Source of the DNA: Planctomycetota bacterium
GTDB taxonomy: Bacteria; Planctomycetota; MHYJ01; WSZJ01
Direction: 5' to 3'
DNA: 64,000 bases
Assembly: GCA_038060895.1 (NCBI GenBank)
Contig: JBBTCT010000002.1
Coordinates: 64,001-128,000, forward strand
Position 1 is the stretch's first letter. Each line of letters begins with the position of its first letter. Shown here piece by piece: positions 1-64,000 of the stretch. The position numbers were made by a program, and so were the translations under genes. Below the pieces are notes generated by a model. It saw only the letters and a list, made by a program, of their open reading frames with translations, was not told where the DNA came from and made no database searches.

Positions 1-31
1 AATTCCCTTCTGATTTTGAGACAAGGACATT

Positions 32-70
32 CGCGGATGAAAGCAGATGACGCGGAAACAGCCGCGGATA
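32..70. repeat. Dispersed CGCGGA-rich repeat (one arm of the palindrome family seen at 29218-29345)
   Basis: 36/39 identical to 29305-29343. Confidence 0.8.
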
Positions 71-108
71 AGGACCTGCAGAAACTCGGACCCGGGTAGG
101 ATCCCCCC

Positions 109-621
109 ATGGACTTCGTCGCCTTCCTCCGAGGCGCCAACGTCGGCGGTGCGCGCGTCTTCAAGCCCGCCGCGTTCGCGCTGAAACTCTGCGTCGGGAA
201 CATCGGCGCGGCCGGGACGTTCGTTGCGCGGAAGCGATCCTCGGCCGCTGCCGTGAAGAAGGAGTTCGCATCAGCGCTGCCGTTCGAAACCGAGATCCTC
301 GTCTCTACCGCGGCGGAAATCGCGGCGCTCGTGAAGCGCGACCCCTTCCGGAAACTCCCGGCCGGCGCGAAGCCGGTCGTCACGATCCTCGCCGCGAAGC
401 CGAAGTCGGTCTGCGACTTCCCTTTCGACCGTCCCGCCGGGCCGAAGTGGGAGGTGCGACTGTTCGAGATCGACGGCGCGTTCGTGCCCGGGTGCTACCG
501 CGTTTTCGGAAAGCTCGGCCACTACCCGAACGAGATCGTTGAGAAAGTGCTCGGCGTACCGGCGACCACGCGCGGCTGGCCCACCTTCCTGAAGATTCAC
601 TCCAGGCTGCAGTCCGGCTGA
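109..621 (+). CDS. DUF1697 family protein
   Basis: N-terminal VAFLRGANVGG and C-terminal ATTRGWPT motifs. Confidence 0.8.
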   Translation: MDFVAFLRGANVGGARVFKPAAFALKLCVGNIGAAGTFVARKRSSAAAVKKEFASALPFETEILVSTAAEIAALVKRDPFRKLPAGAKPVVTILAAKPKSVCDFPFDRPAGPKWEVRLFEIDGAFVPGCYRVFGKLGHYPNEIVEKVLGVPATTRGWPTFLKIHSRLQSG

Positions 622-651
622 CTCGCAACCCGCAACTCGTAACTCGCAACT
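621..651. repeat. Tandem heptamer repeat (ACTCGCA)x4
   Basis: ACTCGCA ACCCGCA ACTCGTA ACTCGCA ACT directly after the stop codon. Confidence 0.85.
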
Positions 652-687
652 GTTGCGGCGAGGGCGAGCCTGCGATAGAACGCCTGC

Positions 688-1446
688 ATGCCTCCGAAAC
701 CCGTCCCTCTTCCCCCCATGCCCGACTTCGTGCGCCAATGCGCGTGGGAGATCGACGAAGCACTGATCCTGGTCGATCTCGTCGGGACGATGGCGTGGGC
801 GAACAAGCGTGCGCAGGCGCTGTTCGGGTACAACGAAACCGAGCTGCTTGGCCGGCCGGTGATGATGCTCTACAGCGCTTCCAATTCGCCGTCGCTCTCG
901 AAAGAAATCGTCGAGGCGACACTTTCCGGCGGGTGGCGCGGCGACATCATGAACGTCATGAAGGACGGGACGGAGTTCCCGTGCCAGATGACGACGACGC
1001 TGATCAAGGACGCCGAGGGCAATCCGGTCGGCATCGCGGGGGTGCTCGTTGACCTGAGGCGCCTGTGGGGGCGGACCCCCGAAGAGGACGGCGAGGCCGC
1101 TTCCGGGCGGATGCTCTCGCGGCTGATCATGGGTGCGGAGGGGGACATCGCGGCGCTGGCGATTGCGGGCGGGCTCGGGATGGACGCGGTGGCGCTTTTT
1201 GATCCGAACGCGCAGATGGCCGGGTACGCGGGGGACCCGTTCCTGAAGGACGAGATGGCGAAGCGGCCGTTTCCGCAGGTGGAGGAAGTGCTGCTGAAGG
1301 AGCTGGGGGCGCGGTGTTCGCTGCAGGGTGTGGGGGAGACGGGGAGCGTGGTGGCGGTGAGTTTTGAGAAGAAGGAAGTGGACGAGGCGGTGAGGGCGGT
1401 TTTCAGGGCGATGCTGAAAATTTTGAGGGTGGATGGGACGACATAA
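688..1446 (+). CDS. PAS domain protein with unrecognised C-terminal domain
   Basis: ILVDLVGTMAWANKRAQALFGY..ELLG and KDGTEFP PAS/PAC motifs. Confidence 0.8.
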   Translation: MPPKPVPLPPMPDFVRQCAWEIDEALILVDLVGTMAWANKRAQALFGYNETELLGRPVMMLYSASNSPSLSKEIVEATLSGGWRGDIMNVMKDGTEFPCQMTTTLIKDAEGNPVGIAGVLVDLRRLWGRTPEEDGEAASGRMLSRLIMGAEGDIAALAIAGGLGMDAVALFDPNAQMAGYAGDPFLKDEMAKRPFPQVEEVLLKELGARCSLQGVGETGSVVAVSFEKKEVDEAVRAVFRAMLKILRVDGTT

Positions 1447-1513
1447 GACATGACGTGGCAACAGGTTGCGGTTGTCATTCAACAGTCGGGATGAGAAAAA
1501 CCGGTGGAGTGCC

Positions 1514-1542
1514 TTGACCCTAGCAGGATCGCGGGTTATCAT
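1514..1542 (+). promoter_or_regulatory. Sigma70-type promoter of tetR
   Basis: TTGACC (1514-1519), 17 bp, TATCAT (1537-1542). Confidence 0.75.
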
Positions 1543-1562
1543 GTGAGTGAACACTCACTCGC
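1541..1562. promoter_or_regulatory. Putative TetR operator 1
   Basis: Palindrome GAGTGA-N4-TCACTC immediately after the -10 box. Confidence 0.75.
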
Positions 1563-1574
1563 GACAAGGACACC

Positions 1575-2159
1575 ATGATCCTCGACGAATCCAAGCAGGA
1601 CACCAAGCTCCCCGCCATCTTGAACGCCGCCATCCGCCTCTTCGTCGAAAACGGCGTCGCTTCCACCACCATCCGCGACATCGCCAAGGCCGCCAAAGTC
1701 GCCGAAGGCACCCTCTACCGCCACTACGACTCCAAGGAAGAACTCGCCCGCGACATCCTCCAGACCAACCTTGCCACCTTTTCCGATTTCCTCGACCGCG
1801 GCGCGCGCACCAAACCCAACCTCGCGGGCCGCCTCGAAGGCATCGCCCGCGCTTTCGCCGAGGCCTACGAAGAAAATCAGGACGTCGCCCGCTTCATCCT
1901 CTTTTCCCACGCCGCCGAAATGGGACGCCTCCCGAAGTCGATGCGCCTCCCCCGCCACGTCGTTCTCGACATCCTGAAGGAAGCAGTGGCGGCGCGCGAG
2001 TTGCCGGCCTCGGCGGACCTCGATCTTCTCCAGGCGATGATCATCGGGGCGTGCTCGCGGCTGCTGCTGGCGAAGGCTTACGGCGAGGTGAAGGGAGACC
2101 TGCGCGAGAAGGCGCCGGAGATGGGTCGCCGGCTGGCGCGGCTGGTGGAGGGGAGATAG
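1575..2159 (+). CDS. TetR/AcrR family transcriptional regulator
   Basis: HTH: ILNAAIRLFVENG..TTIRDIAKAAKVAEGTLYRHYDSKEEL; AAGGA RBS. Confidence 0.95.
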   Translation: MILDESKQDTKLPAILNAAIRLFVENGVASTTIRDIAKAAKVAEGTLYRHYDSKEELARDILQTNLATFSDFLDRGARTKPNLAGRLEGIARAFAEAYEENQDVARFILFSHAAEMGRLPKSMRLPRHVVLDILKEAVAARELPASADLDLLQAMIIGACSRLLLAKAYGEVKGDLREKAPEMGRRLARLVEGR

Positions 2160-2233
2160 ATGCGCGATACGCGGCGACATCTGCGGGCAGGCTCGGCGGA
2201 GGCTGGGAAGAGAGTTTTGTTTTCGTCCCACGA

Positions 2234-2255
2234 GCGAGTGAATGTTCACTCACTT
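2234..2255. promoter_or_regulatory. Putative TetR operator 2
   Basis: 20/22 identical to the reverse complement of 1541-1562. Confidence 0.75.
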
Positions 2256-2702
2256 AAGGAAGAGCCGAAGCCGAGTTCAACACGGGGCTCGCTCAATGCC
2301 GCCATCGGCTGGACCGGCATCGCCGTTGGCCTCGTCGCCGCCCTCTGGATCGGAATGTGGGCGTTCGCTGGCCCCATGCCAGCCCCCGCCGGTTTCGAAT
2401 CCTACGACGCCCTCCCCCGCCGCCTCCTCCGTCTCGCGCACATCGCCGCCATCGCCGTCGGCGCGCTCAACGTCCTCCTTGGCCGCGAACTCCCCCGCCT
2501 CGCGCTGTCGCAGAAATGGAAAACCGCGTGCTCCTGGCTCGCGATCGCCGCGTGGCCCGGACTCACGCTCGTCCTCGCCGCCGCCGCGGTCGCGCCGGAA
2601 GCAAAGTACGCGCTTCCCGCCGGCGCGCTGGCGCTTACCGCTTCCATGACCATTGCCGCCGCCGGAGCGTGGCGGAATCTTTCCAGGAGACCCTGCGAAT
2701 GA
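2238..2702 (+). CDS. Hypothetical membrane protein, about 4 TM (start uncertain: 2160 or 2238)
   Basis: Hydrophobic helices; stop overlaps next ATG. Confidence 0.65.
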   Translation: MNVHSLKEEPKPSSTRGSLNAAIGWTGIAVGLVAALWIGMWAFAGPMPAPAGFESYDALPRRLLRLAHIAAIAVGALNVLLGRELPRLALSQKWKTACSWLAIAAWPGLTLVLAAAAVAPEAKYALPAGALALTASMTIAAAGAWRNLSRRPCE

Positions 2703-3646
2703 TCAGACGACTCTCCCTTCTCGCTCTCGCTCTCGCCGGCGGCTGCAAGGCCGATCCTGGCGATACCCCGCTCAAGGCATGGGACCGCCTCCGCGCGGCC
2801 GTCGCCGCGGACGACTCGGCCGCGGCCCTCGCGTCCGTCAGCGCCGCGACCCGCAGCAAGGAGCTGGCCGGCGCCGAACTGCTGCGCCACCTGCCGCCGA
2901 AGTCTCTTCCGCCGTCGCTTGCCGCCAGGGCGAAGCCGGACGAAACGGTCCCGTGGAGTGCGGAACGGATCGCGGGGGAAACGCTGCTGCTCGCGTACAA
3001 AGGGCTGTGGCAGGTCCCGCTGGCGGAATCGGCCACCGTCGAGACGGTCTCCGCCGGCAGCGCCGCGGTCGTCTCCCTGAACCCGCGCAACCGGGTGCGG
3101 TGGGCGCTCGTCCTGGAAGACGGCGCCTGGAAATTCGACATTGCCGCTTCCCACCTCGCCCCGCGCGAGCCTGGCTCCGCCACCGGTTCGACAACGGAGT
3201 GCGCCAACCGCCTGCGGCAGACCGGCATCGACATCGCGCTGTTCGAGTCGAAGTTCAAGGGCTACCCCTCCGACTGGGCCGACCTCCGCGCGTCGGGCGT
3301 GCAGAGGTCCGATGCCTGCACCCGCTGTTCGTTCGGGGAGACCGCGCCGTTCGAGTACCGCTTCCCCATCGACGGCGACCACGCGCCCCCCGATTGGCTC
3401 ATGGCCTGGGACCCGGAGCTGCACGTCGACGGCAGGCGCAACATCCTGTATTTCCAGGGTCGCGCCGACCTCATCGCGGAGTCCGAATTCCAGAAGCGGC
3501 TCGAGGCGCAGAACAAGAACGTGGCCGGGCGCATCCAGGCGGCGCTGGAGGCCGCGCGGAACGCGGCCGCCGCTTCGCCGGGAAACGCGGTCCTCAAACG
3601 CCGGGTCCGCGGGCTGGAAGAGCTGACGTCCCGCACGTCGAAGTGA
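2699..3646 (+). CDS. Lipoprotein with C-terminal DUF1559/H-X9-DG-like segment
   Basis: Lipobox LALAGGC; ECANRLRQTG and LHVDGRRNILYFQG. Confidence 0.65.
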   Translation: MIRRLSLLALALAGGCKADPGDTPLKAWDRLRAAVAADDSAAALASVSAATRSKELAGAELLRHLPPKSLPPSLAARAKPDETVPWSAERIAGETLLLAYKGLWQVPLAESATVETVSAGSAAVVSLNPRNRVRWALVLEDGAWKFDIAASHLAPREPGSATGSTTECANRLRQTGIDIALFESKFKGYPSDWADLRASGVQRSDACTRCSFGETAPFEYRFPIDGDHAPPDWLMAWDPELHVDGRRNILYFQGRADLIAESEFQKRLEAQNKNVAGRIQAALEAARNAAAASPGNAVLKRRVRGLEELTSRTSK

Positions 3647-3658
3647 AAGGAGTGAAGG

Positions 3659-4969
3659 ATGAAGATCGCGCTCATCGCCGTTTCGGGAGTTCGCGTGCGC
3701 AACACGCTGCTCGACGTCCATAACGTGACGTTGCCGGGGTTCGTGCACCGCGGGAAAACGATTGCGAGCCTGCCGTCGCTTGGCCTCCTGACGCTCGCGG
3801 GCCTGACGCCCGCGGGACACGAGCTCCGCTACTTCGACATGCCGGAGCTCGACACGACGGTTCTCGAAGGGGAACAATTCGATCTCGCCGCGATCAGCGC
3901 CCTCACTGCAAAGGTCGACGTCGCCTACGCAATCGCCGGAGCCCTCCGCGCCCGAGGCACGAAAGTCGTCATCGGCGGCCTGCACGCGAAGATGCTCCCG
4001 CGCGAAGTCGCCCGCCACGCGGACGCCGTCGCCGTCGGCGAGGGTGAAGACCTCTGGCCGCGCATCGTCGAGGACGCGGCGCGCGGGACGCTGAAGCGCT
4101 TCTACGTGGAAGACGCGCCCGGTACCTACGACCTCGCGCGGTCGCCGCTTCCCCGCTTCGACCTGCTCGACATGACCCGCTACAACCGCATCACCGTCCA
4201 GACGTCGCGCGGCTGCCCGCACGACTGCGAGTTCTGCGCGGCGTCCAAGCTGTTCGGGAGGTACCGGAGGAAGCCGGTGGATCTCGTGTTGCGCGATGTC
4301 GACGCCGTGCGCGCCCGCTGGGAGCGGCCGATGCTGGAGTTCGCGGACGACAACACGTTCGCTGATCCGAAATGGGGTCAGGAACTTCTGCGCGGCCTGG
4401 CGGGGCGCGGAGTCCGGTGGTTCACGGAAACGGATTCTTCCCTCGGCCGTCATCCGGAACTGCTGGATCTCCTCGCGCCCGCCGGGTGCCGCCAGCTCCT
4501 GATCGGCTTCGAGTCGCCGCGCGCCGCTTCGCTCCAGGGCCTCGACGCGCAGAACTGGAAGCTCCGCCAGCTGGACGGCTACCGCCGCGACATTGAAGCG
4601 ATCCAGTCTCGCGGCGTAAGCGTGAACGGGACGTTCATCGTCGGGCTGGACGCCGACAATCCCGACGTCTTCGAGAAGATCGAGCGATTCGTGCGCGAGT
4701 CCGGGCTCGCCGAGGTCCAGGTGACCGCGCTCACCCCGTTCCCAGGCACGCGCCTCCACGCGCGCCTCGCCGCCGAGGGCCGCCTCCTCACGCGCAAGTA
4801 CTGGGACCGCTGCACGCTCTTCGACGCCACGTTCCATCCGAAGAACATGACCCTCGAACAACTCGAGGACGGCATGAACTGGCTCTTCGGAAAACTCTAC
4901 AACGACCGCGCCGTCGCGGAGCGGAAGCGCCGCTTCCTCGCGATGGTGCGGGCAAGGAGGGCCGGATGA
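3659..4969 (+). CDS. Cobalamin-binding radical SAM protein
   Basis: B12-binding region (VVIGGLHA, GEGE) and RGCPHDCEFC CxxxCxxC; GGAG RBS. Confidence 0.92.
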   Translation: MKIALIAVSGVRVRNTLLDVHNVTLPGFVHRGKTIASLPSLGLLTLAGLTPAGHELRYFDMPELDTTVLEGEQFDLAAISALTAKVDVAYAIAGALRARGTKVVIGGLHAKMLPREVARHADAVAVGEGEDLWPRIVEDAARGTLKRFYVEDAPGTYDLARSPLPRFDLLDMTRYNRITVQTSRGCPHDCEFCAASKLFGRYRRKPVDLVLRDVDAVRARWERPMLEFADDNTFADPKWGQELLRGLAGRGVRWFTETDSSLGRHPELLDLLAPAGCRQLLIGFESPRAASLQGLDAQNWKLRQLDGYRRDIEAIQSRGVSVNGTFIVGLDADNPDVFEKIERFVRESGLAEVQVTALTPFPGTRLHARLAAEGRLLTRKYWDRCTLFDATFHPKNMTLEQLEDGMNWLFGKLYNDRAVAERKRRFLAMVRARRAG

Positions 4970-5355
4970 ATCCCTGCGCGATCATCATCGCTCTGCTCAC
5001 CGCCGTGATTCTGCTTCAACCGCTGGCGCTGCCGGTCCTCTCGGCCGTTCGACGCAAGGGACCGGCTGCCGCATTGTTCTGGTTTCTGCTTTCACTCCTG
5101 CCCGCGTGCTGGCCCCTGGCGATCGTCGCGGGGCTGAGCGCCGGCTGGGAGGATGTCCTCACCCCCGGCCCCGCCGTCCATACGGGAGAATTCATGCTCT
5201 TCGGCCCGGCAGAGGAGATGTTCCCCGAGCTCGCGCCGATCCTGGCGCTCTTTGCCCTTCCCTCGCTGATGTTCGTCGTCGCCGTCCTTCACGACCGGAG
5301 GCGCCGGCGGCTCGAGCACGATAGACCTGCCCTCACGATCGGAGCTCACTCATGA
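4966..5355 (+). CDS. Hypothetical membrane protein
   Basis: 3 hydrophobic segments; ATGA coupling on both sides. Confidence 0.6.
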   Translation: MNPCAIIIALLTAVILLQPLALPVLSAVRRKGPAAALFWFLLSLLPACWPLAIVAGLSAGWEDVLTPGPAVHTGEFMLFGPAEEMFPELAPILALFALPSLMFVVAVLHDRRRRRLEHDRPALTIGAHS

Positions 5356-6707
5356 CATCGAGTCTGCAGACCGCTCCGCGACGCGCTCCCTCGCCTCACG
5401 AACTTGCGTGGCTCGCCGAGGAACTCCCCGCGTGGACGCGCGACGGCCTTCTCACCGAGGACCAGGCCCGCCGCATCCGCGCCCGCTACGATTTCGCCGA
5501 AATCGATCTCGACCGGCACGCCGGCCCCGGGCGCTTCGTCCAGGCGCTCTCCGTTTTCGGCGCGCTCCTCGTCGGCGCCGGCATCCTCACGTGGATCGCC
5601 GCGAACTGGGACGGCATGAGCGACGCCCTCCGGCTCGGGATGATCTTCGCGTCCGTCATCGGCCTCCAGTGGGGCGGCTACGAGCTCGCCTTCCGCCGCG
5701 GCAACCACCCGCACGTCGGCCAGGCCCTCCTTCTTATCGGCAACCTCGCCTACGGCGCCGGCATCTTCCTCGTCGCCCAGATCTTCCACCTCTCCGGCCA
5801 CTGGCCCAACGCGTTCCTCGCATGGGGCCTCGGCGCGCTCGCGGTCGCCGTGGCCGTCGAAACGGTCCCCGTGTTCGCCCTCGCGGCCGGCGCCCTCACC
5901 GTCTGGGGAATCGGCGAAGCGGCCGAATTCCACGCGACCGGACTCTGGAGCCTGGCCGCTGTCGGCGCACTCTTCGCCGTGTCGTACTGGCGGCACTCGA
6001 AGAGCCACCTCGCCATCGCCGTGCTCGCGCTCGGCGCGTGGCTGGGCGTCGTCCCCTTCGGATGGACGCATTCCGCGAGACTTCTCCCCGCCGTCTGGCT
6101 CGCCGGCGCCGGCGCGCTCGTCGCCGCCGGGGTCCTCCACCGCTCGCTCGGCCGCGCCGACCTCCAAGGCCCGTGGCGCCTCGCCGGCATCGGCGGCGGG
6201 ATGTTCGCGATCTTCCTCCTCAGCATCCGCCCCGTGGCCGGCGAATTCGCGTGGCGCGAAGGCGCCCGCCCCGATGTTGGCGCCGTCTGGGCCATTCTCA
6301 CTCTCGCGGCCGCGGCCGCGGGCTGGGCCCTCGTCGTCGCCACCGAACGCCTCTCCCGCCTCGAAGCCTGGGCCGCGCTCGCCGCCGTCGGCCTCGGCGC
6401 TACCTGGCTGTTCATAGGCACCGACGGAAGCGAAATCCCGATCGCCCTCCTCTTCAACATCGCTCTCTTCTCGGGAAGCGCGGGTCTCGTCGCGCTCGGC
6501 CTCCACGACCGCCGCCCGTCGCTCGCCTACTCCGGCCTGGGCTGGTTCGCGATCGGACTCTTCGCCCTCTACGTCGACTTTGGCTGGGACCGACTCGACC
6601 GTTCGCTGTTCTTCACCGTCGGCGGCCTGCTTCTTCTCGCGGGCGGATTGGCCCTCGAGCGCCAGCGCCGCCGCATCGCCGCAACCCTTCAGGAGGGCCG
6701 CGTATGA
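5352..6707 (+). CDS. DUF2157 family membrane protein
   Basis: W..DGLLT..QA..I; GILTWIAANW; LVAQIFHLSG; next to GDYXXLXY gene. Confidence 0.85.
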   Translation: MTSSLQTAPRRAPSPHELAWLAEELPAWTRDGLLTEDQARRIRARYDFAEIDLDRHAGPGRFVQALSVFGALLVGAGILTWIAANWDGMSDALRLGMIFASVIGLQWGGYELAFRRGNHPHVGQALLLIGNLAYGAGIFLVAQIFHLSGHWPNAFLAWGLGALAVAVAVETVPVFALAAGALTVWGIGEAAEFHATGLWSLAAVGALFAVSYWRHSKSHLAIAVLALGAWLGVVPFGWTHSARLLPAVWLAGAGALVAAGVLHRSLGRADLQGPWRLAGIGGGMFAIFLLSIRPVAGEFAWREGARPDVGAVWAILTLAAAAAGWALVVATERLSRLEAWAALAAVGLGATWLFIGTDGSEIPIALLFNIALFSGSAGLVALGLHDRRPSLAYSGLGWFAIGLFALYVDFGWDRLDRSLFFTVGGLLLLAGGLALERQRRRIAATLQEGRV

Positions 6708-7228
6708 AGCGCCCCATCTTCTTTGCCGCCGCCGTCGCCGTGCAGGTCGCCGTACTCGCGTCCATGACGATGTCGCATTCCCGCGACGTCCGCGAGGGGA
6801 CCCGGGTCACGCTACACGTCGTGCCCATTGATCCTGAAGACCTCTTCCGCGGTCAGTACGTCCAACTAGGCTATGACCACTCGCGCCTCGACCTCACGAA
6901 GATGTGGGAAGGGCCGCGCCCGGTGGACGGTGGCGAGATCTGGCTGCGGCTCGAGCCGCGGGGAACCGCCTGGGTGCCAACGGCCGCGCGGTCGACCCGT
7001 GGCGAGCCGATGCCCGGCGCCGTCTGGATGCGCGGCCACTGCGGGTATCTCAACGGCAATGTCGCGTTGACGCGCTTCGGCATCGAGCAGTTCTTCGTCC
7101 GCGAAGGCCGCGGTCCTCAAATCGAGAGCGCTGTTCGGAGCGGAGCGGTCTTCGCCGAAGTTGCCGTCGGCGCGGACGGGACATCGACGCTGACGGCGCT
7201 GATCGTGAACGGGGAGAGGATCGAATGA
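6704..7228 (+). CDS. GDYXXLXY domain protein
   Basis: PIDPEDLFRGQYVQLGY; FGIEQFFVREG. Confidence 0.88.
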   Translation: MKRPIFFAAAVAVQVAVLASMTMSHSRDVREGTRVTLHVVPIDPEDLFRGQYVQLGYDHSRLDLTKMWEGPRPVDGGEIWLRLEPRGTAWVPTAARSTRGEPMPGAVWMRGHCGYLNGNVALTRFGIEQFFVREGRGPQIESAVRSGAVFAEVAVGADGTSTLTALIVNGERIE

Positions 7229-7725
7229 TCGACGAGGCTGGGGCCAACCAGGAGCGAACGAAGGCGGTTGCCTTTGCTCGAATCCTGGCTCTTGTCACTG
7301 CGTGGGCCCTCCTGATACCGCTGCTGCTGATCTACCTCGACTGCTACGGTCGCGCGGTTCCGGGGGAATACGCGCTCGCCATCATCCTGTTCGGTCCGGC
7401 GGTCTCTCTCGGCGCATTGGCACCCGTCCTGTTTTCAACAGTCGGCTTTCTCGTCTCTGGCCGACCCGGTGCGCTTCGCGGTTGGTCCATCGCCGCGTTC
7501 GTCGCGCTGATCGTGCTCGTGATTCACTCGTACGGCATGTTCGTGGAATTCCTAATCGCACTCATTCCCATCGTGCCGTCGGTCCTGCTCAGCGGACTGG
7601 CGGTCATTGATTGGGCGGACCTGTCGATCCCAGAGCCGGACCCGACACGCCGAATCGAATCCGACGCAGGTCACGACGAGTTGGGACTGGCGCGAATCGG
7701 TAGGTCGCGGTTTTCGCCGAAGTAG
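7225..7725 (+). CDS. Hypothetical membrane protein
   Basis: ATGA overlap; 4 hydrophobic segments. Confidence 0.55.
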   Translation: MIDEAGANQERTKAVAFARILALVTAWALLIPLLLIYLDCYGRAVPGEYALAIILFGPAVSLGALAPVLFSTVGFLVSGRPGALRGWSIAAFVALIVLVIHSYGMFVEFLIALIPIVPSVLLSGLAVIDWADLSIPEPDPTRRIESDAGHDELGLARIGRSRFSPK

Positions 7726-7750
7726 TGGTCAAACGAGGGAGGAGGCCAGG

Positions 7751-8224
7751 GTGTTCGCAGAATCTGAGATTTCTGCCTCAACCCGCTATGAGTCGGCGAC
7801 TCACATGCCGTCAGGCTGCGCACTGGTCATCGCAGCGGGCGTCGGGACTCCACTGCTGTTCCTTCTGACTTGGGTGCTGGGAGGAGAATCGCTGCTGGGA
7901 CCTGTTGCCTGGGTCTCGGGCGCCGTCATGACTTACGTGGGTGCCGCGATTCTCGGCTGCATTTGGCCTCGTGCTGCGCCTCTCAGCGGCCTGCTGCCGT
8001 TCGCCACAACGCCTCTGGCCGCGCTCGTTCTCTCAAGGGAGAACCCCTGGACTTGGCTGTCGAGCGCGCCTCTCCTGTGCATTGGGCTCTTTCCGTTCGC
8101 GTTGCTCGGCGGTTTCGCGGGACGGCGCGCAGCCGGATTCGAGGTGGAAGTCTCCCACCCCGATTCGCGTCCGCTCAGGCGTTACAAACCGCGGAAGGGG
8201 TTCTCTACCGCAACTCCGTCGTAG
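7751..8224 (+). CDS. Hypothetical membrane protein
   Basis: GGAGGAGG RBS before GTG; hydrophobic segments. Confidence 0.55.
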   Translation: MFAESEISASTRYESATHMPSGCALVIAAGVGTPLLFLLTWVLGGESLLGPVAWVSGAVMTYVGAAILGCIWPRAAPLSGLLPFATTPLAALVLSRENPWTWLSSAPLLCIGLFPFALLGGFAGRRAAGFEVEVSHPDSRPLRRYKPRKGFSTATPS

Positions 8225-8250
8225 ACCCTGCCGTGGGCCGGCCGGCCGTT

Positions 8251-8282
8251 ACCTTCGACTTTCAACCTTCGACTTTCGACCC
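8251..8282. repeat. Tandem heptamer array (CCTTCGA/CTTTCGA)
   Basis: Same units as the repeats flanking the four-helix-bundle gene (30084-30122, 30693-30715). Confidence 0.8.
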
Positions 8283-8288
8283 GCCGTA

Positions 8289-8885
8289 CTACGGGTGCAG
8301 CTCCACATCCCAGTACCGCTCGCTCACGAACCTCTCCCAGCTCGCGCGCTTGGCACCCAGCCGAAGCGAGATGAACGGCGTCCAGGGCGGGCGGATGGGC
8401 GACTTCTTGAGGAGCATCATCGCTTCGACGGGGGTGCGGTTCGCCTTGCGGCGGTTGCAGTCGACGCATGCGAGCACGCAGTTTTCCCACGTGGACTTGC
8501 CGCCGCGGGCGCGGGGGAGGATGTGGTCGATCGTCAGCTCTTCCGAGCCGGGCTGGTGGCTGCAGTACTGGCACGTGAAGTGATCGCGCTTGTAGAGGTT
8601 GCGCCGCGAGAACACGACTTCCTTCTTCGGGACCTCGTTGTAGAGGGCGAGGATGATGATCTCGGGGACGCGGATCTGGATGTTGACCGAGCGGATGCAG
8701 GGCTCGCCCTTCGAGACCGCCAGGTCGGTCCACGACTCGAAGTCGTAGGTTTCGTACGAATCGGGGGAGATGGCGCGGGCGAGGCCGCGGTACATCCAGA
8801 CGAGAGCCTTCCGCACGGTCGTGGTGTCGATGGCGACCCACGAGCGGTTCAGGACGAGTGCGCGGCTGTCGAGTGCGGTGTTCAT
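8289..8885 (-). CDS. HNH endonuclease (McrA-like)
   Basis: RDHFTCQYC..LTIDHILPRARGGKSTWENCVLACVDCNRRK. Confidence 0.93.
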   Translation of the reverse strand: MNTALDSRALVLNRSWVAIDTTTVRKALVWMYRGLARAISPDSYETYDFESWTDLAVSKGEPCIRSVNIQIRVPEIIILALYNEVPKKEVVFSRRNLYKRDHFTCQYCSHQPGSEELTIDHILPRARGGKSTWENCVLACVDCNRRKANRTPVEAMMLLKKSPIRPPWTPFISLRLGAKRASWERFVSERYWDVELHP

Positions 8886-9044
8886 GTCGATCCCATTATC
8901 CCCGAAAGGCACCGAAATAATAACGCTGACGGCACGGACTTTCTATGAGGGAAAAGGCGATCGGGTTTGGGAATTCTCGGCGGCGGGGCGGAAAAGTGGT
9001 AGCCGAATGTTAGCGAAGCGACGACAGGCTCGCTGGAGCGGTCC

Positions 9045-9073
9045 TTGCGCGCGGAAAATGGGGCCGCTAGAAT
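9045..9073 (+). promoter_or_regulatory. Promoter of tRNA-Gln
   Basis: TTGCGC, 17 bp, TAGAAT. Confidence 0.65.
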
Positions 9074-9084
9074 CCGCTCGACCG

Positions 9085-9155
9085 TGGGGAGTAGTGTAAC
9101 GGTAGCACGGCAGACTCTGGATCTGCCTGTCAAGGTTCGAATCCTTGCTCCCCAA
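9085..9155 (+). tRNA. tRNA-Gln(CTG), CCA not encoded
   Basis: Acceptor TGGGGAG/CTCCCCA; anticodon arm GCAGA-CTCTGGA-TCTGC; GTTCGAATC T-loop. Confidence 0.96.
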
Positions 9156-9239
9156 TTGAAAAGGGCTGGATCGTGAAATGCGGGGTGGCACGAACGGCCG
9201 CGCCACCCCGCATTTCACGATCCAGCCCTTTTCAATTGG
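9152..9239. repeat. Perfect 38-bp inverted repeat, 12-nt loop (MITE-like)
   Basis: 9152-9189 is the exact reverse complement of 9202-9239. Confidence 0.9.
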
Positions 9240-9293
9240 CGGGAATGCCGGCGGGCTCGCCTCGCTCGCCCGTCCACGGCCACGGAGGAGAAC

Positions 9294-10901
9294 ATGGCGT
9301 TCGCTTATCCGACGGCGGGTGAAGTCCCGGCGGCGCACTTTCAGCCGGAATACGCCGGGTCGCTTCGTTACCTGGTCGACGGGCAAGTCAAATCCTGGAG
9401 CGGGAAGGCGGAGCCCGTCGAGAGCTGCATCATGCTCCGGCCGGACGGAGGCGGAGCTCCCTTGCGGCACCGGATCGGGATGCTGCCGCGGATGGACGAA
9501 GCGGCGGCGCTGACGGCGCTCGACGCGGCCGTGCGCGCGTGGGATCGCGGGCGCGGCGAGTGGCCGACGATGCCTGTCAAGGGACGCATTGACGCGGTGC
9601 GTCAATTCGCGAAGCGGATGGTCGAGAAGCGCGCTGAGTGCGTGCGGCTTCTGATGTGGGAGATCGGGAAGTCGCTCAAGGACTCGGAGAAGGAGTTCGA
9701 CCGGACCGTGGATTACATCGAGGCGACCGTGAACGCGCTGAAGGATCTGGACCGCACCGGCAGCCGCTTCGCTATCGACGGCGGCATCGTCGGGATGGTC
9801 CGCCGCTCGCCTCTCGGTGTGACGCTCTGCCTGGGTCCGTTCAACTACCCGCTCAACGAGACGTTCACGACGCTCATCCCCGCGATCATCATGGGAAACC
9901 CCGTCGTGATGAAGCTGCCGCGCTACGGCGCCCTGTGCGCGCTGCCGCTTCTCGACGCGTTCCGCGACAGCTTCCCCAGGGGTGTCGTCAACACGCTTTC
10001 CGGCGACGGGCCGACGACGGCGGGGACAATCCAGAAAACCGGCAAAGTCGACGTGCTTGCGTTCATCGGTTCGTGCCGCGCTGCCGACATTCTCAAGCAC
10101 GACCACCCGGCGCCGCACCGGTTGCGAAGCGTCCTCGGGCTCGGGGCCAAGAACCCCGCGTTCGTGCTGCCGGACGCGGACGTGGATCTCGCCGCGGCCG
10201 AGGGACTTGTCGGTTCGCTGTCGTTCAACGGGCAGCGGTGCACCGCGCTCAAGCACTTCTTCGTGCACCGTTCGATCGCCGAGGCGTTCGTCGCGAAACT
10301 TGCGGCGGGGGTCTCTGGACTCAAGGTCGCGCTTCCCTGGGAGGACGGCGCGAAAATCACGCCGATTCCCGAGCACGGCAAGGCGGACAAGCTGTGGGGC
10401 TACGTCGAGGACGCGGTGAAGCTCGGCGCGAGAGTTGTCAACCCGGGCGGCGGCGAGCGCGAGGGAACGTGGTTCCGCCCGGCGGTCGTATTTCCCGTCG
10501 TCAAGGGCGCACAGCTCTGGTCAACCGAGCAGTTCGGACCCGTCGTGCCCGTCTCGGTCTACGACCGCGACGAAGAACTCTTCGACTACGTCGTCGAGTC
10601 CCCCTACGGCCAGCAGGCCTCGATCTTCGGCCGCGATCCGAAAAAGGTCGGCGCGCTCGTCGACGTCCTCGTGAACCAGTTCTGCCGCATCAACCTGAAC
10701 GCCCAGTGCCAGCGCGGCCCGGACTCGTTCCCGTTCACGGGGCGCAAGGACTCGGCCGAGGGCACGCTCTCCGTCACCGACGCGCTGCGGGTCTTCTCAA
10801 TCCGCGCGATGGTCGCCGTGAAAGAGGGCGGCGAGCAGATCGTGAGCGACATGCTGACACAGCGCGCTTCGAACTTCGTCAGGACCGATTTCCTCTTCTG
10901 A
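9294..10901 (+). CDS. gapN: NADP-dependent glyceraldehyde-3-phosphate dehydrogenase (ALDH family)
   Basis: GPFNYPLNE, FNGQRCTA, EQFGPV, FPFTGRKDS; GGAGG RBS. Confidence 0.85.
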   Translation: MAFAYPTAGEVPAAHFQPEYAGSLRYLVDGQVKSWSGKAEPVESCIMLRPDGGGAPLRHRIGMLPRMDEAAALTALDAAVRAWDRGRGEWPTMPVKGRIDAVRQFAKRMVEKRAECVRLLMWEIGKSLKDSEKEFDRTVDYIEATVNALKDLDRTGSRFAIDGGIVGMVRRSPLGVTLCLGPFNYPLNETFTTLIPAIIMGNPVVMKLPRYGALCALPLLDAFRDSFPRGVVNTLSGDGPTTAGTIQKTGKVDVLAFIGSCRAADILKHDHPAPHRLRSVLGLGAKNPAFVLPDADVDLAAAEGLVGSLSFNGQRCTALKHFFVHRSIAEAFVAKLAAGVSGLKVALPWEDGAKITPIPEHGKADKLWGYVEDAVKLGARVVNPGGGEREGTWFRPAVVFPVVKGAQLWSTEQFGPVVPVSVYDRDEELFDYVVESPYGQQASIFGRDPKKVGALVDVLVNQFCRINLNAQCQRGPDSFPFTGRKDSAEGTLSVTDALRVFSIRAMVAVKEGGEQIVSDMLTQRASNFVRTDFLF

Positions 10902-11025
10902 CTTCCCGATTCCTGCTGAAGAAGATGAGACCGGCGGCGTCATACAGGTGCAACGGACCTGAGTGAACCGGCGGATCGCAACGCTTCCCCGAACCCCCGC
11001 GGGGCGTGGCGCGACCGCCGGTATC

Positions 11026-12483
11026 TCAACCCGGCAGCTTCATCTGTGTCGTCGGCGAGCCGCCCTTCGCCGCTTCCTGCGGGAACGTCAGCGTCACCGT
11101 CGTCCCCTTGCCCGGTGTGCTTTCGATGGTCGCTTCCCCTCCATGGAGCGCCGCGACGCTCTTCACGATCGCCAGCCCAAGTCCTGTGCCGCCCATGCGG
11201 GAGTTTCGCGCGGTGTCGGCTCGGTAGAAGCGATCGAAGACCTTGGACAGGTGCTCGGCGGAAATGCCGGCGCCCGTGTCGCGGACCTGGACGAGCAGGC
11301 GGCCGGGCTCGTGAAACGCGCGCATCGTGATCGTGCCGCCCTTTGGCGTGTACTTGAAGGCGTTGGTGACGAGGTTCGAGACGGCGCGCTGGAAAAGGGT
11401 GCGGTCCACGCGAGCCGGGAGCGGCGCCGGGCAATCGACGGCGAGGGCGACGCCGGCCTCCTCGGCCTGCGCGGCGTGGTAGTCGCGCATCGAGGCGAAC
11501 TCGGTTGCGACGTCGAGGTCTACGGCCTGCGGTTTCGTCCGGTCCGCTTCGGCGCGCGCGAGGAACAGAAGCGAATCAACGATGCGTGTCAGCCGCTCCG
11601 CTTCCTCGAGGCACGACGCCAGGACGTCGGAGTATTCCGTCGCGGTGCGGTCGCGGCCGAGGGCGACCTCGGCGGTGGTGCGGAGGTTCATGAGCGGGGT
11701 GCGGAGTTCGTGGGCGATGTCGGCGGAGAAGCGGGAGATCTGGTCGAAGGAGCGCTGGAGGCGGTCGAGCATGGCGTTGAATGTGAAGGCGAGGTCGTAG
11801 AGTTCGCTGGGGAGTCCGTGCAGGGGGATGCGTTCGCCCAGGGACGTGGAGCGGATGTGCTCCGCGGTGGCGGCGATCGCCGTGACGGGGCGCATTCCGG
11901 CGCGGGCGATGATGTCGCCGGCGAGGGCGCAGGCGAGGAGCGCGAAGGCGCCCACGACGATTGCGAACTGCCGGAACCTCGACGTGAACTGGGCGTCGCG
12001 GCCGCGGTCCAGGATCGCGTGCAGAGTCCAGACGCCGGCCGCTTCCGAGAATGTCGTGACCGACACGCGGAGTTTGCGTCCGTCCCCTGAAGTGATGTCC
12101 GCGGGGCCGAAGGGCGGCCTGGGCATCACTTTCAGGGCAAGGCGAGCCGATGCGCCCGGTGTCTCGTAGATGGCGCCCGAGGGCGAGATCGCCCGCAGGT
12201 AGAACGGCTCGGATTCGCGCGTGCCGGCGCCCCGCTCGATTTCCTCCAGGAGCGTCACGGCGTCGCCCGGGCGGAGCTGGATGCGCGCACGGACCTGGTC
12301 GAGCCGGTCGCGCAGGAACTCGTCGTCCTCGTGCTCGAGGGCGCGGGCGAGCGTGAAGTAGCACGCGACGACGACCGCGAGCACGACCGCGAAGGACGTC
12401 CCCGCGTACCAGAACGAGAGACGGATCGCCAGCGAGCGACGGCGCTTCCCGGCCGCTCGCGGCGCTTCAGGCGTCGAGGGCAT
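11026..12483 (-). CDS. Heavy-metal sensor histidine kinase (CusS/CzcS-like)
   Basis: 2 TM, HAMP, FSADIAHELRTP, N/G boxes. Confidence 0.9.
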   Translation of the reverse strand: MPSTPEAPRAAGKRRRSLAIRLSFWYAGTSFAVVLAVVVACYFTLARALEHEDDEFLRDRLDQVRARIQLRPGDAVTLLEEIERGAGTRESEPFYLRAISPSGAIYETPGASARLALKVMPRPPFGPADITSGDGRKLRVSVTTFSEAAGVWTLHAILDRGRDAQFTSRFRQFAIVVGAFALLACALAGDIIARAGMRPVTAIAATAEHIRSTSLGERIPLHGLPSELYDLAFTFNAMLDRLQRSFDQISRFSADIAHELRTPLMNLRTTAEVALGRDRTATEYSDVLASCLEEAERLTRIVDSLLFLARAEADRTKPQAVDLDVATEFASMRDYHAAQAEEAGVALAVDCPAPLPARVDRTLFQRAVSNLVTNAFKYTPKGGTITMRAFHEPGRLLVQVRDTGAGISAEHLSKVFDRFYRADTARNSRMGGTGLGLAIVKSVAALHGGEATIESTPGKGTTVTLTFPQEAAKGGSPTTQMKLPG

Positions 12484-13135
12484 AACCCACCCCGCGGACG
12501 GTGCGGATCAGCTTCTTGTCGAAAGGATCGTCCACCTTTGAGCGCAGGTGCCGGACATGCACGTCGATGACGTTGGAGACGCCGTCGTACTCGACGTGCC
12601 AGATGCGCTCGCTGATCTGCGCGCGTGAGAAGACCTGGCCGGGGGCCTTTGCGAGGAGCGACAGAAGCGCGAACTCGCGTGGCGTGAGGTCGAGGGTCTT
12701 TCCGGTGCGCGATGCCTTCTGCACGGATTCGTCGATCTCGAGGTCCGCGACCTGGACCTTGGTCGGGCGCGTGCCCACCCCGCGGCGCACGAGCGACCGC
12801 AGCCGCGCCACCAGTTCCGCGAACGAAAACGGCTTCACGAGATAATCGTCCGCGCCGAGTTCGAATCCCTTCACGCGGTCCGGCACTTCGTCCCGCGCCG
12901 TGAGCACGAGGATCGGGGTTCCGCGCCCTTCCTTGCGCAGCTCCGTCAGCACGCTCCACCCGTCGCGCTTCGGCAGCATGATGTCGAGCACGATGCCGTC
13001 GTACGCGTGCTCGCGCGCCAGGCGCAGCCCTTCTTCGCCGTCGGCGGCGTGGTCCACTTCGAAGCCGCTCTCGCCAAGCCCCTGCTTGAGCGCGGCGGCC
13101 GCCTTTTCTTCGTCTTCGACGACCAGGAGTTTCAT
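12467..13135 (-). CDS. Heavy-metal response regulator (CusR/CzcR-like, OmpR family)
   Basis: LDIMLP, GADDYLVKPFSF, SNVIDVHVRHLRSKVDDPFDKKLIRTVRGVGY. Confidence 0.93.
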   Translation of the reverse strand: MKLLVVEDEEKAAAALKQGLGESGFEVDHAADGEEGLRLAREHAYDGIVLDIMLPKRDGWSVLTELRKEGRGTPILVLTARDEVPDRVKGFELGADDYLVKPFSFAELVARLRSLVRRGVGTRPTKVQVADLEIDESVQKASRTGKTLDLTPREFALLSLLAKAPGQVFSRAQISERIWHVEYDGVSNVIDVHVRHLRSKVDDPFDKKLIRTVRGVGYALDA

Positions 13136-13166
13136 AGGGTCGCCCGCGATTGTACCGGGGAAGCGA

Positions 13167-14033
13167 TCATCGGGGGCTGCCCGGCTTCGTCCGGTTCTGC
13201 TCCCTCCACTCCTGCCACTGCTCATACGTGGAAAGCGACAGTCCGGTGGATTCCTGCAGGGCCCTCAGGGAGCAGGCCCGCGCGGCGTCGAGGGACGCCG
13301 AAGTTTTTGCTCCGGCGGGCAGCGGCCCGAGGATGGCGACCAGCGGTTCGATCGCGGCCGGATCTCGGGCACGCAGGGCCTGGATGGCCGAGTAGATCCG
13401 AAGCGACGGGTCTGGTTCGGCGCTCCACCACTTGCGCAGCGGGGCGATCGCCTGGGGAACTCCTGGTTGCGCGGCGTGAGTGCGCCCCGGAGCGCCGGCG
13501 ACGGAGCCATCGGCGTTCTTTGCGATTGCGAGCCCGCGCTTTGCGAGCAACTCACGGCAGTTCGCGAAGGGTAGTTTCAGGGAGATCGACGGATTGACGA
13601 CATTCCCGGGCGCGGGATCGGCGGGATCCCAGTACTTGTCAAGCGAGTCGAGTTCTGCCGCCGAGGCAAAGAGCGCGTTGACCGCCGACTTGCGGACGAA
13701 GACCTGCCGGTCCTTGGCTAATCCGGACAGCAGCCGGACGGAGTCCACGGTGCGAAACCCGTTCCAGGCGAGGATCTCTAGAAGCCGCGCAAGCTTGATG
13801 CGCTTCACGTCGTTCGCGACAGTCGTAGGCCACAGCTTCAACACGGGCGGAACAGCGGCGGGCCCGAGCCAGGCGGCGTGCGGGAGCAGGACATTAAGGT
13901 CTGGGTCGGGCATGAACAGCGCGGCTTCGTACGAGTCGAGCACGGACTTATCCTCGGACGGCAGCGGTTTCTTGCTGCAGCCGGCGACGATCACGGCGGT
14001 GAGCAGGGCGAAGGCGGGGCCGCGCAAGAGCAC
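13167..14033 (-). CDS. Lipoprotein with HEAT-like repeats (start uncertain)
   Basis: Lipobox VIVAGC; D..VFVRKSAVNAL; ALQESTG..W..W end. Confidence 0.6.
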   Translation of the reverse strand: MLLRGPAFALLTAVIVAGCSKKPLPSEDKSVLDSYEAALFMPDPDLNVLLPHAAWLGPAAVPPVLKLWPTTVANDVKRIKLARLLEILAWNGFRTVDSVRLLSGLAKDRQVFVRKSAVNALFASAAELDSLDKYWDPADPAPGNVVNPSISLKLPFANCRELLAKRGLAIAKNADGSVAGAPGRTHAAQPGVPQAIAPLRKWWSAEPDPSLRIYSAIQALRARDPAAIEPLVAILGPLPAGAKTSASLDAARACSLRALQESTGLSLSTYEQWQEWREQNRTKPGSPR

Positions 14034-14118
14034 TTCGGGAATTCTCCTCAGGGTTTCGACGGGAGAATACACGAGGGCGCAAGCGGCCGCACCATCGACC
14101 GTCAACGCGCGCCGCGCG

Positions 14119-16971
14119 TCATTTCTGCGCGCGCTTCTTCGCTTCCTTCAGCCGGTCCAGGTACCCGCCTTCTGCCACGGGTGGTGCTGGCTCCGCAGGC
14201 TTCGGCAGTTCCGCGGGAAGTTCGATTTCCGGCGCCCGAAACCCCGTGGGCGATTCCGCCGCCGGTGGCGCGGGTTCCCGTGCGGCCACAGGAAGCGCGT
14301 GCGCCTTGGCCGAGCGGAGCCGTTCGACGACGGCGTCCGCTTCCGTCACGACGGCCTTGATCCTCTTCCTGAGCCAGGCGTCGGGAATCCCGAGGCGGCG
14401 GGCGGCGACGTCGAGGAAGAGGCAGGAGAGGGCGAGGATGAGGAGGAAGCGCCAGAGTTCCTGGGGGACGCGGGCGGGGGCGGCGGTGTGGCGGAAGAGA
14501 TCGGGTTGTTTTTCGAGGAGGATGGGGCGGCCGCCGGTGAGTTCGGCGAGCCGCTTGAGGAGGGCGTGATTCGGGGAGGTCGCGCGGAATTCGGCGGGAT
14601 AGGGGATCAGGATCGGGATGCTGGCCTTCGGCGCCCACTCGCCGCCTTCCTCTTCAGCGATCGTCACGAACCACGAGCCCGACTGCGTGGCGGGGACATC
14701 GACTTCGTAGCGGCCGGGTCCGGTCTGGCGGACGGGGACTTCGAGGGAGCCGGCAGGCCCCGCGACGAATGCGCGAAGCTTGAGGAAGTCGCGGAAGCGG
14801 CCGTCGGAGCCGACGGCATCGACGCTGAGGTGGGCGCCGTTGGAGGTCAGCGAGGTGGCGACGGAGTAGGCGTCGGACTGCTGTTTCCGGAGGAGCCACC
14901 GCACCATCTGCGGCCAGAGCGTGCGATACCCGGGCCAACCGACCCAGTTGGCGGACCAGCGCGAGGTCGCGTCCGAAGTCCACGCGATGGAGCGGCCCAG
15001 GCCGTAGTGCCATTTCGCGAGAAGCGGATCGTTTTCCTCGGCCTCGAGGTGAACTTCCGCGGTCGGCTTCGGCACTGTTGAAACCCAGCCGAGAAGCGAC
15101 GGCGTCGAGTCCCATTTGACGCCCTCCATGAACTGTGCCGGCCGCGTGATCGTGGGCGTGAATTCTCGTTCGATGATCGTGGAGCGGGCGGCGGTGACGG
15201 TTTCCTCGGAGAAAAGCCGCGGGAGGTCCATCGGGTCGTCGGTGATGTAGTAGCGGCCGCCGCCCAGGGCCGCGATCGACTCGAGCCAGGCGGCGTCGCC
15301 GTCGGTGGGCTGGCCGATCGCGACGACGGAAAGCGTGATTCCCTCCGCGCCTGCAAGCCGGATCATCTCCTCGACGCCCTCGTGCTCCTCGGCGTCGGCC
15401 GCGTCGGCGAAGAGAATGGCGTGTCGCGCCTGCGCGGTGGCGGTGGAGAGTTCCTCGAACATGTCGCGGATCGCGGTGGCGCAGTAAATGCCTCCGCCTC
15501 CCTGCTGGAGGCTCATGATCGTCGCTTCGATTCCTTCGCGATCGTCGATCTGCTGAAGCGGAATGAGCCAGGTCGTCGCGGTGTCCGTCGTGCAGACGGC
15601 GATCTGGTCGCGTTCGTTGAGGACGCGGAGGCATTCGGTCGCGCCTTCGCCGGCGAGCTCGAGTTTCGTGCGGCCGTCGGAAACCCTCGCGGACATGGAG
15701 CCTGAAGAGTCGATCGCGATGGCCATGGCGAGCGACGCGAGGCGCTTGAGCTGGCGGACGTCCATGTCCACGGGGAGGCACGTCTCGACAGCGGTGCGCT
15801 GCCACGCGCCCGACCCGAACGAGGCGTCGCCGCCGATCATCGCGAAGCCGCCGCCGAGGTCGTGGACGTACTGGCGGATCGCTTCGTGCTGCGCCTTGGA
15901 GAGCTGGCGCGAGTGGATGTCGCACATGAGGATGGCGTCGAACGCGTCCATCTCCGCCAGCGAGAGCGGAAATCCCGCCGGACCGCGCACCTCGACGTCG
16001 ATCCCGGCGTCGCGCAGGCAGCCCGCGAGCGCGTCGGCTTCGCCGTCCTTGCCGGCCAGGAAGAGCACCCGGCTGGGGCCGGAAACGCGGGTGTGCGCCC
16101 GGCCGACGTTGTTCTCGCGCCACGAGTCGCGCCCGTCGGGGACCTCGATGAACACCTCGAAGTCGAGCGCGCCGCCCGCCTCCTCCTCGGTCGCCTTCAG
16201 CGCGAACGTCTGCGGCCACGTTCCCTTTTTCACCGTGCGCTTCACCGGGGCGAGCGGCACGCGGTTTTTCACGATCCGGAAGACCGCTTCCGTCTCATCC
16301 GACGCCGTCACGATCGCCGTCAGCTCGTAAGGCTCCTTCGGCGACACGCGCGTCGGCGACAGCACGCGGTCCACCCGCACCTCCGCGCGCGACTCCCGTC
16401 CCAGCGCCGCCGTCCATACCTCCGCACCGCGCGCGCGCGCCGCCAGCGCTTCCGCCGCGGCGTCGCCCGAGTTCTCGTTCCCGTCGGAGAGCAGCACGAT
16501 CCGTTTCTGCGCCCATTCCGGGCACGCCGCGGCGGCAAGCCGCAGTGCGCGCGCGATGTCGGTCGATTCCGGGGAGATCACGGAGTGCACCTTGTCGAGA
16601 TTCAGCCGCGGCGCGGGCGAGACCTCGACGGACGCCTCTTTCCCGAATACGACCAGCCCCACCGACTCGCGCCGGCCGGCTTCCCTGGCCGTCTCCTGCA
16701 CCCACGCAAGTGCGCGCGCTTCGTCCTCCGTCGTCACCGAGCGCGAGCGGTCGATCACGAAAATGACGGCAAGCTCGTCCGAAAGACGGACCTGACGGAG
16801 CCCCGCCACGGCGAACGCGAGCGAGATGACCGCAACGGCGCGAAGGACGCTCGAGGTCCAGAAGCGGCCAGGGACGAGGCGCAGGCGAGTGGACCGGGCG
16901 AGATAAATGACGGGGACCAGCGCGAGAAGCGCGAGCAGGCCCCAGGGGCGCGTGAAGTCGAAGGGAATCAT
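14119..16971 (-). CDS. Membrane protein with two VWA domains and a glutamine-amidotransferase-like domain
   Basis: DRSRS and DSSGS MIDAS motifs, LLSDGNEN, GGGFAMIGG, YGLGRS. Confidence 0.85.
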   Translation of the reverse strand: MIPFDFTRPWGLLALLALVPVIYLARSTRLRLVPGRFWTSSVLRAVAVISLAFAVAGLRQVRLSDELAVIFVIDRSRSVTTEDEARALAWVQETAREAGRRESVGLVVFGKEASVEVSPAPRLNLDKVHSVISPESTDIARALRLAAAACPEWAQKRIVLLSDGNENSGDAAAEALAARARGAEVWTAALGRESRAEVRVDRVLSPTRVSPKEPYELTAIVTASDETEAVFRIVKNRVPLAPVKRTVKKGTWPQTFALKATEEEAGGALDFEVFIEVPDGRDSWRENNVGRAHTRVSGPSRVLFLAGKDGEADALAGCLRDAGIDVEVRGPAGFPLSLAEMDAFDAILMCDIHSRQLSKAQHEAIRQYVHDLGGGFAMIGGDASFGSGAWQRTAVETCLPVDMDVRQLKRLASLAMAIAIDSSGSMSARVSDGRTKLELAGEGATECLRVLNERDQIAVCTTDTATTWLIPLQQIDDREGIEATIMSLQQGGGGIYCATAIRDMFEELSTATAQARHAILFADAADAEEHEGVEEMIRLAGAEGITLSVVAIGQPTDGDAAWLESIAALGGGRYYITDDPMDLPRLFSEETVTAARSTIIEREFTPTITRPAQFMEGVKWDSTPSLLGWVSTVPKPTAEVHLEAEENDPLLAKWHYGLGRSIAWTSDATSRWSANWVGWPGYRTLWPQMVRWLLRKQQSDAYSVATSLTSNGAHLSVDAVGSDGRFRDFLKLRAFVAGPAGSLEVPVRQTGPGRYEVDVPATQSGSWFVTIAEEEGGEWAPKASIPILIPYPAEFRATSPNHALLKRLAELTGGRPILLEKQPDLFRHTAAPARVPQELWRFLLILALSCLFLDVAARRLGIPDAWLRKRIKAVVTEADAVVERLRSAKAHALPVAAREPAPPAAESPTGFRAPEIELPAELPKPAEPAPPVAEGGYLDRLKEAKKRAQK

Positions 16972-18701
16972 CGGCGCACCCGGGCTTCAAGCGCGGAGAC
17001 GGCGCCCGCGAGGCTCGCCGCGGCGATGGCGGCCGAGGCGGCGAGGAAAATCAGGGACGCCAGGAGGTGGGGCTTCGCCATCGATCCGTCCGACGCCGCC
17101 GAGACGCTTCGGAGAATGATGCCGAACGGATTCAGCGACGTCAGCAGGGGGGCGCTTCCCCGGAACGGCAGCGCGGCGAGGGAAGGCACGGCCCAGAGGA
17201 CGAAGAGAGATCCGGCGGCGGCGGCGGCGGCGCGCTGGGGGCGGCCGACGGCGAGGGAAGCGGCGCAGGCGAGGGTGAAGGGGACGACGAGTCCGGCGAG
17301 GAAAGCGGCGGCGGCGAGGGGGCCGAAGCGGCCGAGGGTGACGGCGGCGAAGGCGGCGTGGAGGAGGGCGACGGCGAGGGCGGGGGAGATGGAGCGGAGG
17401 GACGCGAGGACTTTGCCGCGGAGGATTTCGCGAGCGGGGAGGCCTGTGGCGAGGAGGATGGGGAGGGTTCCCTGGTCGCGTTCGGGACCGAGGGTGGAGG
17501 CGCCGGCGCCGATGGTGAGGATGATGGCGATGAGGAGATCGAAGGTGAGGAGGAAGTGTCCTGCCGCGGGCGGCGCGGCGCCGGAAGCGGCGAGACTGAT
17601 GACCCAGTAGAGGCCGTTGGCAGCGAGAGAGCCGCCGCAGACGATGGCGGCGAACACGGTGAGCACCTGGCGAGCGGGACTGTCGTCGAACGCGCGGTCT
17701 TTCCAGTACACAGGATTCCCGCTGATGGGGAGGCGGGAGTTGCGCCAGGGCGCGAAGGCCGGTGAGGGCGGCGCGACCGCCGGGGGACGGGGCGGGCCTG
17801 AAGCCGGCTGGGCCAGGGTGACCGGCACCATGGCGTTCGCCGGTGCCGCCGGGCGCGCGAAGAACGCCATCGGAATTGAAGGCGAGTCCTTGCGCGGCGG
17901 AAGCGCGAGCCCGCCGCGGCTCCGGGGAGAACGCGCGTTCCGGAGAACGGTCGAAGCGATGGCGAGCGCGCCGGCCGCTTCCGCCAGATGCGCGCCCCAC
18001 GCCAGTCCCCTGTCGATCCAGGTCACGGAGCGGGCCATGAAGGAGTCGCGGATGGCGACGGACCAGGGGCAGAGGAGCGAGAAGGCGGGAAACGCCCAGG
18101 ATTTCCCGGCGAAGCCGCCCACGGCCGCCATGGCGAACATTCCCAGCACGGCGGAGAGCGCGCTGAACATGATGAGCGTGACGAGGGCGAGGCCGGTGGC
18201 GGTGCCGGCGCGATCGCTGGAAGCGGACATGAGGATGGAGATGGAAGCGGCGAAGAAGCCGTGGAGCATGAGGCCGATGGTCGTGGTGAGCAGGAGGAGC
18301 GGCGTGGTGCCGCCGAGGAGGAGGGAGGCGACGCCGACCGGAAGCCCGGCGGCGAGCGTTGCGGCGGTGAGTGCGCCGTTGGCGACGAGCTTCCCGGCGA
18401 CGATGTCGAAGTCGGTGACCGGCGCGACCGAGAGCAGGTCGAGCGTCGCGCGTTCCCGCTCCCACGCGATCGCGGGGGCCACCATCGCAGGAATCAGCAC
18501 GAATCCCGCGACGAACTCTGACCAGAAGAAGATCTGGAAGAGCGCCTGCCCGCGGACCTGGAAGCCGGACGCTTCGCCGGACCAGGGCCACGCGATCGCG
18601 GCGGCCGAGGCGAGGAAGACGGCGAGGCCGGCGCGCAGGGCCCACGTCCGCGGGGAGCGGGAGAGGTGGATGAGTTCGCCGGCGAGGATGGGGGATCGCA
18701 T
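16968..18701 (-). CDS. ABC-2 type permease (internally duplicated)
   Basis: IAWERERATLDLL and ERDQGTLPILL motifs; multiple TM. Confidence 0.8.
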   Translation of the reverse strand: MRSPILAGELIHLSRSPRTWALRAGLAVFLASAAAIAWPWSGEASGFQVRGQALFQIFFWSEFVAGFVLIPAMVAPAIAWERERATLDLLSVAPVTDFDIVAGKLVANGALTAATLAAGLPVGVASLLLGGTTPLLLLTTTIGLMLHGFFAASISILMSASSDRAGTATGLALVTLIMFSALSAVLGMFAMAAVGGFAGKSWAFPAFSLLCPWSVAIRDSFMARSVTWIDRGLAWGAHLAEAAGALAIASTVLRNARSPRSRGGLALPPRKDSPSIPMAFFARPAAPANAMVPVTLAQPASGPPRPPAVAPPSPAFAPWRNSRLPISGNPVYWKDRAFDDSPARQVLTVFAAIVCGGSLAANGLYWVISLAASGAAPPAAGHFLLTFDLLIAIILTIGAGASTLGPERDQGTLPILLATGLPAREILRGKVLASLRSISPALAVALLHAAFAAVTLGRFGPLAAAAFLAGLVVPFTLACAASLAVGRPQRAAAAAAGSLFVLWAVPSLAALPFRGSAPLLTSLNPFGIILRSVSAASDGSMAKPHLLASLIFLAASAAIAAASLAGAVSALEARVRR

Positions 18702-20554
18702 CAAGCGCGCATTCTCCGCTCCATTCCCCAGGTCACCAGCAGGAAAGGGCCGACGGACGTGGCGAGCGTCACGGCGAGGAACAGGGCCGCGGGATCGTGC
18801 GGAACTGACAGCGGCGCGCCGCGCTGGAAGATTTCCGTCATCAGCGCGAAAGGCTGTGCATCGCGGAAAAGGGTCTGCGCGCGCGGCCAGGATTCCGCGA
18901 TGAGCGGCGGCACCCCCCAGAGCAGGAATGGCAGTACGAGGGAGAGCGGAAGCGCCAGTCGCTGGCGCCGCGCAAAATAGGAAGCGCAGACGGCGATGCC
19001 CGCGACGGAGGCAACCGTAAGCCCGGCGATCAACGCGAGCACCGGCCCGAGCCACCCGACGTCGATCGTGATGAGCCCGAGGTGCAGAAACGTCACGAGC
19101 CCGATCGGCCACGACTTGAGGAACGCCGCGCGCAGCTTCCCGGCCAGCACGCGGTGGGCGGGGTACCCGGTGTTGAGGAGAAGCGAAAGCGTCCCCTTTT
19201 CGAACTCCGGCGCGAGCGTCGAGGCGCTGTTCAGGGTGACGATGAGCGCGAGCAGGGCCGTCTCGAAGACGATGCCGCCGTGGCTGCCTCCCCACAAGGC
19301 GCCGCGGTCGTAGCCCGGCGAAATCGCCGGGATGATGCAGATCGCCGCGACCGCGGCGGCCCAGTATCCGACGCGCGCGTTCTCGTGCTCGTCGTGTCGC
19401 AGCGTCTCGCGCCAGTAGACCGGATTTCCCAGGATCGGAAGCCGCGGCGTCCAGAGCAGGCCGGGGCCTCGCCCCGGACGCTTCAGCGCCGCGTGCGGCA
19501 ACGGCTTCTCCGGCTCTTCTTCAGCAGGTTCTTTCGGCTTCACTCGCGCCTTCGCCGCTCCCGGCCGTGCGGCGACGGCTCGTCCCTCGTCTTCGCCGGA
19601 GGATCGGGTGTGGGCGGAGAGGTGCGAAGCGATGCGCGGATCGAGAAGTCCTCGCAGGACGATGGCGATGGCGAAGAGATGGACGAACCAGGCGGCCTGG
19701 ATGCGGAAGGTTTTCGGAATGAGGGCATCGACGGCGGCGCGCTTGTAGATGAGCCAGGGACAGAAGAGTTCGAGGAAGAGAGGATCGGCTGGGAGACGGG
19801 ATCCGTAGCGGGTGGGTGGTTTGGAGTCGAAGAGCGAGTAAATGACGATGGCGGCGGCCGTGGCGGCGAAGGCGGCCACGAAAGGCGCGCGGCCTCGGAA
19901 CCAGGCGTAGGCGGCCATGCCGATCAGGAATCCCGCGACGAGGAGGGAGATCCCGGTGTACGCCGGCTTGCCGTAGGCCGTGACGACGGCCCCGAGGATC
20001 CAGGTGACCAGGAACAGGCCGCCGTTGAGGAGCACGGCCGAGCGAGCCGCGTTGGCGCTCTTCGAAGCGGTGATCGAGACGCGGATCGCGATGGCGGCGG
20101 AGAGGCCGGCGGTGAGCGCGATGCCGACGCAGGCGAAGAGGGCGCGATCGAGGCTGATGCCGCCGAAGGCGACGGCGGCGAAGCCGAGGGGGAAGAGCGC
20201 GCCGAGGATGCCGGCGGCCTGGGCGAGCTGTGAGCCGTACTTGCCGACGAGGACGTCCCGTTCCGTCTGCGGGCATGCGAGAAGCAGTTCGAGTGTTCCG
20301 CGTTCGCGCTCGACGGGGATGTCCGTCGCGACGATCGCGGGGACCACGAACAGCGCGAGCGCCATCTCGGCCCACCAGAACACGGGGAACAGGCTCGCGA
20401 ATGCCGCGTCGATCTGTGAAGCCTCCGCGCCCCACGGAACGCTCAATGCGGCGATGGCGAGGGTGGCGGCGAAAAGGACGGAGCGGGTCACGGTGGTGCG
20501 CGGCGCCTGGCCGAGGCGGGTGAGTTCGTGGCGGAGGAGGACGAGGCGTGTCAC
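18701..20554 (-). CDS. ABC-2 type permease (internally duplicated)
   Basis: ERERGTLELL and EFEKGTLSLL; GTG start overlapping upstream stop. Confidence 0.8.
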   Translation of the reverse strand: MTRLVLLRHELTRLGQAPRTTVTRSVLFAATLAIAALSVPWGAEASQIDAAFASLFPVFWWAEMALALFVVPAIVATDIPVERERGTLELLLACPQTERDVLVGKYGSQLAQAAGILGALFPLGFAAVAFGGISLDRALFACVGIALTAGLSAAIAIRVSITASKSANAARSAVLLNGGLFLVTWILGAVVTAYGKPAYTGISLLVAGFLIGMAAYAWFRGRAPFVAAFAATAAAIVIYSLFDSKPPTRYGSRLPADPLFLELFCPWLIYKRAAVDALIPKTFRIQAAWFVHLFAIAIVLRGLLDPRIASHLSAHTRSSGEDEGRAVAARPGAAKARVKPKEPAEEEPEKPLPHAALKRPGRGPGLLWTPRLPILGNPVYWRETLRHDEHENARVGYWAAAVAAICIIPAISPGYDRGALWGGSHGGIVFETALLALIVTLNSASTLAPEFEKGTLSLLLNTGYPAHRVLAGKLRAAFLKSWPIGLVTFLHLGLITIDVGWLGPVLALIAGLTVASVAGIAVCASYFARRQRLALPLSLVLPFLLWGVPPLIAESWPRAQTLFRDAQPFALMTEIFQRGAPLSVPHDPAALFLAVTLATSVGPFLLVTWGMERRMRA

Positions 20555-22446
20555 CGGCGCACCTGCTTTTCGAGCGAGAGCGAAGCGGCCAGGGGCGGAA
20601 GGAGGCCGCAGGCCAGGGTGACCGCGGCAAAGAGCTGCAGACGCAGGAACGCCATGTTTCCGAACCAGCTTGTTTCTTCGAGGCCGCGCAGGTCCTCGAG
20701 CACGACGAAGGGGTTTGTGCCGCCCAGCCAGTCCAGGTGCTGCCACCGGCCCGCGGAAATCGCCGGCACGAACCAGATCGTGACGAGCGCGCCGACGGCG
20801 GCCGCGAACGCGAGGCGGGGCTTGCGCGTTCCGGCGGACGTGCCGACGGCGATGCCCAGGGACGAGAGCGCGGTGGCGGCAACGACGAAGGTGATTCCCG
20901 CGCCCTCGGCGCCGGAGGACAGGATGATGGCGCCGAGCTGAATGGCGACGGGGATGAACACCGGCAGGCACCAGCGCAGCGCGGCACGGGCTTTTCCGGA
21001 CACGATCCGGAGCGCCGGGTAGCCGGTCGAGAGGAGCACCGGCAAGGTCCCGTCGGCGCGCTCCTTTGAAAGCGTCGTCGATCCGGCCGCCAGCGCGACG
21101 ATGGTGACCAGCAGGAGCGACAGGTGGACGTCCAAACGTGTCTCGTACTGTCGCCTCCCCGCTGTTTCCAGCACGACCGCCCCGATCGCCACCATCCACG
21201 CGCCGACGATCGCGGCGGTGCGCAGGCGGTTGAGCGCCGGGAAGCGCGGCCACGACGTCTCCATCCAGTAGACCGGGTCAGGGCCGACGGGGAGGAACGG
21301 ATTGGTCTTGAGAGGGTTCGTGACGTCCGCGCGCGGGTGAAGCGCCAGCGTGACGACGCCTTCGCGATCGGGCTCGATCCCGAGCTCCCGGTCCCGGCGG
21401 CGCCGCTGTTCGCGCCAGGAGGACCTGAAGTGTTCGATGCGCACCTGGCGCTCGGACGCGGCGGCGCGCGAGCCCAGGAGGAGCGAATCGGAACTGCCGC
21501 TGCGCGCCGCCTGGGCGAGAACAGCGATGCTGGCGGCGGCGTGGACGATCCAGACGAGGACGATGGTGTTCCTCTCCAGCGGAAGGGAGCCAAGGGCGTC
21601 GTCCTTGTACGCGAACCAGGGACAACCGGCCGGGAGAACCCAGTCCCAGCCCATCGTAAGGCGGGGAAAATTCATGCCGCATACGAAGGCCGCCATGATG
21701 AGGAGCCCGGCTGCGACGAAGACACAGCCTTTCGGAAACTCAGCGGTCCATTTCCAGCGGAGCCAGATTCCGATGCCCAGCACCGTCGCGAGAACGGCGA
21801 TCGGAACCTCCGACTTTGTCACGAGGACCATCTCGATCGCGGTGAAAAGGAAGAAGCTCGCGACCACGATCACCACGTGCGTCCCGACCGCCGAAGCCAT
21901 CGCCGCCACGGCGCTTCCCCACTTCAGCGAACTTCGCACCGCGATGCACGACGCGAATGTGGCGGTCATGATGATATGAACGCACGCGGAAGCGGCGCGT
22001 TCGAGCGGAACGCCGCCGAGGAGGACGCTGGCGAACGCGACGGGGAAACCCGCGGCGAGCACGGCGATGACGAGAATCGCGTGCGACGCGAGTTTCCCCA
22101 TCACGAGGCGCCCTTCCGGCTCCGGGCAGGTGACGAGCAGGTCCAGGGTCCCCGCTTCGCGTTCCGCCGGAATCGCGGGGGCGACGAGCGCGGGGACGAC
22201 GAAGATGGCGAGCAGCATTTCGGCCTGGAAGAACACCGTGAAGATCTCCGAGCTGCTGCTGAGCATTTCCTGTTTCCCGGCGGCATTCCAGGGCCAGATC
22301 ATCGCGGCGAAGGCGAGGAGGATGGCGACGAAGAGCATGCGGACGAGATGGGGGCGCGGGGCGCGGGCAAGCCGGGAGAGCTCGAAGGCCAGGTGGGGGC
22401 CGCGAAGGAGAAACGAAGAGGGCGCCGTACGCGGGCGGATGGTCAT
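20551..22446 (-). CDS. ABC-2 type permease (internally duplicated)
   Basis: EREAGTLDLL and ERADGTLPVLL. Confidence 0.8.
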   Translation of the reverse strand: MTIRPRTAPSSFLLRGPHLAFELSRLARAPRPHLVRMLFVAILLAFAAMIWPWNAAGKQEMLSSSSEIFTVFFQAEMLLAIFVVPALVAPAIPAEREAGTLDLLVTCPEPEGRLVMGKLASHAILVIAVLAAGFPVAFASVLLGGVPLERAASACVHIIMTATFASCIAVRSSLKWGSAVAAMASAVGTHVVIVVASFFLFTAIEMVLVTKSEVPIAVLATVLGIGIWLRWKWTAEFPKGCVFVAAGLLIMAAFVCGMNFPRLTMGWDWVLPAGCPWFAYKDDALGSLPLERNTIVLVWIVHAAASIAVLAQAARSGSSDSLLLGSRAAASERQVRIEHFRSSWREQRRRRDRELGIEPDREGVVTLALHPRADVTNPLKTNPFLPVGPDPVYWMETSWPRFPALNRLRTAAIVGAWMVAIGAVVLETAGRRQYETRLDVHLSLLLVTIVALAAGSTTLSKERADGTLPVLLSTGYPALRIVSGKARAALRWCLPVFIPVAIQLGAIILSSGAEGAGITFVVAATALSSLGIAVGTSAGTRKPRLAFAAAVGALVTIWFVPAISAGRWQHLDWLGGTNPFVVLEDLRGLEETSWFGNMAFLRLQLFAAVTLACGLLPPLAASLSLEKQVRR

Positions 22447-24371
22447 GAGCGCGACACCTGCTCGACGGAAAGCGACGCGATGACGAAAGCCGCTGCCGCG
22501 ATCGTGACCTGGCACATGAGCCAGAGGGGCAGCCCCGGCATTTCGGGGCGGGACCAGGGACGGTGGCCTTCCAGCGTAATGAACAGCATCCCGACGGGAG
22601 ACAGCCAGCTTCGGTCGGTCTGCGCCTTGTCGAGCAGCTCGAGAAAGAACGGACCCGCCCACAGCGCGATGCCTGCGACGAAGGAACCTGCGACGGCGGC
22701 CCGGGGATTCGGGATGAACGAAGCGACGGCGACGGAAACGAAAGCGAGCGCGGCGATGGACGTCGCGAAAATCGCAAGGGCCGAGAGGCCGTCCTTCGGG
22801 CTTCCGAGGACACAAAGGCCGATCCTGAGAAGGGTCAGCACCACGGGCGCGCGGAGGTGCCAGAGGACCGCCAGGAACTTTCCCAGGACGACGCTTCGCG
22901 CCGGGTACCCGCAACTCAGCAGGATGGCAAGATTCCCGGAGTCGCGTTCCTTCGAGAAGACGGAGGCGCACATCGGCGCCACCACGAGGCCGAGAAAGGC
23001 GAGGTCGATTACGAGGGTCTGGTGGACGCCACGGGACCTGTTTCCTTCGAAGAGGACGAGAAGCATCGGGATCGTCAGGAGGCCACAGATCGAGACGACA
23101 ATCCCGATGAGGCAGCCTGAGACGGGATTCTTCGCGATCCGGACGTCTTTCCAGAGAACCGGGTTGTCCCAGACGGGAAGTGCGGAGCTGGCGGACTTGC
23201 GTCGCTTCCAGTGGGCCTGTTCCGAATCGGCTCCGGCCTGCGGTTTCGCGGCGGCGCGGAGGTACTTCGGCCTGGGGCCGTGAAGCGCGTCGCTGGGCGA
23301 GATGACGCCGGCGTCGAAGAAGTGGACCTTCGACGGTGCGGGCGGCGGCGGCGCGGATCGCGGGGCGGGGGCGCGGACTGCGGAGAGGTTCAGGGGCCTG
23401 CTCGGGGCCGGGCGATCCTCCGGGAGGATCTCCAGGCCGCGTTTCAGGACGATGCGCCGCAGCACGAACAGGGCGACGACGCAGAAAACAAAGTGGGAAC
23501 CCCACGCGAGGTGACGGGCAATCGGGTCGAGAGGATTCTCGAACGCAAGATCGGAAACGGAAGCTCCCCAGGGGCAGAGAACCGCGAGGAACCGATCGAC
23601 AATCGGGGACGAGACCGGGCTTCCTCCCATTCGAAACGACACCTGGATCCAGCCGATCAGCCCCGAGAGGCCGAGAAGAACGGCGCCGACGGCGCCCGCA
23701 ACGCGGACGCGGACCATCACGCCGAGCAGCGCCGCAAGGGCGCCGACGAAAAAGAACCCCAGCATCCATTCCTGGTTTTCCCAGGAGGACCAGAGCGACA
23801 GCGCAACGTAGCTCACGACCGCCCCAAGGCCCGTGATGCTGATGAGCCAGGTGAAGGCCGTCGTCGTGGCTTCCACCGCCGTGCGCCCGGTCACCGACGA
23901 CGCCAGCGCCACCGTGACCGAAAAAGTCCCCATCAGCGCCGCATGCGCCATCGCCATCGCCGCCAGCTTGAGCGGCGCGCCGCCGATCACCATCGCTCCC
24001 ACCGCGAAGGGCGCGCCGGCCAGCAGAAGCGAAAGCCCCCACGCCGCGTGCGACATCCCGCGGCCGAAGACGAGGTCCGAGTCCGACTGAGGGCAGGCCG
24101 TAAGCAGGTCCAGCGTTCCCTTCTCCCGCTCCCCCGCGATCGCCGGCGCCACGAACGCCGGGATGAAGATCGCCGCCGCGATCAGCTCCAGCCACACGAA
24201 CGCCAGCATCATCGAGCGCCCCGCCGTCGGGGACAGACGGAGCCCTTCCCACGGGAAAACCAGTGCCGTGATGAACAGCAGCACCCCCACGAACGCGAAC
24301 CGGACCCCGTGAGTGCGCCAGCCCCGCGCCATGCGGAAAAGATCTTCCCGCAGCATCGTCGAACCGATCAC
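22443..24371 (-). CDS. ABC-2 type permease (internally duplicated)
   Basis: EREKGTLDLL and ERDSGNLAILL. Confidence 0.8.
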   Translation of the reverse strand: MIGSTMLREDLFRMARGWRTHGVRFAFVGVLLFITALVFPWEGLRLSPTAGRSMMLAFVWLELIAAAIFIPAFVAPAIAGEREKGTLDLLTACPQSDSDLVFGRGMSHAAWGLSLLLAGAPFAVGAMVIGGAPLKLAAMAMAHAALMGTFSVTVALASSVTGRTAVEATTTAFTWLISITGLGAVVSYVALSLWSSWENQEWMLGFFFVGALAALLGVMVRVRVAGAVGAVLLGLSGLIGWIQVSFRMGGSPVSSPIVDRFLAVLCPWGASVSDLAFENPLDPIARHLAWGSHFVFCVVALFVLRRIVLKRGLEILPEDRPAPSRPLNLSAVRAPAPRSAPPPPAPSKVHFFDAGVISPSDALHGPRPKYLRAAAKPQAGADSEQAHWKRRKSASSALPVWDNPVLWKDVRIAKNPVSGCLIGIVVSICGLLTIPMLLVLFEGNRSRGVHQTLVIDLAFLGLVVAPMCASVFSKERDSGNLAILLSCGYPARSVVLGKFLAVLWHLRAPVVLTLLRIGLCVLGSPKDGLSALAIFATSIAALAFVSVAVASFIPNPRAAVAGSFVAGIALWAGPFFLELLDKAQTDRSWLSPVGMLFITLEGHRPWSRPEMPGLPLWLMCQVTIAAAAFVIASLSVEQVSRS

Positions 24372-25294
24372 GTCACCTTCCCCTTCGTCAAAGACAGGAA
24401 GGCTTCTTCCAGGTCGGCAACCGCTTCCTTGAACATCGTCACCTTCAGCCCCGCTTTCACCAGCGCGTCGGGGACCAGCGAGATGTCCCGGTCGGGCCTG
24501 TCGAACTCCGCGCGCAAAAGTCCGTCCTCGTTCCAGACCCGCTTCACGCCCTCAATCACCCCCGCCGTGTCCAGCGCCTTTTGCGGATCGGCGGCGACCT
24601 TGAATTCGACGACGAGGCCGGAAGCGGCCATTTTCAGCGCGTCGGAGACGGGGCCCTTGTAGACGAGGCGGCCGGCCTCGATGACGGCGATGGACTGGCA
24701 GAGGTCGGACATCTCGCGGAGGATGTGGCTGGAGACGAGGATCGTCTTTTTCATCTTGCCGAGCTCGGAGATCAGGGCGCGGATCTCGATGCGGGCGCGC
24801 GGGTCGAGGCCGGAAGCGGGTTCGTCGAGGAGCAGGACCTCGGGGTTGTGGACGAGGACGCGCGCGAGGCCGAGGCGCTGCTGGTTGCCGCGCGACATCG
24901 TACGGATGAGGGCGTGCTTTTTCCCGGTGAGGTCGGTGAGCTGGAGAATTTCGTCCACGACCTTGTCGCGGCGGTCGCTCGCGATGCGGTACATCGCGGC
25001 GAAGAAGTGCAGGTACTCCTCGACGAGCATGTCTTCGTACACGCCGAACGTGTCGGGCATGTAGCCGAGCAACCGGCGGACTTCCATCCGGTCGTGCGAC
25101 ACCGAGTGGCCGCCGATCGTGGCGTCGCCCTGCGTGGGCTGCAGGAGAGTCGCGAGCATCCGGATCGTCGTCGTCTTCCCCGCGCCGTTGGGGCCGATGA
25201 ACCCGCAGATCTCGCCCCTTTCCACCGAGAAGTTCAGCCCGTCCACCGCCGTCAGCGCGCCGTAACGGCGTGTCAGTCCCTTGATCTCGATCAC
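24368..25294 (-). CDS. ABC transporter ATP-binding protein
   Basis: GPNGAGKTT, LLLDEP, SSH. Confidence 0.95.
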   Translation of the reverse strand: MIEIKGLTRRYGALTAVDGLNFSVERGEICGFIGPNGAGKTTTIRMLATLLQPTQGDATIGGHSVSHDRMEVRRLLGYMPDTFGVYEDMLVEEYLHFFAAMYRIASDRRDKVVDEILQLTDLTGKKHALIRTMSRGNQQRLGLARVLVHNPEVLLLDEPASGLDPRARIEIRALISELGKMKKTILVSSHILREMSDLCQSIAVIEAGRLVYKGPVSDALKMAASGLVVEFKVAADPQKALDTAGVIEGVKRVWNEDGLLRAEFDRPDRDISLVPDALVKAGLKVTMFKEAVADLEEAFLSLTKGKVT

Positions 25295-27147
25295 GGGGCC
25301 TTCTCCAGATGGAATCGCACGAGAAACAGGGCGCGGGCGGGCGGGTCCTCGCCGATGACGGGGGAAGCGGCGGGGCGGTCGATCCAGCCGGTCAGGATCG
25401 GGTGGTCTTCGGTTCCCTTGGCTCCGCGGACGATGCCGGCCACCGCGTTGTCCACATCAAGTCGGAACCAGTCCATCGCTGCGACCTCGAACCCCTGCGG
25501 GTCGAAGGACTGCTCCGGTCCTTTCTGCAGAGGCACGGTGACTCCCGGCGCGATGTCGCCGAGGTCGCGGGAGTTCGCACCGGCTTCGAGGCGGCAGTGG
25601 CGGAGGATGGCGGGCGCCTGGACGACGAGGCGTCCGCCTTCCGAGCGCACCGAGAAGGACCCCGCCGGCAGGTCCGACGTCGCGGCGATCGCGTACGGGT
25701 CCCAGCCGTGAACCGGCAGCCCGCGCGCCGTGGGGCGCGGGCCCCACGCCATTTCCGGAAGGGCCCCGAAAGGATCCTCCCCGCGCACCGCGCGCCGCTG
25801 CGGCGCGACGGCCGGCCAGAGCCGCGCTTCCGTCGAGCCCGTCGAGATTTCCTGGTCCCCGGACAGCGGCGCGACGACGAGGTAGATTGCGTTCTCCCGG
25901 ATCGCGTCCGGGAAGACGTCGATCGTCCCGACGGCGACGATGTGCGAGTCGCGCGCGCGCGTCCGCGCCGACATCCCCCACGCCGCGGCGCAGAACGCGA
26001 TGATCGCGAGCGGAAGCGTAACCCAGGTCCACGCTTGCCGGCGAAGCGCCTTCAGCACGAAGTAATCCACCGGCCCGATCACGATCAGGTACGCGACGAG
26101 CAGCGCGAAGAACCACCCGAGCGCCACCGTCTTGCCGGCCAGCGCGAGGTTCCCCGCGCGCTTGATGCGCTCCCCTTCGCTCCGGGCGAACTCATCCTGC
26201 GCCGCCCGTCCCGCACTCCGGGCCGCGCCGTACCAGCTGCGCCGCGCGACTTCGCCGCCCTCCGGCGGATCCGCGTCCGCAAACTCACTCGCGCGAAGCG
26301 GCAGCTGGATCTTCCAGAAACTCGCGAGGCCGCCCCAGTCGGCGACCGGGCGCATGAGCGGATCGAAGCCGAGGAAGAGGACCTGGCCCAGCCCTGCCCT
26401 GCCGGAGGCCCCGAAAGGCGCAGGGTCCGTACCCCGGAGTGGCGAGGCGTCCGCGACCGGGAAGGGCGCCGCGAGGGCTGCCGTCAGCCCGCCGATTTCC
26501 GCCAGCGACGTGACTTCCTTCGTCCCCGCAATCGTTACGGGAAGCACGCTCCCCAGCCGCGAGTCCCGCGCCTCCGCCGCCCCGATCCCCGCGCAGACCG
26601 CCAGCACCCCGCCGTCCAGCGTCCTCCGCCGGATCGCTTCCGCGGCGGCGGCCGTCAGCACGGTATTCGGGAAGCGGACGACGACGGCGTCGAACATCGC
26701 GTACGCGTCCGAAAATTCCGGCAGCTCGCCGTCGCTCGCCAGGATGTTCTTCCAGAGTTCGTGCTCCGGCAATCCGAGAGGCGCGTCGGCGATCACCAGG
26801 AACAGGCGCTCGCCGCCGGTCGTCGCCGTGAGGCGGATTTCCTCCTCGAACAGCTTCGTCGTGGCGCGCGCCACGAGGCACTTCATCCGGTACTTCGCCC
26901 GCACCGGCATCCAGAACCCGTGACGGCTCCCCGCGGGGACGACGACGTCGCGGACGGAAGCGGCGCCGTCGCCCTCGATGCGGATGTCGAAGTGCGCTTC
27001 GGCGTCAGGGTTGTTGATCTCGACGCGCACGGCGGTCCAGTAGCCTTCGCGGGCGATGCCGCCGAACGCGGGGCGGACGGTGACCGTGGTTTCCGCGGAG
27101 GCAACGGAAGCCGCCAGCGCAAACCCCACGATGAGGACCCGGCACAC
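25291..27147 (-). CDS. Exported/membrane protein of VWA-ABC cluster (start uncertain)
   Basis: Signal peptide, GLGQV, YLIVIGPVDYFVL..RQAWTW TM pair; paralog of 38127-39992. Confidence 0.7.
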   Translation of the reverse strand: MCRVLIVGFALAASVASAETTVTVRPAFGGIAREGYWTAVRVEINNPDAEAHFDIRIEGDGAASVRDVVVPAGSRHGFWMPVRAKYRMKCLVARATTKLFEEEIRLTATTGGERLFLVIADAPLGLPEHELWKNILASDGELPEFSDAYAMFDAVVVRFPNTVLTAAAAEAIRRRTLDGGVLAVCAGIGAAEARDSRLGSVLPVTIAGTKEVTSLAEIGGLTAALAAPFPVADASPLRGTDPAPFGASGRAGLGQVLFLGFDPLMRPVADWGGLASFWKIQLPLRASEFADADPPEGGEVARRSWYGAARSAGRAAQDEFARSEGERIKRAGNLALAGKTVALGWFFALLVAYLIVIGPVDYFVLKALRRQAWTWVTLPLAIIAFCAAAWGMSARTRARDSHIVAVGTIDVFPDAIRENAIYLVVAPLSGDQEISTGSTEARLWPAVAPQRRAVRGEDPFGALPEMAWGPRPTARGLPVHGWDPYAIAATSDLPAGSFSVRSEGGRLVVQAPAILRHCRLEAGANSRDLGDIAPGVTVPLQKGPEQSFDPQGFEVAAMDWFRLDVDNAVAGIVRGAKGTEDHPILTGWIDRPAASPVIGEDPPARALFLVRFHLEKAP

Positions 27148-27308
27148 GAATCCGGAGACTTCCGAAATCGCGAGACGAAGTCGCTCGAAGGCTCGGCCAG
27201 GCAGAGCCCCGCGACTCGCTTCATCACTTCGCCCATTCACCTCGGCCGAACGAAGCGAGTCGAGGGGCGTCGTCTGGCCGAGTCTTCGAGCGACATCGTC
27301 TCGCGAGT

Positions 27309-29153
27309 TCAAGCGATTCTCCGATGGAAACAGGCCCATTCGACGATGAAGAGCCCGAGCGCCGCGAACGCGAGCCACGGCCAGAGGTCGCGGTTTTCGC
27401 GTCCCGCGTTGGGGGACGCCTGGACTTTCGACTTGCCCGCGCCGAGGGTGACGGGCGGTGTCAGGTTGGATTCCGTCTCGGACAGCAGATTCACGCCAAA
27501 ATCGCGCGCGCCGGCGGAGGATTCGAAGCGGCCGAGGCCGGCGTGGTCGCTCCCTGCCCACACAAAGTCTCCGGCCGCCGAGGCGGAGACCTGCGTTTTC
27601 ACCCCATCGGCGCCCGTGACGGTCGCTTCCGTGATTCCCGGCACGACAAAGCGCGCGGCCCGGCCGGCGATGACCTGCGGCGGCACTTCGGAAGCCCGCG
27701 CATCCGCGACGGCGCGAACAAGGTTGGAAAAGAAAATCGGGAACGAAGGCCGGAGCGGCCAGTCCGATTCACCGGCGCGAAACCCAATCGCGATTCGAAG
27801 CCGCCCGCGCTCGGTCGTCGAGACGATCATCGGCCCCGCGCTTCCCTGCACGAGGATCGTGCCTTCAGGGGGCGGCGTCAGCCGCGCGGCGCGGCCGACG
27901 TGGACGTCGGTGAAGCGGGCAAAGCGGAGCAGCGGGTGCGTCTCGTCCCAGGACAGGACGCGCAGCCGCTCCGTTTCCTCGCCCGGCACGATCCCCGCCA
28001 CGGGTTTGTCCGGCCGGAACCATACCGCATGGGCGTCCGGCGGCGCGTCGAGGGCCGGCCCTTCGCAGATCCACAGGTCCGGCCTCTCCGCCACGAACAC
28101 CACGCGCGGCCGCGTTTCAAGGAAGGCCCTGAGGAAGCGGTTCTCGCCGGCGAGCTGGATCGAGACCTGCCCGGGCGAAGGGAGCCGCGTCCACGCGCGG
28201 TCGTCGGCGGCGAGCGCGTCGGGTTCGTCGAGCGCGACTTCGCAGGCGGCCTCGCCGGGCAGCATCGCCGAGAAGCTTGCGCCGCCGGTTTCGCCGGGCT
28301 CGAGCTCGATCGAGCGCGCCGCGACGGCCTGTCCGTCGATCTTGAGCGACGCGTAGACTTTCTTCTTCGTCAGCGAGAAGTTCGAGACGCCCGCGAAAAC
28401 CGAGTAGGCGTAATGCGTCTTCCCGCCCTCCGTCTTCGACCGCACGCGCCCGTCCGGCTCCGCCACCGTCTCCGCCCGGAACGCCGTGATCCCAACGTTG
28501 TCCGCCGCTTCCCCCGTCTTCACCCACGTCAGCCCTTTTTCCAGCACCGGGTGCGACGGAATTTTCGCGCCCGCCCCGTCCGAGAGCAGGATCACCGCGG
28601 CCCCGTCGCGCTTCTCCACCGCGGCGGCCGCCAGGAGAAGCGCTTCGTCCATCGATGTCTCCGTGTCATGCACGATGAGCGAATCGAGCGTGCGTTCCAC
28701 GGCCGCGCGGTCCCGCGTCATGCCGCACGCGACGCGCGCGGTGTGCCCCGCTTCGACGACCATCGCCTCGTCGCTGTCGCCCATCGACGAGAGCACGCGT
28801 TCGGCTTCTTTCTTCGCGAGCGCGAGCCGCGTCGAAGAGCCTTCCTTCGCTCCCATCGACGCCGAAGTATCGACCACGAGCACCACGACGCGCCCCGGCG
28901 ACGACGTGCGCATGAGCGCCGGGCGGGCGAGGGCGAGGACGAGCAGCGCAAGGAGGAGCAGCTGCTGAAAGAGGAGGAGGTTCGCACGCAGGCGCTGGAA
29001 CGGCGCGTTCGCCTGCAGGTCGCGCACGGCCTTCGTCCAGAGGAGCGTCGAGCTGATCGTAACGTCCTTGCGGCGCAGCTTCAGGATGTAGAGCAGGATC
29101 AGCGGGATGGCCAGCGCGCCGAGCGCCAGAAAGGCGGGGGTGAGAAGGCTCAC
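27309..29153 (-). CDS. BatA N-terminal + VWA domain membrane protein
   Basis: IPLILLYILK..ISSTLLW (BatA); DTSASM; LLSDG; C-terminal LWPWL..EW. Confidence 0.9.
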   Translation of the reverse strand: MSLLTPAFLALGALAIPLILLYILKLRRKDVTISSTLLWTKAVRDLQANAPFQRLRANLLLFQQLLLLALLVLALARPALMRTSSPGRVVVLVVDTSASMGAKEGSSTRLALAKKEAERVLSSMGDSDEAMVVEAGHTARVACGMTRDRAAVERTLDSLIVHDTETSMDEALLLAAAAVEKRDGAAVILLSDGAGAKIPSHPVLEKGLTWVKTGEAADNVGITAFRAETVAEPDGRVRSKTEGGKTHYAYSVFAGVSNFSLTKKKVYASLKIDGQAVAARSIELEPGETGGASFSAMLPGEAACEVALDEPDALAADDRAWTRLPSPGQVSIQLAGENRFLRAFLETRPRVVFVAERPDLWICEGPALDAPPDAHAVWFRPDKPVAGIVPGEETERLRVLSWDETHPLLRFARFTDVHVGRAARLTPPPEGTILVQGSAGPMIVSTTERGRLRIAIGFRAGESDWPLRPSFPIFFSNLVRAVADARASEVPPQVIAGRAARFVVPGITEATVTGADGVKTQVSASAAGDFVWAGSDHAGLGRFESSAGARDFGVNLLSETESNLTPPVTLGAGKSKVQASPNAGRENRDLWPWLAFAALGLFIVEWACFHRRIA

Positions 29154-29217
29154 AGTGGCTGTGATGATACTCCCGGGGGGCCCTTTCCCTCTCGACAGAA
29201 GGTCGTTCTGGCCGGGC

Positions 29218-29345
29218 CGTATCCGCGGCTGTTTCCGCGAAATCAGCCTTTATCCGCGTATTCCTTTGCCGTTCAAATGTCGTTCCATCAAACGCAACAG
29301 AATACGCGGATGAAAGCGAATGACGCGGAAACGGCCGCGGATACG
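29218..29345. repeat. Imperfect 46-bp inverted repeat (CGCGGA family)
   Basis: 29218-29263 pairs with 29300-29345; right arm recurs at 32-70. Confidence 0.85.
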
Positions 29346-29350
29346 ACGCG

Positions 29351-30052
29351 CTACACCCGCACTGCCTCCGCCATCATCCTCTCCAGAAACCCCATCAGCG
29401 GCGCCGGGTCCGCCAGGCTTTGCAGCGCCAGGTCCGGACCGCACGCCCGCAACTCTTCCATCCGGTGACCCCCCGTCGCCACTGCCACCGCCTTCGCCCC
29501 ATGCGCCCGCGCACAAGCCACGTCGCGCGTCGTGTCGCCGATGACGATCGTGCGATGCGGATGGAACTCGCGGCCCCGCTCGCGAAAGCGCCGAAGCGCG
29601 TGCGGCAGGAGCTTGTTGCGGTCCTCGTCGTCGCTGCCGTACGCGCCGGTCGCGAAGTAGTGCCAGATCCCGGCCGCCCGGAGCTTCGTCTCGGCGCCGT
29701 GGTCGAAGTTTCCCGTGAGCAGGCCCGAGCCGATGTCGTCGCGTTTGGAGAGGACGTCGAGAAGGGCGGGCAGCCCGGGTTTGAGAGTGATCTTCGAAGT
29801 GGCGAGCCGTCCCGGAAGTGCCTTCCTGTACTCCCGGTCGAACTTCTCCATCGCCGTCGGAAACGCTTCCGAGATCCGATGCCGTTCGTATCCCTGTCGA
29901 AAGATCCACGGGTCCGTGCACCCGGACATCGCGACGTCTTCAAAGGCGTCCGGGATTCCGAAGCACGCCTGGAAGGCATCGTTCATCGCCTTCGTTCCGG
30001 CGCCTTGTGACGACATCAGCGTTCCGTCGATGTCCCAGAGGATGCAAAGCAT
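29351..30052 (-). CDS. HAD family hydrolase
   Basis: WDIDGTL, LLTGN, VIGDTTRD. Confidence 0.9.
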   Translation of the reverse strand: MLCILWDIDGTLMSSQGAGTKAMNDAFQACFGIPDAFEDVAMSGCTDPWIFRQGYERHRISEAFPTAMEKFDREYRKALPGRLATSKITLKPGLPALLDVLSKRDDIGSGLLTGNFDHGAETKLRAAGIWHYFATGAYGSDDEDRNKLLPHALRRFRERGREFHPHRTIVIGDTTRDVACARAHGAKAVAVATGGHRMEELRACGPDLALQSLADPAPLMGFLERMMAEAVRV

Positions 30053-30083
30053 GGGAGGGGTCCGAAGTGGAGGATGCGGCGAT

Positions 30084-30715
30084 GGGGTCGAAGGTCTAAG
30101 GTCGAAAGTCGAAGGTCGAAAGACCATGTTAGGGAGGGGTGGTCGGCGTCACAAGTCGCTCTCTGAAAAACATTGGGAGTATATTGACTTGTAAACATCA
30201 AAAGCGATATTAGATATACATCCTATACGAGGAGGGCGCGATGCAGAACTTCAGGAATCTTGTTGTCTGGCAGCGGGCGCATGAGCTTGTTCTCGAGGTC
30301 TACAGAAGCTCCGCGCGTTTCCCGACGGAGGAACGGTTCGGAGTGACGTCGCAGCTTCGAAGAGCATCCGTTTCTGTGCCGGCGAACATTGCCGAAGGCG
30401 CCAGGCGGCGATCTGGAAAGGACTACGCGCACTTCCTCAACATCGCCCAGGCATCCTTGGCGGAGGTTGAGTACCTGCTCCTCCTGTCGCGGGATCTGGG
30501 GTATCTCCAAGTCCCCACGCATCAGGAACTGGAGGCCCGGATGCGACCTGTCGCAGGCATGCTGGAGGCCCTTAGGCGTCGTGTAGAAGCCTCGCGAACG
30601 GACCATCTGGGCCGCGTCTCAGTATTCATCCTGGCCGGCCTAAGCTTGGCCGCGTCAGCCGCCCTACTCTTCACCGTCTGAAGCCCTAAACCTTCGACCT
30701 TAGACCTTCGACCCC
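30084..30715. mobile_element. Putative cassette: four-helix-bundle gene inside 23-bp perfect heptamer-based inverted repeats
   Basis: GGGGTCGAAGGTCTAAGGTCGAA at 30084-30106, reverse complement at 30693-30715; AT-rich interior; mobility is inference. Confidence 0.45.
30241..30681 (+). CDS. Four helix bundle protein (23S rRNA IVS / Avd-like family)
   Basis: FRNLVVWQRA..FP.EERFG.TSQLRRASVSVPANIAEG..FLNIA.ASL.E; GGAGG RBS. Confidence 0.93.
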   Translation: MQNFRNLVVWQRAHELVLEVYRSSARFPTEERFGVTSQLRRASVSVPANIAEGARRRSGKDYAHFLNIAQASLAEVEYLLLLSRDLGYLQVPTHQELEARMRPVAGMLEALRRRVEASRTDHLGRVSVFILAGLSLAASAALLFTV

Positions 30716-30744
30716 GCCACCCACACCGCACTCCAACCGCCCCC

Positions 30745-32436
30745 CTACCGCTTCACGTACATCCCACCGCTTTCATCGGCGAGCCGCTGCATCAGCTTTT
30801 CGTCATGGTCTCCGATGCCGACGCAGTGGACCCGGATCTTGCGGACCGTGTTCCACACCTTGACCTTGTCCGCGATGACCGTCGGGTCGACCGATTTGCC
30901 GATCGTGGGCTTTCCGTCGGTCATGAACAAAATCGTGTCCACGCTCACCTTGTAGTTCTCGTCGACCTGCATCTTGGCGCCGCCGGCGAGCTCGAAGGCT
31001 TTTTCGAGGGCGTCGTAGATGTTCGTGGCTTCCTGCGGTTCGAGCTTCTCTGCAAACTGCTGCGCCTGGACCTTCGTCGGCTTGGTCGCTACGAGCATCT
31101 TCGCTGGGGAGTAGACCTTCACGTCTGAAGAGAACGTGATGATGTTGAAACGCGCGTCCTCAGGCAGCCCGCCGATCGCTTTCGAGAGTTCCCAACGGGC
31201 GATGTCGATCTTTCGCTTTCCCTTGGGCCCCTGGCCCGCCGGCGCGCCGCTGTCAGCGTTGGGCACGTACTTGGCCGGCTCCGCCATGCTGCCGGAGACG
31301 TCCACGACGAAGACGAGGTTCTTGGATTTCGTGCGGATGCCGTAGAACTCGACGGTCGTGCCGCCCGGTGCCGGATCGGCGGGAGGATTCGGCGCCGGGT
31401 CCGGCGGCTTCGGCGGGTCGGGCGGCTTGAGACCGCCGCCGCCGACATCTTTGCCATCGTCCTTGCCGCCGGCGTCCTTGCCTCCGTCCTTGGGATCTTC
31501 CTTCTTCGGCTCTTCCTTCTTGACCAGCTCGCCGCTTTCCCACTTCTCCTTGTTGATCTGCCACCAGCCCTTCCAGCCCAGCGCGTCCGCGTTGAACGTG
31601 AGCCCCGTCAGCTCCTTGAGCGCCTTGTCCAGGTCCTCCAGCAGCCGGCCGCTCTCCACTTCCATCCGCGCGATCAGCGGCCCGACCGTTTCGCGCAACT
31701 GCAGCACGCCCAGCGCCTCGCAAGCCGAAACGCGAACCTGCCAGCGCTCGTCTTCCAGCGCCTTCAGGATCAGGTCCTTGTGCTCCTTCGCGCCCCGCCG
31801 GCCCAACGCTTCGATCGCCGCGCCCCGCACCCGGCCGTCCTTCTCCGTCGCGACGGCCACGACCGCGGGCGTCACAAGCGCGTTGTCCGCCGGCGCATAC
31901 CCCAGCGCCCCCGCGACCGCCATCCGCGCACGCCAGTTCTTGTCCTTCAGGCCCTCTTCAACCAGCCACTTCACGGCATCCGCATCCCGCGTCTTCGTCA
32001 GCGCCTCGGCGACCGCGTGCGGCACCAGCAGGAGCGCGTTGCACTTCTCGTTCAGCGTGTCCATCTCGAGCTTCTTCTTCTCGAAGATGTCCGCTTCACT
32101 CTGCGCCACCATCCCCTTGCCCTGCCGCGCGAACTTGTTGATCCGCTCCACGGCCGCCAGGAACTCCGGCTCGAACTTGTCGCGCGCCGCCTCTGCCGAC
32201 TCCAGTGCCTTGTCCGGCATGTTGATCAGCAGCACCAGCAGCTTGACGCCGTCAACGCAATTCGCCGCCCCCACCGCCTGCGCCGCTTTCACACGCGCAT
32301 CCCCGTCCGTCGTCGAAAAGGCCCGGCGGGCTTCGCCTTCGATCTGTTTCCACTCGGCGGGCGTGGGCTTTGCGAAAAGCGGAAGCGCCAGAAGTGAGGT
32401 CAGCGCGAAACGGAAAGCCGCCTTGCGAAGCGACAT
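30745..32436 (-). CDS. Secreted HEAT-repeat + VWA protein
   Basis: Signal peptide, HEAT repeats (WQVRVSACEALG), Pro/Gly linker, DVSGSM, MTDG. Confidence 0.85.
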   Translation of the reverse strand: MSLRKAAFRFALTSLLALPLFAKPTPAEWKQIEGEARRAFSTTDGDARVKAAQAVGAANCVDGVKLLVLLINMPDKALESAEAARDKFEPEFLAAVERINKFARQGKGMVAQSEADIFEKKKLEMDTLNEKCNALLLVPHAVAEALTKTRDADAVKWLVEEGLKDKNWRARMAVAGALGYAPADNALVTPAVVAVATEKDGRVRGAAIEALGRRGAKEHKDLILKALEDERWQVRVSACEALGVLQLRETVGPLIARMEVESGRLLEDLDKALKELTGLTFNADALGWKGWWQINKEKWESGELVKKEEPKKEDPKDGGKDAGGKDDGKDVGGGGLKPPDPPKPPDPAPNPPADPAPGGTTVEFYGIRTKSKNLVFVVDVSGSMAEPAKYVPNADSGAPAGQGPKGKRKIDIARWELSKAIGGLPEDARFNIITFSSDVKVYSPAKMLVATKPTKVQAQQFAEKLEPQEATNIYDALEKAFELAGGAKMQVDENYKVSVDTILFMTDGKPTIGKSVDPTVIADKVKVWNTVRKIRVHCVGIGDHDEKLMQRLADESGGMYVKR

Positions 32437-32823
32437 GAAGACCTCCGGAAAGAAGGTGGGGGGAGGGTGGATCGTAGAACCGGGCGGGGGTGCAAGAGAA
32501 GGGTTATTCGGAGCGTACCTCCCCGTCCGTCCGTTCCACCGTCCCGGCAACCGAGGCCTTGCGCGCTTCCAGCCGGCTGCCCACAGTCTGCGTCCGGCTG
32601 TGGATCGGCGGCATGTCGTTGCCGAGAATCGGGTAGAACGCGAATGTCGGTCCGGCGGCGGGCTGGGAGTTCACGCCGGAATCGTAGCGCGCGGTCGGAA
32701 GCGCGGCGCGACTTGCGGACCGCCATCCCGTTTGTGGCCTTCCACGGGTCCGGTCGATACGCTTCCCCCCGGAGTTTCCCCGAGGTGCCGTCTGGTTCCC
32801 TCTCCCACTTTTGGAGTCTCTCG

Positions 32824-33675
32824 ATGCGTGTCGTCCTCTTCTTCGATGGCAAGAACTTCTACGCGGGCTGGAAGGATCAGGCGCACGGGCGGGACGTGGA
32901 TTTCAAGAAGCTGTCGCAGTGGGTGGTGAGGGCGGTGGGTGGGTCGCACCTCATGGGGGCGTACTACTACACCGGGGTGGACGACGCGATTCCCCGGACG
33001 CCCGGGCAGGAGAAGCTCGACGGGTTTCTCGACATGCTGGCGCAGCAGCCGGGATTCTTCGTGCAGCGCTTCTCGCAGCGGAACCGGACGCACGTGTGTT
33101 CGCAGTGCCAGGCGCCGCACACGTTTTCGCAGGAGAAGGAAGTCGACACGACGATCGTTGCGGACATGCTGCGGCTCGGGGCGGTCGGCGGGTTCGACAT
33201 CGCGGTGCTCGTGTCGGGCGACGCGGACCTGACGCCGGCGGTCGAGGGCGTGCGCGCGCTTGGAAAACAGGTCTACGTCGCGAGCTGGGGGCAGTCCGGG
33301 CTGTCGTCGCGCATCCGGCGCGCGGCGTTCGATCACGTCGATCTGATGCAGGGGCTTCCCGAATTCGCGCGCGGCTTCGGGGACTTCCCGCAGGCGGAGC
33401 ACGGCCATCATTTCGGCTCGTCCGCTCCCGCCGCACAGGCCTCGCATGACCCTGAGTCTTACGTGCAGGCCAGCTACGACGAGCTCAAGCGTGCCCAGGC
33501 CACCATGCCGGGCGGCTACATCGGCGCGCACTTCTTCGTCACGAAGTGGCGCAGCAGCGTCCTGCCGGAGATGGTCGATCTGCGCCGCCGCGCGCTGGAC
33601 CTGCTGGTCGAGCGCGGGCAGGCGGAGGTGTATCTGACGGACGACGGGATTCAGGCGGTGAGGTTGAAGGCGTAG
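32824..33675 (+). CDS. NYN (LabA/DUF88) domain protein
   Basis: FFDGKN, EKEVDT, LVSGDADL; CSQC insert. Confidence 0.9.
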   Translation: MRVVLFFDGKNFYAGWKDQAHGRDVDFKKLSQWVVRAVGGSHLMGAYYYTGVDDAIPRTPGQEKLDGFLDMLAQQPGFFVQRFSQRNRTHVCSQCQAPHTFSQEKEVDTTIVADMLRLGAVGGFDIAVLVSGDADLTPAVEGVRALGKQVYVASWGQSGLSSRIRRAAFDHVDLMQGLPEFARGFGDFPQAEHGHHFGSSAPAAQASHDPESYVQASYDELKRAQATMPGGYIGAHFFVTKWRSSVLPEMVDLRRRALDLLVERGQAEVYLTDDGIQAVRLKA

Positions 33676-33712
33676 GCCTGGGTTTGAGATCGGTGGTCGG
33701 GGCAAGGAGTGC

Positions 33713-33792
33713 AGTGGGTAGGGGGTAGTTGGTAGGGGGTAGGAATGCCTCCTTTTGCAACGGTCGTTCCTACCCCCTACCTCCTACCCACT
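33713..33792. repeat. Inverted heptamer arrays (GGGGGTA)n / (TACCCCC)n
   Basis: 4 units at 33714-33741 facing 3 complementary units at 33771-33791. Confidence 0.85.
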
Positions 33793-33808
33793 CCCTCGAG
33801 GTGAGACG

Positions 33809-34018
33809 CTACGGGCCTGGCGGACTTGGCGAGTGAGGGCCGGAGTTACTTCCCAGGCGGTGCGGCGAACGGATCCCGGAGTTGATCTTCTCAAACGACC
33901 GCGTCATGCCGATCGCAGGACCCAGGATTACCGTAGCAATGGCTGCGAGGACCAGGATTCTTCCAACGAGGATCCCGGTTTTGAGGCGGCCCCGGCGTTT
34001 TGGATCTTCTATTTCCAC
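33809..34018 (-). CDS. Small hypothetical membrane protein
   Basis: Single hydrophobic helix; short ORF. Confidence 0.35.
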   Translation of the reverse strand: MEIEDPKRRGRLKTGILVGRILVLAAIATVILGPAIGMTRSFEKINSGIRSPHRLGSNSGPHSPSPPGP

Positions 34019-34049
34019 CGGGCCAGACTACCAGACTGAAAGGGACCGC

Positions 34050-34454
34050 TCACTTTTCCAGCGGCGGTGCGGTAGACAGGTATCCCTTCGCCGCGTCACG
34101 CGCTTCGTCGCGTTCCTTGAGAAGCCGCTCAAGAGATGCCACGAATGTGGCTTCGACTTCAATTTCGCCGAGGCGTCGCGGCGCGTGCGAGTCGGCGGCG
34201 TCCGCTTTCGGCTCGGCGTAGCGGGCCGCTTCCGGGACGAAGCAGTTGAGCCGGTCGTCTTCGACGTTGAACGAGATGTTCGCGTCCGGCAGGTGAATCT
34301 CGCGGATCCAGTGGCCGCCGCCGTGGATCATGTCCATCGCGCCCTCGACGACCCAGACCTGGTAGACGACGGCGCGGTCCTTTTTCTCCGGCTCGCTGCC
34401 CGCGAGGAGAGGAAACATGAGGCATAGGAAGAGAATTCCGGGAAATCGAGGCAT
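34050..34454 (-). CDS. Hypothetical secreted protein
   Basis: Signal peptide; GGAGG RBS. Confidence 0.65.
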   Translation of the reverse strand: MPRFPGILFLCLMFPLLAGSEPEKKDRAVVYQVWVVEGAMDMIHGGGHWIREIHLPDANISFNVEDDRLNCFVPEAARYAEPKADAADSHAPRRLGEIEVEATFVASLERLLKERDEARDAAKGYLSTAPPLEK

Positions 34455-34676
34455 TCGGACCTCCAGCGAGGGTTGGCGTTGGGGGGGCGAGTCTGTGGAG
34501 GAGACGTCTGCGGTGCGAGGAATTGCAGTCTCAAATTGACAGTACGCGATGCGACATCTGCGCGTGTCTGCGTCGATCGCGTTTTATCTGCGCGACGCAT
34601 TTCCGTTTACTCACGTGTCTTGCGAGTGCCGGAGCGCATGCCCTCCGTCACGCTGCGCAGGCAGGTGCAGACAGAA

Positions 34677-35555
34677 TCACGCTTCCAGCATCACCACCCG
34701 CAGCGTCCTGAATACAAACTCCTCGAAATCCGCGTTCGACGCCGCAAACGCGCACGCCATCGCGTGCTTCGTGCACCAGCTTTCGACTTCCTTCTTGAAG
34801 CCCTCGACGCGGGCGCGGTAGGCGCGCACGACGGTCGCATTGAGCGAGAGGTCCACGGCGGTGCCGGTCTCCGCGTCGATGTACCTCACGTCGTCGGCAT
34901 CCTGCGGGTCGAGCTCCTCCGGCGCGAGGATGTGGATGACGGCGGGCTGGAAGCCGCCGTGGGCGAGCTGCGCCAGCGGCTTTTCCCAGCCCGCGGGATC
35001 GAGAAAATCCGTCAGGACGAAGACCGGGCCGCGGCGCGGGTTCCGCGCGAGGAAACTCTTCACCGTCCCCGTGAGCGACGTCTGGCCCGAGGGCTCCAGT
35101 CCTTCCAGGAACTTCAGCAGCTTGAAAATGTTCGCCTTGCCCCGCTCCGGGCCCAGCTTTTCTCCCTGCTCCGCCGCGTACGGCACGATCGTCACGCGGT
35201 CCAGGTTCGCGAGGCCGATGTAGGCGAGCGCCGCGGCACAGCGTTTCGCGAACTCGAGCTTCGGCGGATTGCCGAAGCCCATCGAAGCGCTGGTATCGAC
35301 CAGGAAATGCACGCTCAGGTCCTCTTCCTCGACGTAGAGCTTGAGAAACAGCCGGTCCATGCGCGCCGCAGCGTTCCAGTCGATGTAGCGCGGGTCGTCG
35401 CCCGCAACGTACTCGCGGTAGTCGGCGAACTCCACCGAGATGCCGCGCTTCGTCGAGCGCCGCTCCCCCTGCATGCGGCCGGCGAAGGCGCGGCGGACGC
35501 GGATGGCGAGGCGCTCGAGGCGGCGGATGAAGGGTGGGGAGAGGAGGTCGCTCAC
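34677..35555 (-). CDS. DUF58 family protein
   Basis: EFADYREYVAGDDPRYIDWN, DTSASM. Confidence 0.93.
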   Translation of the reverse strand: MSDLLSPPFIRRLERLAIRVRRAFAGRMQGERRSTKRGISVEFADYREYVAGDDPRYIDWNAAARMDRLFLKLYVEEEDLSVHFLVDTSASMGFGNPPKLEFAKRCAAALAYIGLANLDRVTIVPYAAEQGEKLGPERGKANIFKLLKFLEGLEPSGQTSLTGTVKSFLARNPRRGPVFVLTDFLDPAGWEKPLAQLAHGGFQPAVIHILAPEELDPQDADDVRYIDAETGTAVDLSLNATVVRAYRARVEGFKKEVESWCTKHAMACAFAASNADFEEFVFRTLRVVMLEA

Positions 35556-37207
35556 GAAGCGCTCACCGAGGGCGCGGGTTCTTCCGCGGGGGGATCGGGA
35601 GCGACGACGGGGCCGCGCGGGAACGCCGTATCCGCCGCTTCGATGGCGTCGCGGTTTGCCCTTTCGCGCTGGAAATCGGCGGCGAACCCGACGATGGCCA
35701 TGAGGCCCCCGAGGCCGGCGTGGAAGATGATGAACGGCCAGTAAACGGCGCGGTGGAAACCGATTTCGGGCATCGGGTAGCCGCCGGAGCCCGGCGTGCC
35801 CGGCCAGGAGACGGCGAAGAAGACTTTGTAGAGCAGCCAGGGGTAGCACATGTACCCCGGCGCGTCCCACTCCAGCCGGTCGTCGTAGGGGTAGCTCCCG
35901 TAGGCCGCATACTGCCAGACGGCGCTTCCGATCGGGATCGCCGCCAGCGTGAACGCCGCGAGGGCGCGGGCGAGGCCCTTGGGGATGGGGAGGGACGACA
36001 GCCAGAGGCAGAGACCGCAGGCGAAGACGATCTGCGACATCGCGATGGCGCCGGTGAGCCAGAGCGCGGCGTCGGGCTGGTCGGCGTCGGGGGCGAGCTT
36101 CGACGTCGCGATGGCGCCGCCGATCGCGAGCGCGAATGCCGTGGACACGAGGGCGAACGCGAGACCGCGGCGGCCGCCGGGGGCGAACAGATGCAGGGGG
36201 AGGAGAACGCCCTTGAGGCGGGCGAGTTGCTTGAAGAGCCTTTTCCCTTCAGGGACGGCGTCGGCGGCGAAGAAGGCGAAGAGGATGCCGGCGACCGACA
36301 CGAACATCCACCAGGTGTAGAGCGACAGGTAGCGCATTTCCACGTCGCGGATCCTGAAAAAGCTCGCGAAGTTCATGAGGGCGACGCCGGCCGCGATGGG
36401 GAGGAAGCAGAGCGCGAAGATTCGCAGCGCGGTGGTTTTGTTCGAGCCCCAGGGCTTCAGCCGGTTCACGGCCATGATGAACAGGAACGAGAACGGCGCA
36501 GCGAAGGCGTAGAGGGCGTCCAGGGTAAACAGGCCGGCGTGCTCCGAGACCGCTTCAATGATTTCGGTCAGGTCGTCGTGGCCGCGCATTGAGCTGTCGA
36601 TGACCTCGATGAGTCCGGCGCCGACGGGGAATCCGACCAGGAAGACGGGGATGTAGGACATGCCGACGGCGCGGGCGATCGATTGCGCCGTGGCACTTGC
36701 GTAGATCCCCCAGATGGCGATGAGGGCGGCGAAAAGGAACAGGCCGGCGTACGCGACGACCGGTTCCCAGCCTGAAAGGCCGCCGTACCAGATAGGGAGG
36801 GCCATGAGGGGGAGGCCGGCGAAGAGGTAGACCGCGACGTAGCCGAGCGCGGCCATGAGCTGTCCCCAGACGATCTGCCAGGGCCGGATGGTCGTGGTCA
36901 TGAGGAGCTCGAGCGTGGATTTGTCCTTCTCGCGCACGATGGACGTGCCGGCGAAGCCGGGGACGAGAAGCGCGATCAGCCCCGCCTGGATGGTGACGAG
37001 GATCCCGAACGTCGCCTGGCCGATCGTGTTTCCCGGCGCGCCTTCCTGCTCCATGCTGAAGGCGCAGGTCCAGAGGATGAAGAGCGCGATTGCGAGAGCG
37101 GCGGTGAAGAACAGGACGAAGCGCCACCCGCGGAACGTCGCGCGCAGCTCGCGGGTCTGGATCGGCCCGGCGGCCATTTCGTAGAGGAAGCTGGTGAAGC
37201 GGTTCAC
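35552..37207 (-). CDS. ABC-2 type permease
   Basis: IVREKDKSTLELL; multiple TM. Confidence 0.8.
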   Translation of the reverse strand: MNRFTSFLYEMAAGPIQTRELRATFRGWRFVLFFTAALAIALFILWTCAFSMEQEGAPGNTIGQATFGILVTIQAGLIALLVPGFAGTSIVREKDKSTLELLMTTTIRPWQIVWGQLMAALGYVAVYLFAGLPLMALPIWYGGLSGWEPVVAYAGLFLFAALIAIWGIYASATAQSIARAVGMSYIPVFLVGFPVGAGLIEVIDSSMRGHDDLTEIIEAVSEHAGLFTLDALYAFAAPFSFLFIMAVNRLKPWGSNKTTALRIFALCFLPIAAGVALMNFASFFRIRDVEMRYLSLYTWWMFVSVAGILFAFFAADAVPEGKRLFKQLARLKGVLLPLHLFAPGGRRGLAFALVSTAFALAIGGAIATSKLAPDADQPDAALWLTGAIAMSQIVFACGLCLWLSSLPIPKGLARALAAFTLAAIPIGSAVWQYAAYGSYPYDDRLEWDAPGYMCYPWLLYKVFFAVSWPGTPGSGGYPMPEIGFHRAVYWPFIIFHAGLGGLMAIVGFAADFQRERANRDAIEAADTAFPRGPVVAPDPPAEEPAPSVSAS

Positions 37208-38127
37208 TGGACCTCCCCGCGGGTGATCCGGAGGAAGAGGTCCTCGAGGTTTGCCTTTTCTTCCTCGAGCCCGAGGATCGGGATGCCGGCGACCGCGAGG
37301 GTGTGGACGATGCCCGCGATTTCCTGCTCATCGCCCATGTGCCGGAAGCGGACAGCTTTTTCCAGTGTCTCGACAACCTGGACGCTGGTGAACGCGGCGA
37401 GCGCCTCGACGGCTTTCGCAGGCTCGAAGGTCTTGAGCGCGAGCGTGCGGCCGGGATTCATGCGCTCGATGATCTTCTGGATGCTCCCCGCCGCGACGAG
37501 CGCGCCCTTCTCGAGAATCCCGACGCTCGAGCACATGTCGGCGAGCTCGGTGAGGATGTGGCTGGAGACGATGATCGTCTTTCCCATCGCGCCGAGCTCC
37601 TTGAGCAGGGCGCGCAGCTCGATCCGGGCGCGGGGGTCGAGCCCGGCGGCGGGCTCGTCGAGGATGAGGACCGCGGGATCGTGAAGAAGCGTCTTGGCGA
37701 GAATGAGCCGCTGGCGCATGCCCTTGGAGAGGCTCGTCGCCAGCTTGTAGCGCAGCCCGCCGAGATCGGTCAGCTCCATCACTCCTTCGATCGTGGATTT
37801 GCGCTTCGCCCGCGGCACGCCGTAGGTGCCCGCGAAGAAATCGAGGTATTCCCAGACGTCGATCCCCTCGTACACGCCGGAGTAGTCCGGCATGTAGCCG
37901 ATCATCCGGCGGACCTGTTCCGGGAACTCGAGGACGTTCATGCCGTCCACGCGCGCCATGCCGGTGGTGGGTTCGAGAAGCGTCGAGAGCACGCGCATCG
38001 TCGTGGTCTTTCCCGCTCCGTTGGGGCCGATGAAGCCGAAGATCTCCCCGCGCGGCACCGTGAAGGTGATGCCGTTCACGGCCGTGAAGGGGCCGAAAGT
38101 TTTGACGAGGTCGAGGACTTCGATCAT
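37204..38127 (-). CDS. ABC transporter ATP-binding protein
   Basis: GPNGAGKTT, LSKGM, ILDEP. Confidence 0.95.
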   Translation of the reverse strand: MIEVLDLVKTFGPFTAVNGITFTVPRGEIFGFIGPNGAGKTTTMRVLSTLLEPTTGMARVDGMNVLEFPEQVRRMIGYMPDYSGVYEGIDVWEYLDFFAGTYGVPRAKRKSTIEGVMELTDLGGLRYKLATSLSKGMRQRLILAKTLLHDPAVLILDEPAAGLDPRARIELRALLKELGAMGKTIIVSSHILTELADMCSSVGILEKGALVAAGSIQKIIERMNPGRTLALKTFEPAKAVEALAAFTSVQVVETLEKAVRFRHMGDEQEIAGIVHTLAVAGIPILGLEEEKANLEDLFLRITRGEVQ

Positions 38128-39992
38128 CAGCGTTCCTTCTCCACCGGGAGGATGATGACGGTCCGGTCGCTGACCACTTCCGCCGGAGCGCCGTCGACCG
38201 TCGGCGTCGGCGCAGTGCCTTTCAGGAGCGCGACGACGGCGACTTCCGTCGTGCGCATGAACTGCGGATCGAGCGAGCGAAGCAGCGTCGCCGTCGGCGA
38301 TTCGTCGGAGAGATCGGTGAACGGCGACTTCGCCCCCCTGCTGAAGGCCGGCAGTTTTCCCGCGAAGCTCTTCCCCGACGGGATCGCCCCGAGCTTGAGC
38401 ACGCGCGCCCCCGCTTCGTAGTACCACGCTTCCTCGATGTCGTACCGCGTGCCGTTGACGACCGTCAGCCCGGTTCCGATCCGCGCCGTGATGGTCCCGA
38501 TGTCGCGCCGGCCGATGACGTAGTAGTACGCGGGCTCATTCGGCTCGAAGGCGCGGCGGGTCGCGTTGCCGTCCGCGCCGCCGTACGCCATGTTGCCGCG
38601 CACCTGCACGCGCCCGCCCGTCATCTCCGTCATGCGCCCCGTTGGCGAGTCGAGCAGCGCTTCGCGCCGCTTCCCCGCCACCGCGACGATGTGCTCGCGC
38701 GCGAGCCAGCGGTCCCCCGCGTCCGGCCTGAGAATGGTGACGCGGTTGACCTGGATACGGTTGTCCCGCACGAACCATCCGCCGACCAGGATGAGTACCG
38801 TGACCGCCAGCCCTGCCGCCGGGACGGTGAGCACCGTCAGCGCCGGCGCATGCCGGCGGCGCAGGAGCCAGAAATTCGCGGGGCCGATTCCGAGGACGTA
38901 CACGAAGAGCCCCAGGAGAACACCCGCGGTCGCGGGGTAGCCGACCACGCCCTGCCCGAGCGCGACCATGAAACCGCGCCAGTACCACGTACCGTGAATG
39001 TCGGAGTACTCGGCCCAGGTGAGGGGTTTAAACGGAAGCGCGTTCAGGATGTCCTCCGCGAACCCGGTGAGTCCCCGGCGCGTCGGATCCGGTTTTGCCA
39101 GCGACGGAAGCGTCGTGTCGAACGTGACCGCCGCGACGCGCCCGCGACCGACGCTCCAGACGTTGGTGAGATTTCCGGATTGTGCAAAGAGCGGCCCGTC
39201 GCCGCCGGCCTCGAAGGACATCACGGTTTCGGGATTGTTGTTCCCGAAGTAGAGCTGGCGGAGATCGGGCTCGGCGTCGGTCACGCGCCCCATGTCCACG
39301 AGTTGCTTCACGCCCGGCGACTCGAACCACTTCCGGTCCGACCCCGGCAGGAGCAGGACTTGCCCCCCGAGGTCCACCCACGCGCAGAGCGAACGCCGCT
39401 GCTCCTCGGACCACGCCCCGAGGTCAACGCCCGCGAGCACGACCAGCCCCGCGGTCGTCCAGCCCTCGACGTGCTCGGGGAGGTGAGCTTCCTCGGCATC
39501 CCACCGCTGGTATCGCCCCGCCAGCTTCGCGAGCGTCAGCGAAGCGAACAGCACCGCCGGCTGCTCCGGCCGCGACACAACCACCAGCGTCTTCTCCGGT
39601 CCACCGAGCCAGGTCCCCGGCGATTTCTTCTGCACGATTTCACGCCCGCGCGCATCCCGGAGCCGCAACACGAGTTCCGCCCGCACGCCGGCGCCGTTGG
39701 CGAGGACGAGGAAGAAGCGCTTCTTCGAGCCCGGCGCAATGGCGACGTCGCGGCGTGCGGAGGTCCCGGTCGCGCGGAAGCCGGGCAGTTCGACCTCGAG
39801 CGTCCCCTTGAACTCGGTAGAGTCGCTGTTCTCGACCTCAGCCCACGTCTCGATCCAATGTTCGGTCGAGCGAGGGGGGAGGCAGAAGCCGCCGTCGACG
39901 GTGGGGGTGGCATGAGCTGCGGCGGTGAGCGCGAAGAGCGCCGCGGCAGCCAGACCGGGGAGACGCCGCGTGGAGCGGACGGAATTTGAAAT
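38127..39992 (-). CDS. Exported/membrane protein, paralog of 25291-27147; no canonical start for its N-terminus
   Basis: Frame open up to the upstream TAA (40001-39999); signal peptide and paralog-like motifs lie upstream of the first GTG (39686). Confidence 0.65.
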   Translation of the reverse strand: MSNSVRSTRRLPGLAAAALFALTAAAHATPTVDGGFCLPPRSTEHWIETWAEVENSDSTEFKGTLEVELPGFRATGTSARRDVAIAPGSKKRFFLVLANGAGVRAELVLRLRDARGREIVQKKSPGTWLGGPEKTLVVVSRPEQPAVLFASLTLAKLAGRYQRWDAEEAHLPEHVEGWTTAGLVVLAGVDLGAWSEEQRRSLCAWVDLGGQVLLLPGSDRKWFESPGVKQLVDMGRVTDAEPDLRQLYFGNNNPETVMSFEAGGDGPLFAQSGNLTNVWSVGRGRVAAVTFDTTLPSLAKPDPTRRGLTGFAEDILNALPFKPLTWAEYSDIHGTWYWRGFMVALGQGVVGYPATAGVLLGLFVYVLGIGPANFWLLRRRHAPALTVLTVPAAGLAVTVLILVGGWFVRDNRIQVNRVTILRPDAGDRWLAREHIVAVAGKRREALLDSPTGRMTEMTGGRVQVRGNMAYGGADGNATRRAFEPNEPAYYYVIGRRDIGTITARIGTGLTVVNGTRYDIEEAWYYEAGARVLKLGAIPSGKSFAGKLPAFSRGAKSPFTDLSDESPTATLLRSLDPQFMRTTEVAVVALLKGTAPTPTVDGAPAEVVSDRTVIILPVEKER

Positions 39993-40039
39993 GGGTGCTT
40001 ACCTAACAGCGGGGGGCCTGGGTCGGAGGGAAAACAGAG

Positions 40040-40196
40040 AACTTCAACTCACAATTTCAACTCACAATTTCCAAGCAAACGGAGAACTACAAGACGACAA
40101 CTTCAAGTTCCTGCGTCGAATGGCTGTTCTTGAAGTTGGCTTCTTGTAGTTCTCCGTTTGCTTGGAAATTGTGAGTTGAAGTTGTGAGTTGAAGTT
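40040..40196. repeat. Long inverted repeat, 55-bp arms (54/55)
   Basis: 40040-40094 pairs with 40142-40196; inner 10-bp stem 40098-40107/40129-40138; periodic AACTTC/AACTCAC units. Confidence 0.92.
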
Positions 40197-40232
40197 GTCC
40201 GTCCCCGGAGGCCACCCCATCCGCGGTCGCAG

Positions 40233-42041
40233 CTACTTCAGCGAGTCAAAGTAGTCTTTGACCGCCCGCCGGTACTCCTCAGGGTACGCCTCGTCATCCA
40301 TCGCTTTTTCCATGTCCGCTCGATACTTCAGCAGCACCTTCTCGAACGGCACGCTGGCCGTTCCCTCTTCGGCGTCCGCATACCCGCCGTCGCCGACGAC
40401 TTCGCCGGGGTCGCCCGCCCCCGAGGGGACTTCCACCTGCTCGTCGTGGAACTCGACCGGCTTGCGCGCGCGCTCTTTTCCCATCACCTTGTTCTTGTGC
40501 CCGCCGCCGGGACCAGGGCCGCCTTCGCCGTCCTCGACCCACTCCTCGTCGTCGCCGCCGTCGTCACCTTTGCCACCTGCCAGCTTGTTCTGCGCCTTGC
40601 GCGAAGCGCGTCCCGCCCGGCCGAGCGCCAGTTCCCCTTTCGATCCGAGGCCGCGAATCCAGCGGCCCATTCCGCCTCCACCCTTTCAGGAACCGCCGGG
40701 ACAGTTCTTCTGCAGCTCCTCGGCGAGCTTCTTCAGGTCCTCTTCCGACATGTTCTTGAGCATTTCGGCGAGCTTCTTCAGCTCCTCCGTATCCATCTCC
40801 TTGATCTTCTCGATGAGCTCTCTCAGTTTCTCGTCGTCCATCGCGTTCTCGTCGCCGCCCTGGCCGAGCTTTCTCGAAAGCCGCGCCAGCCGGTCCAGCG
40901 CTTCCTGCACGTCTTTGTCGTCCCAGCCCTTCGCCTTCAGCAGCTTTTCAAGCTCCTTGAGCAGCTTCTCGTCCATCTTGCCCGCGTTCTTCTTCCGGTC
41001 CTCCGCGTCCCTCTTCGCCTGCTCCGCGCCGTTCTTCGAGAGCCCGTTCCAGCGCTCCCGCGCTTTCTTCATCGCTTCTTCGAACGCCTTCTTGTCCCCC
41101 CGCCGCGCCGCCTCCGCCGCTTTCTTCAGCGCCTCCGCGAGTTCCTTGTCCTTCCCCGCCGCCTTTGCCGCCCGCTCCAGCGCTTCCGCGAGCTTCATGT
41201 CGTCCGCCGGATTCTGCCCCAGTTTCGCCGCCGCATCCGCCGCCGCCTGCGCGCCGTTCCCCTGCGACGTCCGGTGCCCGAGATCGTGCGACCCGGAATT
41301 CTCCGCCATCAGCGCCAGCGCATCCTTCCGCGCCGCCGCCTTCTCCTTCTCCTCGCGGATCTTCTCGCCCACCTCGCCGATCCGCGCCAGCGCTTCCTTC
41401 CGGTCGATCTTCCCTTCGCGCCACGCCTCGTCGATCCGCTCCAGTTCCTTCCCCAGCTCCGCCAGCCGCGGATCCCCGTCCTCCGCCCCCGCCTGCCTCA
41501 ATTCCTCCGCAGCCGCCAGCATCTCCGGCGGCGCTTCCAGCCCTTTCAGGTCGCTGGGCAGCCCGGCGATGGCCGGAAGCGACCGCTCCGGCACGAGGAA
41601 GAGCAGCGCGGCGATCACCGCGGCTGTCACGAGGGACCAGCGCGACAGCCTCGGGAAGCGCGTCGCGAACATCTTGCGTTCATCCGGCAGCGGCCTCGAA
41701 GCGGCATCACGCTCGACCAGCGCGGCCCACTCCGTGCCCTCCAGTTCCAGCGCCGTCGAGAAGCGGTCGTCGCTTCCGGTCGCGCGGTCCGCCGCGCGCG
41801 CGACATCCGCCAGAGGGATCTTGCTCATCAGCCTCACCGCAAACGCGATCGCCGGCACCGCGACAAACGCCCCGGCCGCGATCCACATCGGCTGCGGCCA
41901 GTGCCAGAGCTTCGCGCCCCCGACATACCCCGCCGCAATCGCCGCCCCGCCGAACGACCCGAAGACCGCCGCGCGCACCGCAGCCTGCATGCGCAGGCGC
42001 TTTTCCCAGGCATTCAACCGGTCGCGGAGGATGGCGTTCAT
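40233..42041 (-). CDS. Membrane-anchored coiled-coil protein with in-frame TGA at 40686-40688 (candidate selenoprotein/readthrough; alternatively two genes)
   Basis: ORFs 40686-42041 and 40233-40670 share a frame; C-terminal PEEYRRAVKDYF typical of such proteins in VWA/DUF58 clusters. Confidence 0.6.
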
Positions 42042-42189
42042 GGGGCTCCCCATTATAGGTACGCCGGCACGGACTTCGTTCGGCCTATCTTTAGACGCAC
42101 GGGACGCCCCAAGGCTCACATTATTCGCCAAAAATACGGATTGAAGGCCCCCCACGTTTTCGGTACAAACCCGTCTGTCGTTGCCGTAC

Positions 42190-42340
42190 CTCAATCTAGA
42201 GGGGTGGTTCTCGAAAGGGTTCGCCGGGCCGGAGCCCTTCGACTCGCGTCACCAGCTCACGCAAAGATCGAACGCGTGTGTCGCGAGTCGAAGGGCGGAG
42301 ATCCGGCGAAACCTTTCGAGAACCACCCCTCTAGATTGAG
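42190..42340. repeat. Nested inverted repeat (38-bp outer arms 37/38, 15-bp inner stem), MITE-like
   Basis: 42190-42227 vs 42303-42340; 42234-42248 vs 42282-42296. Confidence 0.9.
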
Positions 42341-42412
42341 CCCCCATCGTCTAGCGGCCTAGGATACGAGATTCTCAGTCTTGGGACCGGGGTTCAAATC
42401 CCCGTGGGGGTA
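42340..42412 (+). tRNA. tRNA-Glu(CTC), CCA not encoded
   Basis: Acceptor GCCCCCA/TGGGGGT; anticodon loop TTCTCAG; GTTCAAATC T-loop. Confidence 0.95.
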
Positions 42413-42414
42413 TG

Positions 42415-42449
42415 AAAAGGCGCGCCCAAACCAGGGCGCGTTTTTTTTT
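42415..42449 (+). terminator. Intrinsic terminator, probably bidirectional
   Basis: AAAA-GG-CGCGCCC loop GGGCGCG-T9. Confidence 0.85.
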
Positions 42450-42460
42450 GCCCCTGGCCC

Positions 42461-42880
42461 TCACTCCACCCGAAGCGGCTGCTTGCCAAACTTCGCCCGG
42501 ATTCCGTTCAGCGCCCGGTTGACCGCGGCCCTCCTCACAATCCACCGCTCCAGCGCGCGCACGCCCGGGATGTCCGTGAGCATGAGGCCCACGAGGATCG
42601 TGAGCACGCCCTGTCCCGGGATTCCCGGGAGCGACAGGACGATCCCGACGAGGACCAGAACGACGCCCGCTACGTTTTTCAGGATCATGACGAGGACGTG
42701 CTTCCACGTCGGCCCCGGCGGCTTGCGCCCGCGCACGAAATAGTCGGCCGGCATCCGGACGATCAGGAACGTCACGAGCGCGAGGCTGACGACGAGCGTC
42801 GCCACGAAGATGAGCACGAACGTCCAGATGCCGGCGTTGGAGAGGCCGAGGCGCTGAGGAAGTTCGCGGAGAAAGTTCAT
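42461..42880 (-). CDS. PGPGW-like transmembrane protein
   Basis: LPGIPGQG motif between TM helices. Confidence 0.7.
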   Translation of the reverse strand: MNFLRELPQRLGLSNAGIWTFVLIFVATLVVSLALVTFLIVRMPADYFVRGRKPPGPTWKHVLVMILKNVAGVVLVLVGIVLSLPGIPGQGVLTILVGLMLTDIPGVRALERWIVRRAAVNRALNGIRAKFGKQPLRVE

Positions 42881-42895
42881 CGCGGTCGGCCGTGC

Positions 42896-43228
42896 CTAAC
42901 CCACGAGCTCAAAGAGTCCATCGACGATCTGGTCCACCGCCGCCTCTTCGACTCTTCCTGCTTTTCGCTTCAGGCGATCGCTGTCCATGGTCCGAACCTG
43001 CCCGATCTTGACCCACGAAGGCTTGGGAAGAGTCCGCTCCGGGAGTGCAGCGACGAGTGGGAACCCCGCCTTCGGAGGCTGACTGGTGACCGCGAGGGCG
43101 ATGACGGTGCCACCGGCGTTGAAGGTCTCGTGGCTGATGACAAGCACGGGCCGGTCGCCGGCCTGTTCATGTCCCCGAACCTGTCCGATTTCGGCCCACC
43201 ACAGATCCCCTCTCAATACTCGGGCCAC
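42896..43228 (-). CDS. mazF: PemK/MazF family toxin
   Basis: RGDLWW..GHEQAGDRPVLVIS..QVRT. Confidence 0.9.
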   Translation of the reverse strand: MARVLRGDLWWAEIGQVRGHEQAGDRPVLVISHETFNAGGTVIALAVTSQPPKAGFPLVAALPERTLPKPSWVKIGQVRTMDSDRLKRKAGRVEEAAVDQIVDGLFELVG

Positions 43229-43452
43229 GTTGTCTCTCCCTTGAGCCGCTCATTGGCGAGTGCCTTCTCTCCGCGGCGGCTCAGTTTGGCTATCTCTCGC
43301 GCGAGCCGTGTGCGCTTGCGCCGCTCGACCGTCTCGCGGACAGCCTCTTGGATGGCGCGGCTCCGGCTCGGAAATCTGCCCTCGGAGACCCAGCGATCGA
43401 GGAGATCGAGGAGGGTGCGGTCGAGGGTGATGGCGATCTTTGCCGCGGGCAT
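43213..43452 (-). CDS. Ribbon-helix-helix (CopG) antitoxin
   Basis: KIAITLD..FPSRSRAIQEAV; overlaps toxin start. Confidence 0.85.
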   Translation of the reverse strand: MPAAKIAITLDRTLLDLLDRWVSEGRFPSRSRAIQEAVRETVERRKRTRLAREIAKLSRRGEKALANERLKGETTWPEY

Positions 43453-43512
43453 CGGGTCGTTCCCTGATGGGTATGACAGATTATCATACCACGATGGATC
43501 GAGCAGACCAAC

Positions 43513-44988
43513 CTATCGAGCCGCCTTCCTCGCCAGCTCCGCAACGGCTGCCCGCTCGACGGTGGAGAGCCAGGCCCCTTCCTCCCGCTCCAGGGCGGAA
43601 AAGTCGGTCAGCAGGCTCGGCGCGGCCTGCAGCGCCTTTCGCCACCACGCGAGGGCTTCTTCCTCGTGACCGAGGCGGAGTTCGCAAAGTGCCATGCCAA
43701 GCCAGACATGCTTGCGCAGCACCGTGCTCTTGCTTTCCTGAAGCAACTTGAGGACTCCGAAGGACTCTTCGAATCGAGTCAGGTCCCACAGGAGATAGGC
43801 GAAGTTGAGCCGCGCTTCCTCGGAAAGTGAAGCGGTGTCTCGGTTTCTGAAGGCGCGTCGGAAGTCCGCTTCAGCCTCCGCAAGCTGTCCCATCTGATGG
43901 AGCAGGAAGGCTCGATCCGTGAGGATGAGCTCGGCCGAGGGCGTCGTGCTCGAAACGGCCCGAGAGAGAGTTGCGGAGAAATCCAGGAGGGCTTCTTCCA
44001 ATCGCTTCAGTTTCCAGAGCGCGCGCCCGCGGCAGAATCGCGCCGTGAAGTGATCAGGATCAAGGGCGAGCGAAGCGTTGAAATCTGCGAGCGCGTTGTC
44101 GTCGTGGTTGAGAGCAAAGGATGCCAGCCCGCGATCTACGATGGCCGTCGCGTCGAGGGGTCTCAACCTGCAGGCGGTTTCGAAATCCGCGCGGGCGAGG
44201 TCCCAGTGACCTTGCGCCATCGAGGCCCGCCCCCGTTTGCCAAGGGCGTGGCCGGTGACGTGGCGGAGAAGGAAGGGTTCGAACTCAATCCGCGCTGCCT
44301 CGGCGGCGTCGAGGATGCGCGAGAGTTGCTCGATGGCCTCCTGGTACTTTCCCGCGAAGAAACTCCGGTCGGCAGCGGCCATCGACCCCGGGAGCGGCTC
44401 AAGTTGGCGGCGCCGGCGGACCTCATCATGCTTCTCTCGCATATCACCCAAGGGGTCGAAGTAACGGTTGGGGTCTTCACGAACCTCTGAGAGCCGCGCG
44501 ATCGTTCGGCCGAACGCATCGCCGGAGCTGACGGAGATCCAGCCCGGATCGAGGTGAATCGCGGGGTCGTTCACCTCGACGCCGTCCTCGCCCCACTGTC
44601 CGCTCAGCACCAGCACGAGGTAGAGCTTCTTCATCGCGAGCCGTCGAATTGCGTCGCGTGCGGCGTCGGGCCCACGGTGCTCCCTGACGCCAGGCATGAT
44701 CAACAAGTCCGCATCGCACGCCGCCGCGCGAAAGGCTGTTTCCGCCGAGAAGAGATCCCCCACCTCAAGGTAAGCGTCACCGAGCGCCATCTGGATCGAA
44801 ATCGACCGGGGATCCATCCCGGCGGCCATCTGCAACAGCTCCAGGCCGAGTGCGGGCTGGCCGCACTTCACGAGGTCGCTTCCGCGCATCGCGAAGTCCT
44901 CTGCGTCTGTGGCTGGCGGAACCTTGGTTGCCCGCCCCGAGCAACCGACAGCCGACAGGAACACAATGGAAAAAAGGATAGGCCTCAT
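43513..44988 (-). CDS. TPR-repeat lipoprotein
   Basis: Lipobox SAVGC; repeated RG..A..DF..A..L.P. Confidence 0.85.
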   Translation of the reverse strand: MRPILFSIVFLSAVGCSGRATKVPPATDAEDFAMRGSDLVKCGQPALGLELLQMAAGMDPRSISIQMALGDAYLEVGDLFSAETAFRAAACDADLLIMPGVREHRGPDAARDAIRRLAMKKLYLVLVLSGQWGEDGVEVNDPAIHLDPGWISVSSGDAFGRTIARLSEVREDPNRYFDPLGDMREKHDEVRRRRQLEPLPGSMAAADRSFFAGKYQEAIEQLSRILDAAEAARIEFEPFLLRHVTGHALGKRGRASMAQGHWDLARADFETACRLRPLDATAIVDRGLASFALNHDDNALADFNASLALDPDHFTARFCRGRALWKLKRLEEALLDFSATLSRAVSSTTPSAELILTDRAFLLHQMGQLAEAEADFRRAFRNRDTASLSEEARLNFAYLLWDLTRFEESFGVLKLLQESKSTVLRKHVWLGMALCELRLGHEEEALAWWRKALQAAPSLLTDFSALEREEGAWLSTVERAAVAELARKAAR

Positions 44989-45075
44989 CCGGGGAACGAT
45001 ATCAATTCTCTACCCGCGGCAAGGCCCGCAGTTTTTTGGCGGCTCCCCTGCTTCCGCGCCGCTACATTCCCTTTC

Positions 45076-48000
45076 ATGCTCTCCGTCCGCACAGGCTCCT
45101 ATCGCTCCCTCGAGGAAGAACTCGTCGGGCGGTTGCGCCTTCGACCGCCGCTCGAGCCGGCGTGGGTCGTGGTGCCGTCGCGGCACGTGCGCGGGCGGTT
45201 GCAGCGGGCGATGGCGGCTTCGGGCGGGCTCGCGAACGTCTTCCTGCCGGATTTCCATGCGCTGGCGCGGATGATTGTCGAGGAAGCCGGGATCGACATC
45301 CCGCCGCTGGTGGAGGACGTGGGGGAAGAGGAAATCTTTCGCGCGTTCCTGCGCGAGCCGGGGGCGTCCGAGCGGTATCGCGTGCTGGCGGACCGGCCGG
45401 GGGCGGGAGCGCTTCTCAGAACGGTCGCCGACCTCCGCGCGGCCGTGATCGCGCCGCCGCTTCTGCGCGAGGTTAAGGAGGAACTTCCCGAGGACGCGCA
45501 GCGGCTTGCGGAGCTGGCGGGGCTGCTGGAGGCCTACGGGAACTTCCTGAAAAAGCTCGGATACATGACGCGCTCGGACGTCGCGCGCGTGGCGGCGGTG
45601 GAAGCGGAGAAGTCGCGGCTCGTGAAAGAGGCCGCGGCGTGGAACGTGTACGGCTTCTACGAGTTCCTCGGCGAGCAGAAGGACCTGCTGGACGCGCTTT
45701 CGCGCGAGACCGACGCGACGGTGTTCATCCCGTACCGCGAAGGCCCGGCGTACGCCCTGTCGGAGCGCACGCTCAACGAGGACTTCGGCGCGGCGCGCGC
45801 CCGGCAGGGCGGGTTCATCGCGCCGGCCGAGGGCGGAGTGGCCATGGAAGCGCTGAGGACGAGGGCGCCGAAGCCGAAGATCCTGAAAGGCGACGGCGCG
45901 CCGAGGACGGGGATTTTCCGCGCGACGGCGTTCACGCAGAGGCTGTTCGACCCGGGCGAAGCGCCGATCAAGTCGGGCACGGCGATCCCCGCGGTGACGT
46001 GCGGGGGGATGGCGGACGAGGTCTGGTACGCCGTGAAGGAAGCGCGCCGCGTGCACGAGTCCGAGGGCGTCGCCTGGCGCGACATTGCGATCGTCGCGCG
46101 CACCCTCGACCGCCGGCTGCACCTGGCCGCGCGTTACTTCCGCGAAGAGGGCGTGCCGTGGTGGACTCCCGCTTCCCAGCCGCTGGCCGAACGGCCGCTC
46201 GCGCAGGCGGCGTCGCTGGCGGCGCGGCTCCTGCTCGACGAGGCCTATCATCTCGACGTGCTCGAGTGGTTCTCGTCGCCGCTGGTGAAAGAAGAAGCGC
46301 GGGCAGACCGGTGGGGGGAGATCGCGCGAGCGCTGGGGATCGTTTCGGCGGACGACTGGAAGCGGCTGTCGGCGGCGCGCGGGGCGGATCTGGCGGACGT
46401 GGACGGCAACGTGGTCGCCGCGGCGGAAGCGGTGGATGCGTTCGCGGGCGCCGTTGACGCACTGCGTCAATCGCTGCCCGGGGCGGAAGGAAAGCGCGGC
46501 TGGGCCACGCTCGCGGCGGCATGGGAACGCTTCCTCGGCGACCGGCTCGACGCGAAGAAGGACGAGGCCGCGTGGAAGTCGCTCCAGGACATCCTTCACT
46601 CGCTGGCCGCGCTCGAGAACGCAGGCGCGCCGCCCGACGGGCGCTCGTTCGCGGCGGCGTTCGCGCGCGGGATCGCCGCGGAAAAGATCCCGGTCCACCC
46701 GATCCCCGCCGACGGCGTCGCTTTCCTCGACGCCATGCAGCTGCGCGGCCAGCGCTTCCGCGTCGCCGTCCTCCTCGGCCTCAACGAGCGCGACTGGCCC
46801 GCGGTGCCGCGCGAAGACCCGTACCTGCCGGATGCTTCGCGCCGCAGGATCGCCGGTGCGACCGGATGCCGGCTGCGCGAGCGGATGGAGCGGACGTCGG
46901 AAGAGCGGATGCTGTTTGCGTTCGCGCTCGACTGCTGCGACCGGGCGGTGCTGGTGTCGCGGCGGGTGGACGACGAAGGGCGCAAGGAAGCGCCGTCTGC
47001 GTACCTGGACGAGATCCGGCGGGTCGTGCACGTCGAGGACAAAGCGGGCGTGCCGCGGCTGGCGACGAGGAAGTTCGAGCGGAAGCTCGGCTGGCTGACG
47101 TGGACCGAGCAGCGGCTGCGCGCGATCCTGACCGGCGGCGTCGACGCGGACCCGGCGGTGCTGAAAGCCAAGGCCCTCGAGGACTGCGGCGGCTGGAACG
47201 CGTTCGACCAGCTCTCCGCGCCGCCGCAGGCGCACATCGACAGAGTCGCCGAGCGCGGACTCTCGCCGACCGCGCTTCAGAACCTCGCGACCTGCCCCTT
47301 CCAGTACTGGGCGCGCAACGTGACGAAACTGGAGGTGCTCGACCCGCGCGAGGCCGAAGAAGACGTCACCGCGCGCGAGGTCGGCTCGGTGCTGCACGAA
47401 GCGCTCGCGGACCGGAGCGGCGCGGACCCGGTGGAGCTCGCCCGCGAGATTTTCCGGCGGCGCGCGCAGAAACGTCCGCCGCTGCGGTACGCGGTCTGGG
47501 AAGCGGCGCGCGATGCGGGTCTCAAGGCGCTGGCGGCGCTGGTCGCGCAGGACCGCGCGGAGCTGCAGTCCGGCGGATGGACGGTCGCGCACGCCGAATT
47601 GGCTCTGCCGCTTCTCGCCGGGCCGAAGCCGCTTCCCGGCCTGCACGGCCGCGTGGACCGCGTGGAGACGCGGGAGACGAAAGGCGGGCTGGAGTTCCGG
47701 GTGACGGACTTCAAGTACAAGCTGTCGAAGAGGCCGCCGGTCGAGGGGAAGGACGAAAAGGTCGAGGAGAAGACGCTCGACGACGTGCTGCGCGGGAAGC
47801 AGGTGCAGCTCGCCGCGTACGCGCGGCTCGTGGCCGCGCACCTCGGGCCGAAGGCAACGTTCGCGGGGGCGCACTTCTATTTCTTCGGACCGCGCTTTGA
47901 GCCCGCGCGGCGCGGGCTGCTCGCGCGCAACGGCGAGGAGGAGCTGTCCTCGCTCGCGCCGCGCGCCTGGGAAATGGCCGCGCAGGGCCGCTTCGTCGTC

Positions 48001-48129
48001 GTCGACGACGACAAGGTCTGCCCGCGGTGCGAGATCCACACGGTCTGCCGGCGGGGGCACTTTGCGACCCGCACGCGCGCCCTGAACGATCCGCGCGCGA
48101 AGGCGTTCGCCGACGGGAGGTTCGCGTGA
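45076..48129 (+). CDS. addB: AddB-like helicase-nuclease subunit with Fe-S staple
   Basis: LSPTAL..CPFQ, GRVDRV..DFK, CPRCEIHTVC; coupled to addA. Confidence 0.85.
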   Translation: MLSVRTGSYRSLEEELVGRLRLRPPLEPAWVVVPSRHVRGRLQRAMAASGGLANVFLPDFHALARMIVEEAGIDIPPLVEDVGEEEIFRAFLREPGASERYRVLADRPGAGALLRTVADLRAAVIAPPLLREVKEELPEDAQRLAELAGLLEAYGNFLKKLGYMTRSDVARVAAVEAEKSRLVKEAAAWNVYGFYEFLGEQKDLLDALSRETDATVFIPYREGPAYALSERTLNEDFGAARARQGGFIAPAEGGVAMEALRTRAPKPKILKGDGAPRTGIFRATAFTQRLFDPGEAPIKSGTAIPAVTCGGMADEVWYAVKEARRVHESEGVAWRDIAIVARTLDRRLHLAARYFREEGVPWWTPASQPLAERPLAQAASLAARLLLDEAYHLDVLEWFSSPLVKEEARADRWGEIARALGIVSADDWKRLSAARGADLADVDGNVVAAAEAVDAFAGAVDALRQSLPGAEGKRGWATLAAAWERFLGDRLDAKKDEAAWKSLQDILHSLAALENAGAPPDGRSFAAAFARGIAAEKIPVHPIPADGVAFLDAMQLRGQRFRVAVLLGLNERDWPAVPREDPYLPDASRRRIAGATGCRLRERMERTSEERMLFAFALDCCDRAVLVSRRVDDEGRKEAPSAYLDEIRRVVHVEDKAGVPRLATRKFERKLGWLTWTEQRLRAILTGGVDADPAVLKAKALEDCGGWNAFDQLSAPPQAHIDRVAERGLSPTALQNLATCPFQYWARNVTKLEVLDPREAEEDVTAREVGSVLHEALADRSGADPVELAREIFRRRAQKRPPLRYAVWEAARDAGLKALAALVAQDRAELQSGGWTVAHAELALPLLAGPKPLPGLHGRVDRVETRETKGGLEFRVTDFKYKLSKRPPVEGKDEKVEEKTLDDVLRGKQVQLAAYARLVAAHLGPKATFAGAHFYFFGPRFEPARRGLLARNGEEELSSLAPRAWEMAAQGRFVVVDDDKVCPRCEIHTVCRRGHFATRTRALNDPRAKAFADGRFA

Positions 48130-51100
48130 CCAGCGACGCGGGCGCGAGGCGGGACGCGGTGGTGCGCACGGACGAGAACGTCGTCCTGCGGGCGAGCGCC
48201 GGCACGGGCAAGACGACGGTGCTGGTCGAGCGGATGGCGTGTCTGCTCTTGCGCGAGAAGCTGGACCCCGAGCTGCTCGTCGCGATCACGTTCACCGAAA
48301 TGGCCGCGGCCGAGATGAAGACGCGCCTGCGGCGGCGCCTGATGGACGCGTTCCGGTGGGGCATGGGCGAGGACCCGAAGAACGCGTTCGACGAGACAAT
48401 CCTCTCCGCGGGGCGCGACGCCATCGCCGAGCGCGCGCACACCGCGCTCGACCGGCTCGACCGCGCGGCGATCGAGACGATGCACGCGTTCGCGGGGCGG
48501 CTGCTGCGGATGTTCCCCGAGGAAGCCGGCGTGGACGCGGCCTTCGCGATCGAGGACACGACGGCCGTGGAGGAAGCGCTTCATCGCGACTGGGCCGCGT
48601 GGTCGCGCGAGGAGTTCGCGGCCGGCGCCCCGAATCACGCGCGCTGGCGCCCGGTCCTCGCGACGCTTCAGTGGATCAAGGTGCAGGAACTCGCGTTCCG
48701 GCTTGCGGACTGGGAAGACATCCCGACCGATCCGGGCGCCGTGCCGCAGGACTCGAAGGCGTGGCACGAAGCGCTTCTTGCCGGGATGGAGCCGCTCGTC
48801 GCGCACGCCGAAGGAAAGACGAAGCGCGTGACGTCCGTGATGCAGCAGGCCCGCGCGGCGATGGAGATTCTTGCGAGGGTGAAGGCCGGCGGCTGGCGGC
48901 CCCTGGACACGGCGGACGACCGCTTCGAGGATTCGTTCAGCGACAGCTACAAGTCCACGGGCTGGACCGACGACGAGTGGATGGCCGCGAAGGCCGCGTA
49001 CGACGCGGCGCGCGCGTGGGCCTCGACGCGCACGGAAGCGGTCGAGGCCGTGCGGCTGCTCACGGGCTTCGCGACCTTCCACCGCGAGCAGAGCCTCAAC
49101 GCAGGGCGGCTGTCGTTCAACGCGCTGCTCTTCCTCGCGCGCGACCTGCTGCGCCGCAAGCCTCACGCCGCGCGGCGTTTCGAAAAACACCGCTTCCTCG
49201 TGGACGAATTCCAGGACACGGACGCGCGGCAGGCGGAGATCGTGCTGCGGCTTTCGTCGCCGCCGGCGGCCGAGCCGGAAGCGGACTGGCGCGCGCTGCG
49301 GCCGCGGCCGGGCGCGGTGTTCATCGTGGGCGACGGGAAGCAGTCGATCTATGCGTGGCGAAGCGCCGACCTGGGCGTGTACGACGCGGTGAGTGAGCAG
49401 TTGGTCGCGGCGGGAGCGCTGCCCCGCGAGCTCTCGGACAATTTCCGCTCGCAGCCGGCAGTGATCGACGCCGCGAACCGCGTTTTCGGGACGGCATTCG
49501 TGGAGGAGCCCGGGATCCAGGCGGCGCCCGCGGATCTCGTCGCGGCGCGGCTGCCGAAGCCGCTCAACGGGCGCGTGGTCGCTCTTCGGACCGCGAAAAC
49601 CGATGGGAAGGCGCCGGCGCTCGCCGCCGCCGAGGCCCTCGGGATCGCCAACTGGATCAACGACGTGCGCGGCAAGCTGCGCATCGAGGTCGAGGACGGC
49701 GACGCGACGGTTGCGAAACCGATCCGCTTCCGCGACATCGCGATCCTGCTCCGCGCGTCCACGTACCTGCCGCAGTACCTGCAGGCGCTTCGGACGGCGA
49801 AGATCCCTTACGTCGTGACGCGCGAGCAGCACTTCTACGAGGCGCAGGAGGTGCGCGACGCGATCAATCTCCTGGTCGCGCTCGTGCGCCCCGACGACGC
49901 GCTCGCGCTCGCGGGCGTGATGCGCTCGCCCGTCGGCGGGCTGACGTTCGACGACGTGCACGCCGCCGGCCGTCCGGACTTCCGCAGGAACGCGCCGGGA
50001 AAAGCGGGCGACCTCTTCGCGAAACTGCGCGACCTGCGATCGCTCGCGCTGCGCCTGCCGGTTCCGGAAGCGGTGGACCTCGTGCTCGAAGACTCCGGCC
50101 TGCGCGCCGCCGCCGCCGCTTCGGCCCACGGCGAGCAGGCGTTGGCCAACCTCGACAAGGTCGCGGCGCTCGCCGCGCGCTGGGCGGCGCCCGAGCTGAC
50201 GCTCGGCGCGTTCGCCGACCGCCTCGGCCGCCGGCTGCGCGACGTCGAGCGCGAGGCAGAGTCGCCCCTCGGCGAGCCGGACGACGAGGTCGTGCGCGTC
50301 TCCACGATCCACGCCGCCAAGGGGCTCGAGTGGCCGGTCGTCATCCTCGCCGGGCTTCACTCCGTCCCGCGCGGCGCCACCGTGGACGATCCGGTCCTTT
50401 CCGACCCTTCCGGTTTCGCCGCGAAAGCCGGCGACGCCACCACGCCGGGCTGGGCGTTCCTCGCCGACCGCCGCCGCCGCCGGAGCGAGGCCGAGAACAC
50501 GCGCCTCTTTTACGTCGCCTGCACGCGGGCGCGCGAGGCCCTCGTCCTGTCGCGTGCGGGCGACAAGCAGGGGCCTTTCCTCAAGAATCTCCCGGCGGGA
50601 ATCTTTGCGGAAGAGGACGCCGACATCGCGCCGCGTCCCTCCGGCACGATCATCCCACCGGTCGCGTTCCCGCCCGAGGAGGAGCGCGAGAAGTGGGACC
50701 GGGTGCGCTCGGACTACGAGAAACTGATGAAGCTCCCGTCGATCGATTCGCCGACGGGGATGATGCACCGCGAGGACGACGCGCCCGACCGGCACGGCCA
50801 CGCGTGGGATTCGCGCTCTGCGAAACAGATCGGCGTCGTCGTGCACTCGGTGCTCGAGAACTGGAAGTTCGAGGGCGACGACCTCGACCGAGCCCTCACG
50901 CGCGCCGGCGCGGATCTGCGCGCGACCGACCAGGCGGCCGTGCTTCCGCGCGCCCGCGAACTGCTTCAGTCGTTCCTCAAATCGCCGGACGCTGTCGAGA
51001 TCGCCGCTTCCCAGATTCTCGGCCGCGAAGTTCCCTTCTCGATGCCCCTCCAGGACGGCCGCTGCATCATCGGCGTCATCGACCTCGTGTTCGAGAAGGA

Positions 51101-51266
51101 CGGCAAGCTGCACGTGCGCGACTACAAGACCGGCGGCGAGAACCGGAAGTACGAGACGCAGCAGGGAATCTACGTCGCCGCGATGAAGAAGCTGTTTCCG
51201 GGGAAGGAGATCGCGTTCCGGTTCCTGTACATCGGCGGGAGCGGAGTTGCCACGCCAAGGGCGTAG
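48126..51266 (+). CDS. addA: AddA-like UvrD helicase + RecB-type nuclease
   Basis: ASAGTGKTT, DEFQD, GDGKQSIY, TIHAAKGLE, YVACTRA, GVIDL..DYKT. Confidence 0.92.
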   Translation: MTSDAGARRDAVVRTDENVVLRASAGTGKTTVLVERMACLLLREKLDPELLVAITFTEMAAAEMKTRLRRRLMDAFRWGMGEDPKNAFDETILSAGRDAIAERAHTALDRLDRAAIETMHAFAGRLLRMFPEEAGVDAAFAIEDTTAVEEALHRDWAAWSREEFAAGAPNHARWRPVLATLQWIKVQELAFRLADWEDIPTDPGAVPQDSKAWHEALLAGMEPLVAHAEGKTKRVTSVMQQARAAMEILARVKAGGWRPLDTADDRFEDSFSDSYKSTGWTDDEWMAAKAAYDAARAWASTRTEAVEAVRLLTGFATFHREQSLNAGRLSFNALLFLARDLLRRKPHAARRFEKHRFLVDEFQDTDARQAEIVLRLSSPPAAEPEADWRALRPRPGAVFIVGDGKQSIYAWRSADLGVYDAVSEQLVAAGALPRELSDNFRSQPAVIDAANRVFGTAFVEEPGIQAAPADLVAARLPKPLNGRVVALRTAKTDGKAPALAAAEALGIANWINDVRGKLRIEVEDGDATVAKPIRFRDIAILLRASTYLPQYLQALRTAKIPYVVTREQHFYEAQEVRDAINLLVALVRPDDALALAGVMRSPVGGLTFDDVHAAGRPDFRRNAPGKAGDLFAKLRDLRSLALRLPVPEAVDLVLEDSGLRAAAAASAHGEQALANLDKVAALAARWAAPELTLGAFADRLGRRLRDVEREAESPLGEPDDEVVRVSTIHAAKGLEWPVVILAGLHSVPRGATVDDPVLSDPSGFAAKAGDATTPGWAFLADRRRRRSEAENTRLFYVACTRAREALVLSRAGDKQGPFLKNLPAGIFAEEDADIAPRPSGTIIPPVAFPPEEEREKWDRVRSDYEKLMKLPSIDSPTGMMHREDDAPDRHGHAWDSRSAKQIGVVVHSVLENWKFEGDDLDRALTRAGADLRATDQAAVLPRARELLQSFLKSPDAVEIAASQILGREVPFSMPLQDGRCIIGVIDLVFEKDGKLHVRDYKTGGENRKYETQQGIYVAAMKKLFPGKEIAFRFLYIGGSGVATPRA

Positions 51267-51270
51267 TTGG

Positions 51271-51484
51271 GGGTTTGGAGTTCCGGAAGTGGAGTTCCGG
51301 GATCCGCGTTCCGGGTTCCGGGTGGGGTTTCGAGTCTCGTGTTGCGAGTGTCCCCGAGGTTCGGCTGACTCTGAACTGAACTCCAAACACGCAACTCACT
51401 CAACAACTCAGAACGCCGGACTCTCAACCCCACTCGGAACCCGGAACACGGATCCCGGAACTCCACTTCCGGAACCCCAAACTC
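51271..51484. repeat. Palindromic element with about 66-bp heptamer-periodic arms (GTTCCGG family)
   Basis: 51271-51336 pairs with 51419-51484; related to 58635-58877. Confidence 0.88.
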
Positions 51485-51539
51485 AAAACCCCGCAACTCC
51501 CCCACCCCAACCCCCGCCCGCCGCAGTATCATCCCCCCC

Positions 51540-52370
51540 GTGAAACGGCTCCTCTTCTTAGCACTGGCGGCCCTTCCCTGCTTCGCCGCCACCGACACGC
51601 TCGAGCCGGTCAAAAAGGGCCTCGCCGCCGATGCCGCCCGCTCCGCTTGCGAGGAAATGCGCTTCCGCATCAAGGGGCGCTCGCTCGCGATCGCTCCTTT
51701 CCGCAACGATCCCGACGGGCTGGTGACGGCCGCCTTCAAGGAAGCGATCTCGAGCAAGGGCGACTTCGACGTGAAGGAACCGTCCACGTGGCGCGAAATC
51801 TGGGACAAGATCGTCGGGAACGACAAGGACGCGCCGCTGACGTGGAAGCAGGCGGTCGAGCTGGGGACGAAACTCGACGCCGAGTGCGTGCTCTTTGGCC
51901 GCGTCGAGACGCTCGCCGTCGACGAAGGCCGGTCGCACGTGGACGTGAAGATCCGCATCGTCTACACGAAGGACTCCGGTACGAACCAGAAAGCCGGCGA
52001 CGGCCTCTTCATCGGGCGCTACCAGACGAGCCTCAAGAAATCCCTGTTCTCGATGCCGTACTTCCAGGTCTGGATCTTCGACACGTCGAAGTGGGTGCGC
52101 ATCCTGATCTGGTGCGTCGCGCTCCTGATCCTGCCGTTCCTGACGCTGCTCGCGCGCGAATCCCTCTCCCAGGCGCCGCCGATCATCCCGATCGGGCTCG
52201 TGATTCTCATGACCGGCATGGACATGTTCCTCGCGCTTCTCCTGATGGGCTTCGAGGCGGGCTCCATCGTCTCGTGGCTCCTCCTCGTCGGCGCGCTCGC
52301 GGTGTCGATCTTCTACAACCTCACCATCCTCGCGAAGGTCGCCCAGCTGCAGCTCCCGGGGCGCGACTGA
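51540..52370 (+). CDS. Exported alpha/beta domain + 3 C-terminal TM protein
   Basis: Signal peptide; paralog of next gene. Confidence 0.7.
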   Translation: MKRLLFLALAALPCFAATDTLEPVKKGLAADAARSACEEMRFRIKGRSLAIAPFRNDPDGLVTAAFKEAISSKGDFDVKEPSTWREIWDKIVGNDKDAPLTWKQAVELGTKLDAECVLFGRVETLAVDEGRSHVDVKIRIVYTKDSGTNQKAGDGLFIGRYQTSLKKSLFSMPYFQVWIFDTSKWVRILIWCVALLILPFLTLLARESLSQAPPIIPIGLVILMTGMDMFLALLLMGFEAGSIVSWLLLVGALAVSIFYNLTILAKVAQLQLPGRD

Positions 52371-52371
52371 T

Positions 52372-53184
52372 TTGGAACGCCAACACCTCGCTTCCCTCGG
52401 CGCCGCCGCCCTCCTTCTTCTCTGCGGCATCGTGCAGATCGTGATGTTCGCGACAAGCGATCCCGACCTCCTCGCGCTCTGCCTCCAGGAAACCGCCGCG
52501 ACCGTCGAAGTCCCGGACCAGCCCGCCGCGCTGCGCATCGCGGTCTTCGCGCCCGCCGGCGAGGAATCCGGCGCCCTCGAAAAAGCACTCCGCGCGCGCT
52601 TCGACGAACGCGCCGACTGGAAAGTCCTCGACCGCGAGACCCAGGAGGAAGCGCTCAACGAGTACGCCGATGTCCCGCGGAGGCCGAAGTCGGATTCAGA
52701 AGCGCTCGCCGCGGCGAAGAAGCTCGGCGTGGAAGCAGCGTTCTGGACGGACGCGCGTACGTTCCGGCAGGGCGAGGAGAAGGCCGAAGTCGATTTCACC
52801 TGGGGGCTCGTCAAAACTCCGGGCGGAGACAAGGTCGCGGGCGGCTCCGCGGCGCGCACGATGGAAAAAGGCTTCTTCGCCCTCGACCGCTACCGCGCCA
52901 AGGTCGACGACACGTCCGCCCTCTTCCGCGTCTTCTTCTGGATCGTCGCCCTCCTCGTCCTTCCCGCCGCCCTCGCCCCCGTCAACGAGCTCGTCCTGGG
53001 CAAGCGCACCAACGCCGCCGCCGCCGCGCTCATCTCCGGCTACTCCGCCCTCGCTTTCGTCCTCATGCTCCTCCTCAACGGCTTCCGCCTCTTCTCCGTC
53101 TTCTGGGCCATCGGCGCCCTTGTCGCGCTCGCGGCCGGCGCGCTCTACACGCTCGCCGTGCTGAACGCGATGTCGGAAGGGTAA
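52372..53184 (+). CDS. Membrane protein, paralog of 51540-52370
   Basis: Shared DTS..R..W.VALL.LP motif and layout. Confidence 0.7.
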   Translation: MERQHLASLGAAALLLLCGIVQIVMFATSDPDLLALCLQETAATVEVPDQPAALRIAVFAPAGEESGALEKALRARFDERADWKVLDRETQEEALNEYADVPRRPKSDSEALAAAKKLGVEAAFWTDARTFRQGEEKAEVDFTWGLVKTPGGDKVAGGSAARTMEKGFFALDRYRAKVDDTSALFRVFFWIVALLVLPAALAPVNELVLGKRTNAAAAALISGYSALAFVLMLLLNGFRLFSVFWAIGALVALAAGALYTLAVLNAMSEG

Positions 53185-53200
53185 GCCGGCACCGCCCGAC

Positions 53201-54073
53201 TCAGCGCGGCCCCACCTTCAGGTCCACTTCCCTCAGCCGCACCATTCGCGCCGCGCCTGCCTTGTCGAGCTCCGCGCCCAGCGCCTCCGGGGATTCCGGC
53301 GTCGGGGCGTCGTCAGCCCCGAGGATGACGTCTCCGATGCGGAGGCCCGAGGCCCGCCCGCGCCCCGACCAGCCCGCAGCCGTGATTTCCCATCCGGAAA
53401 CCGCTTCACGCGAATGGAATCCTTCTTCCCCGAGCCGGTTGACCCAGAGCTGCCACCCAGGCACGAGGTGCTTGCGGGGATCCGGCAGAGCGCTCGTCGA
53501 CAGGCCAAGAAACGTCACGCGGCCGTCCGCGGCGATGGAAAAACGGTCCGCTTCGTAGCCACGCGCGCGGGCAGCGGCCTCGACGCAGGCGCGCCATTCA
53601 TCCCAGGTGCGCGCGGCGAAGAGCTCTGCGGAGGCGCCGTCCGCGGCGATTTCGCCTTCGACGGATCCGTCGGCGTAGAAGCGAACGACGAACGCGAGCG
53701 TGTGGCTTTCCTTCTCGCTCTCCGAGGAGATGGAGAATTTCTGCGCGTCGCCGCCCTGCAGATCGCGACGCTCGAGCTCGCGCAGCACCCGCCGCGCTTC
53801 AGAGCGAAGTGCGGGGTCCGTGGAAGTGGCGGCGGCGCGGAGGGAAGTGACGACTTCGCCCTGGCGCCCGGGGTTGCGGCCGATCGAGAGGAGTCGCGCC
53901 GCGGCGTCTGCCCGCGAATCGGGCACGGCGAGATTCTGCATCGCGTCGCGGACGTCGGGCGCCACGGTGTCGGGCGCGGCCACGGGCACCGGAGCCAGAA
54001 GCGGTTCCGGCGGTGCGCTCGAGCAGCCGGCCGCGAAGAGGGCGGCAGCGGCGAGAGTGGCGAGCCGTTTCAC
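53201..54073 (-). CDS. Lipoprotein with HEAT-like and C-terminal PDZ-like segment
   Basis: Lipobox AAGC; GLRIGDVIL. Confidence 0.7.
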   Translation of the reverse strand: MKRLATLAAAALFAAGCSSAPPEPLLAPVPVAAPDTVAPDVRDAMQNLAVPDSRADAAARLLSIGRNPGRQGEVVTSLRAAATSTDPALRSEARRVLRELERRDLQGGDAQKFSISSESEKESHTLAFVVRFYADGSVEGEIAADGASAELFAARTWDEWRACVEAAARARGYEADRFSIAADGRVTFLGLSTSALPDPRKHLVPGWQLWVNRLGEEGFHSREAVSGWEITAAGWSGRGRASGLRIGDVILGADDAPTPESPEALGAELDKAGAARMVRLREVDLKVGPR

Positions 54074-54942
54074 TTGCCGCCTCCTGCAGAAATCGGGAGC
54101 TTTACGATTTCCGCCCGCGCGACCCGGACCACGGTCGCGCCGTTCAGCAGGCTCTCCAGATCCCCGATCGATTCAGCTTTCGCGCCGCCGATCTGCAGAA
54201 TCACGTCTCCGCGGCGCAATCCGCACGAGGACGCACGACCGTCCACGGTGCGCGCGCCCACGATCCACCCGTTCCGGTGGCGGTCGACCCACAGTCCCCA
54301 GCTCTTCACGAGGTGCTCGGCGGGATCGGGACTCGACGCGGTCACGGGACCGATCGTCCACATTCCACTCGGGTCGACGTGGAAATGGTCTCCCTCGAGC
54401 CCCCGCGCTTCCGATTCCTCGTTCACCATCTCCGAGAGTTCGGCAAACGACGCCGCGCTGAACGTTTCCGTGTTCCCGTCGCCAAAACGAGCGTCCATCT
54501 CCGCTGAGCCGTCCGCGTAGGTCCGGAACGCGAACGCCATCCCCACCTTCGTCCCTCCCCACGTGAACGTCGTCTCCATCCGCCCGCCCCACGGCGCCAG
54601 GGCTTCCGAACGGTTCAGGATCCGAAGCGTCTCCCCGGCGCGGGCCCTGGCTTCGGCGTCGTCTGCGGTCGCTCCCGCGCGGAGTGCTTCGACCACCTCG
54701 CGTTGCCTCACCGGGTCGGCACCGATCCGCAACAGCTCGGCTGTCGCGCGCTCCCGAGTCGCGGCTTCCTCGTTTCCCAGTTGCGCTACGAAGTCGCGAA
54801 CTTCCGAGGACGTCGTCGCCGGCGCAGGGCGCGGTGCGGGGCGGATCGCCTCAAGATCGGGCCGGCCCGCGCAGCCGGCGAGGAGTCCGACTGCGAAGAT
54901 CAGCGCGCGGGCGGAAGTGAAAGTCAGGCGGGAGCGAGCCAT
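54070..54942 (-). CDS. Lipoprotein, paralog of 53201-54073
   Basis: Lipobox LAGC; YADGS; GLRRGDVIL. Confidence 0.7.
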   Translation of the reverse strand: MARSRLTFTSARALIFAVGLLAGCAGRPDLEAIRPAPRPAPATTSSEVRDFVAQLGNEEAATRERATAELLRIGADPVRQREVVEALRAGATADDAEARARAGETLRILNRSEALAPWGGRMETTFTWGGTKVGMAFAFRTYADGSAEMDARFGDGNTETFSAASFAELSEMVNEESEARGLEGDHFHVDPSGMWTIGPVTASSPDPAEHLVKSWGLWVDRHRNGWIVGARTVDGRASSCGLRRGDVILQIGGAKAESIGDLESLLNGATVVRVARAEIVKLPISAGGGK

Positions 54943-55021
54943 CGGGTTCCAGATTAAGGTGTGAGAGAGCGCGCGTCATTTTAAGTTTCCGCGTCGCCCC
55001 GGGCGGCCAGACCGTTTTTGG

Positions 55022-55060
55022 AAAAAAAATGAAGGGCCCGGCTGACCGTCCGGGCCCTTC
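55022..55060 (-). terminator. Intrinsic terminator
   Basis: 11-bp stem GAAGGGCCCGG followed by a T-run on the minus strand. Confidence 0.85.
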
Positions 55061-55105
55061 TGAGGTGGGCTGCCGCATTTGAGTGCGGCAGGTGAGGAAT
55101 CGGGA

Positions 55106-55480
55106 TTACTTCGGCTTTTCTTCCTTCGGCTTCTTCGCGTCGAATTCCCGCTTCATGTCCTCCGGGCCGTCCGGCTTGCCGCCCATGGCGTAGGCATCAA
55201 AGAGCTTGTCGTACGCGCAGTTGCGATGCGCGCGCAGCGTCAGTTCTTTGCCCCCGTCGAAGGCGTAGACGGACAGGCGCGGCTTCGTCGAGTCGCTGGA
55301 ATCCCAGATGTAGATCAGCTTCTCGTTGGCGCCGGTGGGCGGCGTGGCCATGATGAAACCACTGGCCGTGTCTCCGGGAGGGGAAGCGAAGGCCATGGGG
55401 CTGGAATGGCCCATGAGGTACCCGGCTAGGACGAACAAACCGCCGGTGAGGATGCCAGCAAAGTAGGATTTCGCGTTCAT
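55106..55480 (-). CDS. Hypothetical exported protein
   Basis: TAAGGAG RBS, N-terminal hydrophobic helix, own terminator. Confidence 0.75.
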   Translation of the reverse strand: MNAKSYFAGILTGGLFVLAGYLMGHSSPMAFASPPGDTASGFIMATPPTGANEKLIYIWDSSDSTKPRLSVYAFDGGKELTLRAHRNCAYDKLFDAYAMGGKPDGPEDMKREFDAKKPKEEKPK

Positions 55481-55694
55481 GACGGATCTCCTTACTAGAA
55501 GAGGGGTTGTGAGGAACCACTCCTAACAGTAGTCCCTATCTGCAAGAGGCGTGCCCTGCCGCATGATTCGCAAGTTGTTTCAGGACAATGACTTGTGGAA
55601 GTGGTCACCCGCCTTCGGCGTCCTTTTGTAAGGACACTTCCCAAAATCATGTCAATTTGCGCGGAAGTGCACGTATTGCCAAGAAGATTGACGC

Positions 55695-55901
55695 CTATCT
55701 CGTCGAAAAGTTCCCTTCGGGGATCGGCTCGACCATTGGATACTCTTCCAGCGGCGGCACCTCTTCCAGTCCGCGCGGCGGCGCCTGCACTACCAGATAG
55801 CAGGACGGGCACCTCACGGCCCGCGAGCACAGAGTCTCGGAGACTTGAAGCAGCCGCTCGCAACAGCGGCAGCGGAAACGCACGAGAGGTGTCACATCCA
55901 T
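55695..55901 (-). CDS. Small zinc-ribbon protein
   Basis: RFRCRCC..VRCPSC. Confidence 0.6.
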   Translation of the reverse strand: MDVTPLVRFRCRCCERLLQVSETLCSRAVRCPSCYLVVQAPPRGLEEVPPLEEYPMVEPIPEGNFSTR

Positions 55902-55938
55902 GCCTGTGAGAACGCAGGAGCGCGCGCCGGGTTCGGTT

Positions 55939-57393
55939 TCAGTCGGCCGCGATGACCCCAGCGACACCGCCGTCCCGGGTGATGTTCACGATCCGCGACT
56001 TTGAAAGCCGCGCGAGCATGGCGACGCCCCGCGGCGTGCCGGTGAATCCGCCGATCGTCACGCGCTTTTCCCACGGCGTGTCCGCGTTGCCGGTCGGGTA
56101 GATCTCCTCCACCGGCGAGGCCAGGGTCTGCGCGACCCAGCCCGGGGCTTCGCGGACGGCGCGCTGGATCAGGCGGTCCCAGGCTGCGGGTTTGATCTCG
56201 CGGCCGAAGTTGATCCCGTGGCCGCCGTAGTCGCGGTTCGGTTTCAGGACGAGGCGTTCCCGCGCCCGGCGCAGGAATTCCGTCATGTCGACTTCACGGC
56301 CGTCGGGGCCGTCGGTCTTCACTTCGCGCACGACGCGCGTCCAGGCCACATGTTTCCGGAAGATCGCCACGTCGGCGGCCGAAAAGCGCTTCCGCCACCG
56401 GGCACTCGTGAGGATCTCCAGCGCGCCCTTCTGGTCGAATTCCCCCGCGAGCCCGGAAACGACGCGGTTTTCGCGGAAGGCCCACTTCACGCCCGACAGG
56501 TCCCGTCCTTCATCGCCCAGCTCGAGCAGGTTCACGGCCGTCGGATCGCGATACAGGAAATCGACCGCCTTGTCCCCGGCGTACATCCGGCCGCGCTTCA
56601 CGCGGATCTCTCCCGGGTCCGCCGTGATCACGTCGTGACCGCGCTTCCGCAGCAGCTCCGCCATCCGCACGAATTCCGCCGGCCCCGAGTCGCAGTCCTC
56701 CTCAAGCAGGCACACGCACGCCGCGCGGACGCCGATCGCGGCGCCGTGGTCGCAGACCTGGTTGAAGATGAGGTCGAGCACGTCGTCGTCGGGGCGGAAG
56801 CGGCGGCCCGGGAAGGCGCGGGTGAGCCAGGGGCCGACGACTTCGTGGACGATGCGGGAGGCGCACCACGAATAGTAGGAAGCGCCGACGCCGACCATGT
56901 TGGTCTCGAGGACGACGAGCGAGTCGCGCCATGACGGCGAGCCGAGGTCGATCGCGCAATCCACGCGTCCGAGGAGCGTCTGGGGCCGGTGGAACGGCGG
57001 GCCGAGGAACGACCGCATCCAGCGGCGCTCGCGCGTGTCGAGCGGGAGCAGGAACGAGGCGTCGCGGTCAGAGTGAGCGAGTTCAGGAAGCAGGCGCGTC
57101 GCGCGGTCCAGCGCGAGAAAGACCCGCTGCAGAAGATCGTGCTGCGGCTGGGTGCGCAGCCAGGGCCGCGCCGTGACGTGGATCGGCCGCCCTTTCCCGG
57201 GCGTGGGGAAAAACTCCATCCCGTAACGCTGCGCCAGAACAGCAATTTCGTGCGCCCAGCGCGCGAGCTCAGAAGCGGGGACCGCGAGAAGCGCTTTTTC
57301 GAGCGACGCTCTGGGGACAAAGTCCCTAGGCGCGGAAACGGCCATCAGATCAGGACTCCCGACCGCGTCATAACTCCCATCTCCCGACTGCAT
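55939..57393 (-). CDS. Circularly permuted ATP-grasp (glutathionylspermidine-synthase-like) ligase
   Basis: GRVD..LETN, QKG, LVLKPNRDYGGHGI, WVAQ. Confidence 0.75.
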   Translation of the reverse strand: MQSGDGSYDAVGSPDLMAVSAPRDFVPRASLEKALLAVPASELARWAHEIAVLAQRYGMEFFPTPGKGRPIHVTARPWLRTQPQHDLLQRVFLALDRATRLLPELAHSDRDASFLLPLDTRERRWMRSFLGPPFHRPQTLLGRVDCAIDLGSPSWRDSLVVLETNMVGVGASYYSWCASRIVHEVVGPWLTRAFPGRRFRPDDDVLDLIFNQVCDHGAAIGVRAACVCLLEEDCDSGPAEFVRMAELLRKRGHDVITADPGEIRVKRGRMYAGDKAVDFLYRDPTAVNLLELGDEGRDLSGVKWAFRENRVVSGLAGEFDQKGALEILTSARWRKRFSAADVAIFRKHVAWTRVVREVKTDGPDGREVDMTEFLRRARERLVLKPNRDYGGHGINFGREIKPAAWDRLIQRAVREAPGWVAQTLASPVEEIYPTGNADTPWEKRVTIGGFTGTPRGVAMLARLSKSRIVNITRDGGVAGVIAAD

Positions 57394-57394
57394 T

Positions 57395-58588
57395 TCACCT
57401 CTGCCCGGGAATCACCTGAAACCTCACCGTCTTCCCCTGGTCGCCCTTCCCCATCGCTCGGCCGTAAGCATGCTCGAGCGCCTCCCGTTCCTTCTCGGGC
57501 GACGCCTCGGAGAGGGCCCACGCGCGGCCCGCCGTCGTCAGCTTCTGGCGGTGCTCGCCGTCCGTGACGATCTTGCGGATCGCGTCGGCGAGCGCCACGT
57601 CGTCGCGCTGCGGGACCACGATTCCCGTCTGGTTGTTGCGCACGATGCCGCGCAGCCCCGGCACGTCGCTGACCACCACCGGCGTCTCGCAGGCCATCGC
57701 TTCCACCACCGACGCCGGCCCGGCTGTGCGCCAGGCGGGGAGGGCGAGGACGTCCATGGCGTTCATGACTCGGGCGAGTTCGCCGGCGGTTTTCCAGGGA
57801 ATTAGCCCGACGGCCTTCGACGTCGAGGGGTGCGCCTTCTGCCAGCCGGCGACGAGATGCGCGTCGTCGCGTTTGAGGGCTCCGGCCAGCAGGAGCTTCC
57901 ACGATTTGTCTTCTTCGAGCAGGCGGCCGAGCGTCTTGAGCAGCGTCACCAGTCCCTTGCGCTTCTTTGCTTCTCCCGCAAACCCGATCACCTTCGAGCC
58001 CGCGAGGCCGAGCTTTGCTTTCACTTCGGCCGCATCCTGCAGGCGCCGGAAGATCCCCGCGTCCACGGAGGGCGGCTGGAGGTAAACGGCGCGGTCGCCC
58101 GCGAGCGTGTGGACTTTCTTGCCGATCTCGACGGAGGGCGCGGTGACGGCTTCTGCCTTCTCCAGCGCCCAGAGGACGATCGACGTCCGGGCGGGATCGG
58201 TGATCGAGCTGTCGAGGTCGGCGCCGCGGGTCGAGACGACCGCGGGGATGCCGCACCAGCGTGCGGCGTGGACGGCGGCCCAGGAGCTCCACGAAGCGGA
58301 CAAGGCGTGGAAGATGTCGAGCCCCTGTTTTTTCCTCGTCGCGACGGCGAGGTCGTTCCACTCGAGGAGCGTTTCGCCCTGGCTCTTGTGGACACCGAAG
58401 CGCGTGACGGTCACGCGGTCGCGCGTCTCGTGCGCGGCGTCGCCCGCCGGCAGCTTGGGCGACGGCGTCATCACGAAGACCTCGTGCCCCGCGCGCCCGA
58501 GCATCGAAGCGAGGCGCTCGGACGAAACGGCGAGGCCGCCCGCGTCCGGGGCGTACTTTTCGGTCAGGATGCCGATGCGGAGACCCAT
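57395..58588 (-). CDS. Glycosyltransferase family 4
   Basis: GGLAVS, KRKG, VVEAMACETPVVVSDVPG. Confidence 0.9.
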   Translation of the reverse strand: MGLRIGILTEKYAPDAGGLAVSSERLASMLGRAGHEVFVMTPSPKLPAGDAAHETRDRVTVTRFGVHKSQGETLLEWNDLAVATRKKQGLDIFHALSASWSSWAAVHAARWCGIPAVVSTRGADLDSSITDPARTSIVLWALEKAEAVTAPSVEIGKKVHTLAGDRAVYLQPPSVDAGIFRRLQDAAEVKAKLGLAGSKVIGFAGEAKKRKGLVTLLKTLGRLLEEDKSWKLLLAGALKRDDAHLVAGWQKAHPSTSKAVGLIPWKTAGELARVMNAMDVLALPAWRTAGPASVVEAMACETPVVVSDVPGLRGIVRNNQTGIVVPQRDDVALADAIRKIVTDGEHRQKLTTAGRAWALSEASPEKEREALEHAYGRAMGKGDQGKTVRFQVIPGQR

Positions 58589-58634
58589 GAGGAGCGAGAG
58601 GTTAGCGTTCAGCGGGGGTTGTGTCCATTCGGAC

Positions 58635-58877
58635 GGGGGTTTGGAGTTGCGAGTTCCGGAAGTTGAGATCCGGGTTCCGAGTTCCGGGTGGGGTTCGGGG
58701 TTGCGAGTTTCGCGTTGTTCCGTGAGTCCCGGGTCCGGGGTTCAGTTGCGGGTTGAGCGAACCAACTCTCAACCGGCGACTCCATCAACATCTCGCAACT
58801 CGAAACTCAAAACCCCACTCGGAACACGGAACCCGGAACCCGGATCTCAACTTCCGGAACTCCAAACCCGCAACCCC
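58635..58877. repeat. Palindromic element with heptamer-periodic arms (GTTCCGG/GTTGCGA family)
   Basis: GAGTTCCGGAAGTTGAGATCCGGGTTCCG and its reverse complement; related to 51271-51484 and 621-651. Confidence 0.88.
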
Positions 58878-58917
58878 AGTCCTTCCCATTCCGGAGGCCC
58901 CTCGCTACCCTCGCCCC

Positions 58918-59376
58918 ATGGCCGCGAAATCCCCGCCTCCGATGAAAGAAGTCCGCGGCCCGGTCGGCTTCTCGACCGAAATCTGGATCACCGCGCCGCT
59001 TCCCAAGGTCTGGCAGCTCGCGACCAAAGGCGCCTGGCTCGACCAGTACTTCACGACCGCCACCTCCGGCAACCTCGACGCCCCCGGCCGCGTGCGGCTC
59101 TCGTGGGGGGACATCAGCGAGGACGTGGAAGTGCTGTCCGCGGCGTGGGAAAAGAAGACCGTCTTCCGCTGGATCGCCTACCGCCAGAAATACGCGACGC
59201 GCGTGACGTTCGGGTTGAAGGCCAAGGGCAACATGACGCTCTTCAGCATCGCGGAGTCGGGCTGGAAGCGCGACCCGTCGGGCGTGGACAGTTCTCTCCA
59301 TCACGCCATCGGCTGGACGCATTTTCTCGCGCAACTGAAGGCGTTCGCGCAGTTCGGGGTGCAGCTGAGGGGGTGA
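58918..59376 (+). CDS. SRPBCC/AHSA1-like protein
   Basis: I.APL.KVW.L; GW.HFL.QLK. Confidence 0.8.
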   Translation: MAAKSPPPMKEVRGPVGFSTEIWITAPLPKVWQLATKGAWLDQYFTTATSGNLDAPGRVRLSWGDISEDVEVLSAAWEKKTVFRWIAYRQKYATRVTFGLKAKGNMTLFSIAESGWKRDPSGVDSSLHHAIGWTHFLAQLKAFAQFGVQLRG

Positions 59377-59431
59377 ACGCTCATGCCCCGAATGCGATAG
59401 AATGCGATCGGTTCGACTCAGGAGACCGACC

Positions 59432-59662
59432 ATGACGGTGCGAGGCACCATCATCAATGGAGTCGCCGTCCCCCAGAACGGGCAGCCGCTTCCCGAAGGC
59501 TCGGCTGTCGAAATCACCGTGCTTCCGGAGGGATCAGGCAGTTCCGATTCGGCGGACCTTGCCGTGCTTCTGCGGAATTGGGCGGGACAGGCCCTCGGAT
59601 TGCCCGCGGACCTCGCGGAAAATCATGATCATTATCTCTACGGGCTTCCGAAGTCCGAATGA
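59432..59662 (+). CDS. Putative antitoxin
   Basis: G.I.NG..VP..LPEG..V and DLAENHDHYLYG; coupled to PIN gene. Confidence 0.75.
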   Translation: MTVRGTIINGVAVPQNGQPLPEGSAVEITVLPEGSGSSDSADLAVLLRNWAGQALGLPADLAENHDHYLYGLPKSE

Positions 59663-60066
59663 TCGAGGTTTTCGCGGATTCCTATTTCTACCTCGCGCTG
59701 GCGAATCCCGAGGACACGGCGCATGCCCGGGCCTTGGCGGCGCTCAAAGACGTCCAGGGAACGCACGTAACTCATTCCTGGGTGCTCAGCGAAGTCGCGG
59801 GTGGACTTTCTTCGCCTGCGAACAGGCCGAAGTTTCTTCAGCTTCTCGCATTTCTCAAGTCAAACAGCCGCGTCGTTCTGTTGCCGCCGACCCAGCAGTT
59901 GTTTGACGCAGGGGTTGAGCTCTTTTCGAGGCGTCCCGACAAGGACTGGTCGCTCGTGGACTGCATTTCATTTCATGTCATGACCTTGCGAGGCATTCGA
60001 ATGGCCCTGACGGGAGACAAAGATTTTGAACAGGCCGGGTTTCAAGCTGTCCTCCGGAAATCCTGA
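59659..60066 (+). CDS. vapC: PIN domain VapC toxin
   Basis: FADS, SLVDCISF, TGDKDFEQAGF. Confidence 0.9.
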   Translation: MIEVFADSYFYLALANPEDTAHARALAALKDVQGTHVTHSWVLSEVAGGLSSPANRPKFLQLLAFLKSNSRVVLLPPTQQLFDAGVELFSRRPDKDWSLVDCISFHVMTLRGIRMALTGDKDFEQAGFQAVLRKS

Positions 60067-60071
60067 ATTCC

Positions 60072-60944
60072 ATGAAGGCTACTCCGCTCAACGCCTTCAC
60101 CATCGACCTCGAGGGCTGGTACCAGTCTCTCCGGCCCGACCCCGACCCGGTGCCGCTGGCGAAGCAGAAGGACGGGATTCGCGAGGGGATCGACCGGCTT
60201 CTTGCGCTCTGCGGGCGCCGCCGCGTGAAGGCGACCTGGTTCACGCTCGGGGCCGTGGCGGAGCTGATGCCCGCCGAGCTGCGCGCGATCGCGGACGCCG
60301 GGCACGAGATCGCTTCGCACGGCTACGGCCATGACGACGTTGATGCGCTGGGACCGGAGGGATTTGCCGCGGACCTGGCAAAGTCGGAGGAGATCCTGGA
60401 AGCGGCGTCCGGGCAGAAACCGCGCGGGTACCGTTCGCCGAAGTGGTCCGCCGGCCGCGCGGGGACCTGGTATTTTGACGCACTGCGTCAACGAGGCTAC
60501 GCCTACGATTCCTCGCTCAACCCGGTGCCGATGCTCGGCGCCCGCGGCATGCGCCACGACGTCCACCGGGTGCGCGGCGTAGCGGAGCTTCCGCCCACCG
60601 CCGTGCGCACACTCGTCGGCTGGCTTCCCTGCGGCGGCTCGCTCGGCCTCCGCAATTTGACGCACCGCGTCATTGCGAAGCGCGTCGCGGGACTGAACGC
60701 GACCGGAGAGCCCGCGATGTTCTGGGTGCACCCGTGGGAACTCGCGCAGCGCCGCCTCGCCGGCCGCATGCCGTTCGCCACGCGGCTCGTCTGCAATGTC
60801 GCTCGCGTGGACCTCGAAGCGCGCCTCGAGCGGCTCTTCGGCGAGTTTCCGTTCGGCACGGCGCTCGCCGCCCTCGCCGCGCGCGAGGCCCGCGGGCCGC
60901 TTCCCGAAATCGAAAACCCCGCCTTCCGCGAGGCCGCCCGATGA
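60072..60944 (+). CDS. Polysaccharide deacetylase (DUF3473-type)
   Basis: TIDLEGW, HEIASHGYGH, GYRSP, YDSS, HPWE. Confidence 0.88.
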   Translation: MKATPLNAFTIDLEGWYQSLRPDPDPVPLAKQKDGIREGIDRLLALCGRRRVKATWFTLGAVAELMPAELRAIADAGHEIASHGYGHDDVDALGPEGFAADLAKSEEILEAASGQKPRGYRSPKWSAGRAGTWYFDALRQRGYAYDSSLNPVPMLGARGMRHDVHRVRGVAELPPTAVRTLVGWLPCGGSLGLRNLTHRVIAKRVAGLNATGEPAMFWVHPWELAQRRLAGRMPFATRLVCNVARVDLEARLERLFGEFPFGTALAALAAREARGPLPEIENPAFREAAR

Positions 60945-61765
60945 GCCGCTGGGTCGCCATGTTTCCCGGGGTGAGCGGCGTGCGCGCCACCGCTCCGGAG
61001 GTTGCCGCCGCGCTGGCCGCTGCCGGCCCGCTCTCCGAGAACGGCCGACTCCAGGTCGAGACGTACGGCGCTTCCGTCGCCGGCTACCGCGCCCTCGGCG
61101 CCGAGCCCGCCGCGATCGCCGAGCACTCGATGGGCATCTACGCCGCGATGACCTGCTGCGGTTCGTGGAGCTTCGAGGACGGCGCCCGCGTCTGCGGCGA
61201 GGCCGCGCGCCTCATCGACGCTTCGCCCCCCGGCTCCGTCGCCGTCAGCGTCGGCATCAGCCGCTTCAAGGTCGAGGAACTCGCCGGCGCCGCGGGCGCG
61301 TTCGTCGCCAACGACAACTCCGAGCTTCAGCAGGCTGTCGGCGGCCTTCCCGATGCCGTGGATCGATTCGAGGCCGCCGCGCGCGCCGCCGGCGCCTACG
61401 ACGTCGTGCGCGTCCCGCTGCGCGGTGCTGTCCATACGCCCATGCTCGAGAACGCCGCGAGAAAACTGTTCGAATTCCTCTTCGACATCGAAATCAAGCC
61501 CCCCGTGATCCCCTTCCTCAACCACGTCGACGTCGAGTGGTGGACCTGCCAGGAAATGTTGCGCCAGCACGTCGCGGGAGCGCTCGAGCGTCGCGTGCGC
61601 TGGCGCGAATCCGCCGAGCGGCTCATCAACGAAGGCTACGACGCGTTCGTGGACGTCGGGCCGGGGGACGTGCTGGCGAAGCTCATGAAGTGGATCAAGC
61701 GCGACGCGAGGATTGGAAGCGTTGCGGCGGATTTCGAAGGCGCAACCAGGCTCATCGGAAGCTGA
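60941..61765 (+). CDS. FabD-like acyltransferase (divergent)
   Basis: MFPG, EHSMG, ANDNS..Q, GAVHT, VRW, VGPGDVL. Confidence 0.8.
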   Translation: MSRWVAMFPGVSGVRATAPEVAAALAAAGPLSENGRLQVETYGASVAGYRALGAEPAAIAEHSMGIYAAMTCCGSWSFEDGARVCGEAARLIDASPPGSVAVSVGISRFKVEELAGAAGAFVANDNSELQQAVGGLPDAVDRFEAAARAAGAYDVVRVPLRGAVHTPMLENAARKLFEFLFDIEIKPPVIPFLNHVDVEWWTCQEMLRQHVAGALERRVRWRESAERLINEGYDAFVDVGPGDVLAKLMKWIKRDARIGSVAADFEGATRLIGS

Positions 61766-61767
61766 AC

Positions 61768-62628
61768 ATGCGCCTCGGGCCCCCAGGAGATTACCTGCTG
61801 CCGCTCCCCGACGGCGTCGAGCACGTGCCGGACGTCCCGATCGGGCGCGGCGGCACGCAGACCCTGCACGCCGAAATCGTCCGCCTGCGTGTCCGGCCGG
61901 CGGCCCCTTCGCCGGTGGTGATCTGGCTGCACGGCGGCGGCTGGGCGGAGGGGAATCGCCGGCGCATGTTCGAACGCGTGTTCCATCTCGCCGCTGCCGG
62001 CTACGTCTGCGTCGCCGCCGAATATCGGCTGTCGGGAGTCGCGCCCTTCCCGGCCCAGCTGCTGGACGTCCAGTGCGTTATCCGCTGGATTCGCGCGCAC
62101 GCGACGGAGCTGGGCGTTGACCCCCTGCGCGTCGGACTCTGGGGAGCTTCGGCAGGAGCCCACCTGGCCGCGCTCTCCGCGCTCAGGCCCGACAGGGGCT
62201 ACGACGGCGACGAGTACGAAGAGCCTCACACGTACGTGCAGGCCGTGGTCGACTTCTTCGGCCCGACCGACCTGCTCACGGCGGGTGAATTCGAGGGCGG
62301 CGTCGTTTCGCGGTTCGAGCACCGGAGCGCGAATTCGTTCGAAGGGAGATTGCTCGGCGGCGACTTGAAGGAGTACTTTCCCGCGGCCCACAAGGCCAGC
62401 CCCCTCAACTGGGTCGGACCCGGCGCGCCGCCCTTTCTCATCATGCACGGCGCCAAGGACGACGTCGTTCCCGTCTCACAGAGCCGGAGACTGCACGAGA
62501 AACTGCTCGCCGCGGGTGTGGACAGCACGCTCGTCGTCATCCCCGAAGGCACCCATGGGACGGCGGAATGGGAACCGGTGTCGCTCTCGGCGCCGAAAGC
62601 GTTCTTCGACCGCGTTCTAAAGGGCTGA
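61768..62628 (+). CDS. Alpha/beta hydrolase (HSL/BD-FAE-like esterase)
   Basis: HGGGW, GASAG, HGAKDDVVP, GTHG. Confidence 0.9.
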   Translation: MRLGPPGDYLLPLPDGVEHVPDVPIGRGGTQTLHAEIVRLRVRPAAPSPVVIWLHGGGWAEGNRRRMFERVFHLAAAGYVCVAAEYRLSGVAPFPAQLLDVQCVIRWIRAHATELGVDPLRVGLWGASAGAHLAALSALRPDRGYDGDEYEEPHTYVQAVVDFFGPTDLLTAGEFEGGVVSRFEHRSANSFEGRLLGGDLKEYFPAAHKASPLNWVGPGAPPFLIMHGAKDDVVPVSQSRRLHEKLLAAGVDSTLVVIPEGTHGTAEWEPVSLSAPKAFFDRVLKG

Positions 62629-62647
62629 GCGAGGGCCGCTCCGCGGC

Positions 62648-63718
62648 TTATTCCTTCTTCGCTCGCCACACCACGTGGCAACCGTCCTCCGTCTCCACGA
62701 CCACCCCCATCCCCACCTTCAGCCCCTTCGCCGCCGCCGCCACCTTCTGGCCGATCTTCTCCAGCCGCGCGGCGTCCGCCGCCCCGCCCACCGCCTCGTC
62801 CGCCTCGTCGTCCCCCACCGCCGCCGCTTCCGCCATCGTCGCTTCACCCTTCTTCACCTGCAGCAGCAACTTGTCGGCCATCGACTTCACCTCGAGCTTC
62901 GTGCGCGCCGGGCCGGAAGCGGGCTTGATCGCGAAGAAGACATGGAAGAACTCCGGTTTTGCGGCAGCCGCTGCGGGGGCGAGCGCGTGGTCGGGCCTTT
63001 TCGGCAGGATCTTCTCGCTTCCCTTCGAAGCGCTGTTGAGGCAGTGATCGAACGCATCGTTCGCGTAGACCGCGTCAGGGAGCTCGTGGTCGAGGTCGGT
63101 CATGACCCAGGTCGCGAACCCGTCGCCGCACTTTGCGATCGCCTTGCGCCATTGCGGAAGCGCCGCGTAGTTCCCGTCGCGCGTCCCGATGATGAAGACT
63201 CCGCGCCCGCCCTTGCAGGCGTCGCCGCGTTCGCCGGGGGCTTCCGTCGCGGCACAAGTGACGAGTCCGGCAAAGCGCGCCCGCGAGTTGCCATACGAGC
63301 GGCACGCCGCGGCGCCGCCCATCGAGAACCCGAACGCCAGCACGCGCGTCTTGTCGACCGGGTAACTCGCCAGAACGTAATCGAGAAGCGCCGGGACCTT
63401 CGGCACATCCGCTTCAAGGTTCCAGACCCGCATCCCGTCTTCCGTCCCCGTGCCCTGAAGCGCGCACCAGATGTTGTCGCGATGCGCCGCCAGCGGCGCG
63501 CCGAAGCGCAGGATGTCGTCGGGCTCGGTGTAGTTCCCGTGGAACGCCATCACGAGCCCCTTGGCCTTCGCGCCGCCCGCGGGCACGAGGACCTTCGCGA
63601 CCGTCCCCGATTCGAGCGTCACGACGTCCCACTCGCCCTGTTTCACCACCGACTTGGCTTTCGGCGTCTGCGCGAACGCCGGGAGCGACAGAAGCGCAAC
63701 GACGGCGAGTATTCTCAT
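62648..63718 (-). CDS. Secreted alpha/beta hydrolase with C-terminal parvulin-like domain
   Basis: Signal peptide, FHG, GFSMG, GTRD, DH; C-terminal FHVFF..VETEDGCHVV. Confidence 0.7.
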   Translation of the reverse strand: MRILAVVALLSLPAFAQTPKAKSVVKQGEWDVVTLESGTVAKVLVPAGGAKAKGLVMAFHGNYTEPDDILRFGAPLAAHRDNIWCALQGTGTEDGMRVWNLEADVPKVPALLDYVLASYPVDKTRVLAFGFSMGGAAACRSYGNSRARFAGLVTCAATEAPGERGDACKGGRGVFIIGTRDGNYAALPQWRKAIAKCGDGFATWVMTDLDHELPDAVYANDAFDHCLNSASKGSEKILPKRPDHALAPAAAAAKPEFFHVFFAIKPASGPARTKLEVKSMADKLLLQVKKGEATMAEAAAVGDDEADEAVGGAADAARLEKIGQKVAAAAKGLKVGMGVVVETEDGCHVVWRAKKE

Positions 63719-63787
63719 GGCGCGTATCCTCTCACGATCGTTTCCCCCCGTCCCCGAACGGTGATCATGCCCTCCGCATTCCCCCAA

Positions 63788-64000
63788 GTGAAAATCGTCG
63801 AAGGCCTCGAAGGAGCAGCCGGCGCTTTCGGCCACGTCGTCATCATCGACGTCCTGCGCGCGTTCACCACGGCGGCCTACGCCTTCGCAGCCGGCGCCGA
63901 GACGATCGAGCTCGTCGCGACGCCCGAGGAAGCGCTCGCGCGCCCGGGCTGGCGGATGGGCGAAGTCGGCGGCCGGCTCATCCCGGGGTTCGACCACAAC
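63788..64000 (+). CDS. 2-phosphosulfolactate phosphatase (ComB family), partial
   Basis: Manual translation VVIIDVLRAFTTA..GEVGG..IPGFD; runs off the window end. Confidence 0.8.
   Translation, partial: MKIVEGLEGAAGAFGHVVIIDVLRAFTTAAYAFAAGAETIELVATPEEALARPGWRMGEVGGRLIPGFDHN

Follow-up and report, generated by a model that had tools for sequence, protein, structure and literature searches.

An in-frame TGA, most likely a selenocysteine codon, in the gene for a membrane-anchored helical protein of Planctomycetota

One reading frame across a TGA

Does the TGA that lies between two open reading frames of this Planctomycetota genome end a protein, or does it specify an amino acid within one? In the window, by which we mean the whole stretch of 64,000 nucleotides that was analysed, the upstream ORF runs on the minus strand from an ATG at 42041 to the TGA at 40688-40686 (451 codons), and the downstream ORF runs in the same minus-strand frame from an ATG at 40670-40668 to a TAG at 40235-40233 (145 amino acids). 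The initial annotation had described two same-frame ORFs split by one TGA that would join into a protein of 602 amino acids, and both the sequence and the ORF list confirmed this. The joined product would read ...NCPGGS-U-KGGGGMGRWIRGL..., with U452 and C447, and residue 451 is the end of the gene as databases call it. The features are as follows.

40233..42041, minus strand: entire gene with the UGA taken as a sense codon, 602 codons and then the TAG stop (40235-40233)
40689..42041, minus strand: residues 1-451, predicted N-terminal helical membrane domain, then helical repeats to residue 445
40701..40703, minus strand: TGT, Cys447, the putative partner Cys (C-x4-U), five residues before the Sec
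40686..40688, minus strand: TGA putatively read as selenocysteine, U452, kept in frame in loci L020-L026 and in L086
40649..40667, minus strand: SECIS-like hairpin, 6-bp stem GGCCGC/GCGGCC, loop UGGAUUC
40236..40685, minus strand: residues 453-602, Gly-rich linker and C-terminal two-helix module
40668..40679, minus strand: GGAGG (40679-40675) and ATG (40670-40668), possible restart site

We consider it highly probable that the two ORFs form a single gene encoding a selenoprotein of 602 amino acids, in which the UGA is decoded as selenocysteine (Sec) by means of SelB and the hairpin; the in-frame TGA is thus most likely a real Sec codon in a membrane-anchored helical protein. At the level of sequence, comparison among relatives shows that the UGA lies in a conserved frame, that a hairpin, likewise conserved, stands downstream at the spacing of a bacterial SECIS and that the Sec machinery is encoded. 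The core of the initial annotation, i.e. an unrecognised selenoprotein with a SECIS-like hairpin and a nearby Cys, was backed by every comparative test that we ran.

The initial annotation had looked to homologs for a conserved TGA, and a single in-frame TGA is indeed present at the same place in 8/8 genus-level assemblies, comprising seven genomes of the genus (94-47% identity) and the metagenome contig L086. Cys447 is invariant in 7/7 genus members. Searching for related loci with an alignment of close members yielded 2 metagenome loci. No homolog with Cys at the window protein's own U column was found; the sole close homolog lacking the TGA, the 41%-identical L087, has Glu at this column. 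Nothing that had been named at the outset as speaking against a Sec codon was encountered, and the Glu of L087 accompanies the loss of both the partner Cys and the hairpin. In five within-genus pairs, pN/pS stayed below 1 both before and after the UGA, with values of 0.52-0.58 for codons U+1 to U+45 versus 0.37-0.51 upstream, and from codon U+46 to the end it was 0.14-0.39, indicating purifying selection downstream of the TGA. Metatranscriptome contigs from one sample flank the TGA on both sides and show neither expression nor readthrough, since none bridges 40655-40685 and DNA carry-over is possible. The DNA itself is present in groundwater or aquifer samples.

The alternative that survives best, although an improbable one, is that these are two genes, split or translationally coupled, with a stop at the TGA and a separate 145-amino-acid protein started through GGAGG from the ATG at 40670. 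Gene callers do annotate a piece of 451-460 amino acids as a protein, and GGAGG-N4-ATG stands six codons past the TGA in the genome of the window (G000), in G002 and in L086; given this site of its own, a separately initiated 145-amino-acid product may exist in G000. However, the arrangement occurs only in that sub-clade (L020, L021 and L086). The first in-frame ATG, GTG or TTG past the TGA is at codon 6 in L020 and L021 only, whereas L022-L026 (five of the seven genomic loci checked) carry Leu or Ala codons in place of the ATG, and their next start codon comes 55-91 codons past the TGA, of about 155, which is within the conserved C-terminal part or near it. The restart caveat of the initial annotation therefore stands for the G000/G002/L086 sub-clade and falls for L022-L026. 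In addition, all relatives seen keep one frame through the TGA, GGAGG is a natural product of Gly codons, and with two genes the hairpin would be left without a role, yet it co-varies and vanishes together with the TGA.

The hairpin and the selenocysteine machinery

For a single gene read through by Sec insertion, a hairpin just downstream of the UGA would be needed by SelB. The criteria for a bacterial SECIS, as in the description of bSECISearch, are an apical loop approximately 16-37 nt past the UGA and a G in the first two loop bases. The hairpin at 40667-40649 is as first noted, with a loop that starts 24 nt past the UGA and has G at positions 2 and 3, and with GGAGG ending 4 nt upstream of the ATG at 40670-40668. 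Its fold stability is unexceptional, in that a 52-nt segment gave z = 0.01 and 89/200 shuffles folded at least as well; across the family, 57-nt minimum free energies compared with in-frame control windows gave a weak signal (11/34 sites at or below the 10th percentile, median 0.22), and a positional test for a hairpin pattern was used in place of folding energy. An Rfam search of 40550-40750 (E <= 10) returned no SECIS family and a single chance lncRNA match.

Taken alone, the hairpin is at chance level, and it is its conservation that raises it above chance. The seven genus genomes and the one metagenome contig retain all three of TGA, frame and hairpin. At invariant residues, the codons of six genus members were identical at 6/7 positions in the hairpin window, versus 96/303 gene-wide, and in the stem alignment 42/42 cells were paired, a result reached by 17/500 shuffles. 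The initial annotation had looked for hairpin covariation, and this came from one sequence, G006, whose stem GGCGAC/GUCGCC has two pairs altered on both sides in a compensatory manner. In L087, where the TGA is absent, the residues GDWIRGL are retained, yet the 3' arm of the hairpin is unable to pair.

All four components of the Sec machinery are present in the same genome: selA (541 bits), selB (310.7 bits) and selD (364 bits), each above its curated cut-off, and a tRNA-Sec (71.7 bits, above cut-off) that ARAGORN identified as SeC with anticodon tca. The statement that the window holds no sel genes was correct for the window; as an objection it does not hold, the rest of the genome having them all. 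In addition, selD carries an in-frame TGA of its own (Sec-containing), followed 17 nt downstream by the hairpin GGGUCC-GGC-GGACCU.

A family with in-frame TGAs across Planctomycetota

The gene is apparently a member of a large family in Planctomycetota, whose proteins would carry 0, 1, 2 or 3 Sec residues. Family matches were found in 156/401 genomes sampled from the phylum, 29 of the 150 matches listed have one to three TGAs, and the family comprises 1109 representative clusters at E <= 1e-30. In G000 itself, this gene was the only match when the complete genome was searched with an HMM in six frames (E <= 1e-5). The in-frame TGAs of relatives sit in the same Gly-rich linker, and the motif GG[TS]-U is found repeatedly in different taxonomic families within Planctomycetota. 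Among the members with a linker TGA, those of G231 and G102 come from near-complete genomes. A clean Cys/Sec pair is given by CPS-U-GK (G028 and G019) aligned with CPS-C-GK (G025), the latter also occurring in truncated representatives; this pair stands at another column in distant members, and its link to U452 depends on aligning low-complexity sequence and on a common GG[ST]-U-KGG motif. Other members are all-Cys, with CxxC knots. Among 133 full-length TGA-less representatives, 22 have no Cys in the last 260 residues, so that the fold can do without the knot.

Hairpins were also compared across the family, the pattern being a perfect hairpin of at least 6 bp whose loop starts 14-37 nt downstream, with 9872 in-frame positions of family genes as controls. 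Such a hairpin follows 24/34 TGA sites versus 12.8% of controls; with G in the first two loop bases the figures are 23/34 versus 8.4%, and with GG they are 16/34 versus 2.2%. In members with several putative Sec residues, these lie 7-12 codons apart and each has a hairpin of its own; loops of GCUGA were seen in G025 and G028.

Could the TGA be recoded independently of Sec, through a tRNA for Trp, Cys, Gly or Arg that is near-cognate or acts as a suppressor, or as a leaky stop that yields a minor extended isoform, the hairpin merely stimulating readthrough? Stem-loops past stop codons can promote readthrough, the local fold energy is unremarkable, and Glu is tolerated at the U column in L087. 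We nevertheless regard this as quite unlikely. A genome-wide reassignment of TGA was ruled out because selA and selB of the same genome contain no internal stops. The column aligned with a TGA holds Cys in close relatives (CPSCG versus CPSUG), G-rich loops (GGUC, GGUA and GGU) recur in family hairpins at SECIS-like distances, and selA is present in 28/28 genomes whose listed match has a linker TGA, against a base rate of 289/401 (72%), these counts including related, non-independent genomes. That the gene was simply broken by a nonsense mutation not long ago, or that the TGA stems from a sequencing error, can be dismissed almost entirely: the source is a metagenome-type assembly (47 contigs, 86.5% complete), but the same TGA occurs in eight independent assemblies at 47-94% identity, a contig from an independent DNA run spans it without differences, which speaks against the read error considered in the initial annotation, and the region from U+46 is under the purifying selection described above.

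Protein architecture, putative function and known systems

An AlphaFold2 model of the protein (overall pLDDT 73, pTM 0.37) has predicted helices at residues 3-46, 52-72 and 133-149 with pLDDT above 90, and a Gly-rich, low-confidence linker at 446-562 in which the Sec region falls below 50. The modelled Sec position is the start of this disordered linker, outside the helical region, and the conserved C-terminal two-helix module comprises residues 566-601, ending YPEEYRRAVKDYFDSLK. Foldseek found no PDB structure that matched the model at E <= 0.001. Distant relatives retain the gene neighbourhood, including an ABC-2 transporter and DUF58.

In the Sec-decoded gene, SelB-GTP-Sec-tRNA(Sec) would bind the hairpin at 40667-40649 while the UGA occupies the ribosomal A site, and Sec452 would be inserted in place of termination. 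The product would begin with a three-helix membrane anchor, continue through about 300 residues of helical repeats to C447-x4-U452 at the entry of the flexible Gly-rich linker, and close with the small conserved C-terminal helical module. By the positive-inside rule, we infer that the Cys/Sec pair lies on the extracytoplasmic side. It may be a reduced remnant of a Cys/Sec knot, because relatives have CxxC...CxxC or C-x2-[C/U]...U...U at the same place. The pair would form a selenolate/thiolate site, acting either as a metal ligand pair or as a selenylsulfide redox couple, and would work alongside the ABC-2 transporter and DUF58/VWA genes of the neighbourhood; the redox or metal C-x4-U switch that the initial annotation proposed, in the coiled-coil subunit of a VWA/DUF58/ABC complex, is its putative role.

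A broader reading for the family, which we put forward tentatively as rather unlikely in its entirety, is that one to three Sec residues have replaced Cys residues of a zinc-knuckle-like knot, each UGA having its own hairpin, and that the whole serves as a selenium-gated isoform switch. The knot with its Sec would sit, phylum-wide, in the extracytoplasmic flexible linker, and in several members the hairpins would be nested, with the next UGA in the loop or the 3' arm of the previous SECIS, as in the GCUGA loops of G025 and G028. As the UGA coincides exactly with a domain boundary, the supply of selenium would select between a truncated anchor-plus-helix product and the full protein with its C-terminal module, and the switch would be coupled to the ABC-2 transporter and DUF58/VWA genes next to it.

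DnaJ-type zinc knuckles have the motif CxxCxGxG. Many all-Cys members resemble them in having paired CxxCxGxG-like strings at the place of the TGA, e.g. CSQCRGEGCSQCNGTG, whereas the window protein has only C-x4-U; the Pfam DnaJ cysteine-rich domain matched none of 18 members scanned. DUF4175 (PF13779), which comprises low-complexity membrane proteins, was compared with the helical region of the all-Cys homolog P0015, and membership is not supported, this best case having reached 17.9 bits (E = 8.5e-4) against a cut-off of 27.3; no match was obtained for the window protein or for the 16 remaining members scanned. DUF4175 genes are also found near DUF58, VWA and MoxR genes. Pfam gave nothing above cut-off for the joined protein, both halves, eight aligned members and ten all-Cys representatives, and NCBIfam gave 0 families for the joined protein at E <= 0.01, so that neither collection holds a family for it and no selenoprotein family model matches.

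We found no paper describing the family, although a listing in the supplementary tables of PMC13326102 (BSepDB) or PMC4807772 is possible, and GG[TS]-U is absent from the available portion of the text of a 2026 review (PMC13188914). According to that portion, almost every prokaryotic family has just one Sec and a minority have two or three, with Sec possibly a metal-binding ligand; the predicted metal-binding examples are the UxxU 'metal-binding protein' NF041115, FmdB-family UxxU and UXX-star. The present family is like these in that Sec would substitute for Cys in Cys-knot or metal-ligand motifs. It differs from them, as far as the review's available text describes them, in having no sequence relationship by the NCBIfam search and, compared with UxxU motifs that share one SECIS, in the spacing of 7-12 codons between its putative Sec residues, with one hairpin each. 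Against the single Sec of nearly all prokaryotic families (PMC13188914, same portion), up to three per chain in a non-enzymatic, membrane-anchored, low-complexity context would be unusual.

Because UGA is taken for a stop, the annotation of bacterial selenoproteins is systematically wrong. The database copies of this gene that we saw were all truncated: homologs of the window protein are 451-460 amino acids long and named 'hypothetical protein', and at least 12 of the best 149 representative proteins of the family are 390-470 amino acids long and end exactly in ...GGT, ...GGS, ...CPS and the like. If correct, the present reading adds a large and so far unannotated family that is widespread in Planctomycetota, a phylum hardly mentioned in the available parts of selenoproteome surveys, and its closely spaced UGAs with individual hairpins would be a natural system in which to study how SelB copes with several recoding events in a row.

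The textbook SelB-decoded gene is E. coli fdhF, with an mRNA hairpin just 3' of its UGA. Like canonical genes of this kind, the window gene has an in-frame UGA, a stem-loop within the coding sequence, a nearby Cys and a full selA/selB/selC/selD set in the genome, the G-rich apical loops lying 17-24 nt past the UGA. Unlike canonical systems, it is matched by no Rfam or NCBIfam model, and unlike canonical selenoproteins its product is not an oxidoreductase fold, the Sec being placed in a predicted disordered Gly-rich linker of a membrane-anchored helical protein. Compared with selD of the same genome, the window loop is 7 nt long (UGGAUUC) and lies 7 nt farther from the UGA.

Gene structure and selenocysteine machinery

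The two ORFs described in the initial annotation, their shared frame, the intervening TGA, the hairpin and the GGAGG-ATG are all present in the sequence, and the elements of the gene are arranged as follows.

42041, minus strand: ATG, start of the ORF (sequence and ORF list)
40688-40686, minus strand: in-frame TGA (sequence ruler and ORF end)
40679-40668, minus strand: possible restart, GGAGG-N4-ATG (sequence)
40667-40649, minus strand: SECIS-like hairpin GGCCGC/UGGAUUC/GCGGCC, its loop beginning 24 nt past the UGA
40235-40233, minus strand: TAG ending the read-through frame, with no other stop between it and the TGA

Translation of the joined frame gives 602 residues, reading ...QKN-C447-PGGS-U452-KGGGGMGRWIRGLGS..., where U452 is the presumed Sec (selenocysteine). 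We consider it very probable that the UGA is decoded as Sec via the standard bacterial route and that C447-x4-U452 represents a reduced form of a Cys/Sec knot characteristic of the family. In this scheme the hairpin at 40667-40649 would recruit SelB to the UGA, and Sec insertion there would yield a 602-aa membrane-anchored protein.

The earlier concern that the genome might lack Sec machinery falls away, because tRNA-Sec (71.7 bits against a cut-off of 47; SeC with anticodon tca according to ARAGORN), selA (541 bits), selB (310.7 bits) and selD (364 bits) are all found in the source assembly of the window (G000; 5.4 Mb, 47 contigs), in which the window spans C2:64001-128000. The selD gene (G000:C2:48628-49548, approximately 15 kb ahead of the window start) is itself a selenoprotein gene, with one in-frame TGA at the site SSCAG-U-ASKLG and a 6-bp hairpin after this UGA whose GGC loop begins 17 nt 3′ of it.

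Conservation of the TGA and its hairpin within the genus

Exactly one in-frame TGA was present at the same position in all seven genus genomes searched, the homologues having 94, 77, 76, 73, 64 and 47% identity with the protein of the window, and the gene on metagenome contig L086 carries the same single TGA. Six genus genomes share the surrounding motif C-[PAG]-G-G-S-U, and the seventh, G006, has C-P-P-G-G-D-U. A split into two genes, the second restarting at the GGAGG-preceded ATG, is an unlikely reading; this ATG is confined to the sub-clade of the window's genome, G002 and L086, whereas in the other five genus loci (L022-L026) the first in-frame ATG, GTG or TTG is reached 55-91 codons into the roughly 155 that follow the TGA. 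Codons U+1 to U+45 gave pN/pS values of 0.52-0.58, compared with 0.37-0.51 upstream, in five within-genus pairs, and 0.96 compared with 0.75 upstream against the distant G006. Because L022-L026 have no nearby start codon and U+1 to U+45 is constrained, the two-gene split is untenable for most of the genus.

Taken alone, the hairpin of the window is unremarkable: its folding energy is the same as that of shuffled sequences (z = 0.01), and 8.4% of the 9872 in-frame positions used as controls in related genes show a comparable pattern. The sequence GGCCGC-N-GGATTCGCGGCCTC varies at a single base among six members of the genus and includes a 14-nt perfect run, the second longest in the gene, and codons of invariant residues are unchanged in all six at 6/7 positions in the hairpin window compared with 96/303 gene-wide. 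The arms in G006 (GGCGAC...GTCGCC) have two pairs altered on both sides, so that 42/42 cells remain paired; slid controls paired at 31-55% and the observed pairing values were reached by 17/500 shuffles. As it comes from one sequence, this apparent covariation is modest evidence.

A close homologue on metagenome contig L087 (approximately 413-1267, from the metagenome scan; 41% identity), a naturally Sec-free form of the genus-type protein, has neither TGA nor Cys, with Glu in both columns. The residues G-D-W-I-R-G-L are retained there, yet the underlying nucleotides (GGC GAC TGG ATC CGC GGG) are unable to form the stem. With this useful negative control, hairpin, Cys and TGA stand or fall together. 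Readthrough of the UGA independent of Sec appears less likely still than the two-gene split. Error or pseudogene is very improbable; a contig of an independent DNA run spans the TGA with zero differences, so assembly error is excluded. Separately, the helical region of both G006 (L026/L044) and L087 contains an insertion made up of many tandem repeats, each unit some 12 residues long (GKDPKNGGSETA and GKDPKEGGSETA); it lengthens the G006 protein to 793 aa.

Distribution of the family and its TGA sites

A profile built from eight family members (A1) matched in 156 of the 401 genomes sampled from the phylum, and the names on database homologues are those of Planctomycetota. Among the 150 matches listed, 29 had one to three in-frame TGAs; one (G358) was set aside since its TGA lies in the N-terminal part and not in the linker, the Gly-rich stretch that joins the helical region to the C-terminal module.

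Linkers of selected relatives (U, presumed Sec)
G028, likewise G019: HRCPS-U-GKDAGPSG-U-EGEGSG-U-PGG
G025: ECPSCGKKKKKGEKGG-U-KGEDGQG-U-PGG
G010: ECQKCGKKMSETGGT-U-KGGNGQKPGEG-U-KPG (same order as the window)
G231: KCPNCGK...GGT-U-QGSGKPGGT-U-SG
G360: ICPDCLAGKCNAKSGGT-U-SGG
G156: FCPHGVRIGGT-U-IGCGG

The motif GG[TS]-U-[KS]-G recurs in many taxonomic families throughout the phylum; GGS-U-KGG of the window fits it. Among close relatives, CPS-U-G and CPS-C-G form a clean Cys/Sec pair. Full-length members without TGA usually have Cys knots at the linker, such as CPTCGKK-x14-CGTC or pairs of CxxCxGxG strings. Among 133 representatives 480 aa or longer, the final 260 residues contain two Cys in 27 proteins, four in 26, at least five in 42 and none in 22. 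Since one full-length member in six lacks the knot, it is an accessory site and not part of the core fold. By analogy with the CxxC-type knots of all-Cys members, C447-x4-U452 might bind metal or cycle through a selenylsulfide.

A profile search of 1.84 billion representative proteins gave 7805 matches at E <= 1e-3, a figure that may be inflated by coiled-coil composition, and 1109 at E <= 1e-30. At least 12 of the best 149 matches are 390-470 aa long and end exactly at ...GGT, ...GGS, ...CPS, ...GGG and similar, probably the sites where gene callers met the TGA. These shortened clusters, ending one residue before the presumed TGA (P0010, P0012-P0014, P0018, P0025, P0054, P0068, P0079, P0092, P0093 and P0135), are named ‘hypothetical protein’ or after coiled-coil artefacts such as SbcCD ATPase and EnvC.

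For hairpins, 34 linker TGA sites were taken, six being related genus sites, with duplicate loci collapsed; six sites of G008, G015 and G168, L086, and non-linker TGAs in read-through frames lay outside this set. Controls were the 9872 in-frame positions of the same loci.

Hairpins at TGA sites and control positions
Perfect hairpin of at least 6 bp, loop start 14-37 nt past the UGA: 24/34 sites; 12.8% of controls
As above, plus G among the first two loop bases: 23/34 sites; 8.4% of controls
GG within the first three loop bases: 16/34 sites; 2.2% of controls

Loops were GGUC in G318, G360 and also G028 (RNAfold), GGUA in G025 and also G019 (RNAfold), and GGU in G010 and G011; stem differences between G318 and G360 preserve pairing. 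Ten sites miss the strict pattern, some of them having bulged or G-U-rich stems, and a plain MFE comparison of TGA sites with controls was weak. In multi-Sec relatives (L032/L040 of G028, L034/L041 of G025, L067 of G009, L077 of G102 and L036/L043 of G010) the TGAs are 7-12 codons apart, and the next TGA often falls inside the loop or 3′ arm of the preceding hairpin; these look like nested, tandem SECIS-like elements (G025, stem GCCAGG/CCUGGC; G028, stem GCUCGG/CCGGGC; loop GCUGA in both).

selA scored above the cut-off in 285/401 sampled genomes (289 match at E <= 1e-50), and was present in 28/28 genomes with a linker TGA in their listed match; in the four selA-negative genomes checked that have full-length members (G039, G258, G309 and G376), those members are forms without TGA. 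This co-occurrence is supporting and not decisive, because related genomes are non-independent and the base rate is high.

Predicted protein, novelty and gene neighbourhood

In an AlphaFold2 model (81-sequence alignment; mean pLDDT 73.1, pTM 0.37), residues 1-150 form an N-terminal domain predicted with confidence (pLDDT >90), whose long hydrophobic helices span 3-46, 52-72 and 133-149. Helical repeats follow as far as residue 445. Confidence is then low over 446-562, a segment opening at C447/U452, and two C-terminal helices (566-601) complete the model. By the positive-inside rule, the portion past the third helix would be extracytoplasmic. Searching the PDB with the model returned no chain at E <= 0.001, and Pfam and NCBIfam hold no family for the protein; one homologue touched DUF4175 with a score below the cut-off.

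No description of the family was found in the full texts searched, and supplementary tables could list it. The terms ‘Planctomycet’ and ‘transmembrane’ and the GTU/GGTU motif are absent from the available part of a 2026 review (PMC13188914) that covers 119 families of prokaryotic selenoproteins; deep-Sep (PMC12013277), BSepDB (PMC13326102) and a planctomycete genome paper (PMC4807772) were also consulted. We file it as a new family within bacterial selenoproteins, unusual in its non-enzymatic context, its up to three Sec residues and its closely spaced or nested hairpins.

Downstream of the gene lie the following.

39686-38127, minus strand: unknown ORF of 519 aa
38427-37204, minus strand: GldA-like ABC ATPase
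37207-35552, minus strand: ABC-2 permease
35870-34677, minus strand: DUF58 protein
32550-30745, minus strand: VWA/HEAT protein

Elsewhere, G028 and G102 have ABC and DUF58 genes close to their copy of the family gene, and G231 has DUF58 close to its own. The 546-nt spacer between the TAG and the next ORF is unusually AT-richer and contains two copies of an overlapping short direct repeat, CAACTTCAACTCACA (approximately 40169-40197, minus-strand reading). On the other side, the selenoprotein gene is separated from a TPR gene (43513-44988) by a MazF/PemK-like toxin ORF (42896-43228, minus strand; PF02452, E = 1.6e-24), which is overlapped upstream by a small ORF (43213-43452, minus strand) that may be its antitoxin. 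Further along, two large plus-strand genes, with a PD-(D/E)XK nuclease domain (44554-48129) and with UvrD helicase and nuclease domains (48027-51266), look like an AddAB-type helicase-nuclease pair.
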